From Phycisphaerae bacterium (GTDB lineage Bacteria > Planctomycetota > Phycisphaerae > UBA1845 > Fen-1342), in assembly GCA_963675745.2 (NCBI GenBank), contig CAXXWX010000015.1:421285-485284 (forward strand): DNA of 64,000 bases, given 5' to 3'. Each line of letters opens with the position of its first letter. Position 1 is the first letter of the stretch. The notes beneath the pieces were generated by a model. That model did no database searches, was not told the origin of the DNA, and saw only the letters and a program-made list of their open reading frames with translations. Made by a program: the position numbers and the translations under genes. Below are positions 1 to 64,000 of the stretch, piece after piece.

Positions 1-3000
1 GAGCTGTACGCCGCCGTCGGTGACGCGCTGGCGCTGCGGGCCGCCACCGAGCAGCAGTTACGGCGTGCTCGCGACGAGCTGGCCGAGCGCGACCACGAGA
101 TTCAGGAACTGACCGAGCAGATCGCCCGCAGTGACGAGCAGGCGGCGGGCTTTGATGCCAAGCTCAAGGAGCTCTATGAGGCGCTCGATCGCAAGTCGGC
201 CGCCGCGGGGCAACCCGTTCACGACACCGAACGCGCGCGCGTGTTGGATTCGCCGCACGAAGCGGAATTGCTGGCGAAGATCGAGACGCTGAAAGTGGTC
301 ATTCAGCGGCGCGACAGTGCGATCGCCGAACTGCGAACGCAACTGCGTGGTCAGGGCAAAACCGCCACGGCTTTGCGTGACGAGGTTGACAACCGCACGC
401 GCAAGCACATCGAGCTGCGCAGCCGGCTCGACAAAGCCGAGAAGCGCATCAACGAACTGCGTTCGTGGACGGAGACGTTGAATGTGCGCTTCAGCGAGAA
501 GGCCATGGAGCACCAGGAGCTGGAGGCTCGGCTGCGCGCCATGACCGACACGGGTGGCTGGAAGCTCGTGCAGTTGGTCTATCGCGTGCGTTACATGTTG
601 GCGCCGCGCGGGACGTGGCGTGATCGACTCGTGAAAACAGCCATGTATGCTCAGCGGCGTCTGCGGTTCCACGGACGGCGGGGCCCGGTAGCGCTCGCGC
701 GGGCCATCGGCGGGGCCACGCGGCGGGGTTTCCGGCGCGCCACCGGTGCGGAGCAAGCCGGGCCACTGCACGCCGGCCTCGAACTGGCGCGTTTGGATGC
801 GGACGCCGAGCCGGCCATCGAGCTCCCCGGGCTCGTCAGCGTAGTTCTCCCGGTCTACAACCAGGCCGACATGTTATCCGAGTCAATTGAGAGCGCGCTG
901 GCCCAGACCTACGAGAACTTCGAGCTGATCGTTGTCAACGACGGGGCAACGGATGGCGTCGAGCGCGTGCTGGCCAACTATGTCGGGCACCCCAAGGTGC
1001 GCCTGCTCACACAGCAGAATCAGGGGTTGCCCAAATCGTTGAGCAACGGTTTTGACTTTGCGCGCGGCGAATTCTGGACGTGGACGTCCGCCGACAATCT
1101 CATGGAACCGGAGCAGCTTGCCAGGCACGTCGAGTTTCTCCAGGCCAACCCCACGGCGGCGATGGTACACTCCGATTACCTGGCCATCGATGATCGCGGA
1201 CAGCCGCTGCGTGATCCAAATTTCCGGCCGCACAACCGCCGCACGCCGGATTCCCCCGAAATACGCCTGCCGCGCACGACGGATGGGCTCAGCACGCGCG
1301 ACGACAACTTCATCGGCGCGTGTTTCATGTATCGCGCGTGGGTTGGCCGTTTGATCGGCGAATACACGCCGAATATGGGTGTCGAGGATTACGACTACTG
1401 GATGCGCGTCAACGAGCTATTCACGATCAGGCACCTGGGGACAGACGACATACTCTATCGTTACCGCGTCCACGATAACACGCTCTGCGCGCGTGCCGTG
1501 GAACACGGAATCCCCGAGAGCGTGCGCCGCCTGATGGAACATCAGCGGCAACGGCACGCATACTACGAACAGTCCTGGAACATCCACGTCGATGACGCCA
1601 CGCGCGCCTGGGTCAGGAAGCTCAAGACCGGCGCGCACACGATTCGCAAGCTTGACGAGTCGCCCGCAAACGGTGCCGCCGACGCCAAGTCGCTGGTGCT
1701 GATCCGGGCTGACACGTTAGCGCGACTTGATGAATACACGCTACCGGAAAAGTGCTGCGTGGCCGTGTGGTTTGACCAGGAAGACGTCACCGCGCCGTAT
1801 CGCCTGAACTCGGACATCATCAGCCGCGCGGATGTCTGCTTCTGTGACGACGCGCGCACGCTTGCGCGTCTGGCCCTGTTCACGCGCCGGGCATACCACA
1901 CGGCGCCGGGGCAGACGTTGTTTGATCTGGCGCTCGCGTTTGCGAATAACAACGTGTTTTTCGACGATACGACCGCGACCGAGGTTCGCGCTCGCCACCT
2001 GCCACTGGCGTTTCAACCGCAGGACAGACGTCTGCGCGTGTTGCTGCAAGCCGACAATTTCATGCAGGGCGGATTCGAGCAGGTCGTGCTGGACGTGGCC
2101 GCCGTGCTTGACCCGCAGCGCTTCGATGTGTCGATTCTGGTGGTCGGCAGCGAGGGCCCCGCGGCGATCAAGGCCCAGGGAATGGGGTTGAAGGTGTTGC
2201 GTCTGCCGCCCGGCGATCGCGCCGAGGGCTATCGGCACCTGCTGACGCACGAACGGATCGATGTGGTTAATCCGCATTACTCCGTGTTCGGGGCGGCGGT
2301 GGCTTGCGACCTGGGGATTCCATTCATCCAGACCATCCACAGCACATACGTCTGGTTGACCGATCAGCAGATCCGCGAACACCGCGCCGCCGATCCGTTC
2401 ACTACAGCCTACCTGTGTGTATCAAGCGCGGCGGCGTCTTATGCCGACCTGCGCTATGGCTTCTCTCCGGCCAAAATGCTGATCGTGCCCAACGGCATTG
2501 ACGCGGAGGCGCTGGATCGGGTCCGCCAGACGCTCGACCGCGCGCGAGAGCGCCGGCAGCTCGGCTTCACGGACGAGCACTTTGTGTTTCTAGAGGTGGC
2601 TTCGATCTACCCGCCCAAGGGGCAGCTACTGTTGGTTCAAGCGCTGGCGCGGGCACTGGAGCACAACCCCAACATCCGCGTTGCGCTGCTGGGCCGGCCG
2701 ATGGACGAGCGCTATACACACCGGGTTCGCGAGGAGGCCCGCAAGCTCGGCGTCGAGCACGCGCTCAAGCTGCTCGGCTATCACGAAGGCGCTCAGAAGT
2801 ACTACTGCCTCAGTGACGCATTCGTGTTGCCGTCATTCTGCGAGGGTTGGAGTCTGGCACTGGCCGAGGCGCTCTACGCCGGCTTGCCGGTCATCAGCAC
2901 CGATGTTGGCAGCGCCGGCGATTTGCTGAAGATCACCGGCGGACGCCTGATCGCTCCGCCGTTTGAGTCGATTGTCGAGTTGGACCAGAACCGGCTTTAC

Positions 3001-3228
3001 CGCCTGGTCGACGGAGAGCACCCCAAGCTGGTCAGCGATCTGACCGACGCGCTGACCACCGTCGCCGACAACCCCGAGCCGCCGTACCTCACGGATCAGC
3101 GTCGCCGCGGCCTCGATCGCCGCACGGCCTACGAAGCCTACGCGAGAATCTTCCAATGGGCGGCCCTCGGCGGCGCCCCGACCGCCGCCCGCCCGTGGAT
3201 TCGCGAACTGCACGACATGCGGAAGTGA
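1..3228 (+). CDS. Multidomain glycosyltransferase: N-terminal coiled coil + GT2 + GT4 (5' partial)
   Basis: Frame is open from base 1 into ORF 241..3228. GT2 motifs VSVVLPVYNQ, LIVVNDGATD, NQGLPKSLSNG, EDYD. GT-B/GT4 motifs GGFEQVV, VPNGID, FVLPSFCEGWSLALAEALYAGLPVISTDVG. Confidence 0.85.
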   Translation, partial: ELYAAVGDALALRAATEQQLRRARDELAERDHEIQELTEQIARSDEQAAGFDAKLKELYEALDRKSAAAGQPVHDTERARVLDSPHEAELLAKIETLKVVIQRRDSAIAELRTQLRGQGKTATALRDEVDNRTRKHIELRSRLDKAEKRINELRSWTETLNVRFSEKAMEHQELEARLRAMTDTGGWKLVQLVYRVRYMLAPRGTWRDRLVKTAMYAQRRLRFHGRRGPVALARAIGGATRRGFRRATGAEQAGPLHAGLELARLDADAEPAIELPGLVSVVLPVYNQADMLSESIESALAQTYENFELIVVNDGATDGVERVLANYVGHPKVRLLTQQNQGLPKSLSNGFDFARGEFWTWTSADNLMEPEQLARHVEFLQANPTAAMVHSDYLAIDDRGQPLRDPNFRPHNRRTPDSPEIRLPRTTDGLSTRDDNFIGACFMYRAWVGRLIGEYTPNMGVEDYDYWMRVNELFTIRHLGTDDILYRYRVHDNTLCARAVEHGIPESVRRLMEHQRQRHAYYEQSWNIHVDDATRAWVRKLKTGAHTIRKLDESPANGAADAKSLVLIRADTLARLDEYTLPEKCCVAVWFDQEDVTAPYRLNSDIISRADVCFCDDARTLARLALFTRRAYHTAPGQTLFDLALAFANNNVFFDDTTATEVRARHLPLAFQPQDRRLRVLLQADNFMQGGFEQVVLDVAAVLDPQRFDVSILVVGSEGPAAIKAQGMGLKVLRLPPGDRAEGYRHLLTHERIDVVNPHYSVFGAAVACDLGIPFIQTIHSTYVWLTDQQIREHRAADPFTTAYLCVSSAAASYADLRYGFSPAKMLIVPNGIDAEALDRVRQTLDRARERRQLGFTDEHFVFLEVASIYPPKGQLLLVQALARALEHNPNIRVALLGRPMDERYTHRVREEARKLGVEHALKLLGYHEGAQKYYCLSDAFVLPSFCEGWSLALAEALYAGLPVISTDVGSAGDLLKITGGRLIAPPFESIVELDQNRLYRLVDGEHPKLVSDLTDALTTVADNPEPPYLTDQRRRGLDRRTAYEAYARIFQWAALGGAPTAARPWIRELHDMRK

Positions 3229-3231
3229 GAA

Positions 3232-3320
3232 TAGTCGTCAGTTTGCAGTTGTCAGTTTGCAGTTGGCAGTAAGCAGTCCCGATCGCGAGTTTCTGACTTC
3301 TTACTTCTGACTTCTAACTT
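3232..3320. repeat. Converging heptamer tandem arrays (CAGTNNG-type and TTCTNAC-type)
   Basis: cagtttg-cagttgt-cagtttg-cagttgg-cagtaag followed by ttctgac-ttcttac-ttctgac-ttctaac, lying between two convergent genes. Confidence 0.85.
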
Positions 3321-5212
3321 CCCTTCGGATATCCCACCTCCGCCAATGAGTCCTTGATCTCTCCCAGCGTGGTCGGGTCGTCGATCGTGGCCGGGGCGCG
3401 GTATTCAGTGCCGTCGGCGATTCTCTTCATCGTGCCGCGCAGCACTTTGCCCGAGCGCGTCTTGGGGAGTCGCTTGACCACGGTTACCAGCTTGAAGGCG
3501 GCGACGGGGCCGATCTTGTCGCGCACCATCTGCACCAGCTCTTTCGTTATCTCGGCGTGCGGGCGCTCGACTCCCGACTTGAGCACCACGAACCCGAGCG
3601 GCACTTCGCCCTTCAGCTTGTCCGCCGCCCCGACCACGGCGCACTCGGCGACATCCGGGTGGGCCGCCAGCACCTCTTCCATGCCGCCGGTGGAGAGGCG
3701 GTGGCCGGCGACGTTTATGATGTCGTCGGTGCGCCCCATGATGTAGAGATAGCCGTCCTCGTCGCGATAGCCCGCGTCAGCCGTCAGATAGCAGCCCTCA
3801 AACGCGCTCAGATATGAGCTGACGTAACCGTCGTCATTCTGCCAGAGTGTTGGCAGACATCCCGGGGGCAGCGGCAGCTTGATGACGATGCTGCCGTTTT
3901 CACCGTCCGGCACCTGCTTGCCGTTTTCATTGACGATCCGCACGTCATAGCCGGGTACGGCCCGCGTCGGCGAGCCCGGTTTGACCGGCGCCGGATCGAG
4001 CCCCATGCAGTTCGCCGCGATGGCCCACGCCGTCTCAGTCTGCCACCAGTGGTCGATCACCGGAACGCCCAGCTTCTGCTGGGCCCAGGCGAGCGTGTCG
4101 GGGTCGCAGCGTTCGCCGGCCAGGAACAGCGTGCGGAAGCCGCTCATGTCGTGCTTGCCGATGTAACTGCCCTCGGGGTCGTCGCGTTTGATGGCCCGGA
4201 AGGCCGTCGGCGCGGTGAACAGCACGCCGACGTTGTGCTGCGAGATGACGCGCCAGAATGCGCCGGGATCGGGCGTGCCCACCGGCTTGCCCTCAAAGAT
4301 GATCGTCGTGCAGCCGTAGAGCAGCGGCGCGTAGATGATGTACGAATGCCCGACCACCCAGCCGATGTCCGACGCGGCCCAGTAAACCTCGCCCGGCTCG
4401 ACGTTGTAGATGTTCTTCATGCTCCAGACCATGGCGACCGCATGGCCGCCGTTGTCGCGCACCACACCCTTCGGCACGCCGGTGGTTCCCGACGTGTAGA
4501 GGATGTAGAGCGGGTCGGTCGCTTCGAGTGGCACGCAGTCAGCGGGCTCGGCGTCGGCCACGGCGGCGTTCCAATCGACGTCGCGCTCGGTCATCGTCGC
4601 CTGGGCCTGCGGGCGCTGCAGGATGATGCACTTCTCGGGCTTGGCCGTGGACAGGCGTATGGCTTCGTCGAGCAGGGGCTTGTATTCGATGACCTTCTTG
4701 CCCTCGATGCCGCACGAGGCCGACACGATCAGCTTGGGCTTGGCGTCGTCGATGCGCGTGGCGAGCTCCTTGGCGGCGAACCCGCCAAAGACCACCGAGT
4801 GAACCGCGCCGAGCCGCGCGCAGGCGTACATTGCCACCAATGACTCGGGGATCATCGGCATGTAGATCACGACGCGATCGCCCTTGGTCACGCCTTGTTG
4901 CCGCAAGGCGCCGGCGAAGCAGGCCACCTGGTCACGCAGCTCGCGATAGGTGATGGTCTTGACGGTGTCGGTGACCGGGCTGTCGTAGATGACCGCCGCC
5001 TGATCGCCGCGCCCGCGTTCGACATGCCGATCGATCGCGTTGTAGCAGGTGTTTAGCTGGCCGCCAACGAACCAGCGGTAGAAGGGCTTGTTCGAGCTGT
5101 CGAGCACGCGGTCCCAACGTTTGTACCAGTCAATGCCCTCGGCGGCTTCGGCCCAGAACTCCTCGGGCGTCTCCAGCGATCGGCGGTAGGCCTCTTCATA
5201 CGCGCTCGGCAT
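3314..5212 (-). CDS. prpE: Propionyl-CoA synthetase (acetate/propionate-CoA ligase family)
   Basis: YILYTSGTTGVPKG AMP-binding motif, DHWWQTET, GRTDDIINVAGHRLSTG, LPKTRSGK. GVVRDNGGHAVA is typical of the PrpE-like subfamily. Confidence 0.85.
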   Translation of the reverse strand: MPSAYEEAYRRSLETPEEFWAEAAEGIDWYKRWDRVLDSSNKPFYRWFVGGQLNTCYNAIDRHVERGRGDQAAVIYDSPVTDTVKTITYRELRDQVACFAGALRQQGVTKGDRVVIYMPMIPESLVAMYACARLGAVHSVVFGGFAAKELATRIDDAKPKLIVSASCGIEGKKVIEYKPLLDEAIRLSTAKPEKCIILQRPQAQATMTERDVDWNAAVADAEPADCVPLEATDPLYILYTSGTTGVPKGVVRDNGGHAVAMVWSMKNIYNVEPGEVYWAASDIGWVVGHSYIIYAPLLYGCTTIIFEGKPVGTPDPGAFWRVISQHNVGVLFTAPTAFRAIKRDDPEGSYIGKHDMSGFRTLFLAGERCDPDTLAWAQQKLGVPVIDHWWQTETAWAIAANCMGLDPAPVKPGSPTRAVPGYDVRIVNENGKQVPDGENGSIVIKLPLPPGCLPTLWQNDDGYVSSYLSAFEGCYLTADAGYRDEDGYLYIMGRTDDIINVAGHRLSTGGMEEVLAAHPDVAECAVVGAADKLKGEVPLGFVVLKSGVERPHAEITKELVQMVRDKIGPVAAFKLVTVVKRLPKTRSGKVLRGTMKRIADGTEYRAPATIDDPTTLGEIKDSLAEVGYPKGS

Positions 5213-5369
5213 AACCCTTGCTCCTTTTCGATCGATCCACCCCGTCAGCGGTTGGGCTCGGCGTCACCTGACTGCCGCAAACAACCACGCCGGCGGAAGC
5301 CGCATTGTAGCACCGACCCTCCATTCCATCACGGCGGCCGGGTGCCGACAAGTGTCGCAGATGACGCTC

Positions 5370-5450
5370 CCGGTGCGCCACTGCTCTTGAGCAGTGCGAA
5401 TGCCGATGCGGCGACGTGTCCCGCACTGCTCGAAAGCAGTGGCACACCGG
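5370..5450. repeat. REPIN-like inverted pair (GTGTGCCACTGCTC..GAGCAGTGC family)
   Basis: ggtgcgccactgctcttgagcagtgc ... gcactgctcgaaagcagtggcacacc. Further single copies near 5770-5794 and 52054-52078. Confidence 0.8.
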
Positions 5451-5511
5451 CCGTTCCGCCGCGCAGCAGAATCGCAGATCGTCGGCGCGACGCGGCGCCA
5501 TCGGCACTCGG

Positions 5512-5727
5512 CGGCCGGCGAGGCGCCGGCCGTTACACCGAGGCCCGCACACACGGCACTGTAGATGGGGATGCAAGCTCCTTGGTCTCCCGAGTACAAC
5601 TCGGGTGGGTAAATCGAGTTTCCTGACCAAGCGGCCGGCGCCTCGCAGGCCGTGGACTGCCGATGAATCCCCGTCGACGAACAATCCCACACGCCACCCG
5701 CCGTAGCGGCCTGCGCCTCGCAGGCCG
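5512..5727. repeat. Cluster of three GTAG/GTAA-type REP palindromes (TGTARCGGCCKGCGCCTCGCMGGCCG)
   Basis: Copies at about 5512-5537 (minus), 5631-5652 and 5703-5727. Confidence 0.8.
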
Positions 5728-5832
5728 TCGAGCGCCGGTGCCCCTGCATACGCGTGATGGCTCAGGATTGCACTGCTCGAGAGCATTGGCACACGTGCTG
5801 GCCACCTCCTGACGCGCACACCGCCGCCGCAC

Positions 5833-6058
5833 TAGGTCGGCTTCAGCCGACCTGTTCTTGCCACCAACTTCAGTTGGTGGATGAGGCACTGCCCCGATTC
5901 CCGTCCACTGGTAGCCGGCTTCAGCCGGGCTTTCGGCGCTGCGATGCAGGAAAGGAAGCCGGCTGAAGCCCGGCTTGCGAGGTGATAGAGATAACAACGG
6001 CTGCCGCGCACCACCAGTTAAAACTGGTGGCACTCACCGGTCGGCTGAAGCCGACCCG
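5833..6058. repeat. Symmetric multi-hairpin element (CGGCTTCAGCCG family), MITE/REP-like
   Basis: Left arm ggtcggcttcagccgacc..gccaccaacttcagttggtgg. Central pair agccggcttcagccgggct / agccggctgaagcccggct. Right arm ccaccagttaaaactggtggc..ggtcggctgaagccgacc. Confidence 0.75.
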
Positions 6059-6112
6059 GACTTGTACCTGCCAATCCGCATCGTCGGCGCCGCGCGATGA
6101 TGGTACGATTGT

Positions 6113-7624
6113 GTGGAATCTCGCGGGGTATCCGGCGTGGACGACTCAACCGACAACCCGACCGCCGAACCGACGACGCCGGCGTGCCCGGTGCCGCCGC
6201 CCGGTACGGCGTGGGAGACCGAACTCCCGCGACGCTTCGTCTGGCTCAAACGCATCGCGGTCGGCGCCGGCGTCGTGCTGGTGCTGCTGGTCGGCCTGCG
6301 TCTCTGGTGGGGCTACGCCGCCAAACACGCCCTGGATCGCAAGATCGCCGAGCTGCGCGCGGCGGGGTATGGCGTGTACCCGGAAGACATGCCGAAAGAT
6401 GACAAGTTGCGCAGCGAGGAAGCGGCCGAATTGTGGGACCAGGCGGCTTGGGCGGCGGCGCAGGTGTTCGATCCCAACGGCCTGGGTCCCGGCGACCTGC
6501 TTGCCGACCGGAACCTGATCACGTTGCGACGCGACGATGTAGATGCTCTGATCGCCGGCTACACCCCGGCGTTTGACTTGCTACGCAAAGCGCGCGAGAT
6601 GCCGCCGGGAGAGTGGAATATTCCATGGGGCATCTCGGCTGTGCTGCCAGCCGGGCTTGCAGGTTACCGCGCATTAGCAAAGGCAATCTGTGATGTTGCC
6701 GTGTACGACGCGTTTACGGGCGACTTTGCGAGGGGCGTTGCGCACCTGCGGGATGCACTGGCAATCGGCTGTGCGCTCCGGCATCAACGTGGGTTTCTGA
6801 TCAACATGTTGGTGTCAATCGCGGTGGACTCACTCGCCGCTGGCCGTGTTGAACAGATTCTGATGCACGCTGCGTCAATACCGAACGCCGGGGCGGAGCG
6901 GCCCGCCGCGATTCGCACGGAGGCAGCAATCCTCATCGATGTGCTGATCGATGAAACGGAAATGGCGTCATCCTGGATCGCGGCGTGGCATCGCGAGCGC
7001 CACGTTGTCGTGGATGAACTACAGCAACTTCTGGACGCCAAGGCCCTGCCGCAGACGCTAATCCGCTTCCCTCGCCCAATGCCAAGACCGAGGGACCATG
7101 CCCTGGCGGCACTGCTGTCACCAGCGTGGCGTGTGGATGCGATCGGGGCCCTTGAAGAGTGCGTCGCGATGGAGCGGGCGAGTCTCGCATCAACCTACTC
7201 GGCGGGCAACGAGCAATCGCAGTGGGTCTACGCGTACCCGAGAACTACACTCCCTGCTGCCGTGCGGTTTTGGCACGGCGACCTGCTGGATCGTGTCGTG
7301 CTCCTCAAATTCCGAGCAACTGCCCAGCGCCGTCTCGCGGCCACGGCGCTGGCGATCTACCTCTACAAACTTGACACCGGTGAGCGCCCGGCGACGTTGA
7401 CAGAGCTGGTACCGACGTATCTCCCAACGCTGCCAACCGACCCGTTCTCGCCTGACGGCGCCACATTTCGATATCGCCCGCACGGCGAGCGCGGCCTGAT
7501 CTACAGCCTCGGCCCGAACGGCGTGGACGATGGCGGCGTGAACAGCGAAGAGCCGGACGGCGGCGATCTCCTGTTCCACCTCGACCCGCCTCCGCCCGGC
7601 GACGATGACGCCGCCGACAGGTAG
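6113..7624 (+). CDS. Membrane-anchored hypothetical protein with GspG-like C-terminal motif
   Basis: N-terminal TM (IAVGAGVVLVLLVGL). C-terminal PATLTELVPTYLPTLPTDPF..FRY..IYSLGPNGVDDGG resembles the GspG/T2SSG core, but there is no prepilin cleavage site. Confidence 0.65.
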   Translation: MESRGVSGVDDSTDNPTAEPTTPACPVPPPGTAWETELPRRFVWLKRIAVGAGVVLVLLVGLRLWWGYAAKHALDRKIAELRAAGYGVYPEDMPKDDKLRSEEAAELWDQAAWAAAQVFDPNGLGPGDLLADRNLITLRRDDVDALIAGYTPAFDLLRKAREMPPGEWNIPWGISAVLPAGLAGYRALAKAICDVAVYDAFTGDFARGVAHLRDALAIGCALRHQRGFLINMLVSIAVDSLAAGRVEQILMHAASIPNAGAERPAAIRTEAAILIDVLIDETEMASSWIAAWHRERHVVVDELQQLLDAKALPQTLIRFPRPMPRPRDHALAALLSPAWRVDAIGALEECVAMERASLASTYSAGNEQSQWVYAYPRTTLPAAVRFWHGDLLDRVVLLKFRATAQRRLAATALAIYLYKLDTGERPATLTELVPTYLPTLPTDPFSPDGATFRYRPHGERGLIYSLGPNGVDDGGVNSEEPDGGDLLFHLDPPPPGDDDAADR

Positions 7625-7639
7625 CAGCAATCCCCAAAC

Positions 7640-7727
7640 ATGTGGCACTGGTTTTGCGCTACGCTTCGCCTGCGGCGTGTAACCAGTGGTCAGTGGATCT
7701 CTCACCGGCTGGAAACCGGTGCCACAT
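7640..7727. repeat. REPIN-like inverted pair (TGTGGCACCGGTTTCCAGCCGGTG family)
   Basis: atgtggcactggttt ... caccggctggaaaccggtgccacat. Same family as 52091-52182. Confidence 0.8.
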
Positions 7728-7755
7728 GGGTATCGGGGTGGATTCCGGCAAGCGT

Positions 7756-7969
7756 GTCGCCCCAACGGGGCGAGGGCGCCTGGCCACGGGTGGAGCGCAG
7801 CGCAACCCGTGGATCGAAGGGGGGCTTACCATCGTTCCGCCCCGAAGGGGCGAGGGCGCCTGGCGCATGCGTCCTTCCCCCGCCCCTGCCGGGGCGGTGT
7901 GGTAGTCGCGTCCACGGGTTGCGCTGCGCTCCACCCGTGGCTACGCTCCCGCGCCCCTGCCGGGGCGAG
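7756..7969. repeat. Composite palindromic element (CGCCCC..GGGGCG and CCACGGG..CCCGTGG hairpins)
   Basis: gccacgggtggagcgcagcgcaacccgtgg at about 7783 and its reverse complement at about 7912, with four cgcccc(n)ggggcg hairpins. Confidence 0.8.
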
Positions 7970-8034
7970 GCGCGACACGCCGCCGTAATCCCAAAGACAG
8001 CGACGCACCCACGGCGCTCCGCCTCTACCGGCCT

Positions 8035-8863
8035 TCACGGCCAGTTGTTGATGATGATCGCGATGTAGATGACGATGACTGGGACGACGAGTGGGAGGAC
8101 GCCTCCGAGTAGCCAGAGCAGCGGAATGCCGATCGCCGCTTTGAGCGTGGCGATCCGGCTCCGCAGCGTGGCGCGGGCACAGCGCACGAGGCTGAGCCAC
8201 CACATCCCCAGCAGCAGGAGGGCGAGAAGAATGGCGACAAGGTAAACCACCGGCATATCATCCGGCTGAGTTAAGTACTGCGCCAGGAGTCCGAAGATCA
8301 ACCCGACGCATGGAAACAGCGCCAGCGCCCCATTGCAGTAATAGCTCAGCGTCGCCGCGCGCACGCGCTGCGGGCGCGACATGCCGCGGCGCCAGAACAG
8401 CCAGCTTGGCAGGCCGGTCGCGGCGATAATCCACAATACGCCCGCGGCCGCCAGCGACACGCCGGCTACGAGCGTTGTACTCGCCGAAGAAGTCGACGAA
8501 GCGCTCGCCCCACTCCTCGTACCACAGCAGCGGCAGCGCGACCGCCAACGTGACAATCAGGTGCGACGCCGAGATCCAGCGGAAGAGCTGCGCGTCGCGG
8601 TAATTCACCGGCCGGTACATCTCGCGCGCCAGCAGACCCGTGCGGCAGACGACGAGCGCCACCGTTTCCCAGTATGTCCGCGTCCAGCCGCGCTCGCTGT
8701 GGTGACACCACGGAACGCCGGACGCCGTCTCGCGGGCATAGTCGAGCGCGTCGCCGCACTCGGGGCAGTTATTGCCGGTCAGGCCGCGCAGGTCATAGCC
8801 GCATTTGCAGCAGATGACGCCGACCGGCAGCGGCGGTAGCTCTGGTGCGGGCGAAGTGCTCAT
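8035..8863 (-). CDS. Zn-ribbon (CxxCGYDLRGL..CPECG) membrane protein, split by a frameshift near 8475
   Basis: ORF 8258..8878 gives the N-terminal CCKCGYDLRGLTGNNCPECG. ORF 8035..8556 continues with TM helices (TLVAGVSLAAAGVLWII...). Confidence 0.7.
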
Positions 8864-8930
8864 GGCAGCCGGCAGCATAGCGGCGGTGGCGACAATGGCT
8901 CAACACCGGCGGCAGTTTGCGGGGTGGTTT

Positions 8931-9242
8931 TTAGAGGTCAGAGGTTAGAGGTTAGAGGTCAGATTTCAGATTTCAGATTTCAGGAACGGCAACAGCAGGC
9001 AGGGAACTGGGAACGGGGAACGGGGAATGGTCGGCCGCTTTCCATCTCGTTGCCTAGCTGCCTAGTTGCCTGGTTGCCGGCTGTTGCCTTGTTGCCTTGT
9101 TGCCTACCGTTACCTGTTGTTGCCTCGTTGCCTCGCTGCCTCGCTGCCTGGTTGCCTGCCGCTCCCCCTCCCGACCTCCGAAAACCCAAAGCCAACCGCT
9201 TTCTTGCTTCTGACTTCTTACTTCTTACTTCTTACTTCCTTA
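8931..9242. repeat. Mixed heptamer/octamer tandem repeat tract
   Basis: (agaggty)4, (agatttc)3, (gggaacn)4, (ttgcctng)n, (ttcttac)n. Confidence 0.85.
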
Positions 9243-9290
9243 CAATCCTGCAACACAGTTTTCATTCCCCTAGTCAACAGGAGCGGGGCG

Positions 9291-11631
9291 ATGCGCTATC
9301 TGGCGGCAGCAATCGTGTTTCTGATGTGCGCGGGACCGGCGACGGCCGGCGAGGGGCCGTTGACCGACGAGCAGCGCGCCGAACTCTCACGCCACTTCGG
9401 CTTCGGCGAGCTCGAGATCTACAAGTTCGAGTACGGCGTCGGCCGCATGCGCCTGGCCGACCTGAACAGCGACGGCCGCACCGACATCATCGCGTGGAAT
9501 CCGCGCAAGGCACGCATCGAGTTGCTCTATCAGCCCGACGCCGACAAACAGCCCGCCGCCGACCGGCAGGAGCTCGAACAAAACGAAATCCCCAATCGCG
9601 GAAACCTGCGCATCGAGCATCTCCCGGTCGCCTATGACATCGCCACCCTTGAAGTGGCCGACCTGACCGGCGACAAGCTGCCCGATATCGTCTTCTTCGG
9701 CGAGCCCAAGGAAGTTGTGATTATGCCCGGGATGGCGGGTGGCGGGTTCGGCGCGGCGGATGGCCTGCGGGCGCCGGACGGCGACGCGCGCGGCGGCACG
9801 CTGGCCATCGGCGACTTCAACCACGACGGCCGCAACGATGTCGCGCTGCTCGGCCCGAAAGTGCTTCAGATCTTCCACCAGAAAGCGGGCGGCGGACTGG
9901 CCCAGCCCGTTCGCATCGTACACAACATCGAACAGCCGATCATCATGATAGCGGCGGACGTCAACGGCGACGGCCGCGACGACCTGGCCATCTCGACCGA
10001 CGATCGCCAATACGCCATCAACGTCATCCTCCAGGAGCCCGACGGTGTGCTGGGCCCGCTGCGGCGCATCAAAGTTCCCAACGTGCGCAGCATGACATTC
10101 GCGCCGGCGGCGGGTGGCGACGACCTGTTCGCCGTCGAAACCACCACCGGGCGCCTGATCCACTATCGCTGGGAGGCACCCGCCGAAACCGCCACCGAAT
10201 CTGACTGGGCCGCTCTATCTCTACTCCTACCCGGTCGAGAGCAAGAGTGAACGCCGTCCGCTTGCAACCGGCGACGTGGATGGTGACGGCCTGCTGGGAC
10301 GTGGGTAGCGGTCGATTCCGATGCCGCCCGCCTGGTGCTGTTCAAACAGACGAAACACGGCCTGCAAACCGGCGTCGACTTCCCCGCGCTGATGAAGACC
10401 GTTGATCTGCAAGTGGTCGATGTCGACGGTGATGGGCGCGCCGAGGTGCTCAGCGTCAGCGCGGAAGAGAAAGTGCTGGGCCTGTCGCGCTTCGCGGACG
10501 GGCGCCTGGCCTTTCCGACGCCACTGCCGATCCTCGGTGATCCGCTGGCGGCGACCATCGGTGAGCTGGTGCCGGGAGCGGGAGCGCGGCTGGTTTGCCT
10601 GGTGCGCACCGAGGAAGATGAGGTGCGCGAGAAGCTGCTGGAAGGCGCAGATGACGACGATGCGGAAGCGTTCCTCTGTGTCAGCGACCCCAGCGGCGCC
10701 ACGCGGCACACCATCACGCCCATCGAGGAGTTGGAAGAGGAACCGACCGGGCTGCGCATCGCCGACGTGAACCAGGATGGTCGCGCGGACGTGCTGCTGT
10801 TTTACCCGTTCTCCGCTTTGGGCGTGTTTCTGCAAACGCCCGAGGGGGGAGTTTGCCCAGTTCGCAGGCGCCGACAAGCGCGACGGGCTGGTCGAAGACG
10901 CCAAGCTGGCCGGCTATGTGCTGAGCGATGTGACCGGCGACGGCAAGCCCGAGTTGATCCTCACGCTGAAGAACATGGCGCGGGCCCTGGCGGTGCGCGA
11001 TGGAAAATGGGTCGTCGTTGACCAGTACAACCCGGAATCGTCGGCGGCCATGCTGACCGGCATCGCGGCGGTCGAAGACCAGCCGGGCAGCCCCACGCTT
11101 GTCATGTACGACAAGCAGGACAATGAGCTGGTGGTCTTCAAGAGGCGGAGCGACAAGACCTACGCGGCCGCCAGAACGCAACCGGTCGGCGTATTCGAGT
11201 TGAGCGGCATGTTCGCCGGCGCAATCGGGGGGGGCGGGAAAGGCGCCTTGCTGCTGGCCGACGCCAAGGTGCTGGCGATGTTACGGCCGGGCGAGACGCC
11301 TCTGTCGTTCGTCCAGCGGCATGCCTATGAGACCGACACGAAGCGCGGCTGGCTGGCGGATGCGGCGGTCGGCGACGTAAACGCCGACGGTGTTCGTGAT
11401 ATCGTCGCGGCCGACACGCGCAAAGCGAACCTCGAAGTGCTGACCACACTGCCGAGCGGCGCATTCGATCGCGCGTTACGCTTCCAGGTCTTTCAGGGCA
11501 AACGGTTCTCCGACGAACCAGATCGCGGCGGCGACCCGCGCGAGATTCTGGTCGGCGACGTGACCGGCGACCGGCACGACGACATTGTCGTCATCGCCCA
11601 CGACCGCGTTATCGTCTATCCGGGGCAATAG
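9291..11631 (+). CDS. Secreted FG-GAP/VCBS repeat protein, interrupted by several single-base indels
   Basis: SD caggag, signal peptide MRYLAAAIVFLMCAGPATA, many (A/G)D(L/V/F)(N/T/D)GDGxxD repeats continuing across ORFs 9066..10250, 10335..11021 and 10777..11631. Confidence 0.8.
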
Positions 11632-11791
11632 AGCGGTTACAACGGCTGCGTAGCGGGACGCGGCCCCCGCACCGCATCCAATCCGGCCGGTATGCGCCGA
11701 CAGCACTGTAGCGGCCCGCGCCCCCCAGGCCGTCGGTGTAAGACGGCGCCCCCGCTGTACCCGCGCCCGACGCGCGGCTATAGTCCCCGCG

Positions 11792-12724
11792 ATGCCCAAC
11801 CACCTGCTGGGACAATTCTGTGCACTTATGGCCGCGCTGACCTGGGCCGCCGCGCTCGTGCTATTCAAAAAGAGCGGCGAGTCGGTCGCGCCGCTTGCGC
11901 TCAACCTGTTCAAAAGCGTCGCCGCCCTGATGATGTTCGCCGTCACACTGGCGGTCATGCCGGGCCTGGCGGCGTTGGGTCTGCTGGCGCCGTGTCCCCC
12001 GGTGCTCGGCGTGATGACCGCGGGGGAGTGGTGGACACTCGCGTTGAGCGCGGTCGTCGGCATCGCCGTGGCCGACACTCTCTTCTTCTGGGCGCTTAAC
12101 CGCATCGGCGTCGGCATTATTGTGGTCGTGGACTGTCTCTACAGCCCGGCGACGATCTTCTTCGCCTGGCTGTTGTTGCGCGAGCATCTGCTGCCGGTGG
12201 ATTACGTTGGCGGCGGACTGGTGCTGATCGGCGTGTTTATCTCAACACGCCACACGCCCCCCCCGGGCCGCACACGGGGTGAGATCGTCGCGGGAGTCGG
12301 CGTCGGTGGGTTGGCGATGGTCTGCATGGGCTACGGAATCGTAATCGCCAAGCCCGTGATTGAGCGCTATGACGTCTTCTGGATTACCGCCATCCGCCTG
12401 CTGATCGGGACAGCCGCCCTGGCCCTGTTTGTGATGGCCTCTCCCCGGCGCAAGCTCGTATGGGCGGCATTCAAACCGGCGCGCGTCTGGCGCCAGAGCC
12501 TGCCGGCTTCGTTCCTGGGCAACTACCTGGCCCTGACATTCTGGGTCGCGGGGTTCAAGTACACGACGGCCACGGCGGCGGCGATTCTGAACCAGATGTC
12601 CGTCATCTTCGCAGTCGCGCTGGCTTATATCTTCCTCAAGGAGCGGCTTGACCGGAAGAAGGTCATATCGCTGGTACTGGCCTGCGTAGGCGCGCTGGTA
12701 ATCCTGACGGCCAAACGAGCATAA
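11792..12724 (+). CDS. DMT/EamA family transporter
   Basis: About 10 TM helices in two repeats, motifs ALMAALTWA and LAYIFLKERL. Confidence 0.85.
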   Translation: MPNHLLGQFCALMAALTWAAALVLFKKSGESVAPLALNLFKSVAALMMFAVTLAVMPGLAALGLLAPCPPVLGVMTAGEWWTLALSAVVGIAVADTLFFWALNRIGVGIIVVVDCLYSPATIFFAWLLLREHLLPVDYVGGGLVLIGVFISTRHTPPPGRTRGEIVAGVGVGGLAMVCMGYGIVIAKPVIERYDVFWITAIRLLIGTAALALFVMASPRRKLVWAAFKPARVWRQSLPASFLGNYLALTFWVAGFKYTTATAAAILNQMSVIFAVALAYIFLKERLDRKKVISLVLACVGALVILTAKRA

Positions 12725-12728
12725 AACA

Positions 12729-12830
12729 GGAAGTAAGAAGTCAGAAGTAAGAAGTCAGAGACACGCTCACGAATGCGGATTGTGCGGCGATGGCGCGTTT
12801 CTGACTTCTAACTTCTTACTTCTGACTTCC
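12729..12830. repeat. Inverted pair of AGAAGTN heptamer arrays
   Basis: gaagtaagaagtcagaagtaagaagtcagagacacgc ... gcgcgtttctgacttctaacttcttacttctgacttc. Confidence 0.85.
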
Positions 12831-13630
12831 GTCAACGCTTCTACCACGTTCAGCCCGTCGCGCAATGCGCGCACGTCGTGTGTGCGGATGTAGTCGGCGC
12901 CCTGCTGCGCCGCCCACAGTTCGACCGCCAGGGTCCCGGCGGCCCGTTCGGACACTGGTCGCGGCTCCTCGGAACCGCCGATGACAGCGCCGACAAAAGA
13001 CTTGCGCGACGCCGATACGCAAATCGGCAACCCGAGCGTTTTCAGTTGATCCAGTCCGCGCAGCACCGCCAGGCTGGCTTCCGCGTTTGACCCGATGAAA
13101 TAGCCCAGCCCGGGATCGAGGATAATCTGCTCGCGATGCACACCGCCCGCGGCAAGCGCGCTCAAACGCCGCTCGAAGAACCGCATGATCCGCTCGACAA
13201 TTGTCGCTGGATCGGTGACCAGGCGTTCCGCGTGCGCGTCGCCGGACGTGGAGTGCATCAGGATCAGCCGGGCTCTGGAGTCCGCGACGACCTTGATGGT
13301 CTCCGAATCGCGCGCCCCGGTAATGTCGTTGACGATGTCCGCCCCGAGCGACAGTGCCGCACGCATGACCAGCGGCCGGTACGTGTCGATCGAAACACAC
13401 ACGTCGCGCGCCTTCAACGCGCGAATGGTGCTGGACACGCGCGCAATCTCGGTTTCTTCCGAGACGCGCTCGGCGTCGGGATGGCTGGATTCGGCGCCGA
13501 TGTCGATGACGTCCGCACCATCGGAAACAAGCCGCAGCGCATGATCGATGGCGCGGTCGGGGTCCAGGTAGCGACCGCCGTCGGAAAAGGAATCGCGCGT
13601 GATGTTAACGATGCCAAGAATCCGAGTCAT
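12767..13630 (-). CDS. folP: Dihydropteroate synthase, Sul-like
   Basis: GIVNITRDSFSDGG, VIDIGAESSHPDA, VNDITG, LILMHS, ILDPGLGYFIG, SRKSF, YIRTHDV. Confidence 0.92.
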   Translation of the reverse strand: MTRILGIVNITRDSFSDGGRYLDPDRAIDHALRLVSDGADVIDIGAESSHPDAERVSEETEIARVSSTIRALKARDVCVSIDTYRPLVMRAALSLGADIVNDITGARDSETIKVVADSRARLILMHSTSGDAHAERLVTDPATIVERIMRFFERRLSALAAGGVHREQIILDPGLGYFIGSNAEASLAVLRGLDQLKTLGLPICVSASRKSFVGAVIGGSEEPRPVSERAAGTLAVELWAAQQGADYIRTHDVRALRDGLNVVEALTEVRSKKLEVRNAPSPHNPHS

Positions 13631-13648
13631 GCCGAACCTCAGAAGCAG

Positions 13649-13763
13649 GAAGGTTAGAAGTTAGAAGTTAGAGGTTAGAGGTTAGAGGTTAGAAGCGCGC
13701 CTCTGGATGCGACCTGGGCCACGTCAGCGCGTTTCTTACTTCTTACTTCTAACTTCTGACTTC
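13649..13763. repeat. Inverted pair of AGA(A/G)GTT heptamer arrays
   Basis: (ggttaga/agttaga)6-agcgcgc ... gcgcgtttcttacttcttacttctaacttctgacttc. Confidence 0.85.
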
Positions 13764-14856
13764 ATCGCACCAGCCCTTTCTCCATCTCGCGGGTACGCAC
13801 GCCGCGCAGGGACATAGTAAGCGCTTCCCGATGCGTTGCCAGCTTCAGCGTTTCGTCGGCGGAGATGCGTTTGGCGCGGCAGAGCCACTCGAGATGCTGG
13901 TCGAACGTCTGCATACCCAGGTCGCCGTTCATGACGGCCTGCGGGATCGCGGTGACGCGGTTCTCCATGATCAGTTTCCGAACGGTCCCGGTGCCGCGCA
14001 TGATCTCGCAGACCGGCACGCGCCCCCCTTCGCGCGCATTGGCGAGCTGCATGGCGATAACGGCCTCGATGTTGAGCGCCAACTGGGTCAGCAGCAGGTT
14101 GTGTTGCGCCGGGTCGAACATCGCGATGATGCGCTCGACGGTCTGCTGCACGTTGGTGGCGTGAACGGTGGCGAAGACCAGGTGTCCCGTATCCGCCGCC
14201 CGCAGGGCCACGCGCATGCTGGCCAGGTCGCGCATCTCGCCGACCATCAGAACATCGGGGTCTTGTCGCAACACATGGCGAATCGCGTCTTCGTAGCTGC
14301 GCGTATCACGCCCGACCTCGATCTGGGCTACAAGCGAGCGGGCACTGTGGTGAATGAACTCGATCGGGTCCTCGATGGTGATGATCCGCCTGTCGAAGTT
14401 CTGGTTGATATAACCCAGCATGGCCGCGATCGTCGTACTCTTGCCGCTCGAGGTGGTCCCGGTGACGAGCACCAGCCCGCGGCGCGTGCCGGCGATGTCG
14501 CGCATGATCGGCGGCAGATTCAGCTCCTCAAACGTGGGTATCTCGGCGTGTACGCGGCGCAACGCCAGCGCCGGCGTGTCGAGCTGGTAAAACACGTTGG
14601 CGCGAAAGCGGGCGTCCTCGGAGAAACTGTACGACAGATCACAACTGCCCTCGCGATTCAGCAAAGTGCGGCTGAGCTCGTCGAGCACTTCGTCCGCCAT
14701 CCGGAGCAGATCCTCCCGCGTCAGTGGTGGGCAGTCCACGGCGCGCACCTTGCCGTCAACGCGCAGCATGGGAGGCGCGCCGTGTTGCACGTGGACATCG
14801 GATGCGTTCACCCGGATCGCCGTCTCCAACAGTCGCCGCAATTCCAGGCCGGCCAT
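13762..14856 (-). CDS. pilT: PilT/PilU family type IV pilus ATPase
   Basis: ASDVH, RFRANVF, GTTSSGKSTT Walker A, TIEDPIE, LRQDPDVLMVGEMRD, DTGHLVFATVH, GMQTFDQHL. Confidence 0.85.
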   Translation of the reverse strand: MAGLELRRLLETAIRVNASDVHVQHGAPPMLRVDGKVRAVDCPPLTREDLLRMADEVLDELSRTLLNREGSCDLSYSFSEDARFRANVFYQLDTPALALRRVHAEIPTFEELNLPPIMRDIAGTRRGLVLVTGTTSSGKSTTIAAMLGYINQNFDRRIITIEDPIEFIHHSARSLVAQIEVGRDTRSYEDAIRHVLRQDPDVLMVGEMRDLASMRVALRAADTGHLVFATVHATNVQQTVERIIAMFDPAQHNLLLTQLALNIEAVIAMQLANAREGGRVPVCEIMRGTGTVRKLIMENRVTAIPQAVMNGDLGMQTFDQHLEWLCRAKRISADETLKLATHREALTMSLRGVRTREMEKGLVR

Positions 14857-15009
14857 CTCAATCTCCGTTTACCATGTGTCCACGTCTATCTTAGTAGTTA
14901 ATTTATTAACAGCAAGCCCGCTCTCCCCAGGCATCCGCATTGTCGCGCTCGTCGGCCGGCGGTAGGCTGTCACGCGCGGTGCCAACATCGTACCGGCGCG
15001 CGAGGGTGT

Positions 15010-15897
15010 ATGGACCGGAATGCCGCGTACTTACGCCGTATTACCGATGACCAGGGCTGCATCGCTGGAGATCTGGTCTGTCGCCGATGCGCATATAACC
15101 TGCGGGGATTGCCGGGCGGCGGGCGCTGCCCCGAGTGCGGGTTGCCGGTCGGGCGCTCGGCTTGGGGCGATATGCTGCGGTACTCCGACCCGGCCTGGGT
15201 GGAGAAGCTCCAGCACGGCCTGCTGCTGGCCCTCTGCGGACTGTTGTGCCGCGTGGCCGTGGCGCTCATGGCGAGGCTCGCGGCAACCGGCGCTGACGCG
15301 CCGGTTCTCATGGCACTGCTGGACCTCGGCGCGACCATGGTGGGGTACTACGGCGTGTGGCGTTTGACCACACGCGATCCAAGCGGGATCGGCGAAGATC
15401 AGTACGGGCGTACGCGCCGCTTCATCCGGTTTGCGCTCGTGGTCGCACTGGTGCTCGACATTGGCGCTGCGATGACAACGGTGATGGTTGCATTGCCCGT
15501 TGCCCTGCTGGCCGGCCCGCCGATCGCCGTCATCCTGACCACCCTGCTGGACGTTGCCGCGTTGCTGGCGACCTTGAGCTACCTTGAGAAACTCGCCAGG
15601 CGCGTGCCCGACGACGACCTGGCCGACCGCGCGCAAGTCCTGCTATGGGCGCTGGTGGTGTTGTTGGTGACTGGAGTGATCGGGGTTCTGCTGATCGCGT
15701 TTACGCAGAGCGGCGCCGTCGATGGCGCCGGGATCGTGGCTGGAGTACTCGCGGCCGCGAGCTGCGCGGGTGTCTTCCTGCTGCTGCTGTTTGCGGGCAT
15801 GCTGTTGGCCCTGCTTCTCCAACTTCAGCAGTGCCTCCGCGAGCAGGCCGAGTTGGCCCGTGCCACATGGGCCGCCGACATTGACGACGAGTTTTGA
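15010..15897 (+). CDS. Zn-ribbon (CRRCAYNLRGL..CPECG) multi-TM membrane protein
   Basis: N-terminal 2xCxxC, then DPAW, TxRDP and RVPD motifs with about 6 TM. Paralog of 16148..17068. Confidence 0.75.
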   Translation: MDRNAAYLRRITDDQGCIAGDLVCRRCAYNLRGLPGGGRCPECGLPVGRSAWGDMLRYSDPAWVEKLQHGLLLALCGLLCRVAVALMARLAATGADAPVLMALLDLGATMVGYYGVWRLTTRDPSGIGEDQYGRTRRFIRFALVVALVLDIGAAMTTVMVALPVALLAGPPIAVILTTLLDVAALLATLSYLEKLARRVPDDDLADRAQVLLWALVVLLVTGVIGVLLIAFTQSGAVDGAGIVAGVLAAASCAGVFLLLLFAGMLLALLLQLQQCLREQAELARATWAADIDDEF

Positions 15898-15963
15898 GCG
15901 CGGCGCAGCACGGCGTAATTGTCGAGGAGCTGATGTGCGCGCTGTGATCCGCGGGAAAGAACC

Positions 15964-16044
15964 TGTAACGGCCTGCGCCTCGCAGGCCGCCGGGCGCAGA
16001 TGCCCTCTCCGGTCCTCCACGGCCTGCGTGGCACAGGCCGCTGC
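15964..16044. repeat. GTAA-type REPIN (inverted REP pair)
   Basis: tgtaacggcctgcgcctcgcaggccg ... cggcctgcgtggcacaggccgctgc. Confidence 0.8.
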
Positions 16045-16147
16045 CGCTGCACCGGTGGCCGTTTCGCGTCGTCGCCCCTTTTCGCCGCTGCCGCTGCCGC
16101 GTACTGTGTTTGAAGTCGTTTCGCGCTGAACCCCGTGGGGCACCGTT

Positions 16148-17068
16148 GTGGAAACACCGCCGGCCGAACTCGAAAGCGTCCTTGACGAACAGGGGTGCCT
16201 GAACGTCGATGTGCCGTGCCGGGCCTGCGGGTACAACTTGCGCGGATTGCCGTGGAGCGGCCACTGCCCCGAGTGCGGCCTGCCCGTGGGGCGCTCGACG
16301 TATGGCGACCTGCTCCAATTCTGCGACCCGGCGTGGCTCGAACGGCTCAGGCGCGGCGTGACAGTAATTCTGTGGGGCGCGCTGGCGTTGGTTCTAGCCC
16401 TTGTCGTTGGTCGCGTCTTGGCGATCACTCTGCGCCTTCCGATCATCTACCCGCTGGTGACGTTGGGCGCGTCAATCCTCACGCTTTACGGCACCTGGCT
16501 CGTAACCGAGCCCGATCCGAGCGGACTGGGCGAGCGCGAGTACGGAACTCTGCGCCGTCTCGCAAGGGCCGCGCTGCTAATCGGCTTACTTGGCACGCTG
16601 GCGATGACCGCGCTGACAATTGCGCTGCACCCGGCGGTTATCTTAGGCCTCGTTTGCGTGAATACGCTGGGCGGGATCGGCGGCGCTATCGGCGAGTACG
16701 CCAAGTTCTTCTATCTTTCCAAGCTGGCTGTGAGAATCCCCGATCCGGCATTGTCGCGACGAGCCGCGATGCTGCGCTTCGGAGTCGGCATCCCCATGCT
16801 GATCGATGCCCTGCTCGTCGGGCTGGCGATGTTTGTGGCGTATATCCTCACAGGGACCACACCGGGCGCCACCGGTTTGGTGCCGTGCCTGGTTCTCCCC
16901 GTGCGCGCCGTCACGCTGGTGTTCTGGATTATCTCGCTGGTGCTGCTTTTCCAGCTCCGAAGCCGCTTCAGAGACCTCCACCTCTTCGCCAGCGAGTTCT
17001 GGAGCCGGGATTCAGGAGACGATCCGCCCGCCAACCCGCTGCGGCCCTCAGACGCGCCTTGGTCCTGA
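16148..17068 (+). CDS. Zn-ribbon (CRACGYNLRGL..CPECG) multi-TM membrane protein
   Basis: Shares DxQGC..CPECGLPVGRSxxGD.L...DPAW, DPSG.GE..YG and R.PD with the upstream paralog. Confidence 0.75.
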   Translation: METPPAELESVLDEQGCLNVDVPCRACGYNLRGLPWSGHCPECGLPVGRSTYGDLLQFCDPAWLERLRRGVTVILWGALALVLALVVGRVLAITLRLPIIYPLVTLGASILTLYGTWLVTEPDPSGLGEREYGTLRRLARAALLIGLLGTLAMTALTIALHPAVILGLVCVNTLGGIGGAIGEYAKFFYLSKLAVRIPDPALSRRAAMLRFGVGIPMLIDALLVGLAMFVAYILTGTTPGATGLVPCLVLPVRAVTLVFWIISLVLLFQLRSRFRDLHLFASEFWSRDSGDDPPANPLRPSDAPWS

Positions 17069-17083
17069 CCGATACATAAACGT

Positions 17084-19756
17084 GTGATGCTGGGATTTCG
17101 GTACGCGCACATTATCGGGCGAATCGTGGCTGTGGCCGCCACAACCGCCGCGCTGGCGGGTGGCACTGCGCTGGGCGAGCCATGGTCCGGCATCGAGACG
17201 CCAACGCAGCATTTCAAACGCGTCAGGCTCTTTGATTTCAACGAGCCGGACAATTATTACGACGTCCCCATGCACTGGACGCGGTTCACCGGGGATGGTT
17301 GGCCCGAATACGCCGAGGGTGTGTTCGACAACGAGGTCGGACACGATGCGCCGCCTTCGTTCCGCTTGAGCACGGCGATGGAAAACGTCGCGCTCGAATA
17401 CAACCACCCCGATCTGGGTGTGATTCCCGGCGCCGACTACCTGATCGTCGGTTACATTCGCGCCGAGCGCGTCCGCCACGCGCGCGCGTTTCTCTCCGCC
17501 CATTTCGTCAATCGCTTCGGCGATACGCTCGAAGCGAGCATGCGCGTCAGCCAGTTGATTCAATCGACCGGCAATGAGGCCGAGCCCTGGCAACGCGTCG
17601 AGATCCTGCTCACCGGCATCTATCCCGAAGCTGACTCCCTCCGCCTGCGCGCCATGCTCGTGCAGCGTTACGTGTGGCGCGATGCCGACGAGACGGAAGT
17701 GGACCCGGTTATCCAGCAGGATATCCGCCCGGCGGCGTGGTTCGACGATATCGCCGTCTATCGATTGCCGCGCGTCGAGCTGGCGTTTTCCAACCCAGGA
17801 AACGTCATGACGCGGGGCGAGGTGGCGGATCTGATTGCCAACGTACACAACGCCACCGATCAACCGCTGAGTGCGACGCTGCTGATCGGCAACGCCTCCG
17901 GTGAGTTCGTCCACCGTGAGAGTTTTACGATACCGCCGCAGTCCGTGACGCCACAACGTGTGATTGTCCCGCGATTGCCGGTCGGCTTGTACGACGCCCG
18001 GCTGGTGCTGTCCAACGGCGAGCACACCTTGCTTCAACGGTACCTGCGTTTTGCGGTGCTCAACCCGATCGACGAGCGTGCGGGCGCGTCAGCCGACATG
18101 GGTGTTGACATCGGCTCGCAGCGGATCTTCGACGTCGGCGGGGCCACGCGGCTGGTGCAGGAGCTTCGTTGCGGGTTGGTCCGCGCCGGCATCCCGATGG
18201 TCGGCGCATTGGACTCGGATGAGCTGCTGGCCTACTACGACGAGCGCAGCGCCCTGCTGCGCGCGCTGACGGCCCAGCGCATCATGACCGCCGGCGTGAT
18301 CCTCGCCCCCGGCGCGGCGTACGACCAGGCCGCCGTCACATCGACACGAGAGATGCTGATCACCGAGCCGCGCTGGCGCGAGCAGTTTAATCCTGTGCTT
18401 GCCCAGCACGTGGGCGCGCTCATCTCACACTGGCAGATCGGCACCGAGGAAATCGAGCTCTCCGGCCCACGCTGCGAGCCCGAGCTGGTGGACGCGGTGC
18501 GCGAGCAGCTCGCGCAGTTTGTCTCGCTCCCGCGCATGATCGTGCCGCAAAGCGTGCTGGCCCCCCGGTCGCCGGGCGACCGCGACACGTGCTATTGGGT
18601 TCCCGGGACAGTTTCGACCGCCGCCCTGCCCCAGTACCTCGGGTTCCTGACCGAGCCGAGTGCCCGACAACGATGGCTGAAACTGGATCCGGCCGAAACC
18701 GCCGGGCTTGATCGCGGCGGGCGTCTTGCCGACCTGGCACGCCGAGTGGTTGCGGCCAAAGCGCTCGATCCCGATCGGTTGATTGTGCCGGCGCCGCTCG
18801 AGCTGTCCACGGGCAGCGGCATGCCGCTCTGGCAACCGACCGACGAGTACATTGTGCTGCGCACGCTCTTCCACCATCTCGCCGGCAAACGTGGCGTGGG
18901 CGCTATCGAGTTGCCGCATGATGGGATCATGCTGGTCTTCGCCGACGCTGCGGGCAGTTGCATGGTATTCTGGTCGCGGCGGCCCGAGATCAACGAGATT
19001 TCGCTCGATCTCTATCTCGGCGGCGAGCCGGAGTCTGTCGACCTGTGGGACAATCGCGAGCCGCTCCCGGTGCGTGACGGATGCGCGATCCTGCCGCTGA
19101 GCCCGACGCCGCGGATACTGATCAACGTTGACGCCCCGCTGACGCTGCTCCAGGCCAGCTTTCATATTGTGCCGACGTCGGTGCAGATCAACGACGTGAC
19201 GACGCAGCCGGTGCTTCACTTCCGCAATCACTATGACCAACCGCTAAGCGGAACGGTGCAACTGCACCCGCCCACCGACTGGCGTGTGGCGCCGCAGTCG
19301 TTCGACTTTGAGGTGCCCGCCGGGGGTGTGGTTGATCGCACGTTGGACCTGGAAGTCCCCAATCGGCATCTGGCGGTGCAACGCGATCTGCACGTTGCAA
19401 TAGAAACCACCGCACCGGCCGCCGCCAAGCTCGAGTTTGACGTGCCGTTCACCGTCGGCCTGCACGAACTGCAGGTAACCGCCCGCGCGCGCTGGCAGGA
19501 TGACACTCTGGTTGTCGAGCAGACCCTGCACAACGCCTCAGCCGAGCCCATAGACTTCACGGCTTTCTGCCAGGCACCACTTCGCCCGCGTGCAGATCGC
19601 GCCTTTCTCAATCTCGCGCCCGGAGAATCCCGTACGCAGACCTATGTGTTTGCCGATGCGCAGATACTCGAGCTGGCCGGCATGACGCTACACCTGGGAC
19701 TGCGCGAGAACAGGGGAAACCGCGAGTTGGACCAGCTTGTCGAAATCCCACGCTGA
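17084..19756 (+). CDS. Large secreted hypothetical protein (possible CBM-like, GH-like and Ig-like domains)
   Basis: 890-aa ORF with signal-like N-terminus. WQRVEI..AWFDDI resembles a jelly-roll end. C-terminal LSGTVQLHPPTDWRVAP is Ig/NPCBM-associated-like. Confidence 0.55.
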   Translation: MMLGFRYAHIIGRIVAVAATTAALAGGTALGEPWSGIETPTQHFKRVRLFDFNEPDNYYDVPMHWTRFTGDGWPEYAEGVFDNEVGHDAPPSFRLSTAMENVALEYNHPDLGVIPGADYLIVGYIRAERVRHARAFLSAHFVNRFGDTLEASMRVSQLIQSTGNEAEPWQRVEILLTGIYPEADSLRLRAMLVQRYVWRDADETEVDPVIQQDIRPAAWFDDIAVYRLPRVELAFSNPGNVMTRGEVADLIANVHNATDQPLSATLLIGNASGEFVHRESFTIPPQSVTPQRVIVPRLPVGLYDARLVLSNGEHTLLQRYLRFAVLNPIDERAGASADMGVDIGSQRIFDVGGATRLVQELRCGLVRAGIPMVGALDSDELLAYYDERSALLRALTAQRIMTAGVILAPGAAYDQAAVTSTREMLITEPRWREQFNPVLAQHVGALISHWQIGTEEIELSGPRCEPELVDAVREQLAQFVSLPRMIVPQSVLAPRSPGDRDTCYWVPGTVSTAALPQYLGFLTEPSARQRWLKLDPAETAGLDRGGRLADLARRVVAAKALDPDRLIVPAPLELSTGSGMPLWQPTDEYIVLRTLFHHLAGKRGVGAIELPHDGIMLVFADAAGSCMVFWSRRPEINEISLDLYLGGEPESVDLWDNREPLPVRDGCAILPLSPTPRILINVDAPLTLLQASFHIVPTSVQINDVTTQPVLHFRNHYDQPLSGTVQLHPPTDWRVAPQSFDFEVPAGGVVDRTLDLEVPNRHLAVQRDLHVAIETTAPAAAKLEFDVPFTVGLHELQVTARARWQDDTLVVEQTLHNASAEPIDFTAFCQAPLRPRADRAFLNLAPGESRTQTYVFADAQILELAGMTLHLGLRENRGNRELDQLVEIPR

Positions 19757-19817
19757 TGCGACAATGATCTGATTGGGCATCGGCGAGTGATGCGCCGGGA
19801 TTTTTCGTAGTGCGCTC

Positions 19818-21251
19818 GTGGTGGTTTCGCGTCTAATGCAGCAGCCAGACAAACTCCCTAATAACAACGCCGCGGCAGAGGCGGCCGGCAACGGAGGGTC
19901 GCGAAAGGACGCGAATATCATGGCCGTGCGCTACGGGGCCATGAATTGGGTCGGACGATTTACGCATGCCCCCGAGCTGGCGCTGGTCGGGCCTGAGAAT
20001 GTGGTCGTGCAAACCGATCGCGGCATCGAGCTAGGGCAACGCCTGGCGCTGGTTGGCGAGTGCGCCCAGTGCGTAAGCCAGGAACAGATAAAGACTTACA
20101 TCAATAACAGCGGCCCGGAATTCTACCGCCAGCGCTGCGGCCGCGTGTTGCGCAAAGCTTCTCCCGAAGATATTGATGAACAACGCCATCTGAACGCCCA
20201 CACGCTGGAGGATGTGGCCACCTGCGCTGAAATGGCCAAGCAGCACTCGCTTGACATGCACGTCGTCACGGCGGAACACCTGTTGGGCGGCGAACGGATC
20301 ATCTTTTATTTCTGCGCGGAGACACGCGTCGATTTTCGCGCGCTTGTCAAGGAGTTGGCCCACCGCTTCCAGACGCGGATCGAAATGCGCCAGGTCGGCG
20401 CACGCGACGAGGCTCGCCTCGTGGCCGATTACGAGGTCTGCGGCCGCGAGTGCTGCTGCCGGACGTTTCTGAAGAAGCTGCGCCCGGTCGGCATGAAGAT
20501 GGCCAAGTTGCAGAAATCCACCTTGGACCCGTCGAAAGTGTCCGGCCGCTGTGGACGTCTGCGCTGCTGTCTGCGCTATGAACACACGGGCTATGAAGAG
20601 CTCGCCAAGAAGCTGCCGCGGCGCGGCAAACCGGTGGAGACGGCGGACGGGTTGGGCACGGTCATAGATCAGCAGATCCTGACACAGTTGGTGATGGTGC
20701 GCCTCGAAGACGGGCGGCAGATCAGCTACCCGGTTGACGAGATCAGCGCGCTGACTCCCGCCGAGCTGGCCGAGCGTCAGGCCGCACGGGCCGCGGAGGT
20801 CGCCGCCGCCGCTGAGCAGCGCTCGTCGCGCGGCGCCGGCGCGCGCAGCAAAGCGCCACCGTCAAAGAGACCCGAGCCGGCACCAGACGCCGCCACGCCC
20901 GCGCCACCACCTGACAAAGCCGCACCCGTCGAGGTCAAGACCGAACGGCCGGACGAAGCTGCGGGCAAGCCGGCGAAGCGTCAGAGGCGGCGCCCGCGCC
21001 GCCCGAGGTCGAAGAGCGACACGCGCCAGGATCGCGGCACGCCGAGGCCGGACAAACGCGCCGCAGAAGACAAACCCGCACCACCGGCGGCGCCGGGCAC
21101 CGCGGCGACCGGCGAAAAACCCACCGCCGATAAGTCGGGGGGACGCACTGACTCCACAGCGCGCCCCGCGGCGGACCGCAAGCGCCGGCGCCGGCGACGC
21201 TCACGCTCCAAACGACCGAAATCCGGCGGAGATTCACCAGCCGCTGGATGA
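19818..21251 (+). CDS. ricT: PSP1 domain protein (RicT/YaaT family) with basic low-complexity tail
   Basis: RVDFRALVKELA, TRIEMRQVGARDEA, CGRECCC, KVSGRCGRLRCCLRYE. True start is uncertain (19836 or 19920). Confidence 0.8.
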   Translation: MVVSRLMQQPDKLPNNNAAAEAAGNGGSRKDANIMAVRYGAMNWVGRFTHAPELALVGPENVVVQTDRGIELGQRLALVGECAQCVSQEQIKTYINNSGPEFYRQRCGRVLRKASPEDIDEQRHLNAHTLEDVATCAEMAKQHSLDMHVVTAEHLLGGERIIFYFCAETRVDFRALVKELAHRFQTRIEMRQVGARDEARLVADYEVCGRECCCRTFLKKLRPVGMKMAKLQKSTLDPSKVSGRCGRLRCCLRYEHTGYEELAKKLPRRGKPVETADGLGTVIDQQILTQLVMVRLEDGRQISYPVDEISALTPAELAERQAARAAEVAAAAEQRSSRGAGARSKAPPSKRPEPAPDAATPAPPPDKAAPVEVKTERPDEAAGKPAKRQRRRPRRPRSKSDTRQDRGTPRPDKRAAEDKPAPPAAPGTAATGEKPTADKSGGRTDSTARPAADRKRRRRRRSRSKRPKSGGDSPAAG

Positions 21252-21288
21252 GCGGGCCGCTGAACTCGCGACTGCTGGTGGAAGCCTG

Positions 21289-21693
21289 ATGGAAGAGACC
21301 CTTACCGAGCGCTACGAGCGCATCATCCGCGAGGACGGACGATTCCCGCTCGGTGCCTACGACTTCCTGAATCTCGGGCTGGATTTCACGACCCGCGCGC
21401 GCTTCGGCGCCCAACCCGCCGAGCGCGCACGCCACGTCACCGGCCAGGAGTTGTGCGAAGGGCTGCGCCGCCTGGCACTCGGGCGCTGGGGCCTGCTCGC
21501 CCAGACCGTGCTGGCACGCTGGAACATCCGCCGCACACGCGATTTCGGCGAAATGGTCTTCCTGCTGGTCGAACACGATGTCATGGGACGCCAGGAGTCG
21601 GACAGCATCGAGGACTTCGACGACGTCTACGATTTCGATGAGGCCTTCGGCCGATACGAGATACCGCTGCACGAGGTTGACGCGGAGTCGTGA
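21289..21693 (+). CDS. PVC-restricted conserved protein (Minf_1886 family)
   Basis: AYDFL..GL, RHVTGQELCEG, WNIRRTRDFGEMVF, DSIEDFDDVYDF. Confidence 0.75.
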   Translation: MEETLTERYERIIREDGRFPLGAYDFLNLGLDFTTRARFGAQPAERARHVTGQELCEGLRRLALGRWGLLAQTVLARWNIRRTRDFGEMVFLLVEHDVMGRQESDSIEDFDDVYDFDEAFGRYEIPLHEVDAES

Positions 21694-21816
21694 ACCGGCG
21701 TCGGACACCCCGCGATCACGCCCGCAGATCACCGCCGGCCGGCGCGGCTTTTGCTCCCACCCGGGCGTCGGGTATAGTCCGTGTTTGCCCGCGGGGAAGC
21801 TAACTGAAGTTTCGGG

Positions 21817-23247
21817 ATGAACTCTGAAGTCAGGCATCATTGTGGTCTGTTCGGCATCGCCAACCATACCGATGCGGCGCAGGTAACCTATCTGGCCCTT
21901 TATGCGCAGCAGCATCGCGGGCAAGAGTCGGCCGGTATCTGTCTGAGCGACGGCGAGACCATAGAACGGGCCGCCGGCTTGGGGATTGTCACCGACGCGC
22001 TGGATCTAGCCCAACTGGAGCAACACCGCGGCTCGGCCGCCATCGGCCACGTGCGCTATTCAACGACCGGCTCGACCAGTGTCAGCAATACACAGCCGCT
22101 GCTGGTCAACTGCTCCCACGGGCAGATCGCGATCGCGCACAACGGCAACCTGGTAAACGCGTCCGCGACGCGCGCGGCCTACGAACACGACGGGCACATT
22201 TTCAGCACAACCTCCGACACCGAGATCGTGCTGCACATGCTCGCGGACCGCGAATTCTCCGAACAACCCGACCCGCTGGCCGCCGTGCTGCGCCATTTGA
22301 GCGGTTCGTATTGTTTCCTGCTGCTTTACCCGGACCGCATCGAGGCCGCCCGCGATCCGTACGGCAACCGGCCGCTGTGCCTGGGTCGGATCGACGATGC
22401 CTGGGCGGTCGCAAGTGAGAGCTGCGCGTTTGATATCGTGGATGCCGAATATGTCCGCGATGTTGAGCCCGGCGAGATCGTGACGCTCACCCGCCACGGC
22501 GTGAGCTCACGCCGCTTCGCCGATCCTCTGCCACACCGCGCCCATTGCGTGTTCGAACACGTCTATTTCGCCGATCCGGCCAGCCTGGTGTTTGGAGAGA
22601 ATGTCCATCACGCGCGGCGGGCGATGGGGCTGCGGCTGGCGGAGGAAGCCCCCGTGGACGCCGATCTGGTAATCGCCGTCCCGAACTGTGCGCGCTGCGC
22701 GGCGTTGGGCTATCACGAAGGATCGGGGATTCCGCTGGGCCGCGGGTTCACGACAAACCACTATGTCGGCCGCTCCTTCATCCAGCCGTCACAATCGATC
22801 CGAGACCTGACGGTCAAGATGAAGCTGAACCCCATCCGGGCGCGCGTCGAGGGCAAACGGCTGGTGGTCGTGGAGGACTCGGTCGTGCGCGGCACGACGA
22901 CGCGCGGCAAGATGAAATCGCTGCGCCTGGCCGGCGCGCGAGAGATTCACCTGCGTGTCGCCAGCCCGCCGATCCGGCATGGTTGCTACTACGGCATCGA
23001 CTTCCCCGACCGCAAGAAGCTGGTGGCCTATAACCGCACGGTCGAGCAGGTGCGCGAGTACCTCGATGTTGATTCGCTGGTGTACCTGTCGCTCGAAGGA
23101 ATGCTGAGCGTATTCGAAAACGAGGCCGCCGATTTCTGCAACGCCTGCTTCTCCGGCGCGTACCCCATCCCGATTGAAGCGGATTTCTCGAAAGACGTGT
23201 TCGAACACGGGCAGTTGAAGTTCTTCAACGGCGCCGGAGAGTCCTGA
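21817..23247 (+). CDS. purF: Amidophosphoribosyltransferase
   Basis: Propeptide followed by CGLFG, QHRGQESAG, GHVRYSTTG, HNGNL, CVFEHVYF, VEDSVVRGTT, YGIDFP, CNACFSG. Confidence 0.95.
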   Translation: MNSEVRHHCGLFGIANHTDAAQVTYLALYAQQHRGQESAGICLSDGETIERAAGLGIVTDALDLAQLEQHRGSAAIGHVRYSTTGSTSVSNTQPLLVNCSHGQIAIAHNGNLVNASATRAAYEHDGHIFSTTSDTEIVLHMLADREFSEQPDPLAAVLRHLSGSYCFLLLYPDRIEAARDPYGNRPLCLGRIDDAWAVASESCAFDIVDAEYVRDVEPGEIVTLTRHGVSSRRFADPLPHRAHCVFEHVYFADPASLVFGENVHHARRAMGLRLAEEAPVDADLVIAVPNCARCAALGYHEGSGIPLGRGFTTNHYVGRSFIQPSQSIRDLTVKMKLNPIRARVEGKRLVVVEDSVVRGTTTRGKMKSLRLAGAREIHLRVASPPIRHGCYYGIDFPDRKKLVAYNRTVEQVREYLDVDSLVYLSLEGMLSVFENEAADFCNACFSGAYPIPIEADFSKDVFEHGQLKFFNGAGES

Positions 23248-23312
23248 CGGGGGGGTGCCCCTGGCGGCAAACCACCAGTAGCACCCTCGCGTGCAGTAGC
23301 AGCCGTGAGCAC

Positions 23313-25019
23313 TCAGCTCCCCTCAATCTCCTCCATTGCCGCGTCGATCAGGGGTTTGAGCGTGGCGTGCGAGAAATCCCATTTCAAATGGGCCGCCTCG
23401 AACAACTCCGGCAACGGCCGCGAGCCGCCCAGGGCCAGCGCGTTGCGATACCAGGCAACAGCTTGCCCGAAGTCCTTGCGCGAGTTCATCCATACCTGAA
23501 GCGCCCCAAGCTGGGCGATGCCGTATTCCACGTAATAGAACGGTACCTGGAAGAAGTGCAGCTTCTGATGCCATGAGTGGCGATCGACGTCTTCCAGGCC
23601 GCTGTAATCCAGGTGCGGCGCAAAACGCTTGGTCAACGTTTGCCAGTGGTCGTTACGGCGTTGGATGTCGTGATCGGTGTGGGTGTAGACGTAGTGCTGA
23701 AACGCGTCGACGCGCGCCATCCACGGGAAGAAATTGACGATCTTGGTGAAGAACCTCACGATCGCGCGCCGGGTGTCGCCGCCGTAAAACTCATCGAGAT
23801 AGGGCAACCCGAGACACTCCATGCCCATCGAGGCGACCTCGGCAAACTCCATCGGCGAGTGGCGGTACGGCAGCAGCGGTTCCTGGCGGCAGGCAAACGA
23901 GTGAAAGGCGTGTCCGCCTTCGTGCAGCAACGTGCGCACGTCGCTCTCCGTGCCGACGGCATTCATGAAGATAAACGGCAGCCGCCGCTCTTCGAACACG
24001 GCCTGATAGCCGCCGGGAGCCTTGCCCTTACGGCTGTCGAGATCAAGCATCCTGGCCGCGCTCATGCGGTCGAACTGCGCGCCTAGATCGGGACTGACCT
24101 TGTGAAAGATGCGGCTGCACCCGGAGATGAGCTCATCGACCGCTTGAAACGGCTGCAACGGCGGCCGGCTCTCGGGATCGACCTCCATATCCCAGGGACG
24201 CAGCGTGTCAACGTCGAGCTTGCTCTTGCGCTGATCCGCCAGTTTTTGCACGGCCGGCACGACAACCTGTTCTATCGCATCGTGAAACGCGAGGCAGTCA
24301 TCGGGCGTATAGTCAAAACGCTGCTTGGCTTTGAAGGCGTAATTGCGAAAGTCACCGCAATCGGCGTTGCGGGCAATCCGGTCACGAACCTTGACCATCT
24401 TGTCGTACAACTCGTTCAGCTTGTCGGCCTCGACGAGGTAGCGATCCATGCACAGCCGCCACGCCTCTTCGCGCGTGGCGCGATCTGGCTCCTCGAGGTA
24501 GCGGGCGGCCTGTTGCAGCGTGATTTCCTCGCCGCGATAGGTCACCGTCATGGCGCCGGTGATCTCCTGGTATTGTGTGCAGAGCTTGGCGTCTTCGGTT
24601 TGCAGCGGGATGTTCTCATCGCGGAACAGCTCGATGGCGCTGCGCATGTTGCGCGTGAGCACTTCGTAGCGTTTGGCCGGCAAGTCAAATTTCTCGGCGC
24701 ACTGCACGTACTTCCGGCGGAGCTTGTGTTCCCAGGGCTCGCGCTGCGGCTCGATGTTTTCAATGAAGTGCAGGAAGGCCTGTTTGGCCTGTTGATCATC
24801 AGTGGCGCAGGTCATCGCGGTGTAGCGCGCCGTCTCTTCTTCGCCGTAGATCGCCGCCACCTCACAGGCATCCAGCAGCCACTGCTCAAACTGCTCTTGC
24901 GAGCCGATCTCGCGGTCGATGAGTTGGCGGTAGTACGGCTCGATCTGCCCCCAATCTCCGAAGTCGGCGTCGGTGGCCACGAAACTGCGGGGAAACTCGG
25001 CGGTCGCTGATGCGCTCAT
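23313..25019 (-). CDS. pepF: M3 family oligoendopeptidase F
   Basis: RKGKAPGGY, TLLHEGGHAFH (HEXXH), AEVASM, HFFQVPFYYVEY. Confidence 0.9.
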   Translation of the reverse strand: MSASATAEFPRSFVATDADFGDWGQIEPYYRQLIDREIGSQEQFEQWLLDACEVAAIYGEEETARYTAMTCATDDQQAKQAFLHFIENIEPQREPWEHKLRRKYVQCAEKFDLPAKRYEVLTRNMRSAIELFRDENIPLQTEDAKLCTQYQEITGAMTVTYRGEEITLQQAARYLEEPDRATREEAWRLCMDRYLVEADKLNELYDKMVKVRDRIARNADCGDFRNYAFKAKQRFDYTPDDCLAFHDAIEQVVVPAVQKLADQRKSKLDVDTLRPWDMEVDPESRPPLQPFQAVDELISGCSRIFHKVSPDLGAQFDRMSAARMLDLDSRKGKAPGGYQAVFEERRLPFIFMNAVGTESDVRTLLHEGGHAFHSFACRQEPLLPYRHSPMEFAEVASMGMECLGLPYLDEFYGGDTRRAIVRFFTKIVNFFPWMARVDAFQHYVYTHTDHDIQRRNDHWQTLTKRFAPHLDYSGLEDVDRHSWHQKLHFFQVPFYYVEYGIAQLGALQVWMNSRKDFGQAVAWYRNALALGGSRPLPELFEAAHLKWDFSHATLKPLIDAAMEEIEGS

Positions 25020-25130
25020 GTCGTACCTCTTGGCTGGCGTTGTCCGGGTAGTTCCTGAAGTGGATGATTATTGACGATGCGCCGCCGACGGCAAGTGCGC
25101 CCCCATGTCGCAAGTTGTCGCGGCCGGCAA

Positions 25131-25212
25131 TGTAGCGGCCGGCGCCTCGCCGGCCGTCGATCACCTGACGCGCTTCCTCGCGCCGGCGGCCTGCGGGGGC
25201 GCAGGCCGTTAC
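25131..25212. repeat. GTAG-type REPIN
   Basis: tgtagcggccggcgcctcgccggccg ... cggcctgcgggggcgcaggccgttacg. Confidence 0.85.
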
Positions 25213-25262
25213 GCGCCGCACATCGGCCGCTACGCATTCGGGGGCGGCCGGCAGCGCGGCTG

Positions 25263-26323
25263 CTATTCCCGTAGCGCCTTCTCCAGGTCAGGTGAACGAA
25301 GTTCGTCGCTACGCTTTCGCGATGTCGCACCGCGGCGGCCTCGCCGAAGTTGGTGCGCCGGGCCTCGTCCCAATAGCGTCCCTGCTTGTGCTCGTATGAC
25401 GCCCGCATCGCCACCTCGGCGACCAGGCCCATCATGATCGCGAAGAATCCCAGCAGGAAGAACATCAGACCCACCAGGGGCGCCTTGCCCCAGAACGCCT
25501 GCCACCAGCCTACGCCCTGGCCGGCCAGGTAGGCCGCGTTGCACACGGCGAAAATCATGCACGCCAGCGTCGCCAGCCATGAGCGCACGGCGATCTTCCC
25601 GAAGAAGTGTATGGGCTTGTTACGATAGCGCTGCAACATGCGCACGAGCAGCAGATCGAACGCCACCTTCAGAATACGCCCATAGCCGTACTTGCTGGTG
25701 CCGCTGGTGCGGGGCTTGTGATCGACGACGACCTCGTGGATGCGCGCCCCGTGCATGGATGCGTAGATCGGGATGAATCTGTGCATCTCGCCATACAGCC
25801 GTGAATCGCGGATCATCGAGGCCCGGTAGGCCTTGAGGGTGCAACCGTAGTCGTGCAGCTTCACGCCGGTCACGTAGCTGATAATCTTGTTGGCCACGCG
25901 GGAGACGAGCGTGCGGTGCCAGGAGTCCTTGCGATTACGGCGCCAGCCGCTGACGACGTCGTAGCCCTCTTCGAGCTTGTCGCAGAGGCGCTCGATCTCT
26001 TCGGGGGGGTTCTGTCCGTCGGCGTCGAGCGGCACGATGATGTCGGCCCGCGCGGCCCAGAATCCGGCCATCATCGCCGCGGTTTGCCCGAAGTTACGTG
26101 CCAGGTGAATCACGCGGACGCGTGGATCATGGCCGGCAAACTCGTCGAGAATCGCGGCACTCCGGTCTCGGCTACCATCGTTGACGAAGATGAGCTCGAA
26201 TGAACGCGACTGGCTCGCCAGAATATCGACGAACCGCGGGACGACGTGCGGGAGGCTCTCCTCCTCCTGGAACACGGGCACAACCACTGATACATCAGGT
26301 CGCAAGTGTGGCATACTCTCCAT
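25263..26323 (-). CDS. GT2 polyprenol-phosphate glycosyltransferase (ArnC/DPM1-like), probable indel near 25332
   Basis: VSVVVPVFQEE, FVNDGSRD, RNFGQTAA, LDADGQNPP, DYGCTLKAY, GEMHRF, two C-terminal TMs. The listed ORF runs on through a REPIN, whereas a one-base shift gives a stop at 25263. Confidence 0.8.
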
Positions 26324-26418
26324 CCAACCACGGCCGCCACGGGGGCGGCTGCTGCAGGGCGTTTCGGTTACTATAGCGTTCACGGTCGAGATTCACACAA
26401 TATCCCGAGGATTTGCAG

Positions 26419-26907
26419 ATGCCGAAGAGCTACGATGTTGCCGTGCTGATGGGTAGCAAGAGCGACTGGGAGGTAATGCGGGCAGCCGTGGAGACACTCG
26501 AGGCGTTTGGCGTTTCGTGCGCGGCTGGAGTTTTATCGGCCCACCGCACGCCCGATGCGGTGGCCGCCTTTGTGCGTGAATCTGAGGCCGGCGGCACGCA
26601 GGTGTTTATCGCCGGGGCCGGCATGGCGGCACACCTGGCCGGAGCCATCGCCGCTCAGACAACGCTGCCCGTCTTGGGCGTGCCGCTGGCCGCGTCGGCG
26701 CTCAACGGGCTCGACGCGCTGCTGGCCACCGCGCAGATGCCCCAGGGCACGCCGGTGGCGACGTTCGCGGTTGGCAAGGCCGGCGCAATCAACGCCGCCC
26801 TGATGGCGATCAGCATTCTGGCCTGCTCACGTCCGCCACTGCGCGACGCGCTGCGCGCCTATCGCGCTGAACAAGCCGAGCGCGTGCTCAACGAAACGCT
26901 AGCGTAG
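26419..26907 (+). CDS. purE: N5-carboxyaminoimidazole ribonucleotide mutase
   Basis: [40 protein letters not shown]. Confidence 0.95.
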
Positions 26908-27007
26908 AATGCAGAATGAAGAATGCAGAATGAGGAAACTCCGCGCCGCGACCGCGTTGCATCACCTGCACAGCTTCTGCATTCCTCATTCTGCATTCTG
27001 CATTCTC
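26906..27007. repeat. Inverted pair of AGAATGN heptamer arrays
   Basis: agaatgcagaatgaagaatgcagaatgagg ... ttctgcattcctcattctgcattctgcattct. Confidence 0.85.
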
Positions 27008-27052
27008 CGCGCGAGACACATGTGGTCGTTCAAGTAAGCACCCAGGGGGCTC

Positions 27053-29659
27053 GTGGTGAATCCCAGCGACATCAGGCGTGACAGTTCGGCCCGCGACCGG
27101 CTGGACGCGCTCTTGCGACCGCGACACCTGCCGCGCCCTATGCTCGGCCCGGCCCTCGGATTCTGCGCCGGCATCTGGCTGGCCGACGCGGTGCCCGGAT
27201 GTTCAACATTCCCGATTGGTATCACGCTGGCTGTCGTCAGCGTAACGGCCGGCCTGCTGGTGGCCCTGCGGCGGCGTGATAACTCGGTCTTGCTCGCGCT
27301 TCTGGCCACGACGGCATTCCTCGGGCTGGGACATTGGCGCTATGACACCGCCACGCACCAGGCGGCTAACCATATCGCGCGCTGCATTCCTGACGAACCG
27401 GTCTTGACGCGTATCGCGGGCCGAGTCGTGACTGCGCCCACGGTATCAAGCGCGAAGCTGCGAAACCCGTATCTGGCGTACGATCCACCGCCGAAGACGC
27501 GCTTCGTGCTGTCCGCCACGCACGTGCTCACGACTGCCCCACCCACGCCAGTCTCGGGCCTTGTTCGGATCAGCGTCGACGGCGTCCTGTCTGACCTGCG
27601 GGTCGGCGACCACGTCACGCTGACCGGCAAGCTGTGGAAGCCGCGCGGGCCGCAGAACCCCGGCGAGCATGATTGGCGCCGCTGGAATTACCTCAAGCGT
27701 ATTCACGCCGGCCTGGCGATCGAGAATCCTGTGCATGTTTGCATCGGGGAGCGCGCCCCACATTGGTGGGAACGTGGCCTCGGCTATCTGCGCGGCGCGG
27801 CGCGGGGTCTGCTGTTGGACGAGTCCGCGGCCACTGACCCAAGTGACGCCGATCGCCTGCTCGATGTACTGCTATTGGGGCAACGCTCATCGGCAACGAG
27901 CGCGCTCAACGAGGCATTCATCCGCACGGGCACGGCTCATTACCTCGCCGTCAGCGGGTTTCACGTGGGCGTGCTGGCAATGCTGACATGGTGGACTGGA
28001 ATCGCCGTGCTGCGGAGTCGCAAGCGCGCGGCCTGGCTGGTACTGGCGGTTCTGGTGCTGTATGCGGCTCTCGCCGAGCATAATCCGCCGGTGTTGCGCG
28101 CGGCGTTGATGGGCGTGCTGGCCTGCGCGGCGGTTTTGCTTGATCGACCGTTTTGTGCCGTGAACTGGCTGGCCCTGTCGGCTCTGCTGCTGTTGGCGTG
28201 GGATCCACTTCAGCTCTTTCAGGCGGGGTTTCAGCTCTCGTTCGTGATGGTCTTCGCACTGCTGACAATCGTGCCACACTTCGTGCGCTGGCATCCGGTA
28301 TCGCAAGACTGGCGGATTGACGACGACCGCTCGCGCGAAGCTGATTCGCCGCGCGAGCTCATCTGGCAAACGACGCGCAAGTGGGCCGGGGGCCTGGCGC
28401 TGGTCAGCGTGGTCGCCTGGCTCGTATCGCTGCCGCTGGTGTTGCACCATTTCGGGCGTTGTTCGACGCTGGGCTTTGTGCACTCCTTTCTCGTGGCGCC
28501 GCTCGTGATCCTGTTGATTCCCACGGGGTTCGTGGCGATGGTCGTCGGGCTGATCCCGCCGCTGCAACCGGTGTGTGTCTGGGTCACACACGCGCTGGCC
28601 GACCTCCTGCTGAAATGGGTCAAGGTGCTGGGCAACCTGCCGGGCGGCCTGATCGAGGTGTCACCACCGCCGGCCTGGCTGGTCGCGGTCACATATGCGC
28701 TGGTGTTCATCCCCGCTCAGTTCCGGCCGGCGCGAGGGCGCTCTGACCAGCCGCCGCCGGCGAGCTCACCATGGATACGCCGTACGCATATCACCGCCCT
28801 CACAATCGTGTTTGCGCTTTGGCTGGGATGGTTGATCAGACCGACGGCGCGCGGCCCCGACTGTCAGTTTCACGTGTTGGCCGTGGGCAGTGGTTCGGCG
28901 AATGTGCTGGTCGCGCCCGACGGCCACGCCGCAGTCTTCGACACCGGCACGATTGCGAACACTGATGCGGGTCAGATTACCGCCGCCGCCCTGCGCGAAC
29001 TGCGCGTCCGGCGCCTCGACACAGTGACCATATCGCACGCGAACTTTGACCACTTCAGCGGCGTGCATTCGCTGGTCGAGCGGTTCCCGATCAAGCAGCT
29101 CCTGACGAACGGTTATTTCACGGCGGCGCGTGCTCACAATGAGGCTGTCGAGCGGCTTTTCAACCTTCTGCCGCAAGCCGCGCAGCAGCCGCAGCCACTG
29201 GCCGCCGGCGACCGGCGTCAATTGGGTGATGCACTGATTACGACGCTCTGGCCGCCGGCCGATCTGGAAGCGGCCGAGTGGCGCGCCAACGACCGCTCGC
29301 TCGTATTGCGTGTTGAGGTTTTCGACCGCGTGATTCTCCTGACCGCCGACATCGAACGCGACGCAATCCGCGCGCTGCTCGACGCACACAACCGCGGCGC
29401 GCTTTCGCTGGCGGCGGACGTGCTCATAGCGCCGCACCACGGGGCGGTGTTAAAAGACGACACGGCAGCCCTGTACGAGGCGGTCGATCCCGACGTCGTG
29501 ATTGTGTCGACTGCCCGCGCCACGCCGAAGCTCTCGGCGCTGGTGCATGATCGATTGCGCCCGTCATGCCGCCTCTACAGCACGCGCGACGTCGGCGCGA
29601 TAAGCATCCACATCACGCCGAACGGCGCGCTGCGCGTCTACACACCGTTCGCGCGCTAG
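27053..29659 (+). CDS. comEC: ComEC/Rec2 competence protein
   Basis: OB domain with NPGE, GTAHYLAVSGFHVG, VLRAALM, GFQLSF. C-terminal MBL domain SHANFDH, NDRSLV, LTADIE, PHHG. Confidence 0.92.
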   Translation: MVNPSDIRRDSSARDRLDALLRPRHLPRPMLGPALGFCAGIWLADAVPGCSTFPIGITLAVVSVTAGLLVALRRRDNSVLLALLATTAFLGLGHWRYDTATHQAANHIARCIPDEPVLTRIAGRVVTAPTVSSAKLRNPYLAYDPPPKTRFVLSATHVLTTAPPTPVSGLVRISVDGVLSDLRVGDHVTLTGKLWKPRGPQNPGEHDWRRWNYLKRIHAGLAIENPVHVCIGERAPHWWERGLGYLRGAARGLLLDESAATDPSDADRLLDVLLLGQRSSATSALNEAFIRTGTAHYLAVSGFHVGVLAMLTWWTGIAVLRSRKRAAWLVLAVLVLYAALAEHNPPVLRAALMGVLACAAVLLDRPFCAVNWLALSALLLLAWDPLQLFQAGFQLSFVMVFALLTIVPHFVRWHPVSQDWRIDDDRSREADSPRELIWQTTRKWAGGLALVSVVAWLVSLPLVLHHFGRCSTLGFVHSFLVAPLVILLIPTGFVAMVVGLIPPLQPVCVWVTHALADLLLKWVKVLGNLPGGLIEVSPPPAWLVAVTYALVFIPAQFRPARGRSDQPPPASSPWIRRTHITALTIVFALWLGWLIRPTARGPDCQFHVLAVGSGSANVLVAPDGHAAVFDTGTIANTDAGQITAAALRELRVRRLDTVTISHANFDHFSGVHSLVERFPIKQLLTNGYFTAARAHNEAVERLFNLLPQAAQQPQPLAAGDRRQLGDALITTLWPPADLEAAEWRANDRSLVLRVEVFDRVILLTADIERDAIRALLDAHNRGALSLAADVLIAPHHGAVLKDDTAALYEAVDPDVVIVSTARATPKLSALVHDRLRPSCRLYSTRDVGAISIHITPNGALRVYTPFAR

Positions 29660-29709
29660 TGCTGTTTCCGCCTGAAGCGTTTGGTGTTACGGCCCGGCGT
29701 GGTACGTGA

Positions 29710-29791
29710 TGTAACGGCCGGCGCCTCGCCGGCCGCCTGATGTCGGAAACGGCGCATCATGCCGACGGCCTGCGAGGCGCAGGCCGCTACA
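29710..29791. repeat. GTAA/GTAG-type REPIN
   Basis: tgtaacggccggcgcctcgccggccg ... cggcctgcgaggcgcaggccgctaca. Confidence 0.85.
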
Positions 29792-29859
29792 GCGCCGCCA
29801 GTGATTGCGTTCGATTCCCGGTCCGTCCCATCGGTGCTCCGCCCCGCCTGCCTAACGGC

Positions 29860-30978
29860 CTATGATCCCGGGGCGAAACGTCTGGTCGCGCCAGTGGCCG
29901 GCTCGTAGATCACAAACTCCCCCGAGTGCGGGTCGGTCCAGACCGCAAGACCTTCGATGAGCCGCGGCTGTGTGGCGAACGAAGGTGACTTTTTGGCGGT
30001 ATTCGGGAACTCGACGATGGTCACAGCGCCGCCGTCGAAAGTGCGCAGCTCAAGCGCGACCGTCTCGCCCACCAGCGGGTGGCCCAGGCGTCTCTCGAGC
30101 AGCATTCGATCGCCGCTAACGTCGCGGAGCCAGCGCTCGCCGTCCGACGGCTTGAGATCGTCGGCGCGTATGGCGCTGGTTCCCGTTGCGATGTCGTAGC
30201 TGCTCACCTGGGTTTGAAACCCGCCGGGCTTGAATTCCTGCCAGACGACCTGGCCATCGACGATGAACAGGCCGGCGGCGTAACCATCGCCGGTAACGCG
30301 GAGATCGGGAGCGATGGTCTGTCGGTCGCCGGTGGCGAGGTTGACCAAATCGATGTTCGTCGTCAACTCGAGACCGAGCGGCGCGACGTTGGTGGGTGCG
30401 TCAGTCATCAACGCGACATAGTCACCTTCGATGGCGAATGTGGCGTAGCTCCAACTGCCGGAGACGTGCGTTTCGCCGCCGGTGTCGAGGTCCAGCACGA
30501 TGAACTCATACTGCGGGCCGTCTGGTGGAACGGGATTTGCGACGCCATGATGGACGATCAGCCTATCGCCATCTATTCGCCAGACGGCCAATCCGTCACC
30601 GCTCCGCACCAGCTCCTCGAAGTAGCTTGACTCCTCACCGCTATTGAGATCGCGGACCGCCACCATCTGATTCACCCGATCCACCCAGGCGACCCAGTCA
30701 CCGTTTGCGACGATGTCTTCGGCGAGCGCCGTGATGTCTGCTGAGACAACCTCGCTTACCAGCGTTTCCAGGTTCACCGCAACAAGGTCGCGCGTTGCCG
30801 GCGGGACACCCTGCGAAAAGGCGACGAGCTCGTCGAACCCTCGCTGTTCAACAAACAGCAGGCGATTCCCGTCCGCGCCGACGATCCTGTACGGCGGAAG
30901 ACCCGGCAGCAATCCCGCGATCGGGCAACCAGCCAGCAGAACAACGCTCGACAAAGCGATACACAGGGAAATCTTCAC
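29860..30978 (-). CDS. Lipoprotein, probable beta-propeller
   Basis: Lipobox VLLAGC. Repeated GDWVAW / GDYVA / GQVVW / GLAVW blades and DLxTG turns. Start is uncertain (up to 31023). Confidence 0.6.
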   Translation of the reverse strand: MKISLCIALSSVVLLAGCPIAGLLPGLPPYRIVGADGNRLLFVEQRGFDELVAFSQGVPPATRDLVAVNLETLVSEVVSADITALAEDIVANGDWVAWVDRVNQMVAVRDLNSGEESSYFEELVRSGDGLAVWRIDGDRLIVHHGVANPVPPDGPQYEFIVLDLDTGGETHVSGSWSYATFAIEGDYVALMTDAPTNVAPLGLELTTNIDLVNLATGDRQTIAPDLRVTGDGYAAGLFIVDGQVVWQEFKPGGFQTQVSSYDIATGTSAIRADDLKPSDGERWLRDVSGDRMLLERRLGHPLVGETVALELRTFDGGAVTIVEFPNTAKKSPSFATQPRLIEGLAVWTDPHSGEFVIYEPATGATRRFAPGS

Positions 30979-31290
30979 ATGCTGCCGCCCCGAGTAACCC
31001 GAGAATGTGCGCATTGTCGCCATCTCCCGCGAGAACCTCCGCGCGATCCCCCAACGGCCGGCGGACCGCCTTGGCTGTTACCGTTTGGATTGTACAAACG
31101 ACGGCAAGTCCCCCACTCGGGCAGGCCGGGTGATCGGCCGACGTGCCGGGAGCCGGACCGCGACGCGCCGCCGGAGAACACGGGAACCTCCCCGGACGCG
31201 ATGAACCGCCCGGCACCGGCTTCTCACGTATACTGACCGATGGTGCCCGACTCTGCCATTCTGATACGATAGCGGCCGCGGAGACCGACT

Positions 31291-32322
31291 ATGGGAAGCC
31301 AAGGTGACTTCGATCAGTACCTGGAGAGATCCGATCCACCGATCCACGACTCGGCGGACCTGCCCGGCCGGCGCCTGCGCCTCAAACGCTGGTTTCTCCG
31401 CACACTCGTGGCGTCGCTGACATGCTGTGCGCTGGTCGCGGTCTTCGCACTGCTGCTGGCCAGCTTCAATCGAACAACTGGCCGCATTCTTCTGACACTG
31501 GGAGCCTTGGCGACGCATAGCGGCATCGCCATGGCCTGCTCCGCATCACTGGAACGCCGGCTATGGCCAAAACTGAGCCTGTTTGGACTGGCGGCGTTCG
31601 GCGTCAACTTCTGCGTGCTGATCCCGTGTATCTGGTGGCCCGGAGGACCGGGCGAACCGGCGCTGCGCGCGATCCTCGCCACGGCGGCGCTGGTGGGCTA
31701 TTACATCCTCGCGACGCCGTGCGCCGATCTCCAGGAACGGAACCTGTGGCCGCCGTGGCCGCTGCTGGGCCTCAGCGTGTGTGGCAGCGGCCTGGTCATG
31801 TTGCTGGTGGTGATCTGGGCGCCGACTTCGGACAACGTCGAGTTTGGAAAGGCCACGGCGATTGCCGCGATACTGGCCTTTTCACTCGCCCACACGTGCG
31901 TGTTGCTGCGCCTGCGACGCGGCCGCTCATCCGGCTGGCTGCTGGCGAGTACGCTGGCGTGCGTCTGGGGTGTGGCGGCCATGGCATCCGCCGCAATCGT
32001 GTTCGAACCGAACGAGGATGTTTTCTACCGGTTCTTCGGCGCGCTCGGCGTTTTGGATGCCAGCGGATCGCTGTCGCTGATAATCATGGCGAAGCTCGCC
32101 CAAATCGGAAAGGTCGAGAAGCTGGAGACGGCCTCCGCCCGCGTCGAGCTCCGCTGCCCGCGCTGCACGCTGTTGCAGGTGCTCGACGTTGGCAAGGCGA
32201 AGTGCGCCGAGTGCGGTCTGAAGATCACGATCGAGATCGAAGAGCCGCGCTGCGCGAAGTGCGACTATCTGCTGTGGCAACTCCCCGAACGCCGCTGCCC
32301 CGAATGCGGCACGCCGTTTTAG
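31291..32322 (+). CDS. Multi-TM membrane protein with two C-terminal Zn ribbons
   Basis: About 8 TM, then CPRC..CAECG and CAKCDYLLWQLPERRCPECG. Confidence 0.7.
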   Translation: MGSQGDFDQYLERSDPPIHDSADLPGRRLRLKRWFLRTLVASLTCCALVAVFALLLASFNRTTGRILLTLGALATHSGIAMACSASLERRLWPKLSLFGLAAFGVNFCVLIPCIWWPGGPGEPALRAILATAALVGYYILATPCADLQERNLWPPWPLLGLSVCGSGLVMLLVVIWAPTSDNVEFGKATAIAAILAFSLAHTCVLLRLRRGRSSGWLLASTLACVWGVAAMASAAIVFEPNEDVFYRFFGALGVLDASGSLSLIIMAKLAQIGKVEKLETASARVELRCPRCTLLQVLDVGKAKCAECGLKITIEIEEPRCAKCDYLLWQLPERRCPECGTPF

Positions 32323-32636
32323 CGCCGGTTTGAATCAGGTGCGGCGGCATTGTTCCGCACGCGACGAGTGTCACAACTGCTGCCTGGATGACACGCTGTA
32401 GCTCATCAGTCCCCCATGGCAAGCCATGGGGCACCCACCAGGTACCGCCCGGCGGGTGTCTGTTTTTGTGTATTCACGTCTAACCCCATCGTGGGACGCT
32501 GTTCGGGTGTCGGGCTCACGCTAGCATATGGCAGACGCCGCGGGGCACCCGCCGCGCGCCGGAGACAATTCGCCAATGGACGGGCCACATCGCGCTGGCC
32601 TGTCATAATCGAGAGAACCGCCGAGGAGCAAAGCTG

Positions 32637-34487
32637 ATGATTGCGCATGGGAAGTTGCGAAGTTACCTGGTCGGAATGCTGGCACTGCTGACCGTCGGCG
32701 GCACGTTCGCCGGCGCTGCGGGTATCGATGACTTCTCGCTCACGCGCGCCATACCCGCCGACGTCTGCTTCGCCGCACACAGTCGAAACCACGACGGGCT
32801 CGAGTTCGTCAATGCGCAGTACGAACGCGTCTGGACAGCCCTCGAGAATGCGCGGCTGGATCGGCAGCTCAAATACCTGCTGAAGACCGTGTACCGCGAA
32901 CAGGGCATGGAGCTCGACGACTTCGAAAGCACCTGGCTCGAAATCAGCGACCTGCTGGCCGGCGTCGAGTGGTCAACGCTGTTCAAGCAGGAATGTGCCG
33001 TCGCCATGAAGTTCGGCACCCCGCCGGAAGTTATCCTGCTGATGAGGCCGCCCAAGGACCAGTTGGCCGGCGATTACCGCGGATTCAGCGCGATCCTCAA
33101 GAAGCTCGTCGCCCTCGATCCGTCGCTCGAGGTCACCGAGATAACGGACGGCGAGTCGGCGATGATCCAGTTCAATCTCCCAGGAATCCTGCCGGTCGCG
33201 GCGACACTGGCGCGCGAGGGTGACACGCTGCTGGTCGGGTTCGGCGTGACCCTGGTCGAGCAGTCGCTGGCCCTGCTCAAGGGCGAAGTCGAGGGTACTC
33301 TTTCGGACAGCGATCGCTTCAAGAAGGCATTTGCGGAATTGCCGGCGCCCACCGATGAATTCACCTACGTGGACTTTGAGCGGCTGCTGGCTCAGATTCG
33401 CCAGGCGACCGGTGCCGTGCTCACCATGGGTGAGGCGACGGGAGCGGATGAGGAGCTGGGCGAGCTGGATGTCGTCAACAAACTGATCGACGCGATCGAC
33501 ATGTTCGACTATCTCGCCGAGGTCAAGACGACCAAGGGTATGCGGCAGACCTGTCGCTCGACGCTGGTGTTGCGCGAGAACGCCAAGTCCAAGCCGTTTT
33601 ACGCCGCCATCTTCGGCAACAAGCCGCTGCAAGAGCCGCTGAAGATGATTCCCGTGCAGGCCGGCGACGTGACCGTCACCAACGGCGTCAATCTCCACGC
33701 GCTCTACCAGGCGCTGCTCAAATTCGTTTCCGAGCAGATCCCGGAGGGCGAAGACGCCGTCGCCAAGTTCAAGGAAAAGCTCACCGAGCTGCCTTTTGAC
33801 CTGGAGACCGACCTGCTTACGTGGATCGACGGCGGATTCTCCTCATTCACCATACCGGGCCCCACCCCGTTCAGCCCCGGCGACTGGCTGCTTGCGATAA
33901 AGGTCAAGGACGGCGAGAAAGCCCAGGAGATGGTCAACCGCGGCCTGGTAGAAGTCGCCGCTCTGCTCGAAGCACAAAGCGGGAACGTTATCGATGTCGA
34001 GATCGACGGTGCCGAGGGCTTCAAGGGGATCGACATGCCCGCCATCGCGACCATGCTGGGCATGCGGCCGACCATTGGCATAGCCGACGGTCAACTGCTG
34101 ATCGGCTCGGGCGTCAAACCCGTCGAGCTGGCCCTGGCAGCGGCCAAATCCGGCAAGACCTTTGCCAAGAATGAGCGTTACATCAAAGAGGGGCTGCCCC
34201 TCGCTGACAATGTCGTCAGCATGTCATTCCACGACACGTCGAAAGTCGGCGAAACATGGGCCGGCATGCTCCAGATGGCGCCCATGATCGGTGCGCTTGC
34301 TCCGCCTGAGGTGCAGAGCAACCCCGTGCTGCGCGCGGCGTTCGGAGTGGCGGGACGCTTGGCGCCGGTGGCACGTGAGTTCAACTTCTTCCTGTCCTCC
34401 TGCTCTCAGACCACTTTTGACGGCCGCACGCTGGTCACCGACACGCTCGTCAACTACCAGGAGCCACCCAAACCCGCTGAGGAGTAG
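32637..34487 (+). CDS. Secreted hypothetical protein (possibly DUF3352-like)
   Basis: SD gaggag, signal peptide, 616-aa ORF with an internal two-fold repeat (..LSDSDRFKKA.. / ..FAKNERYIKE..). Confidence 0.6.
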   Translation: MIAHGKLRSYLVGMLALLTVGGTFAGAAGIDDFSLTRAIPADVCFAAHSRNHDGLEFVNAQYERVWTALENARLDRQLKYLLKTVYREQGMELDDFESTWLEISDLLAGVEWSTLFKQECAVAMKFGTPPEVILLMRPPKDQLAGDYRGFSAILKKLVALDPSLEVTEITDGESAMIQFNLPGILPVAATLAREGDTLLVGFGVTLVEQSLALLKGEVEGTLSDSDRFKKAFAELPAPTDEFTYVDFERLLAQIRQATGAVLTMGEATGADEELGELDVVNKLIDAIDMFDYLAEVKTTKGMRQTCRSTLVLRENAKSKPFYAAIFGNKPLQEPLKMIPVQAGDVTVTNGVNLHALYQALLKFVSEQIPEGEDAVAKFKEKLTELPFDLETDLLTWIDGGFSSFTIPGPTPFSPGDWLLAIKVKDGEKAQEMVNRGLVEVAALLEAQSGNVIDVEIDGAEGFKGIDMPAIATMLGMRPTIGIADGQLLIGSGVKPVELALAAAKSGKTFAKNERYIKEGLPLADNVVSMSFHDTSKVGETWAGMLQMAPMIGALAPPEVQSNPVLRAAFGVAGRLAPVAREFNFFLSSCSQTTFDGRTLVTDTLVNYQEPPKPAEE

Positions 34488-34538
34488 CAGACCCCCGCAA
34501 TCGCGTATTGGCCCGCCCCGGCGCGGGTGCCGGATCGG

Positions 34539-35072
34539 CTACCATCCGTCCTCGTCGTCGTCGGAGCTGGCGTCGGGGCGCGGCCGGTGCTCGGGCACTG
34601 GCTTGTCAGGCGCGCGCTCGCGCGGCGGGCACTCGACCTGTCGACCAGGGATTTCAGGCACCCATCCGCGGATTTCCGGACATCTGGTGGCGCGATATGC
34701 CGTCTCCAGGCCGCACTCCTGGCAGGTGAGCGGCCAATCGTCGAAATCCAGGTCTCTGGTCACGGTGTACTGGGCCGCGCAGTCCGGATTCGTGCAGATT
34801 ACGAAGAGCGTCGCCGTCGGCGGGGCTTCGACCCGATCACGAGCGTACTCGCTCACGAGCGACCCCACGAACCAGTGTGTGGCCCAGATGGCCACAACCC
34901 CCACGGTAACCCAGAGGATGATGCGGGCCAGCGGGTTGTACCACAGGCGACCGGGATCGTCCCGCACACTCTGGCACAATGCCCGGTAGTGACCAGGGAG
35001 CTGTTCGATCTGCTCGCGCAAGCGGTGAGGCAGCTCGGCGAGCGATGGTATCCGGCGATCAGGCATGGCCAT
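34539..35072 (-). CDS. Single-TM protein with Cys cluster (CTNPDC, CQECG, CPE)
   Basis: SD ggag before ATG 35072, [16 protein letters not shown]. The upstream part of the listed ORF is antisense to the tRNA. Confidence 0.6.
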
Positions 35073-35161
35073 CTCCGGTTTCCGATAACGGCCGCCGCGG
35101 CGCGACCGGGCGTGCCATAGAATACCCTGCCGGGGCCGGTCGGGTACGCCGATTTTTGCTT

Positions 35162-35189
35162 TTGACAACCTTAGCGGCCCGTATACAAT
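35162..35189 (+). promoter_or_regulatory. Sigma70-type promoter for tRNA-Thr-tuf
   Basis: TTGACA-16 nt-TACAAT. Confidence 0.75.
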
Positions 35190-35264
35190 GCCCGTTCGCT
35201 GTTTTGGGGCTGGGCCGTACGTGAGGTCTGCCCGGCGAGCGGCATGTGCCGGCCAGGCGGTAAT

Positions 35265-35336
35265 GCTGCTGTAGCTCAGTGGTAGAGCACGTCCTTGGTA
35301 AGGACGGGGTCGTGGGTTCAACCCCCACCAGCAGCT
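35265..35336 (+). tRNA. tRNA-Thr(GGT), CCA not encoded
   Basis: Acceptor GCTGCTG/CAGCAGC, D arm GCTCAGTGGTAGAGC, anticodon arm CGTCC-TTGGTAA-GGACG, T arm GTGGG-TTCAACC-CCCAC. Confidence 0.95.
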
Positions 35337-35458
35337 TCATCCGCGCCGCGGGTGCCTGCTCAGTTTCGTACCAAACGGTTCAGGATGCAAATGTGACACG
35401 GTGGCCGCCAGTGGCCACACCGGGCGCGACCTTCCCCGGTCGACTTTGGAGAACTTGA

Positions 35459-36691
<1,233 letters not shown>

Positions 36692-36810
36692 TACCGGGAC
36701 GCCCGGGAGCAACGCCGGGGTCCTGGAACAGTGACGGCAGGGGCGGGCGGCGCCGTGCAGGCCTGCCCGGGCCCTTTTGCCGTAACAGCACCGACTTGGA
36801 GAACGGTTGA

Positions 36811-36978
36811 ATGGCCAAGGCGCAGAAAAGAGAGTGGGTGTGGTTGCAGTGCACCGAAACCGGTGATCTGAACTACCGGACCACGGTGAACGTGCTGGGC
36901 GGCGTGCCCAAGCTGCAACTGAAGAAGTACAGCCCGCGCCTGCGCCGCCGCACCGTTCACAAGATCAAACGAAAATAA
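36811..36978 (+). CDS. rpmG: 50S ribosomal protein L33 (not in ORF track)
   Basis: Manual translation MAKAQKREWVWLQCTETGDLNYRTTVNVLGGVPKLQLKKYSPRLRRRTVHKIKRK. Conserved position between tuf and tRNA-Trp. Only one Cys, so likely the Zn-independent type. Confidence 0.93.
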   Translation: MAKAQKREWVWLQCTETGDLNYRTTVNVLGGVPKLQLKKYSPRLRRRTVHKIKRK

Positions 36979-36984
36979 GTGAGG

Positions 36985-37092
36985 AGTTGTCAGTTAGCAG
37001 TTGGCGGTTGGCAGAACGCCGAAGCCGTCGCGCCCATCAGGGCTTGCTTCGATGTCGAGTACCGAGAACTGATAACTGCACACTGATGACTT
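36985..37092. repeat. Degenerate inverted CAGTTNN heptamer arrays
   Basis: agttgtcagttagcagttggcggttggcag ... gagaactgataactgcacactgatgact. Confidence 0.7.
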
Positions 37093-37102
37093 TTGTTGTT
37101 CT

Positions 37103-37176
37103 AGGAGCGTAGCTCAATTTGGCAGAGCACCGGTTTCCAAAACCGGCGGTTGGGGGTTCGAGTCCCTCCGCTCCTG
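37103..37176 (+). tRNA. tRNA-Trp(CCA), CCA end not encoded
   Basis: Acceptor AGGAGCG/CGCTCCT, anticodon arm CCGGT-TTCCAAA-ACCGG, T arm GGGGG-TTCGAGT-CCCTC. Upstream of secE. Confidence 0.95.
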
Positions 37177-37304
37177 GTGAGTCGCCAGACCGGGACGGTT
37201 CTCGGAAGTTTTAGTTGTCCGGCGATCAGATTCCGGTGTGGTCAATGTGAATGTTGACCGGCGCTGTGTATCGCGGCGGTGGTTAGCGCCGCGGGAGAAA
37301 CTTG

Positions 37305-37805
37305 ATGGATACACCAAGCGAACGGCCGTCACCAGGTGGCGGGGGCCGAGGTGAGGCTCCACGTCGCGCGCCCGAAGCCGGCGCCCCACTGCGTGTTTAC
37401 AAGCCCGGCCAGGGCCAGCATGTGCGCTGGAGCAGCGCCGTTGCCGCCGGGGTGATCGTGGTGGCCACGGGCTGGTTTGTACACGACCAGTTGGTATACG
37501 CCGGCGCTATGGCACAAAAGCTGATCGCGCTCGGCGTCGTCGCAGCACTGGGGGTGCTGGTGTACTACGCGCTGGGTCGCAACCACAGCACGGTCGACTT
37601 CATGATCGCCACCGAAGGCGAGATGAAGAAGGTCAACTGGACGACCCGCCGCGAGATCATCGGCGCAACCAAGGTTGTGATCGTGGCCATGTTCGCTCTC
37701 GCGTTCCTGCTGTTCGCGGTAGACATATTCTTCATGGTCATATTCAGCTCGATAGACGTGCTCCAGATTGACATCGGTCAGGTGTTTGGGGGCGGCGGCG
37801 AATAA
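37305..37805 (+). CDS. secE: Preprotein translocase SecE (3-TM type)
   Basis: FMIATEGEMKKVNWTTRREI motif and position before nusG. Confidence 0.92.
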   Translation: MDTPSERPSPGGGGRGEAPRRAPEAGAPLRVYKPGQGQHVRWSSAVAAGVIVVATGWFVHDQLVYAGAMAQKLIALGVVAALGVLVYYALGRNHSTVDFMIATEGEMKKVNWTTRREIIGATKVVIVAMFALAFLLFAVDIFFMVIFSSIDVLQIDIGQVFGGGGE

Positions 37806-38530
37806 TGGCGGTAACCGAAGAGGAAAACCTGCTCGACGAGAATTCGCCGGACCAGCCGGAGAAGACGGCTGAGGCCGCGTCATCAGGCGATGCCGCACCG
37901 GCTGAGCGAACGGAGGCGGAAGCGGGGTCATCGGTCGTGGCCGAAGAGGCGGCGCAGGCCAAGGAGCCGCTGGTTCGCGAGGGCATGCACTGGTACGTTC
38001 TGCGGGTCGCCTCAAACCGTGAAGACCAGGTTCGCGATGCGCTGGAGCGCAAGGTCAAGATCGAGACCCTGGAAGAGCGCATCGGGCGGGTGCTGGTGCC
38101 ATCCCAGAAGGAAAAACGCATACGCAGCGGGCGGGCGCGCGTCCATTACCGCAAGTTGTATCCCGGTTATGTCTTTGTCGAGATGGCTACCGAACCCGAC
38201 GGCAGCGTACCGGACAACGTGTGGTTCATGATCAAGGATACCAGCGGTGTCGGCGATTTCATCAGCGCCGGCGGTAAACCGTCAGCGATGAGCATGGCCG
38301 AGGTCGAGGAGATGCTCGCCGCCGTGATCAGCCCCGACGACACGCCCACGCTGGCAAACCTGAAATTCAAGAAGGGCGACAAGGTCAAGGTGCAGGAAGG
38401 TCCGTTCGAAAACTTCGAAGGTCTTGTGGACGAAATCAACACGCAAAAGGGCACGGTACGCGTGATCGTCACGATCTTCGGGCGGGCCACTCCGATCGAG
38501 ATCGACTACTGGCAGGTCGACCCACTGTAG
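37805..38530 (+). CDS. nusG: Transcription termination/antitermination factor NusG
   Basis: WYVLRVASNRE, YPGYVFVEM, GPFENFEG, IFGRATPIE. Confidence 0.96.
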   Translation: MAVTEEENLLDENSPDQPEKTAEAASSGDAAPAERTEAEAGSSVVAEEAAQAKEPLVREGMHWYVLRVASNREDQVRDALERKVKIETLEERIGRVLVPSQKEKRIRSGRARVHYRKLYPGYVFVEMATEPDGSVPDNVWFMIKDTSGVGDFISAGGKPSAMSMAEVEEMLAAVISPDDTPTLANLKFKKGDKVKVQEGPFENFEGLVDEINTQKGTVRVIVTIFGRATPIEIDYWQVDPL

Positions 38531-38638
38531 CAACCGTGGCGGATTTCCGCTTGGAACAAGCGCGGTTATCTGCTAGCATGCGAGGTTCCCCGGCGCGCCA
38601 GACGCCGTAGCACAAGGTTTGAGCAGTAGGACAGCCTA

Positions 38639-39091
38639 ATGGCGAAGCAGATCGCACAGAAGATCAAGTTGCAGGCCCCCGGCGGGCAGGCCACACCGGC
38701 ACCTCCCATCGGGCCGGCGTTAGGCCAGCACGGCGTGAACATCGGGCAATTCGTGTCGCAGTTTAACGAGCGCACGAAGGACATGAACGGGACCACCTGC
38801 CCGGTGGAAATCACGGTCTACAAGGACAAGTCTTTCGACTTTCTGGTCAAGAGCCCGCCGGCCGCGGTGCTGCTGACCAAGGCTGCCAAGCCGCTCGATC
38901 CCAGCCTGAGCATCGTGGAGAAAGGCTCGGGGGTTCCAAACCGCGAAAAGGTCGGCCGGGTCACCCGGGACGATCTCCGCAAGATCGCGGAAACCAAGGC
39001 GAAAGACCTGAACTCGTTTGACGTCGAAGCCGCCCAGCGCATGGTGGCCGGCACGGCGCGATCGATGGGAATTGTGGTAGAGGACGATTAG
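38639..39091 (+). CDS. rplK: 50S ribosomal protein L11
   Basis: [22 protein letters not shown]. Confidence 0.97.
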
Positions 39092-39181
39092 CGGCACGCG
39101 GGCCGACGGTTGTCGGCGCCGAGCTTGGACACATATAACCCAGGGCCTGACCACGGGCCGGCAACACAGTGGGAGCTTGCG

Positions 39182-39880
39182 ATGCAGAGACGCAGTAAGC
39201 GCTATCGAAAAGACATGGAAAAGGCGAAAGGCACGCCCGCCCCTCTCGACGTAGCGATCAAAACCCTCAAACAGTTCAGCGCGACCAAGTTTGACCAGAC
39301 TGTCGACCTGGTCTGCCACCTTGGCATCGATCCGCGCCAGGCGGACCAGATGATCCGCGGATCGGTCAGCCTGCCGAAGGGAGTCGGCAAGTCTAAGCGG
39401 GTGATTGCGTTCTGCCAGGACGCCGACGCCGAGGCCGCCAAGGCCGCCGGTGCGGTTGAAGCCGGCGGGGATGATCTGGTGGAGAAGGTCCAGAAAGGCT
39501 GGATGGATTTCGACGTCGCCGTCGCGCACCCATCAGTGATGGGCAAGGTCGGCAAGCTGGGCCGCGTGTTGGGCCCGCAGGGCAAGATGCCGTCGCCGAA
39601 GAGTGGCACCGTTACCACTGACATCGCGACCGCGATTCGTGAATACTCCGCCGGCAAGCTCGAGTATCGCAACGACGCCGGCGGCAACATCCACGCGCCG
39701 GTGGGCAAGGTGAGCTTCTCCAACGAAGACCTGATGGAGAACATCTCGGCGTTCGTCGGCCATATTCGCAAGCTGAAGCCGGCCGCGGCAAAGGGCACCT
39801 ACCTGAAGAAGGTCAGTATCAGCGGAACCATGACTCCCGGGATCGAAGTTGATACCGGCAGTATTGCGGGATTGGAGTAG
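39182..39880 (+). CDS. rplA: 50S ribosomal protein L1
   Basis: [35 protein letters not shown] 39182 follows gggag. Confidence 0.97.
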
Positions 39881-39885
39881 ATGCT

Positions 39886-40428
39886 ATGAGCAAGCCCGTC
39901 AAAGACATGATCACGAAGGAACTCCACTCACGCTATGCCACGGTCGATTCGGCGCTGTGGGTCGAGTTCGTCGGCATCGACGGTAACACGACCAACGACT
40001 TCCGCCGTGAACTGCGTGCCAACAACATCCGCATGGAGATCGTGAAGAACTCGCTCTTTCAGCGTGCGGTCGCGGGTGGCCCGCTCGAGCGCATGGCGCG
40101 CGACATGTCAGGCCCGGTTGCGCTGGTAACCGGTGGCGAGTCGATCATCGACGCCGCCAAGCTGCTCGATACCTGGCGGCGTAAACTCGAAGGCGTCATC
40201 GTGCGCGGCGCGGTGATCGAGGGCGAATACATCGAGGAATCGCGCGCCGGCCAGGTGCATAAGATGCCCACCAAGCGCGATGTCCAGGCCAAGCTGTCAG
40301 CTATCGTACTCTCGCCCGGCGGCAAGCTGGCATCGGCCATTCGCTCGGGAGGCGGCAACATCGCCGGCTGTCTCAAGACCATTATCGAGAAGCTGGAGAA
40401 GGACGAGCCGATCGCCAACGTGGCGTGA
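39886..40428 (+). CDS. rplJ: 50S ribosomal protein L10
   Basis: VKNSL motif, size and operon position. Confidence 0.93.
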   Translation: MSKPVKDMITKELHSRYATVDSALWVEFVGIDGNTTNDFRRELRANNIRMEIVKNSLFQRAVAGGPLERMARDMSGPVALVTGGESIIDAAKLLDTWRRKLEGVIVRGAVIEGEYIEESRAGQVHKMPTKRDVQAKLSAIVLSPGGKLASAIRSGGGNIAGCLKTIIEKLEKDEPIANVA

Positions 40429-40438
40429 GGGGGAGAAG

Positions 40439-40531
40439 AAGGCAACCAGGCAACCAGGCAACGAGGCAAAGAGGCCACAGGTAGGCTGCCTGGCTTGAAT
40501 ACTGAGAACTGAACACTGAAAACTGAAAACT
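40439..40531. repeat. Octamer (AGGCAACC) and heptamer (ACTGAAA) tandem arrays
   Basis: aggcaacc-aggcaacc-aggcaacg-aggcaaag and actgaga-actgaac-actgaaa-actgaaa. Confidence 0.8.
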
Positions 40532-40625
40532 ACTTCCTGACTGCTCCGCCTGGCGGATTAAAAGAGACCATCGGGGTCTCTGCTATCAGGGTAGTCGAGT
40601 AGATGTAGCACGGAGAGTATGACCC

Positions 40626-41054
40626 ATGGCCGATGCACCCGCCGATGCCGCTCCCGCCAAGGAGTTTGCGGCTGAAATCAAGGAACTGGGCGACAAGATC
40701 GTCGCGCTGACACTTATTCAGGCCACCGACCTGACTGACTATCTCAAGGTAACCTACGGCATCGAGCCCGCTGCCGGCGGCGCCGTGATCGCGGCGATGC
40801 CGGGCGACGGGGGCGGCGGCGAAGCCGCGGCCGAAGAGCAGACCGAGTTCAGCGTTATCATCAAGGCCGCCGGCGACAAGAAGCTCCAGGTTATCAAGGT
40901 CGTCCGCGCGATCCGCACCGATCTGGGTCTCAAGGAAGCCAAGGCGCTTGTCGACGAGGCGCCCAAGGCGATCGTCGAAGACGTCAGCAAGGAAGACGCC
41001 GAGAAGTGGCAGAAGGAGCTCGAAGAAGCCGGCGCGACTGTCGAGCTCAAGTAG
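40626..41054 (+). CDS. rplL: 50S ribosomal protein L7/L12
   Basis: [36 protein letters not shown]. Confidence 0.97.
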
Positions 41055-41178
41055 AGCTTATCTCAACTTGCGGCACAGGTTTCTGACCCGCCGGATTCAC
41101 CGGCTGAGAACCCGCGCCGCAATCGCCGGCGTTCGACGCCGCTCGCTGACATGGCACCCTGGGATTGACAACACGCAT

Positions 41179-41205
41179 AGCCCGGCCGATCCCGGCCGGG
41201 CTTTT
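41179..41205 (+). terminator. Probable intrinsic terminator after rplL
   Basis: agcccggccg-atcc-cggccgggct followed by ttt. Confidence 0.7.
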
Positions 41206-41298
41206 GCGTGCGCCGCGCGATCGGCGTCGCGACGTGATCTGGATGCAAGCGCGTCGCGCGTGTTCCCCCGCCTCCCTTCCGGCCATATCCTGTGCGCC

Positions 41299-42105
41299 AT
41301 GGGTGACGCCGAGGACAGCGCGCTTTACTGCCTGACTTGCGAGTACAACCTCACGGGCATCAATAGCGACCGCTGCCCGGAATGCGGCGCGGATATCGAC
41401 TGGTCCGAGCTGCGCGCCATCGCCGCCGGCGAGACGCGCCCGATATGGGACTGGACGGGGAACCTGCTGCGTGATCTGCCGCGGCTCTGGTGCAGCGTGG
41501 CGTTCACGCCGGAACTTGTCGCTCGCGACTTCCCACCACACCACAATGTCGCTGAAGCACGCGCGTACTCGTGGGGCTGTTATATCGTCGCCGCTCTTCT
41601 GTTCCTCACAGGCGGCCTGATCGCGTCCATTAAGGACGGCGACATGGGTATACTCGGCCTCTGCATAATGATCGCCATCACCACGTCGATCTCGTTCTGG
41701 GTCTGTGAGACACTGGTGGCGCTAGTGCTCGCATCGCTGCTCAAACCGTTGCACGCCCGCTATCGTCTTCACTTCTGGCGAGGTCTCATGCATTGCACGA
41801 GCGGATTCACAATCCTGACGGGCGCTTGGGCAGCGGCGATGCTCTTTATCCTGACCACCCCCGAAATCACCGACGTCCGCGCGATGTCCGCTCTGCCGCT
41901 CTTCGCAGCCATCGCTATTATCTGTGCCGCACCGGCGTTCTTGTTCGGCTGGTGGGTCTATGTCGTTGAACGCCTGATCGTCGCGTGCGCTGCGCCGGGA
42001 CCAGCGCGCGGGCTTGCCAGCGTGGCGGTACCTGTCATCGGCATGCTCTGTATCTGCCTGGGGATTGGCTTGAGCGGCGCTTTCGCACCGGTTTTCTTGT
42101 TCTAG
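41299..42105 (+). CDS. Zn-ribbon (CLTCEYNLTGI..CPECG) multi-TM membrane protein
   Basis: Likely start MGDAEDSALY. The upstream part of the listed ORF overlaps rplL and the terminator. Confidence 0.7.
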   Translation: MGDAEDSALYCLTCEYNLTGINSDRCPECGADIDWSELRAIAAGETRPIWDWTGNLLRDLPRLWCSVAFTPELVARDFPPHHNVAEARAYSWGCYIVAALLFLTGGLIASIKDGDMGILGLCIMIAITTSISFWVCETLVALVLASLLKPLHARYRLHFWRGLMHCTSGFTILTGAWAAAMLFILTTPEITDVRAMSALPLFAAIAIICAAPAFLFGWWVYVVERLIVACAAPGPARGLASVAVPVIGMLCICLGIGLSGAFAPVFLF

Positions 42106-42122
42106 CTATATTGATCGAAACG

Positions 42123-42920
42123 ATGAACACAATCTGCCTGCACGACAAAGCGATGATTGAGACGGCGTTACGCCGTGACACGCTGCTGAACATCTACGCG
42201 CTCGGCGATCTGGACGATGGCTATTGGCCGTACACGACCTGGTACGGCGTGCGTGAGGAGGACAAACTGCGCGCGGTTGCGCTGCTCTACTCCGGCCTCG
42301 AGTTGCCCTCGCTGTCGGCGCTGACGAGTGGCGCCACCCAGCCGATGCGCGCCCTGCTCGACTCGATCCTCCACTTGCTGCCGGCGCGGTTCTATTGCCA
42401 TCTGACCGCGGGCGTCGAGCCGGCTCTCTGCGGTGCCTACAAACTCACGCCGCACGGCACGCACCTGAAGATGGCGCTGGCAGACGCTGGTCAGCTTGAG
42501 GGAGTCGACACGGCGGGTGTGGTGCCATTGCGCCCGGCGGACGCCGACGAGGTCATGGCCCTCTTTGAGCGGAGCTATCCGGGGCACTGGTTCGAGCCGC
42601 AGTTACTGGCAACCGGTTGCTACTTCGGCCGCCGGATCGCCGGCCGGTTGGTCTGCGCCGGCGGCATACATGTTTATTCGCCGACATACCGCGTGGCGGC
42701 GTTGGGCAACATCACCACGCACCCGGACCAGCGCGGCCACGGCCACGCCGCCGCGGTAACGGCCCGCATCTGCCGCCACCTGATGCCGACGGTCGACCAT
42801 ATCGGCCTGAACGTCAAGTCCGACAACCTCGCGGCCATCCGCTGCTACGAGCGCCTCGGCTTCGAGCGCTCGGCGTGTTACGACGAATATTCGGCAACAT
42901 TGGCCGCGATCCCGACGTAG
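42123..42920 (+). CDS. GNAT family N-acetyltransferase
   Basis: GNITTHPDQRGHGHA acetyl-CoA motif, NLAAIRCYERLGF. Confidence 0.88.
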   Translation: MNTICLHDKAMIETALRRDTLLNIYALGDLDDGYWPYTTWYGVREEDKLRAVALLYSGLELPSLSALTSGATQPMRALLDSILHLLPARFYCHLTAGVEPALCGAYKLTPHGTHLKMALADAGQLEGVDTAGVVPLRPADADEVMALFERSYPGHWFEPQLLATGCYFGRRIAGRLVCAGGIHVYSPTYRVAALGNITTHPDQRGHGHAAAVTARICRHLMPTVDHIGLNVKSDNLAAIRCYERLGFERSACYDEYSATLAAIPT

Positions 42921-42970
42921 CGGCGGTGGTTCCTTGATCGCTGCATGTGATCTGAAGGCATGGGTCGCGG

Positions 42971-43789
42971 TCAGCCGCCGGGCGCGCCGTTGTTTGATCG
43001 CGCCGGCGCCAATTGAAAGCTCGCTCCGCAGCCCGGACGGGCGCAGCGCACCATCATGGTGGGGATCGCCGCGAATTCCGCCGTGTCGGTGTTCTGCATG
43101 GCCAGCAAGGTCGGCAGGATCGCATGGGCCGCGTGTACGCACAGTCCGGCCGGCAGTGTGTGCTCCACGGTAAACTCCCGCACGTCGCAACCCTCGGCGG
43201 GGCAGGCCCCCGGCGCCGGGGCGGTGGTAAGCCGCACCTTGACCGAGCGCTGCGACTCATCCTCTTGACCCGGATGCACCAACGCAGGCGAGGGCGTGCT
43301 GTCGGCGACCGGCGCGGGCGTGTCGGTATCGGCGGTTGGCGACGGCTCCGGCGGTGATTCCGCGCCGCCCGTATCAAACACGATGACGTCCGCGCCGCGG
43401 TCCATGGCCAGGTTGGCCAGTTCATCAGCGCGCTTGTTTTCGTCGCGGCGCACGTGCTGGATGCGCCAGCGCGGTATTTTCAGCAGGAGAAGCTGCGCTT
43501 GTTGGAAGAGTTGCTGCAGCCGCGGACTCTTGACGCGATATTCACCGGTGATCTGCCGCACGAGCAGTTCGCTGTCCGAGAAGAGCTGCACATCGCCGGC
43601 ATCCTCGCACAGTGCGCGCTGAAGTGAGCGAATCAGTCCGTGGTATTCGGCGGCGTTGTTGGTTTGGTGTCCGAGGAAATAGGCGCCCTCGAACACGCGC
43701 TGATGGTCCTCGGTTTGAATAACGACGCCGGCGCCCGCCGGCCCCGGGTTTCCCCGCGATCCACCATCGAAATGGATGATCAGACCCAC
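42971..43789 (-). CDS. rnhA: Ribonuclease HI with extra C-terminal Cys-rich domain
   Basis: FDGGSRGNPGPAGAG, TNNAAEY, SDSELLVRQITGEYRVK, HVRRDENKRADELAN. Confidence 0.88.
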   Translation of the reverse strand: MGLIIHFDGGSRGNPGPAGAGVVIQTEDHQRVFEGAYFLGHQTNNAAEYHGLIRSLQRALCEDAGDVQLFSDSELLVRQITGEYRVKSPRLQQLFQQAQLLLLKIPRWRIQHVRRDENKRADELANLAMDRGADVIVFDTGGAESPPEPSPTADTDTPAPVADSTPSPALVHPGQEDESQRSVKVRLTTAPAPGACPAEGCDVREFTVEHTLPAGLCVHAAHAILPTLLAMQNTDTAEFAAIPTMMVRCARPGCGASFQLAPARSNNGAPGG

Positions 43790-43798
43790 ACCGCCCGC

Positions 43799-44530
43799 CT
43801 ACGTGCCTTTTTCCATCCAGAGGATGCGCCCGCAGTTCTTGCAGGTCACGGTATCGTCGCGCGTCAGGACCGCGTTCGCCACCTCGGCCGACAGCGACAT
43901 GTAGCAGCCGCTACAGATGAACTCGTCGCGGCGGGGATGGGTGCGCTCGATCTTCGCCAGGGCTTCTCCGTCGTAGCGCTCCGAAAGGCGTTCAAAACGG
44001 GCCAGCGCGCCGCTGTCGATTTCGTCGACGGCCAGCTTTCGCTGACGTTCGAGATCGGTCAGCTTGTCGGTGAACGACTTGCTGGCTTGCTCGAACTGCG
44101 CTTGAAGGTCGGCCAGGCGTTGACCCTCGACCTGTTCAGCGGCGCGGCGCTCGGAGAGGGCGGCCGAGCGCTGGTCGGCGTGCTCCATCATCTCGAGCGC
44201 GCGACTCTCGACCTTGCTGGCGTCTGCTTTCTCGTTGTTGAGTTCGGAGAGAACGGCCGCATACTCTTTGTTCGTGCGAACGCTGTTGAGTTGTTCGCGC
44301 AGCTTGGCGATGCGAGCGGTGCGGGACTTCAGGTCAAGGTCAACTTGATCCACCTGGACCCGGAAGCGCTTCAGTTCATCCTCCTCGGCCTTGAGTTCGC
44401 CGTGCAACTCCCCCAGCTTACTCTCCTGTGCCTTGACGGCGCGCTCGCGGCGCGCCAACTGGCGACGTATATCAACAATCTGCAGCTCAATATCCTGAAG
44501 CTCGAGTAGCCCCTGGAGCTTCGAGCCCAT
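43799..44530 (-). CDS. Coiled-coil + C4 Zn-ribbon protein (DUF164/zf-RING_7 family)
   Basis: LLELQDIE, long coiled coil with TNKEY, CSGCYM..CKNCGRIL. Confidence 0.85.
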   Translation of the reverse strand: MGSKLQGLLELQDIELQIVDIRRQLARRERAVKAQESKLGELHGELKAEEDELKRFRVQVDQVDLDLKSRTARIAKLREQLNSVRTNKEYAAVLSELNNEKADASKVESRALEMMEHADQRSAALSERRAAEQVEGQRLADLQAQFEQASKSFTDKLTDLERQRKLAVDEIDSGALARFERLSERYDGEALAKIERTHPRRDEFICSGCYMSLSAEVANAVLTRDDTVTCKNCGRILWMEKGT

Positions 44531-44728
44531 CCGAGTCCTCCGAATCCAATGAACTTGACAAACAACAACCAATTCTATTGACCCGGCATTATGAACGCTG
44601 GCGAGCCGGTAAGCAAGGAGGTTATTCTGGACGCGCAGGCGGCGGAATTTGAGCGGATAACGCCACCGCAAGCGTCGGGATGCATATCGTACGTAATGGA
44701 ACCTGTTGTGCCTGCTGATGGAGAAGCG

Positions 44729-46069
44729 ATGAGCCGTACTATCTGTATCCTGTTAGTCGTAATGGGTTTAGCAACCTGCGTCGCGCACAGTGCCGCCGAT
44801 CCCGCCGACCAGGCGCGACGCCGCACCCCGGTTGTTGAAGTTTTCGAGCGGGCCCGTGACGCGGTCGTAAACATCAACACCACGCGTCTGGTGCGCAGTC
44901 GCGGGTTGCGGCTTGGCTCGGGCTGGGACGACATCTTCAATCTCGCCCCGCCGCGCGCCCACGAACACGAAGTCCACAGCGTCGGCTCGGGCGTCATGAT
45001 TCACGAGAGCGGCTACCTGGTGACCAATGCGCACGTCGTCACCCAGGCATCCGATGTGAGCGTGACGTTCAGCGACAAGACCACACTGCCGGCCGAGATC
45101 ATCGCTGTCGATCCCGATCACGACCTGGCCGTGCTGAAGGTCACCGCGCCGGCCCCGCTCAAATCCTGCCGATTGGGCGTGAGTGACGACATCATGGTCG
45201 GTGAGACCGTTGTTGCGATCGGTAACCCGCTGGGCTTGCAGCACACCGTTACCACCGGGATAGTCAGCGCCCTGGGCCGCGAACTGCGCTTCCAGAATGA
45301 TGTCGTCTACCGCGACCTGATCCAGACCGACGCCTCGATCAACCCGGGAAACTCGGGCGGACCGTTGCTCAACCTGAACGCCGAACTCATCGGCATAAAC
45401 ACGGCCATCCGCGGTGATGCCCAGAACATCGGCTTCGCGATTCCGGTCGCCAGGCTCTGGGAGCTGCTGCCGCACCTGCTTGACATAGAACGGCGTCAAC
45501 GCGTGCGCTTCGGGCTCGAGGTAAGCGGCGCGCAGGCCCAGGTGCTGAGCGTCGCCGCGGATACGCCGGCCGCACGTGCCAAGCTGCGGCGCGGCGACCG
45601 CATTCTGCGGTTTAATGGCGAGCCGTTGGACAACGGCATTGACTACTACGTGCATCTGCTGTCACGCAGACCGGGCGATGATGTGCGACTGGTGGTCCAA
45701 CGCGGCGACCAAGAGCTCGAGAAGTCGCTGCAACTCGAGGCGGTGCCTCTGCCCGACGGCGAGAAGCTGGCCCTGCGCCTTTTGGGCATCGAACTCCAGG
45801 AGATCACACCGCAGATTCGCCGCAAGTATAGGTTGCCCGACTATGCGCGCCTGATCATCAGCGAAGTCGAGCCGCGCAGCCCCGCGGACCGGGCGGACAT
45901 GCGGCGCGGCGACCTGATACTGCGGCTCGACCGCCTGCCTGTTCAGACATTGACGGATATTGGTCTGGTTCTTGAACGCGTCGATGCCGGGGCACCGGTG
46001 ATCGTTGACGGGGTGCGGCCTGACCCGTTGTTTTCATGGAACGTGACCATTCCGACGCGCGGCGGTTGA
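44729..46069 (+). CDS. HtrA/DegP-like serine protease with two PDZ domains
   Basis: Signal peptide, GSGV, TNAHVV, DLAVLK, IQTDASINPGNSGGPL, IGFAIP. Confidence 0.93.
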   Translation: MSRTICILLVVMGLATCVAHSAADPADQARRRTPVVEVFERARDAVVNINTTRLVRSRGLRLGSGWDDIFNLAPPRAHEHEVHSVGSGVMIHESGYLVTNAHVVTQASDVSVTFSDKTTLPAEIIAVDPDHDLAVLKVTAPAPLKSCRLGVSDDIMVGETVVAIGNPLGLQHTVTTGIVSALGRELRFQNDVVYRDLIQTDASINPGNSGGPLLNLNAELIGINTAIRGDAQNIGFAIPVARLWELLPHLLDIERRQRVRFGLEVSGAQAQVLSVAADTPAARAKLRRGDRILRFNGEPLDNGIDYYVHLLSRRPGDDVRLVVQRGDQELEKSLQLEAVPLPDGEKLALRLLGIELQEITPQIRRKYRLPDYARLIISEVEPRSPADRADMRRGDLILRLDRLPVQTLTDIGLVLERVDAGAPVIVDGVRPDPLFSWNVTIPTRGG

Positions 46070-46367
46070 TGAGCCCGAGACCGAAGCTCGCCTGAGAGAC
46101 ACGCAGCGGCCACTTTCACGGTTGACACCGGCGCACATTCCAGGCGGCGCCGGTCGTCGCAAATCTGTGATCTGAATAACGACTCCCGGCCGCGGCGCCG
46201 ACAATGATGATGAGCGGCCCGCCCCACCCGCGCCCGGGCTGAGGCCGGTAGCGCGCGCCTGTGGCGAGCGCGACTCTATTATAGGATGTGTGCATTGACG
46301 TATTCGTAACCCCCAACACCCGATCGAGCGATATCGGACAGTAGTGACGCTGACCGGGTCATAACCA

Positions 46368-47390
46368 GTGGAAGTGACGATGAACGACTCGGGCATTGAG
46401 ATGGCCTACCGGCAGTTTCGGCAGATGCGCAACCAGCACCATGTCGACCTGATACACCGGCATCACCGCAACCCGATTCTGACGGCCGCCGACTGGCCCT
46501 ACCCGATTAACAGCGTGTTCAACTGCGGCGCGACGCGGCTTACCGACGGGACGACGCTGCTGCTCTGCCGGGTCGAGGATCGCCGCGGTCACTCGCACCT
46601 CACCGCCGCCCGCTCCAGCAACGGAGTTGACGGATGGCGCGTGGACCCACGGCCCACATTAGCGCCCTTGCCGGACGAGTATCCGGAAGAAATCTGGGGG
46701 CTGGAAGACCCGCGGATCACGTATGTCCCCGAGCTCGAGAAGTACGCCGTCGTCTGCACCTCGTACTCGCGCGGCGGTCCGGGTGTCTCGCTGGCACTCA
46801 CCGAAGATTTCGTCGAGTTCGAGCGCTTCGGCGCGATCATGCCCCCCGAAGACAAGGATGCGGCCCTCTTCCCGCACCGCATTGGTGATAACTGGGCGCT
46901 GATCCATCGGCCGGTCGGCCCCGTCGGGGCACACATCTGGATTTCGTACTCGCCCGACCTGTGGCACTGGGGCAGTCACAGGATGATTCTCGAGGCCCGG
47001 CGTGGCGCGTGGTGGGACGCGGAGCGCATCGGCTTGTCACCGCCGCCAATCGAGACCAAAAGCGGCTGGCTGATGCTGTATCACGGCGTGCGAATGACGC
47101 CGGCCGGCTGTTTGTATCGGCTGGGCCTGGCCTTGTTCGATCTGAACACGCCCGAGCGCTGCATCCAGCGCGGCGAGACCTGGATCTTCGGCCCCGAAGA
47201 GTATTACGAGCGTTTCGGCGACGTGGGCAACGTCGTGTTTCCCTGTGGATATACGATCGCCGATGACGGCGATACGCTGAATCTATACTACGGCGGCGCC
47301 GACATCTGCGTCGCGCTGGCGACCGCCAGCATCCAGGAGCTGCTGGACTGGCTGGCCAACAACAGCACGCCGACCGGCATGGCCGATTAG
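46368..47390 (+). CDS. GH130 family mannoside phosphorylase/glycosidase
   Basis: SVFNCGA, EDPRITY, DKDAALFP, WLMLYHGV, GNVVFPCG, YYGGAD. Confidence 0.88.
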   Translation: MEVTMNDSGIEMAYRQFRQMRNQHHVDLIHRHHRNPILTAADWPYPINSVFNCGATRLTDGTTLLLCRVEDRRGHSHLTAARSSNGVDGWRVDPRPTLAPLPDEYPEEIWGLEDPRITYVPELEKYAVVCTSYSRGGPGVSLALTEDFVEFERFGAIMPPEDKDAALFPHRIGDNWALIHRPVGPVGAHIWISYSPDLWHWGSHRMILEARRGAWWDAERIGLSPPPIETKSGWLMLYHGVRMTPAGCLYRLGLALFDLNTPERCIQRGETWIFGPEEYYERFGDVGNVVFPCGYTIADDGDTLNLYYGGADICVALATASIQELLDWLANNSTPTGMAD

Positions 47391-47416
47391 CGTAAGATCC
47401 GCCGCCAGAACCGCAA

Positions 47417-47485
47417 GGGTGCCATGCCGACGGCTGTTCGCGTCGGCGTTGGGTGCCATGCCGACGGCTGTTCGCGTCGGCATGC
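47417..47485. repeat. 34-bp tandem duplication of a REP-like palindrome
   Basis: gggtgccatgccgacggctgttcgcgtcggc occurs twice with period 34. Each copy can fold as gccgacg..cgtcggc. Confidence 0.85.
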
Positions 47486-47637
47486 GCTTCGGCCAACCAA
47501 GACGTCGGCCGCTTGATGGTGCCCTCCCGCGGTACCCATCCGGCAGAAACGGCTCGGCATCCTCTTGCCGAAGCAACCCCCTTGATAAACCGATATTCCA
47601 CCAGAGAGATTACGCGCACCAACAGAGGGCGCAACAA

Positions 47638-48141
47638 ATGCCTGTCCGCTGTGAGAGATTTCGCACACCGAAGCCGATATTGGCTTTCGCGCGCGCCTTC
47701 TCGCTCGTCGAGTTGCTGGCCGTGGTCGCGATAATCGCGATTCTCTCGGCGATGGCGATTCCGCGATTTGGCAATTCGATCGCCCTGCGGAGCGTTGAAG
47801 GAGCCGCGCGGCGTATCGCCGCCGACCTGGAACTGGCCCGCCAGCACGCCATGACCGCCAGCACCACCCAGGAAGTCCGGTTCCTGGAGGGTGGCGAGCC
47901 GGTGTACCAACTGGTCGGTCTCCCGCACCCGGATCACCCGGACGAGCGGTACGTCGTATCGCTTCCCGACGACCTGAACAAGGCCGAGCCCGTGTCCGCC
48001 AAGTTCGGTGACGACACGGTTGTTGTCTTCGACATGTACGGCGTGCCGGACAGCGGCGGAACCGTGGTCATTCACGTTGGCGACCACTATCGCACGATCA
48101 CGCTCGACGCCGACACGGGGCAAACGAGCATTTCTGAATGA
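47638..48141 (+). CDS. Minor pseudopilin, GspH/FimT-like
   Basis: [18 protein letters not shown] prepilin motif, [21 protein letters not shown]. Confidence 0.85.
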
Positions 48142-48151
48142 GCGCAGGCCC

Positions 48152-49552
48152 ATGAGATCCTGGCAGCACCAATCGACGGGTTTCACGCTGGCCGAACTCG
48201 TGGTCAGCATGTCCATCATGACCATTCTGGTTGGTGGGATGGCCTCGGTGGTTTTGCTGGCCGGCCATGCGATTCCTGATGAAGAGGACCTGTCCACGCA
48301 GGCGGCGGAGGCGGTTGCGGCGGTGGACCGGATTACCGCCGATCTGGCGTTGGCCACCGCCCTCAGCGCAACTGCAGGTAGCGTGAAGCTGAGTGTGCCG
48401 GATCGCGGTCATGGGGACGCCGGCCCGGAGATGATCCAATACACATGGTCGGGAACGCCCGGCGATCCGCTGGCGTACAGCTACAACGAGTCCGACGCCA
48501 TCACCGTGTGCGAGGACGTGCGGTATTTCTCGCTGGAGTACGCGCGGAAGGCGCTGCCGCTCACGCACACGCCGCGCGTGCTGCTGGTCATAGACGAACT
48601 AGGCGGCCCCGGCAGCCAGGATGAGGACCGGCAGGACCTGATGGAGTCCTGGGGCCTGACGGTCGGGACCATCGTCGCGTCCGCACCGCAGGCGACTTTT
48701 GACGCCCAAGGTAAAGCCGCTGATGTGATCTACATCTCCGAAACGGTCTGGTCCGATGACCTGCAAGACAAAGATATGAACCCGTGCGTCGGCATAGTCA
48801 CGGAAGAGGGGTACATCTGCGACGAAATGGGGCTCGGCGCGGATGCGTACTACCTGCAACCAGTCGACCAGATTCTCGTCACCAACAATACTCACTATAT
48901 CACCGTGCCGTTTGAGCCTGGTTATCTCGTGTTTCTCGATGACTGGCAGGAGCGAGTCGCTCTGCAAACGCCGTTGGCGCCGGCAGCCTCCATCCTCGCG
49001 ACGGGGGCTTCCAGCGACCCGGTATTGGTGGTTGTCGATGTTGGCGGCGAGCTGTTGAACGGAGCCACCGCGGCGGCCCGACGTGTGAAGCTGCCGTGGG
49101 GCCCCAGTCCATTTGACTTCAACATGCTCAACGACGCCGGGCAAACACTGCTGCATCGCGCTATCATCTGGGCCGCGGCCCCGGTCGGGGTTTCCGCTGT
49201 CAAGGTCACGCTTCAAGTCGGCTCGGACGCGAGCGGCCGCGTGGAGACGCAGGTGCAACTGCTGAACTCGCCGGCCGCTGAGTTCTCGTCCACAGTATCC
49301 GGCAACAGGAATCCGATCGCCGTTGCAAATGCGCAGAGGCTGATGGCGACGATGTATCGCTTTGACGCATCGGGCTCGTCTGATCCTGACGGCGACCCGC
49401 TGACGTACTTCTGGGATTTCGGCGATGGTGGCACGTCGACCGACGCCTCGCCGACCCACACGTTTGGACTTGGCAAGTACACGGTGACACTGACGGTATC
49501 TGACGGACATGGTGGCGAGGATACCGACACGGTATCCGTGCAGACGTTCTAG
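48152..49552 (+). CDS. Prepilin-type protein (GspJ/PilW-like) with inserted domain and C-terminal PKD
   Basis: [12 protein letters not shown]-terminal [32 protein letters not shown] is a PKD domain. Confidence 0.82.
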
Positions 49553-49562
49553 GGAGGCTTTG

Positions 49563-50867
49563 ATGAGCGCTGAGCTGGCGAGCCGACGCCGTGGCCTGAC
49601 GCTGGTCGAGATGGTCATCTCGATCGCGCTGGTCGGCGTGATGCTGGTGGCGGCGCTGAACACCGTCGGGGCCGCCAAGCTGGGGCAGCGAGCGCTTTAC
49701 GGCCGACTCAGCGGCCGCCAGTTGGCCGAGGATCTGATGGTGGAGATCCTTCAACAAGATTACGCCGACGCCGCCAGTCTGTACATGATAGCGGGCGGAA
49801 TCTTCGACACGGGCTTCGTGACGGTCACGATGGGGCCGGAACCCGGGGAGGACGCCTCGGGAAACCGCAGCGCCTTCGACGATCTCGACGACTACAACGG
49901 CTGGTCCGCTTCACCGCCGCAGGAAAAGGACGGCACGGTGATGGGCTGGCTGGCTGAGTGGCAGCGCAGCGTGGTCGTGAACTGCGTGCAGTCTGGGGAT
50001 CTATCAGCACTGTCACCGGATGAAGTTGGCGCCAGGCGGATCACGGTTACCGTTTCGCGTGATGGTATCCCGGTAGCGGAGCTCGTCGCGCTGCGCACCG
50101 TCGGCCCCCCGCCGACCGAGGCCTGCTGCCTGGACGACGGGTCGTGTGCCGACGTGGCCGCCGACCTGTGCGCGACGTTAGGCGGCGAGCCGCAGGGGCC
50201 AGGTACAGACTGCTACACGGCGGGTTGCTACACGGGTGTCCCACTCCTTTTGGTGGTCAAGAACGACCAGGCCCCCTCCGACCAGGAGCTCGCCCGGCAG
50301 GCGCTTGCTGAATCCTGGGGTTTCGCGGTCACGCTCATCGATGATTCTAAGCCGAAAGCCGACTTTGACGCGGCCGTCGCTGACGTTGAGATCGCTTACG
50401 TGTCGGAACAGGTTAAGGCGAGCGACCTGGGCACAAAGTTACGCAACGCCCCCATTGGGGTAGTCAACGAAGACGAGGAGTTGGTGGAGGTGTTCGGGTT
50501 TGCCTCTGACACCAAATCCACCGATGCCCAGTCGGTGTACGTGTTTGATAACACGCACTACATAGTGTCCGAGTTCGCGATCGGGTGGCTCGGCGCATTC
50601 TCGTCGGAGCAGCACCTATACACGCTGAAGGGTTTCGCGTCCCCGCAGTTGGAGATCCTCGCCTACACCAGCACCGGCGGCGTAACCCTCTACCCATCGC
50701 TGGCTGTGCTCGAAGAGGGAGCGGCGTTGTATGGCGGTGGAACGGCTGCCGGCCGCCGAGTGCAGCTTCCGTGGGGTCGCGGCGGCTTTGACATCAATGC
50801 ATTGGCCGGCGACGGCCAGACAGTCATGAGAAGGGCAATCGAATGGGCGGCCGGCATGGATGAGTAG
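49563..50867 (+). CDS. Prepilin-type protein (GspI/PilV/MshD-like) with Cys-rich linker and extra domain
   Basis: G|LTLVEMVISI, LMVEIL, FDDLDDYNG (MshD-like), ACCLDDGSC..C..GG..C. Confidence 0.8.
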   Translation: MSAELASRRRGLTLVEMVISIALVGVMLVAALNTVGAAKLGQRALYGRLSGRQLAEDLMVEILQQDYADAASLYMIAGGIFDTGFVTVTMGPEPGEDASGNRSAFDDLDDYNGWSASPPQEKDGTVMGWLAEWQRSVVVNCVQSGDLSALSPDEVGARRITVTVSRDGIPVAELVALRTVGPPPTEACCLDDGSCADVAADLCATLGGEPQGPGTDCYTAGCYTGVPLLLVVKNDQAPSDQELARQALAESWGFAVTLIDDSKPKADFDAAVADVEIAYVSEQVKASDLGTKLRNAPIGVVNEDEELVEVFGFASDTKSTDAQSVYVFDNTHYIVSEFAIGWLGAFSSEQHLYTLKGFASPQLEILAYTSTGGVTLYPSLAVLEEGAALYGGGTAAGRRVQLPWGRGGFDINALAGDGQTVMRRAIEWAAGMDE

Positions 50868-50948
50868 GACCGGCTGACACCCGGCTCGTGGCGTCACGCG
50901 ACCACGTCATAGCGCCGGCGCCCGCCACACCGCGGCCAGGAGACTCGC

Positions 50949-51980
50949 GTGGCTGGACCAGAACAGGACGCGACACCGGTGAGAGCGCCGGCTATGGCGC
51001 ACACCAGGAGCCTGCACCCACAGCATGTGGGACCGGCCCCCGGCCGGTCTGCGCCCGCTCACAAGAAAGATCTTAGCGCCAGATTCTCACGCCGCGGAAC
51101 CTCGTATCTGTTCTTCCTTGGAACGGCGCTGCTGGTGACCATCATCGGCTTGTCGGCGATGATGGTCTTGCGCGTGAAGCTGCGCGCCGCCGAGGGCCTC
51201 GGCGATCGCGCCACGGCAAAGCTGTACGCCCAGTCGGCGGTAGACGCGGCGCTGCTGGCGATCTACAGCGACAGAACCTGGCGTACCAGCATAACGCATG
51301 ACACGTGGGTCGCTGAGCAGACATTCGGCGACGGATCCCTGACGTACAAGCTGGTCGATGAAGCAGACGGTGACCTGAGCGCCGACACAAACGCCCCGGT
51401 GCGCGTGTATGGCAAGGGCGTCTGTCGCGAATCGGTGTGGATCTACAGTGTCCTCGTCCAGCCGCCATTGGAGTCTCTGCCATCGAATGTCATCGTGAAC
51501 GGCGACTTCGAAACCAGCGTGGCGGCCCCCTGGCAGGCCGTCGGCGGTTGCGAGTTGGAGGTCCGCGACGGAGGGGAGCACGTTCACAGCGGCGAGTGGG
51601 GCATGAAGGTCAAGAACCGGACAGATTCGGCGGCCGTCCCGCAACAGACGCTGCCCATCATCCTGCAGAGCGGCGCGACCTGCCGTACCGACCTGTGGCT
51701 CAAGATGAAGGACGATCCCGAAGATGTCTCGGTCGGTTTGTGGATCGTGACCGACTCTGGCAGCGAGTACTTCGAATTCGCCCAGGCCGAGATCTGGAAG
51801 GAGTGGACCCACGTCAGCGGCAGCGTTGCGCCGACCTGGTCCGGCGCGTTTGTCGAGGCGATCTTCACGGTGGGGACCACTGTCAGCGATCAGGAATTCT
51901 ACGTCGAAGACGTGAGTGTGACGCAGATGCCGGGCAGCTTCGGACCTTTGCCGGGAACATGGCGCCGCGAAGCGGAGTGA
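50949..51980 (+). CDS. PilX/GspK-like pseudopilin with CBM4/9-like domain
   Basis: RRG|TSYLFFLG hydrophobic helix lacking Glu5, A.LYAQSAV. C-terminal NVIVNGDFE..HSG..WTHVSG..FYVEDVS. Start is uncertain. Confidence 0.72.
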   Translation: MAGPEQDATPVRAPAMAHTRSLHPQHVGPAPGRSAPAHKKDLSARFSRRGTSYLFFLGTALLVTIIGLSAMMVLRVKLRAAEGLGDRATAKLYAQSAVDAALLAIYSDRTWRTSITHDTWVAEQTFGDGSLTYKLVDEADGDLSADTNAPVRVYGKGVCRESVWIYSVLVQPPLESLPSNVIVNGDFETSVAAPWQAVGGCELEVRDGGEHVHSGEWGMKVKNRTDSAAVPQQTLPIILQSGATCRTDLWLKMKDDPEDVSVGLWIVTDSGSEYFEFAQAEIWKEWTHVSGSVAPTWSGAFVEAIFTVGTTVSDQEFYVEDVSVTQMPGSFGPLPGTWRREAE

Positions 51981-52090
51981 ACCGACTGATACACCATGGT
52001 TGCGTGTGACGCTGCTCTTGACCGACGCCGGCTACGACGCCGATCTGAGCTTCGCACTGCTCGAGAGCGATGGCACACAGCCAAACTGCC

Positions 52091-52182
52091 GTGGCACCGG
52101 TTTTTAACCGGTGAGAACCGGTGAGAACCGGTGAAGGACGGTGAAGGACGGTGAAGACCACAGGTTGAAAACCTGTGCCACA
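52091..52182. repeat. REPIN-like pair with internal 10-bp tandem repeat
   Basis: gtggcaccggtttttaaccggtg, five (cggtga....) units, then cacaggttgaaaacctgtgccaca. Confidence 0.85.
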
Positions 52183-52192
52183 GGGAGGCGTC

Positions 52193-53194
52193 CTACCTGG
52201 CGCCGGCGGGTGAAACGTCACGCGTAAACAGCAGGAAGAAGAAGAACGCGGCGCCGAGTATGTTCGTGATGATGCCCACCGGCACCTCATAGGTGGCCAC
52301 GCCGCGGGCGATACCATCGCAGACGGCCAGGAATGCTCCGCCGACAAAAACCGAGCCCAGCACCAGCGGCAGTGCCCGCTCGCCGACCAGCGCCCGAACC
52401 ATGTGCGGCACCATCAGCCCGACAAAGCCGATCGGCCCACAATGCGCGACAATCACCGCCGTCAGCAAGCCGACCAGTATGAAAGAGCAGCGCATGACAA
52501 ACACGACGGCGACGCCACGCGACGCCGCCACGTGATCACCAAGCATCAACAGGTCCAGCGCGCGATGCGAATAGACGGCAAAGCCCAGCGTGGGCAGCAG
52601 CACTACCAGGATGCGCGCCCAGGCCCACGCGTCAAACAGCGCAAGCGACCCCATCATCCAGATGACAATCGCGTTGGTGACGGCCTGCTGCGCGAGGTAG
52701 GTGACCAGCAGAATGCCTGCGGCGCACAGGTACGCCACGCAGACACCCGCCAACAGCAGCCGGGTCATGTCGCGACCCGCGCGGGCGCGCGCCGCCAACA
52801 TCACGACCGTCATGGCGAGCACCGCACCACCCAATGCGAACAGGCCGGCCTTCGGCAGATTGCACCACAGGCCGCCCAGGCCCAGCAGAAAAGCGCACGC
52901 GGCCCCCAATGATGCACCGCTGGCAATCCCGAGCGTGTACGGCGTGGCAAGCGGGTTGCGAAAGAGCGCCTGGAAGATGACCCCGCCGACCGCCAAACCG
53001 GCCCCGGCGCAGCCGGCGAGGGCCGTCCGCGGCGCGCGATACAACCAGAATGGTGACGAAAAGCCGGCGTCGAACACATCACCCGGCGTGATCGTGGTCG
53101 GCCCGAGTAATGACGAAGCCGCGATGATGACGAGTGCGCCGGCGGCAAGACCGGCCAGCCGAATCACACCAGCATTAGCGCGCGGATCGCTCAC
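52193..53194 (-). CDS. FecCD/BtuC family ABC transporter permease
   Basis: RAPR, QALFRNPLATPYTLGIASGA, WMMGSL, GPIGFVGLMVPH, EVPVG. GTG start overlaps the upstream TGA. Confidence 0.9.
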   Translation of the reverse strand: MSDPRANAGVIRLAGLAAGALVIIAASSLLGPTTITPGDVFDAGFSSPFWLYRAPRTALAGCAGAGLAVGGVIFQALFRNPLATPYTLGIASGASLGAACAFLLGLGGLWCNLPKAGLFALGGAVLAMTVVMLAARARAGRDMTRLLLAGVCVAYLCAAGILLVTYLAQQAVTNAIVIWMMGSLALFDAWAWARILVVLLPTLGFAVYSHRALDLLMLGDHVAASRGVAVVFVMRCSFILVGLLTAVIVAHCGPIGFVGLMVPHMVRALVGERALPLVLGSVFVGGAFLAVCDGIARGVATYEVPVGIITNILGAAFFFFLLFTRDVSPAGAR

Positions 53195-53841
53195 GGCTCC
53201 ACGGGGACTGGCTCTTCCAGGGAGTAATCGTAGAAGAGTCGCGCCACCCACTGGCCGGCGTCTTTGCCAAGCTTGACGACCTCGGCATCGGTGGCCTCAT
53301 ATCCGCCAACCTCGCTGGCGTGGCGCGTGACCTCAATCTCGTGCCCGCCGCGACCCGGCGGCCAGAGGCGCGCCTCTCGAGCCGGCGCGTGCGTGTCGAT
53401 CACCCTGACGTGCAGTCTGACCAGTGGCTGCAACATCGGGAAATCAGGGCTCTCGCGGAGTTGAAACTGGACAATCTGAAGATGGATGACCTGCGCGGCC
53501 CCGAGCTTGCGCCCGATGCGCTGCAAGGGCCACTGAGCAAAATCCGGGTTGGCCTGCTGAAGATCGAGCTGTCGCGCGTAGGGAATCACCTGATCATTGA
53601 CCCCGTTCTGCTCGAACAGCTCGACTATCTGGCGGTGCAACGCGCGGCGTAGCAGCGGGTGGTCATCGCCGGAGGGCGCCCCGTCGATGACGATCGCCAG
53701 CGGGGCCTTCGAAAGCACGAACTGCGCCGGCTCGGTGCGCTCCGGGCTGAAGTAATACGCGAACGCGGTGAGCCAGTTGCAGCCGGCGCAAAGCGACAGC
53801 AGCAGGAACGGGGCCGCCAGCGTGAGCAAACCGCGACGCAT
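53191..53841 (-). CDS. Hypothetical lipoprotein
   Basis: MRRGLLTLAAPFLLLSLCAGC lipobox. Paralog of the upstream gene. Confidence 0.7.
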   Translation of the reverse strand: MRRGLLTLAAPFLLLSLCAGCNWLTAFAYYFSPERTEPAQFVLSKAPLAIVIDGAPSGDDHPLLRRALHRQIVELFEQNGVNDQVIPYARQLDLQQANPDFAQWPLQRIGRKLGAAQVIHLQIVQFQLRESPDFPMLQPLVRLHVRVIDTHAPAREARLWPPGRGGHEIEVTRHASEVGGYEATDAEVVKLGKDAGQWVARLFYDYSLEEPVPVEP

Positions 53842-53842
53842 G

Positions 53843-54496
53843 CTATCTCTTAACCTTGACCCGGTGATCGTGGAAGCGTCCGACGAGTTCGCCGGCAAAC
53901 TTGGCCATGACGTCGCGTCGCACCTGTTGATCGTCTGTCCCCCAGGCGCCGGGACCATCTTCAGGGTAAACCGCCGCGATTGACGTCTCGTACACCGGGC
54001 CGGCCTCTTCGCCGTAGGACGGATCATAGACGCGTACGTTGGCATCTATGCGGCCGCGCAGCATGTGTGGACTGTCCGGCTCGCGCGTGCCGTAGCGCGA
54101 CAGCTCGATGAAGATAACGCGGTCCGCGTTGAAGCGCTCGCCATGAATCGCGGGGTGGGCCTGGTCCCAGCGTGGTTCGCGGCGCTGCATCTCGGCGACG
54201 GTCTTCGGGGGCACGCAGCGGGCGCCCTTCACGTTCGATTCGAGCGCGTGCAGAACATAATCGCCCAACTCGTATTGAACGTAGGGATAGTCAAATAACG
54301 TGTCCTGCTCAGCCCAGATCAGCATGAGCACGCGCTTGCCATCCAGGAAGGGGTACTCGGCCTTAACCAGCTCGGTTGGCTCATCGCCCCAGAGCAGCCA
54401 GGGGGCGGCCAGGGCCTGACAGCCGACAACGGCCCCGAGCGCCAAACTCAAGGCGGCGATCGCGGCCCACGCGGTGTATCGTCGTTCTTGCATCAT
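53843..54496 (-). CDS. Hypothetical lipoprotein
   Basis: LALGAVVGC lipobox. Aligns by eye with the downstream gene (G..F/L.A..VI.I.L....RE.....ML....VRV.D, F.D). Confidence 0.7.
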   Translation of the reverse strand: MMQERRYTAWAAIAALSLALGAVVGCQALAAPWLLWGDEPTELVKAEYPFLDGKRVLMLIWAEQDTLFDYPYVQYELGDYVLHALESNVKGARCVPPKTVAEMQRREPRWDQAHPAIHGERFNADRVIFIELSRYGTREPDSPHMLRGRIDANVRVYDPSYGEEAGPVYETSIAAVYPEDGPGAWGTDDQQVRRDVMAKFAGELVGRFHDHRVKVKR

Positions 54497-54686
54497 CGCT
54501 CTGCATATTCCCAAGGGCAGGTCGATGCGCACGATACCAGCCGGCCGCCGGTTTGGGTAGAACCTGCCCCGAAACTGTGGCACGGGTTTGTGACTTGTGG
54601 AACTCACGCGCCTTATCCCGCTACAATGACGCGCGCCGTGCGCCGGCCTGCGGAGCGGCGGCTGTGACCGGTATTTCGGGGACGTG

Positions 54687-55451
54687 ATGAGCGACGCGGC
54701 ACCCAGCGCGGAGGCGCACTTCAAGATCGTCTGCCCCAATTGCCAGCGGACGATCCTGGCCCGCGGCGGGTGGATTGCGCGCGACGTCGAGTGCCCGCAC
54801 TGCCATAGCGCCATGCGCGTACCGGAGCCGGGCGCGGATCAAAAGCCGGTCCGCGCGTCCGCACCGTCGCTTTCGGCCAAACACTACTTCAATTTCGCCT
54901 GCGGGCGTTGCGATTCGCTGCTGGAATCACATTCCGGGATATCGGGCCGGCAGGGAAGCTGTCCAACGTGTGGGGCCACCTTTGTCGTCCCCTTCATTGA
55001 CCCGCGGACGAAAATGCCCGATGCCCCCACGATGCTGACCGGCGACGGCGAGAACCCGACGCCGATGCACGCCTACGCCACCAGCGGCGTTCAGGCACCG
55101 CGCATCGTGGAGGCCGCGGACGGAACCAGCGCAATCGAATGCCCACGTTGCCAGACCTACAACGAAGTGGACGCCGAACACTGCGCAGCCTGTGGCGTAC
55201 CGTTCACACTCGAGGGCGCGACGACCGGGTCGGCGGGCGTGCAGCACGGGCTGGGCACCGCCGCACTGGTGGTCGGAATCTTCGCGATACCGATGTTCTT
55301 TGCGATTCTGCCGGGCCTGGCGGCGGTCGTGCTCGGGCTGCTGGGCTTGCGTGGCGGGTACGGGAGGCGAAAGTCAGTCGCCGCCATTGTGGGGACTATT
55401 TTGGGCGTGATCTCGCTGGGCGGCGCCGCGGCGCTCTATGCGCTCGGTTGA
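54687..55451 (+). CDS. Triple Zn-ribbon protein with C-terminal DUF4190-like TM hairpin
   Basis: CPNC/CPHC, CGRC/CPTCG, CPRC/CAACG, then ALVVGI..LGLLGL..AIVGTILG. Confidence 0.75.
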   Translation: MSDAAPSAEAHFKIVCPNCQRTILARGGWIARDVECPHCHSAMRVPEPGADQKPVRASAPSLSAKHYFNFACGRCDSLLESHSGISGRQGSCPTCGATFVVPFIDPRTKMPDAPTMLTGDGENPTPMHAYATSGVQAPRIVEAADGTSAIECPRCQTYNEVDAEHCAACGVPFTLEGATTGSAGVQHGLGTAALVVGIFAIPMFFAILPGLAAVVLGLLGLRGGYGRRKSVAAIVGTILGVISLGGAAALYALG

Positions 55452-55561
55452 GCGCCCGTCACTTCCGCTCATAATAAGCCTCTACAATCACAGGTCGCCA
55501 CAAGCTGCCGGTGTCCGTGGCGACTCTGCACGCGGCATTGCCGGCGGGAAGCGAGGATACC

Positions 55562-55876
55562 ATGGCCGAACGAACCGTGAAGTGCGCGAGATTGAAGAAG
55601 GAGCTACCGGGCATCGATCCCGACACGCCCGAAGGGGAGCAGGCGCTGAAGATGGCCCTGCTGTGCGGCGGCCCCGAATTGCAGCGCAAACTGCGCGACG
55701 GAGTCTCGCAGGAGGCGTGAAATCAGTGGAAAGACCACATGCTGATGGTGATCAACGAGTTCCAGGTTGATCCAACATCGGATGAATCAAACGCCCTGCT
55801 CGGACGCGCGATGAATGACTTCTTCTTCGGCAAGACCACCAGCGTCCCCGGCTACGTTCCGCCCGACAAGCAGTGA
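55562..55876 (+). pseudogene. yggX: YggX-like Fe-S/oxidative damage protection protein with in-frame TGA at 55718-55720
   Basis: MAERTVKC..VSQEA*NQWKDHMLMVINE..FFFG..PGYVPP matches the YggX pattern S.EAW..W....MLINE..F.F....GY.P. Confidence 0.8.
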
Positions 55877-55882
55877 ACCGGT

Positions 55883-56080
55883 GAGCGGCAAGCGGCAAGC
55901 GGTGAGCTGTGAGCTGTGAGCTGAGAGCGGTAGGCTGTAAGCGGCGAGCGGCAAGCGGCGAGCGGTGGGCCGTGGGCAGCGAGCGGTGGGCGATGGGCTG
56001 TCAGATTTCAGATTCTAGATTCCAGATTTCAAATCTCAGATTTCAAATCTCAGATTCCAGATCTCAGATGGCAGATTCCA
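55883..56080. repeat. Long heptamer tract: (GCGGNRA)n then (CAGATTY)n
   Basis: About 16 degenerate gcggcaa/gctgtga/gcggtgg units followed by about 11 cagattt/caaatct/cagattc units. Confidence 0.9.
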
Positions 56081-56093
56081 GCGTGGGCGTATC

Positions 56094-56219
56094 TTAGGCC
56101 GGTGTGGCCCTTGGTGGATGGTGGCGCTGGTCGCAACGGTCGGAGGTGGCGAAAGAACCACCGCCCATCATGACGAATGTCGATATGGCGGTCGCCGCGC
56201 GCTTCACGAGTCCACGCAT
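56094..56219 (-). CDS. Putative 41-aa small protein
   Basis: gagg SD then MRGLVKRAATAISTFVMMGGGSFATSDRCDQRHHPPRATPA*. Confidence 0.3.
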   Translation of the reverse strand: MRGLVKRAATAISTFVMMGGGSFATSDRCDQRHHPPRATPA

Positions 56220-56384
56220 AGAGACGCCTCAAGAGTCCGCGCCTGGAGAAGCTTCAGGAATCTGCGCACGCAGAGCACGCGTCAGCCGCCAGACAGTCGG
56301 TCCGGCTATTGCTGAGCGCGTCGTATATGAGCCCCCCCCGCTGCGCCACCTGACTGGACAATCTAGCCCAGGCGACAGACGAGA

Positions 56385-56486
56385 CTACTGCGTCTCGCCC
56401 AGGAGCGCTCCGAGAATGCCCGAGAGTGCCTGCCCGAGAATCGTCTGGAACAGCCACAAGATCAGTGACATCAGGATCTGCGACAT
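56385..56486 (-). CDS. Putative 33-aa hydrophobic small protein
   Basis: aaggag SD 7 nt before ATG. MSQILMSLILWLFQTILGQALSGILGALLGETQ*. Confidence 0.5.
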   Translation of the reverse strand: MSQILMSLILWLFQTILGQALSGILGALLGETQ

Positions 56487-56641
56487 GCCGTAACTCCTTG
56501 TGCCGCGTAAGCGCGTGCAACCGTTTCCCGTGACGACAGTGTCGCACCTGCACCGCGATTGTCAAGCCCGGGCGATAGTGCCGCCAACTCCAATCCGAGA
56601 TGGCACCTCACGCTACCCACGGCGGTGGCTGGCCGCACGCC

Positions 56642-58489
56642 TCACCCGGCGACCGAAACCTGAAACGCGGCAAAGTCCTCGATATCCACGGCCCCGTCGG
56701 CGTCAAAGTCGAATGCCTCACATCCGCCCGCTGTCGCGCCGCCGGGACCGGTCTCACATGCGAGCCATGCCAGGAAATCGCCCAGGTTGACGCTCCCGTT
56801 GCAATCGAAATCACCGATTCCGGACTCGTACGCCCCGCGGTCGACTCGGCCGCACAGCACGCGCGCGTGTCCATCAAGGTCGGTCAGCGCGGGCGGCGGG
56901 ATGTTGTTCGGATCGCCGCCATTGATAGCCAGGGAGCCCTGCGAGAGCCGCAGGTCGTCATCGTCGGTGCCGACGAGATTGTCGTTACCATCGGCGTCGG
57001 CAAACAGCGGGTTGTCACCGTCGTTGGCCGTCCCTCCGAGCACACCCGTCCAGTTTTGCACGCTGCTGTGGTCAACGGAAACCGCGCCCCAACTGAACGC
57101 CCGCAGTTGAGCCGGCTCCTGCGTCCCGCCACTGTCCACGTTGCCCCAAAAGACGCTGTTGGAGACGGAGATATCGTGCAACGCCGTAAAGACGTGTACG
57201 CCCCCGCCCTCTCCGCCGGCGGTGTTGCCGCCGAAGCTGCAATTTGCCATCGTCGTTACGCCCCCGGAGCCCAGACAGCGCACAGCGCCCCCATCGGCGA
57301 CGGTTTGGTTGCCGCTGAACAGGCAACCGGTCAGCGCGGCGGTGCCGTAGGTATCGAGAGCGCCGGCTCCGTAGTTGGTAGCCTCATTGCCAAGAAACCG
57401 GCAATTCGTGGCCGTAACGGCGCAGTCGGTGCTGCTCAACACGGCCCCCGCACTGCCGGCCGAGTTTCCGACGAAGGTGCATCCGACCATGGTGAGCGTG
57501 CCGGCCGATGTGTTGTTGATCGCGCCGGCGCTCGAGGCCGAGCAGTTTCGGAAAGTGCAATCGTGCAGTGTCGTGTGGCTTTGCCCGGTGTTGTATAGCC
57601 CCCCACCGATGGCGTCGGCCGTATTATCCACGAACGTGCAGTCGGTCAGGGTCGGATTGCCGGCTTCGGCTACATACATCCCCCCGCCATACGCCACCGG
57701 CCCCTGAAGCACCGAGTTCGCGTTGAACGTACATTGAGAAAGCGTCGGGTCGGCGTGTTCGCTGTACATACCGCCGCCGAGTGATTCGGCCTCGTTGCCG
57801 GCGATGGTACACCTGATCAACGTCGGGTCGGTCCAGGGGTTATAGACGCCGCCACCGTTGCCGGTGGTCCGGTTTGCCACAATCCTGCAATTGCTCAGGG
57901 TCACGTGCGTGGTGCCGCTCAGCATGGTCACGCCGCCGCCGTTGCGCTGGCTTGTCGCGGCGCCGTTAGCATTCCCGCCGGTGATAGTAAAGCCGTCCAG
58001 CAATCGATTCGGCCCGGAGCTACCGGAGACGCTTACGACGTGGTAGCTGTTCTCGGCGTTGTTGGCGAAATTCGGCCCGTCGTCGCCGTTGAGATCCCCG
58101 GTCAGGATTGTCTCGTACAGTTCGACGTCGCGCCGGTCGGGGTCGGGGGCTCCGATACCGGCATAACCTCCCTTGATCTGAACATCCTTGACCGAATGGA
58201 ACACCGCAGCGCGGTTACCTGTGCCGAGCGGATTGAGCTCGTCTCGATCGGGCCGGTAGGTCCCCTGCGCGACCCGGATTTCCGTGATGCCGTGCCCTGG
58301 CTGGAAGGTCACGTTGGTGGCGTCCTGGATAAAACGGAAAGCCGAGGCCCATGAAAGACCGTCGCCGCCAGGCACGGCGTCGTCATCCACGTGGAGGATG
58401 GACTGGCCGACACACGGGACAGCAACGCAAAGCATGGCGGCAAAGAGGGTTAGCCCGCGCAATCTTGCTGCGGATCGACATGACATGAC
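56642..58489 (-). CDS. Secreted right-handed beta-helix protein (Pmp-like GGx/FxxN repeats) with C-terminal dockerin-like domain
   Basis: SD aggaggtg, signal peptide, DGLSWASAF, LDGFTITGGNA, repeated FxxN..GGG, D.GAYE, then GDFDCNGSVNLGDF..DFDADGAVDIEDFAAFQ. Confidence 0.82.
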   Translation of the reverse strand, partial: VMSCRSAARLRGLTLFAAMLCVAVPCVGQSILHVDDDAVPGGDGLSWASAFRFIQDATNVTFQPGHGITEIRVAQGTYRPDRDELNPLGTGNRAAVFHSVKDVQIKGGYAGIGAPDPDRRDVELYETILTGDLNGDDGPNFANNAENSYHVVSVSGSSGPNRLLDGFTITGGNANGAATSQRNGGGVTMLSGTTHVTLSNCRIVANRTTGNGGGVYNPWTDPTLIRCTIAGNEAESLGGGMYSEHADPTLSQCTFNANSVLQGPVAYGGGMYVAEAGNPTLTDCTFVDNTADAIGGGLYNTGQSHTTLHDCTFRNCSASSAGAINNTSAGTLTMVGCTFVGNSAGSAGAVLSSTDCAVTATNCRFLGNEATNYGAGALDTYGTAALTGCLFSGNQTVADGGAVRCLGSGGVTTMANCSFGGNTAGGEGGGVHVFTALHDISVSNSVFWGNVDSGGTQEPAQLRAFSWGAVSVDHSSVQNWTGVLGGTANDGDNPLFADADGNDNLVGTDDDDLRLSQGSLAINGGDPNNIPPPALTDLDGHARVLCGRVDRGAYESGIGDFDCNGSVNLGDFLAWLACETGPGGATAGGCEAFDFDADGAVDIEDFAAFQVSVAG

Positions 58490-58732
58490 CGACACCTCCT
58501 GTTCACCCGGCGGCCGGCGTGTCGCCTTGCGTGGAATGCATCACAACGGCTCGCACGCCCGCGCCAAGCAGGTAAACAGCGACACCCGCGCCGCCGACAG
58601 AATCTCGACTACCCCCGCGAAAACGACCCGGAAGGATTCTAGAGCCCCGGCATCGCTTTTCCAGCGACACCGTGGCCGGGGAGGTATGCGGAGCGTCGCC
58701 TCGGCGCCTTGTCCCTTGCGGAATCGAGCATT

Positions 58733-58878
58733 TAGAGCGGTTTCAGTAATGACGCGGTGGTTTACACTGTCGGGGTGGGTCGGGCGTCTCGCCCGACTTC
58801 GACGAGAGCAGTACATAGGCGGGCGGGACGCCCACCCCACCCGCGTATGGGCAACGGACTGTTGTTGGAACCGCGCTA
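58733..58878. mobile_element. Possible ~146-bp MITE with TA-flanked imperfect TIRs enclosing a REP pair
   Basis: Left end TAGAGCGGTTTCAGTAA versus right end (reverse complement) TAGCGCGGTTCCAACAA. Internal gtgggtcgggcgtctcgcccgac ... ggcgggcgggacgcccaccccac. Confidence 0.5.
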
Positions 58879-58977
58879 GACCAGCGGTGGGCTAGCGGTG
58901 GGCCAAAGGCTGGGAATCAGGGGCGCGGTGTGGGCAGACTAAGCGCAAGCCAACGTGCCGGACTGAGGCGCGCTGTG

Positions 58978-59610
58978 TCAATAGCGCCGCAGGACGCCGG
59001 TTACTACTCCTTGGATTGTGACGTCCTTTACGAGGAGTGGTTCGTAGGCGGGATTCGCGGGTTGCAAGCGGATTCCCTTTTTCTCGCGGTAAAGGCGCTT
59101 CAACGTTGCGTCGCCGTCCTCGAGCAAGGCGACGACGGTCTCGCCGTCGCGGGCGGTGTTGCGTTTTTCGACGATTACGTAGTCCCCGTCGCAGATATTG
59201 TCCTCGATCATGCTGTCGCCACGCACTTTGAGCACAAAGCTGCCGTGCGGCGAGACGAACATGTCTTCGAGATCGAGGACTTCGCGGTTTTCGATGGCCT
59301 CAATGGGCAGGCCGGCGGCAATCTGGCCAACCAGAGGCAAGCAGGTCGAACGCTCGTCGGGAAACTCGATGCTCGCGCTAAGTCGCAAAGAGCGTGCCTT
59401 GTGTCGCGAGCGCTTGACGTAGCCCTTTTTCTGAAGGGCGTCGATGTGTTCGAACACGGTGACCTTGCTGACGCCGAACTCGTCCGCCAACTCCTGCATG
59501 GTGGGGGCGTAACCCCTGGCGTGGGCGAAGTCCCGGATGAACGTCAGGATTCGGAGCTGCTTGGGTGTCAGGGGTGCACGGCGACGCGTGCTCCGTCGGC
59601 GAGTCGGCAT
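58978..59610 (-). CDS. lexA: SOS repressor LexA
   Basis: LTPKQ..IL.FI, GYAPT..EL wHTH, IAAGLP cleavage site, VRGDSM (Ser), ATLKR (Lys), LQPAN. SD gaggag. Confidence 0.95.
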   Translation of the reverse strand: MPTRRRSTRRRAPLTPKQLRILTFIRDFAHARGYAPTMQELADEFGVSKVTVFEHIDALQKKGYVKRSRHKARSLRLSASIEFPDERSTCLPLVGQIAAGLPIEAIENREVLDLEDMFVSPHGSFVLKVRGDSMIEDNICDGDYVIVEKRNTARDGETVVALLEDGDATLKRLYREKKGIRLQPANPAYEPLLVKDVTIQGVVTGVLRRY

Positions 59611-59908
59611 CGGACCACTCCTCGGTCAGGAAGGCACTCAGCGAGCCGATCACGACCGGCGGCAGCGTGCGTCGCGATGCCGACCACAAATCACGCGGCG
59701 GGGCGACGGATGCGCCGACGGTATCCGCCGGCTCGGCGATCGCCACCTCGGCGAGTCGCTCGCGCAGCCGGCGAAAATCGGCTTCCGTGATGGGTGCGCG
59801 CTCCAGTTTCAGCGATCCGGGCCGCGTCTCGCGAACCTCCTCGCGGAAGTCACCACCCGGACCCAGCATACAGATGAGCCGACCTGTGAGTTCCTGCTGC
59901 TTCGACAC
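59378..59908 (-). CDS. Hypothetical protein upstream of lexA (3' end uncertain, overlaps lexA)
   Basis: aaggag SD before GTG 59908, lying between the promoter and lexA. Confidence 0.45.
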   Translation of the reverse strand: MSKQQELTGRLICMLGPGGDFREEVRETRPGSLKLERAPITEADFRRLRERLAEVAIAEPADTVGASVAPPRDLWSASRRTLPPVVIGSLSAFLTEEWSDADSPTEHASPCTPDTQAAPNPDVHPGLRPRQGLRPHHAGVGGRVRRQQGHRVRTHRRPSEKGLRQALATQGTLFAT

Positions 59909-59971
59909 GGCGCACTCCTTTGCGCTCAAAGCCCGTTCGGCGAGCTGCGCGATCGCTGAAAAGCTACCCGA

Positions 59972-60000
59972 AGAGTAACCTAACATTTACCGATTGTCAA
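59972..60000 (-). promoter_or_regulatory. Sigma70-type promoter of the lexA transcript
   Basis: Minus strand TTGACA-17 nt-TACTCT. Confidence 0.7.
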
Positions 60001-60270
60001 GTGCTCCTCACGCCATCATGCCGCGTGTCAGTTGCTCAGTATTGTACCCCGTCAATCGCCGGACACAACATTTAGACGTTAATTCTGCGAATAGCACAGG
60101 AGAGTGTGGCGGCGGGCCATGATCTGAAGTTCGCAAAATATTAGGGAATTGTGGGCGATCCACCCCCCCTGAGGCGCGCATCGAGCACCGCCCCCCTGCT
60201 CCCCAGCCCCCCTGGCGACAGACCCCCAGCAACCGGCCGGCGCGCGGGCGCCGGCCGTCACATTTGCCCA

Positions 60271-62466
60271 CTATGGGCGTCGACCCCGCCCCGTGGAGCG
60301 GGTCCAGAGCAATCCCGCCACGGAAAGCAGAATGATCCCGGCGGTTGTCGCCGGGCACGTGCCGCTCAGCGTCGAGCCGCCGGTCCCGTCGGTATTGACG
60401 GCGCCATCAGCGCCATCGGCGTCTTGTGGCGCACTCGCTGATGGGTCGCTGGGTTGGGCGGTGCCATCTCCCGTACCATCCGCGGGCTCTGCATCGGCGG
60501 GTGTCTCCGGCGTGTCGCCGGTCTCCGAGGTTCGGCCGTCGAATTTCTCATCGCACACGTCGCCCAGGCCGTCGCCGTCGGAATCGCGTTGCAGCACGTT
60601 CGCCAGATCGGGGCAGTTGTCGCAGGCATCACCGATCGTGTCACCATCACGGTCGAGCTGATCGGGGTTATTGACGCTCACGCAATTGTCGCAGACGTTG
60701 CCGACGCCGTCGTGATCCAGGTCACCCTGGTCCGGGTTATTGCGCTTGGGGCAATTGTCGCAGGCGTCGCCGAAACCGTCATCATCGATGTCGGTTTGTT
60801 CGGCGTTCGCGGCAGTGGGGCAATTATCGCAATCATCGATGAGGCCGTCACCGTCGGCGTCAGGATCAACTTCGTCGGGCACGCCGTTGGCGTTACAGTC
60901 TTCGCAGAGGCCGGTGGCGATCTCGTCGGGATCGTGGGTTCCGTTATTGTTGAGATCGATCAGTTCACAGCCGTTGGGCCGCACAACGGTACCGAGCGGC
61001 GTGCGGGGGCATTCATCGAAGCAGTCGAGCACCCCGTCTTCGTCCGCGTCTCGATCCGGTGTGCCGCATCCACAAGCGCCCGGTTGGAGCTTGTCGCGAT
61101 CCTCGGGGCACAGATCGCAGTCATCGATCACGCCATCCTTATCGCTGTCGGTTTCGCACTCGTCCGGCCGCCGATCACCGTCACAGTCTTCGCTGGTGCC
61201 GGCATCGATATCCATGCCGTCGTCGATCAGGTTGTTGTTACAGTCGTATTTGGGGCAACCTGTCGAGCCGACGCTGATGCCGGGGGGCGTATCGGCGCAG
61301 TTGTCGCGGCAATCCATGACCCCGTCGCCATCACTATCGATATCCACATTCCCGCAGCCGCACTGGCCCGGCTCGGTTTTCTTCGGATCCTCACGACAAC
61401 CATCGCAGGCGTCGATGACGCGATCGCCGTCGGTATCCGGCTGGCAATCATCCGGCATCAGGTTGTTGTCGCAGTCCTCCGCCTGACCGTTCTGGACCTC
61501 GTCGAGGTCGGCGATGCCGTTACGATTGCAGTCGCGCGGCGTGCGGTAGACGTAGAGGGCGTATTCACCGATGCGCGAACAGCCATAGGCGATGTAGGCA
61601 TAACCAGCGTCGCCCCAGTTCGAACCCCAGGAATTGCGCATGATCCACGCACCCTTTGAGCCCTTGCTGTCATCCCAGCCAACCAGCACGACGGCGTGAT
61701 CGGTCTCTCGGTCCTGACAAGCGTCGCCACTGAGCACATCACCCTTTGAATACGCCCCCCAGGCATCCTCATCGACGTACACACTCGTGGAAACCGGGCC
61801 ATACATCATGATGGCGTACTTGATCTGATCGGTGGTCGGCATCTCGCCGGCCGATCCGACGTACTTCCAGCCGTCGATGTAGTAATCGCGGTCGTACGGG
61901 CAATCGCACGGCTCCACCGGATCACCACCCCCGTTGGTATAGGGCTCATCGATCTCGCGTACCGCCCCGTGCTCATCACACTTATCATCAAACGCGTTGG
62001 TTTCGAGGATGTACATCAGCGCTTCGGCGACGGTGCCGCCGGATTCGCAGCTTGTGGCGACCTCGGTACAACTGAGCAGCCACTGCTCGGATAAGTCGGT
62101 GACCACGCCGTCGCCGCGCAGAATAGCGCTCTCGACGATGCCCATGGTCGCGAAAGCCCAGCAGCAGCCGCACTGTTGCTGGTTCTTGACCGGCGTGAGC
62201 GCATCCTTGCCGCGCCAGGTGAACTGGGAGGGAATAAGGTCGTCATCGTCATCGAAGGGGATCTTGTCGAGCACCATGGGATCGTCGAATTTCGATGGAG
62301 CACGCGCGGCGGCTACTTCACTCCCGCGGTCCATTCGCGGCGCGTACAGCGCCCCGTCGAAGTCATCGATTGGCTGGGCCATCGCGGTCCCCGCCAAGAT
62401 GCCCAATAGCAGACCGGTTGCGACAACCAGACCGGCGTCCGCTTGGACCCGCGCTGCGAATCTCAT
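60271..62466 (-). CDS. Secreted C1A (papain-family) cysteine peptidase with thrombospondin type-3-like repeats and C-terminal anchor
   Basis: PVKNQQQCGCCWAF, LSEQWL, DHAVVLVGW, RNSWG..WG..GY. DxDGDG.GD.CDNCP repeats. Terminal TM with basic tail. SD gagggag before ATG 62466. Confidence 0.9.
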   Translation of the reverse strand: MRFAARVQADAGLVVATGLLLGILAGTAMAQPIDDFDGALYAPRMDRGSEVAAARAPSKFDDPMVLDKIPFDDDDDLIPSQFTWRGKDALTPVKNQQQCGCCWAFATMGIVESAILRGDGVVTDLSEQWLLSCTEVATSCESGGTVAEALMYILETNAFDDKCDEHGAVREIDEPYTNGGGDPVEPCDCPYDRDYYIDGWKYVGSAGEMPTTDQIKYAIMMYGPVSTSVYVDEDAWGAYSKGDVLSGDACQDRETDHAVVLVGWDDSKGSKGAWIMRNSWGSNWGDAGYAYIAYGCSRIGEYALYVYRTPRDCNRNGIADLDEVQNGQAEDCDNNLMPDDCQPDTDGDRVIDACDGCREDPKKTEPGQCGCGNVDIDSDGDGVMDCRDNCADTPPGISVGSTGCPKYDCNNNLIDDGMDIDAGTSEDCDGDRRPDECETDSDKDGVIDDCDLCPEDRDKLQPGACGCGTPDRDADEDGVLDCFDECPRTPLGTVVRPNGCELIDLNNNGTHDPDEIATGLCEDCNANGVPDEVDPDADGDGLIDDCDNCPTAANAEQTDIDDDGFGDACDNCPKRNNPDQGDLDHDGVGNVCDNCVSVNNPDQLDRDGDTIGDACDNCPDLANVLQRDSDGDGLGDVCDEKFDGRTSETGDTPETPADAEPADGTGDGTAQPSDPSASAPQDADGADGAVNTDGTGGSTLSGTCPATTAGIILLSVAGLLWTRSTGRGRRP

Positions 62467-62842
62467 CGTGGTTCTCCCTCTTGCTCCGTACGTCGCGCGG
62501 TGCGGCGGGCAGTCCACACGGCTCTGCCCCGTCACCCGCCCGACAATTCCCGCTGCGTACCCCGTCGGGAATCCCGCGGTTGCCAGTTCCCGTGCAACAC
62601 GCCGAACCGCACCGGAGGGACTTCACCGCTTGTTCACAATATCGCTTGTCGGAATGGCGTGCAACGTCTTTTTGCGGCGGCGTCATAACCCGCAGCCCGA
62701 GCAGGCAACCGGTGTCGAACGCGTGAAGTGCGCCTGCGATCCGCTCGCGCGGGCGCGGCCAGCAACTGGTGGGGATGGCGAAACGCGGTGTTTGAGCGCG
62801 CGCACAAAAGCTCCCCGCACGCACGCGACGCCGCGATGGTGG

Positions 62843-63127
62843 TCAGCGGCGCTGCCCGACGCGCGGCTGGTCGACCGGACGACTGCGCACGGGATCGACG
62901 GGCCGCCGCTCGCCTGACATTTCCTGCTGGTTGCGTTCAAGCGCTGCTTGCGCGCGCGCCGCATCGGCGCTGGTGACCGGATCGCCCGGCGCGCCGCGGT
63001 CGGTGCGCGTGGGACGGGGCTCCACCTCACGGCTTTCACGCGGCTGCTGACAGCCCACGATCGCGCCCAGTACCAGCCAGCCCCCCAGAACACCGCCAAT
63101 CAGCGCCATTCGTCGGATGCGTGCCAT
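62843..63127 (-). CDS. Small lipoprotein
   Basis: SD ggaggtg, signal MARIRRMALIGGVLGGWLVLGAIVGC, Arg/Pro-rich body. Confidence 0.6.
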   Translation of the reverse strand: MARIRRMALIGGVLGGWLVLGAIVGCQQPRESREVEPRPTRTDRGAPGDPVTSADAARAQAALERNQQEMSGERRPVDPVRSRPVDQPRVGQRR

Positions 63128-63163
63128 GAATACACCTCCCTAGCTCCGCGGGCGCGTCAGTGG

Positions 63164-64000
63164 CTATGCCTCCACCTCCACGGCGTCCGGGACGGATTCC
63201 TGCGCCGCGTCACCGACAACCCCCGTGCGCACCAGCTCGTCCCAGTGCCTCTCGTTGAACAGGCACCCCGGATCACCGGCGTTGAGATCGCCATAATAGG
63301 CGTCCGCCCGAGCGCGGCAACCGCCGCAGTAGTTCTTGAACTCACACACCTCGCAGTGGTGATAGCGGTCGTCGCGGTCGCAGAGCGGCTCCCAGAAGTC
63401 ATTGTCGCGGAACATCTCGGCGATAGTGCGCTCGCGCACATTGCCGAGCACGCGATGCGGCAGATACACGCAGGGTGTCACGTTGCCGTCCGGCTCGATC
63501 GCGACGTAGCAGCGACCGGCACCGCAGCCGCCGACGTACTTGCTGACCACGCGGGCCTTTTCGCCGCCACCCGAGCCGCAGTGACTGGCTGTCTGCTGCC
63601 CATCGAGCGGCGCGTGGGCCAGACAGACGCGACCGAGCTGCGGCGACGTCGAGAGTATGCCGATGCGCCGGCTCTGCATCCACTTGTTCAGCGTCATCAA
63701 CAGCTTTTCGCGCTGGGTCGGGTTTAGATCGCCGGTGACCATGTTCAGCCCGCGACCGACCGGTATGAAGTTGAAATGGGCAAAACAGCTCGCGCCGATA
63801 TCGACGGCGAACTCGAGCATCTCCTCAACTTCATCGACGTTCTGCTGATGCACCGCACATCGCGATGCCCAGGCGAACACCTTCCTGGGCAACGACGTTA
63901 CGCATGCCGCGCACGCTGCGTTCCCACATTCCCGGCTGTCCGCGGAAAGCGTCGTGCCGATTCGCGTGTACCGAGTCGAGCGAGATTTCTATGTACTTGC
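63164..64000 (-). CDS. Radical SAM/SPASM domain protein (5' partial, one-base insertion near 63854)
   Basis: YIEISLDS..HDAFRG.PGMW in the upstream frame. SPASM GCGAGR..IEPDGNVTPC..CEVC....CGGCRARA..DPGC. Confidence 0.85.

Follow-up and report, generated by a model that had tools for sequence, protein, structure and literature searches.

What kind of gene is a chromosomal dihydropteroate synthase (DHPS) of a planctomycete that carries signatures of the sulfonamide-resistance enzymes: an acquired resistance determinant, or the ordinary enzyme of its host? The window considered here, i.e., the whole 64,000-nucleotide stretch of DNA that was analyzed, comes from a Phycisphaerae bacterium, and a preliminary description had proposed that its DHPS represents a naturally sulfonamide-insensitive folP lineage and a possible reservoir of sul genes. 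We favor, with a probability of roughly 0.78, the reading that the gene encodes the organism's ordinary, essential DHPS on a Sul-type scaffold that was acquired ancestrally, has been inherited family-wide, and is largely insensitive to sulfonamides. This reading is built on the sequence, its motif, a fold model, a sole copy in the assembly, presence across the family, clade membership, and host-like codon use; from these we infer activity, essentiality, insensitivity, and the order of gene gain and loss.

The DHPS protein and its alpha-6 region

The gene (folP*) occupies positions 12767..13630 on the (-) strand, starts with ATG, and encodes 287 amino acids, with the enzyme domain covering approximately residues 1–268 and the final ~20 residues read through a heptamer-repeat hairpin. 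The open reading frame and the segments quoted in the preliminary description are all present in the translation, including DGGRYLDP (residues 17–24), RFFERRLSAL (150–159), and TLAVEL (233–238). The protein scores 279 bits against the dihydropteroate synthase model TIGR01496 (cut-off 162.6) and stays far below the cut-offs of the NCBIfam models for Sul3 (NF000296, 248.8 vs 475 bits), Sul2 (NF000295, 246.7 vs 575), Sul1 (NF000294, 202.9 vs 600), and Sul4 (NF033502, 148 vs 600, the lowest of the Sul models). Its earlier designation as Sul1/Sul2-type is thus accurate as to the Sul type, but the protein is no closer to Sul1 or Sul2 than to Sul3.

In a sequence search of the PDB, the top five matches were Sul3 (three entries), Sul2, and Sul1 (E 5e-72 to 2e-57), and every FolP ranked below them. 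An AlphaFold model (pLDDT 94.6), whose input alignment contained Sul2 and Sul3, superimposed best on ligand-bound Sul3 (8scd; Z 41.2, rmsd 1.0 Å over 262 residues) and ligand-bound Sul2 (Z 40.4), followed by a soil FolP (Z 36.3). An alignment with E. coli folP and with sul genes taken from plasmid records put the identity at 48% for Sul2, 47% for Sul3, and 43% for Sul1; a Parvibaculum protein reached 50%, two Leptospira proteins 39%, three canonical Phycisphaerae FolP 38%, and E. coli FolP 33%. The catalytic and substrate residues shared by Sul and FolP are kept (N9, S14, F15, D82, N101, M125, D172, K210, S211, R249, and H251); among them, the pterin-, phosphate-, and pABA-binding residues N9, D82, N101, D172, K210, S211, R249, and H251 align with Sul1–3 and E. 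coli FolP.

The alpha-6 region, residues 172–187 (DPGLGYFIGSNAEASL; 13070..13117, (-) strand), contains the two-residue insertion that the preliminary description had announced. Two extra residues follow DPGxG relative to E. coli FolP and the three canonical Phycisphaerae FolP, and no gap separates this loop from those of Sul1, Sul2, and Sul3. All 34 canonical FolP sampled read DPGxGFxK, without the insertion. The preliminary description missed the gatekeeper, Tyr177 (codon 13100-13102, (-) strand), which by alignment is the equivalent of Sul1 F178, Sul2 F179, and Sul3 F177, the position whose role was established in PMC10328974, where the first Phe of Gly-Phe-Phe-Leu is shown to block sulfonamides in Sul1/2/3. 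The flanking Met and Leu of Sul1–3 are replaced by Leu175 and Ile179, so that Met-Gly-Phe-Phe-Leu becomes Leu-Gly-Tyr-Phe-Ile: the Gly-Phe-Phe-Leu with its gatekeeper Phe is lost and the aromatic character is retained. Loop 2, ESSHPDA (residues 47–53; 13472..13492, (-) strand), combines the Sul-like Ser49-His50-Pro-Asp with a FolP-like Glu47.

Scored against the published 34-position Sul PROSITE pattern of PMC6335563, the window DHPS misses 9 positions, compared with 9–15 for eight Leptospira-clade proteins, 2–5 for nine Parvibaculum-group proteins, and 18–25 for canonical FolP; among the proteins scored, only Sul1–3 match exactly. Because Leptospira-clade and Parvibaculum-group proteins also miss positions, the pattern does not delimit FolP*.

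The window DHPS is thus like the mobile Sul1/2/3 (7s2i, 7s2j/7s2k, and 8scd; PMC10328974) in fold, alpha-6 length, and catalytic residues, but is 43–48% identical to them, lies below their NCBIfam cut-offs, and is not mobile. With canonical FolP, including those of sister Phycisphaerae families, and with Sul4, it shares the predicted reaction, the catalytic core, and a passing TIGR01496 score, whereas canonical FolP lack the insertion and are 33–38% identical; Sul4 likewise has no insertion, according to PMC6335563.

Phylogeny and distribution of the Sul-type gene

Trees were built with FastTree from 222 rows and, for 67 of those rows, with IQ-TREE under LG+G4 and LG+C20, with the insertion columns kept. 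The split between Sul-type and canonical DHPS received 100/100 (LG+G4, for which the bootstrap had not converged), 100/99 (LG+C20), and 100 (FastTree), and in all three trees the window DHPS falls with Sul1–3, Parvibaculum, and Leptospira FolP* rather than with canonical FolP. Grouping with the canonical FolP of sister families was rejected (AU p=2e-10); therefore, the gene would have come from outside. Clustering with ordinary FolP, the outcome that would have contradicted the preliminary description, was thus not found. Its characterization of the protein as intermediate between FolP and Sul fits the FolP-like Glu in loop 2 and a branching position outside the Sul1/2/3 crown, but not the fully Sul-type alpha-6 or the placement inside the Sul-type clade (100/99–100).

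Within this clade, the window DHPS sits with two of three same-genus relatives in all three trees (100/96, 100/97), and the third same-genus genome (G003) falls outside the supported trio. Monophyly of the family's gene was recovered in none of the three trees and was not rejected (AU p=0.13). Both IQ-TREE trees unite Sul1, Sul2, Sul3, Parvibaculum, and relatives in a crown (100/99) to which the window DHPS and Leptospira do not belong. FastTree instead places the family beside Sul1/2, with Sul3 outside, a grouping that was not rejected (AU p=0.066), and the topology within the clade is unstable between FastTree and IQ-TREE. The planctomycete sequences did not come out as monophyletic, but the tests did not reject their monophyly (p=0.37 and p=0.14), nor did they reject a grouping of Sul3 with Leptospira (p=0.33). 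In the LG+C20 tree the crown lies within planctomycete sequences (96/94, 97/96), but we dropped the claim of such nesting because constraining the crown to group with Leptospira improved on the free C20 tree by 3.4 log units (p=0.60).

The Sul-type gene is a property of the whole family. A DHPS match was found in 66 of 72 family genomes, and all 66 carry the Sul type only, with no second, canonical copy; 63 have a single full-length match (309–413 bits on a Sul-type profile), and the other three, split or partial, read as Sul-type. The six genomes with no match are 70–92% complete. Outside the family, one of 374 genomes of the class (a count that includes an unpublished low scorer, G308) exceeds 300 bits, the next best scoring 244, although this line could miss highly divergent Sul-type genes, as Leptospira-clade proteins score 256–289. 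The four best non-family matches in the class that were read are all canonical, as are the FolP of all 24 genomes examined from ten other families of the order. The one genome above 300 bits, G051, is among these 24 genomes of other families and has its Sul-type gene as a second DHPS on a 4.5-kb contig (C160), which is probably misbinned because it carries the DHPS neighbors of the window genome's family. Elsewhere in the phylum, a threshold of E 1e-80 was passed by 12 of 400 other genomes, which belong to three further families, and in all ten of these that were tested the Sul-type gene is the only DHPS. In Spirochaetota, 31 of 201 genomes match; two are named Leptospira, and the rest of that clade is labeled by kinship. 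A scan of named genomes with the window DHPS gave, among the matches listed, canonical FolP only (34–45%), which served as the outgroup.

According to the favored reading, horizontal transfer would have brought a Sul-type folP* into the ancestor of the family, the canonical folP would have been lost, and inheritance would have been vertical since. Replacement of folP in place was considered; among the 20 canonical sister-family loci compared, one has the typical neighbor xseB in common with the family's loci and two others a rarer one, which does not establish such a replacement.

It is also conceivable, though we consider it unlikely, that Planctomycetota rather than Leptospiraceae hold the old aromatic-gated Sul-type radiation that yielded the Sul1/2/3 crown, with the trait assembled in two steps, the insertion and then the aromatic gate. 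The Sul type serves as the sole DHPS in at least four planctomycete families, among which the C20 tree places the crown; the data allow this scenario and do not favor it over the tree with Leptospira as sister. If it were true, the repeated exchange of canonical folP for the Sul type in whole families would suggest that a natural pABA mimic exerted selection long before the advent of sulfa drugs.

The gatekeeper itself varies. Among 41 family sequences it is Phe in 30, Leu in 9, Tyr in 1, and Met in 1; Tyr is thus uncommon (1/41), as it is among the 120 nearest matches (1/120) and 120 Sul3 relatives (8/120). Among the best 150 representatives at 50% identity, 68 full-length rows lack the canonical motif (63 with a readable motif), and two of the 68 rows grouped with canonical FolP. 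The deepest insertion-bearing branches (P0429, P0439, P0432, and similar) carry Ala or Gly at the gatekeeper, with Ala in 8 of the 68 representatives, which suggests that the insertion predates the aromatic gate. The family DHPS of two genomes (G031 and G007) contain an internal insertion of ~30 residues.

Expected response to sulfonamides

With its standard catalytic residues, the window DHPS is predicted to join pterin pyrophosphate to pABA, supplying dihydropteroate. The two-residue insertion would reshape helix alpha-6 and bring an aromatic side chain (Tyr177; Phe in Sul1–3) beside the pABA carboxylate, where it would act as a gate against the bulkier sulfonamide group. If the gate blocks the sulfonamide, the enzyme should therefore be largely insensitive without drug selection, and a long-resident Sul-type housekeeping gene common to the family would be drug-insensitive by nature.

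The published mutants bear on this prediction by analogy. In the source data of PMC10328974, Sul1 F178W and Sul3 F177W retain a sulfamethoxazole (SMX) MIC of 2048, so an aromatic residue other than Phe can work at the gatekeeper position, whereas Phe-to-Gly lowers the MIC to 16 (Sul1, Sul3) or 32 (Sul2). A Phe-Gly insertion in E. coli DHPS gave only a two-fold rise (MIC 32 vs 16; same source), and by this analogy the insertion would be insufficient for resistance by itself. Tolerance of the Phe-to-Trp substitution makes insensitivity of the window DHPS likely, and we regard it as quite probable that the enzyme is sulfonamide-insensitive by nature, in the absence of drug selection. The naturally insensitive lineage of the preliminary description is thus Sul-type, chromosomal, and the sole DHPS found, and its insensitivity is a likely prediction.

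Several features argue in the other direction: three alpha-6 positions have changed together, 9 of 34 pattern positions are missed, and the Tyr177 hydroxyl could bond to the sulfonyl group. The main alternative, which we consider improbable, keeps the same origin and housekeeping role but has the enzyme sulfonamide-sensitive or weakly insensitive, the gatekeeper drifting without selection for drug discrimination. The variation of this residue in the family (F30, L9, Y1, M1), the retention of Glu47 in loop 2, the small effect of the insertion in E. coli DHPS, and the fact that the gatekeeper mutants considered from PMC10328974 cover Trp and Gly, with no Tyr, are all compatible with it. Against it stand the full tolerance of Trp at the gatekeeper (PMC10328974), the best fit of the model to Sul3 and Sul2 ahead of the next FolP (Z 41.2 and 40.4 vs 36.3, albeit from an alignment containing both), and the resistance conferred by the more divergent Leptospira enzyme (MIC 512 in E. 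coli; PMC6335563). The same source gives SMX resistance in E. coli, with an MIC of 512 or more, for two folP* members.

Chromosomal folP* with the Sul motif is already known, and the window DHPS belongs to that described type. It was defined in Rhodobiaceae and Leptospiraceae in PMC6335563, the sample list of which includes Phycisphaera mikurensis, and PMC10328974 mentions a Gly-Phe-Phe motif of unclear significance in hundreds of DHPS. Like the FolP* of Leptospiraceae and of Parvibaculum and other Rhodobiaceae, as described there, the window gene encodes a predicted chromosomal housekeeping DHPS with the insertion, host-like composition, and a place in the clade with Sul1–3; like Leptospira FolP*, it lies outside the crown in both IQ-TREE trees. 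It differs from these in its phylum, its neighborhood (no ftsH-folP-glmM), its Tyr gatekeeper, and its loop-2 Glu, and its resistance is a prediction made here. The non-mobile DHPS from forest soil metagenomes, resistant in E. coli according to the available text of PMC6416219, are alike in being environmental, 46–58% identical to their nearest known proteins (in one case Sul3), and free of mobile elements; their hosts are not assigned to Planctomycetota there, and the likeness is one of description only. Our literature search found no report of a planctomycete folP*, although an earlier mention is possible, subscription papers and bioRxiv supplements being largely outside its reach; PMC13602658 contributed nothing further. 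What the window DHPS adds to the described type is a family-wide distribution and a rare natural gatekeeper variant.

Previously known from two families, pre-antibiotic Sul-type DHPS would thereby extend to an entire Phycisphaerae family and to three more families of planctomycetes. The natural gatekeeper variants (Phe, Tyr, Leu, and Met, with Ala or Gly deeper) make two questions testable, namely which residues are enough to discriminate against sulfa drugs and for what reason Sul-type enzymes predate the drug.

Chromosomal context, heptamer repeats, and the clinical sul genes

The preliminary assignment to a planctomycete chromosome was confirmed: the host belongs to Phycisphaerae, and the window lies on a 485-kb contig (C15) that carries tuf, secE, nusG, rplK/A/J, and purF, the window itself being core chromosome with purF, purE, tuf, secE, nusG, rplK/A/J, and lexA. 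Codon use of the DHPS gene is host-like (GC3 0.78, equal to the genome median of 0.78; CAI at the 41st percentile of 2501 long ORFs). Searches with tblastn, PF00809, and TIGR01496 agree that it is the sole DHPS in the assembly; a second PF00809 match is a 1245-aa open frame that we take to be MetH. The second, canonical folP that the preliminary description suggested looking for was not found, although one could be unassembled because the genome is 91% complete with 6% contamination. By comparison, Sul1–3 ride on a mobile element beside a native folP, whereas the window DHPS is accompanied by no second, sensitive folP. No FolB match was found in the whole genome (91% complete), though folK (C21), folP, and folC (C19) are present, which reflects either an assembly gap or an alternative enzyme.

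The gene stands alone, as the preliminary description had it, outside any folate operon or integron. Its neighbors are an EamA transporter and, upstream on the same strand, a PilT/PilU-family ATPase (13762..14856, (-) strand) that is also adjacent to the DHPS gene in four family genomes (G001, G002, G007, and G024). The window ORFs that were scanned include no transposase or integrase, and the 12 PF00589 integrase matches in the genome all lie on contigs other than C15. An 890-aa protein with no matched family (17084..19756, (+) strand) recurs near DHPS across the family (11–12 of 36 loci) and, judging by this recurrence, marks an old chromosomal location; a frequent gene order at the family's loci is 890-aa protein, DHPS, dapA, comF-like, xseB (8–12 of 36 loci per neighbor). 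A scan of the locus for promoters and terminators gave nothing above chance.

Further observations concern the rest of the assembly. An FG-GAP repeat protein seemingly extends over three frames at window 9066-11631, (+) strand (9066-10250, 10335-11021, and 10777-11631), with possible frameshifts. Three membrane proteins with no matched family (8258-8878, (-); 15010-15897, (+); 16148-17068, (+)) have a common N-terminal cysteine-cluster motif, and a similar gene sits between heptamer hairpins on contig C17. A 4.5-kb stretch occurs twice at 99.6% identity (C2:107001-111500 and C22:684-5189), through duplication or strain mixture.

Hairpins of heptamer repeats flank the DHPS gene. The downstream one (12729..12830; 38-nt arms, 87% complementary) covers the 3′ end of the ORF and lengthens it. 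The upstream one (13649..13765) separates pilT from the DHPS gene, and its outer arm also pairs with the downstream outer arm over 42 nt (86%). One might therefore regard the gene as a recently acquired mobile resistance cassette, set between inverted heptamer repeats and under selection from sulfonamide pollution, since hairpins on both sides form a 42-nt inverted repeat and two of the genome's 21 hairpins bracket this gene alone. We consider this highly improbable, and the idea was rejected. Period-7 tandem arrays number 160 in the genome vs 2 in a shuffle, 21 of them as close inverted pairs, and the hairpins are therefore no sign of mobility at the DHPS gene; the downstream hairpin is of this genome-wide type and not specific to it. 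The window alone contains arrays at 3290-3323, 8929-9032, 9200-9243, 12727-12833, 13649-13765, 26903-27009, 40500-40532, and 55879-56038. Several hairpins bracket single genes elsewhere in the genome; these include genes that, by their translations, resemble rsmG, groES, and genes for four-helix-bundle proteins. Of 12 DHPS loci of relatives, one has an array beside the gene (same-genus G001), one has an array far off, and ten have none. Host-like codon use, neighbors common across the family, the absence of a canonical folP as a fallback, and the lack of a transposase or integrase among the window ORFs scanned also speak against a cassette.

Still less probable is that the window lineage was the direct donor of a clinical sul gene: the insertion and clade are shared and the C20 tree has the crown arising among planctomycete sequences (96/94, 97/96), but identity to Sul1–3 is only 43–48%, Sul2 falls within the Parvibaculum proteins (100/99), Sul3 falls among other relatives (86%), grouping the crown with Leptospira improves on the free C20 tree by 3.4 log units, and a recent donor role is refuted because the clinical genes have closer relatives. 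The notion of a reservoir of sul genes is accordingly weak, with a Parvibaculum protein at 80% to Sul2 and proteins at 86–90% to Sul3. Among the matches listed, the plasmid proteins closest to the window DHPS are Sul2 and Sul3 themselves, at <60%. To judge by these identities, the window DHPS is a distant cousin of the clinical sul genes, not their source, and provides no evidence of an imminent new clinical gene. Loose similarity searches could nevertheless miscount such genes as sul pollution markers.

Other relatives of the clinical genes came to light. One protein (P0368) is sister to Sul1, with 58% identity and support of 99/96–97. Sul3 has relatives (P0126, P0127, P0147, P0171, and P0172) at 86–90%, with P0127 on an 807-kb contig, and at 60–69% in Prevotellaceae and Negativicutes. 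These are far closer than Leptospira (42–43%), which bears on the proposed Leptospira origin of sul3.
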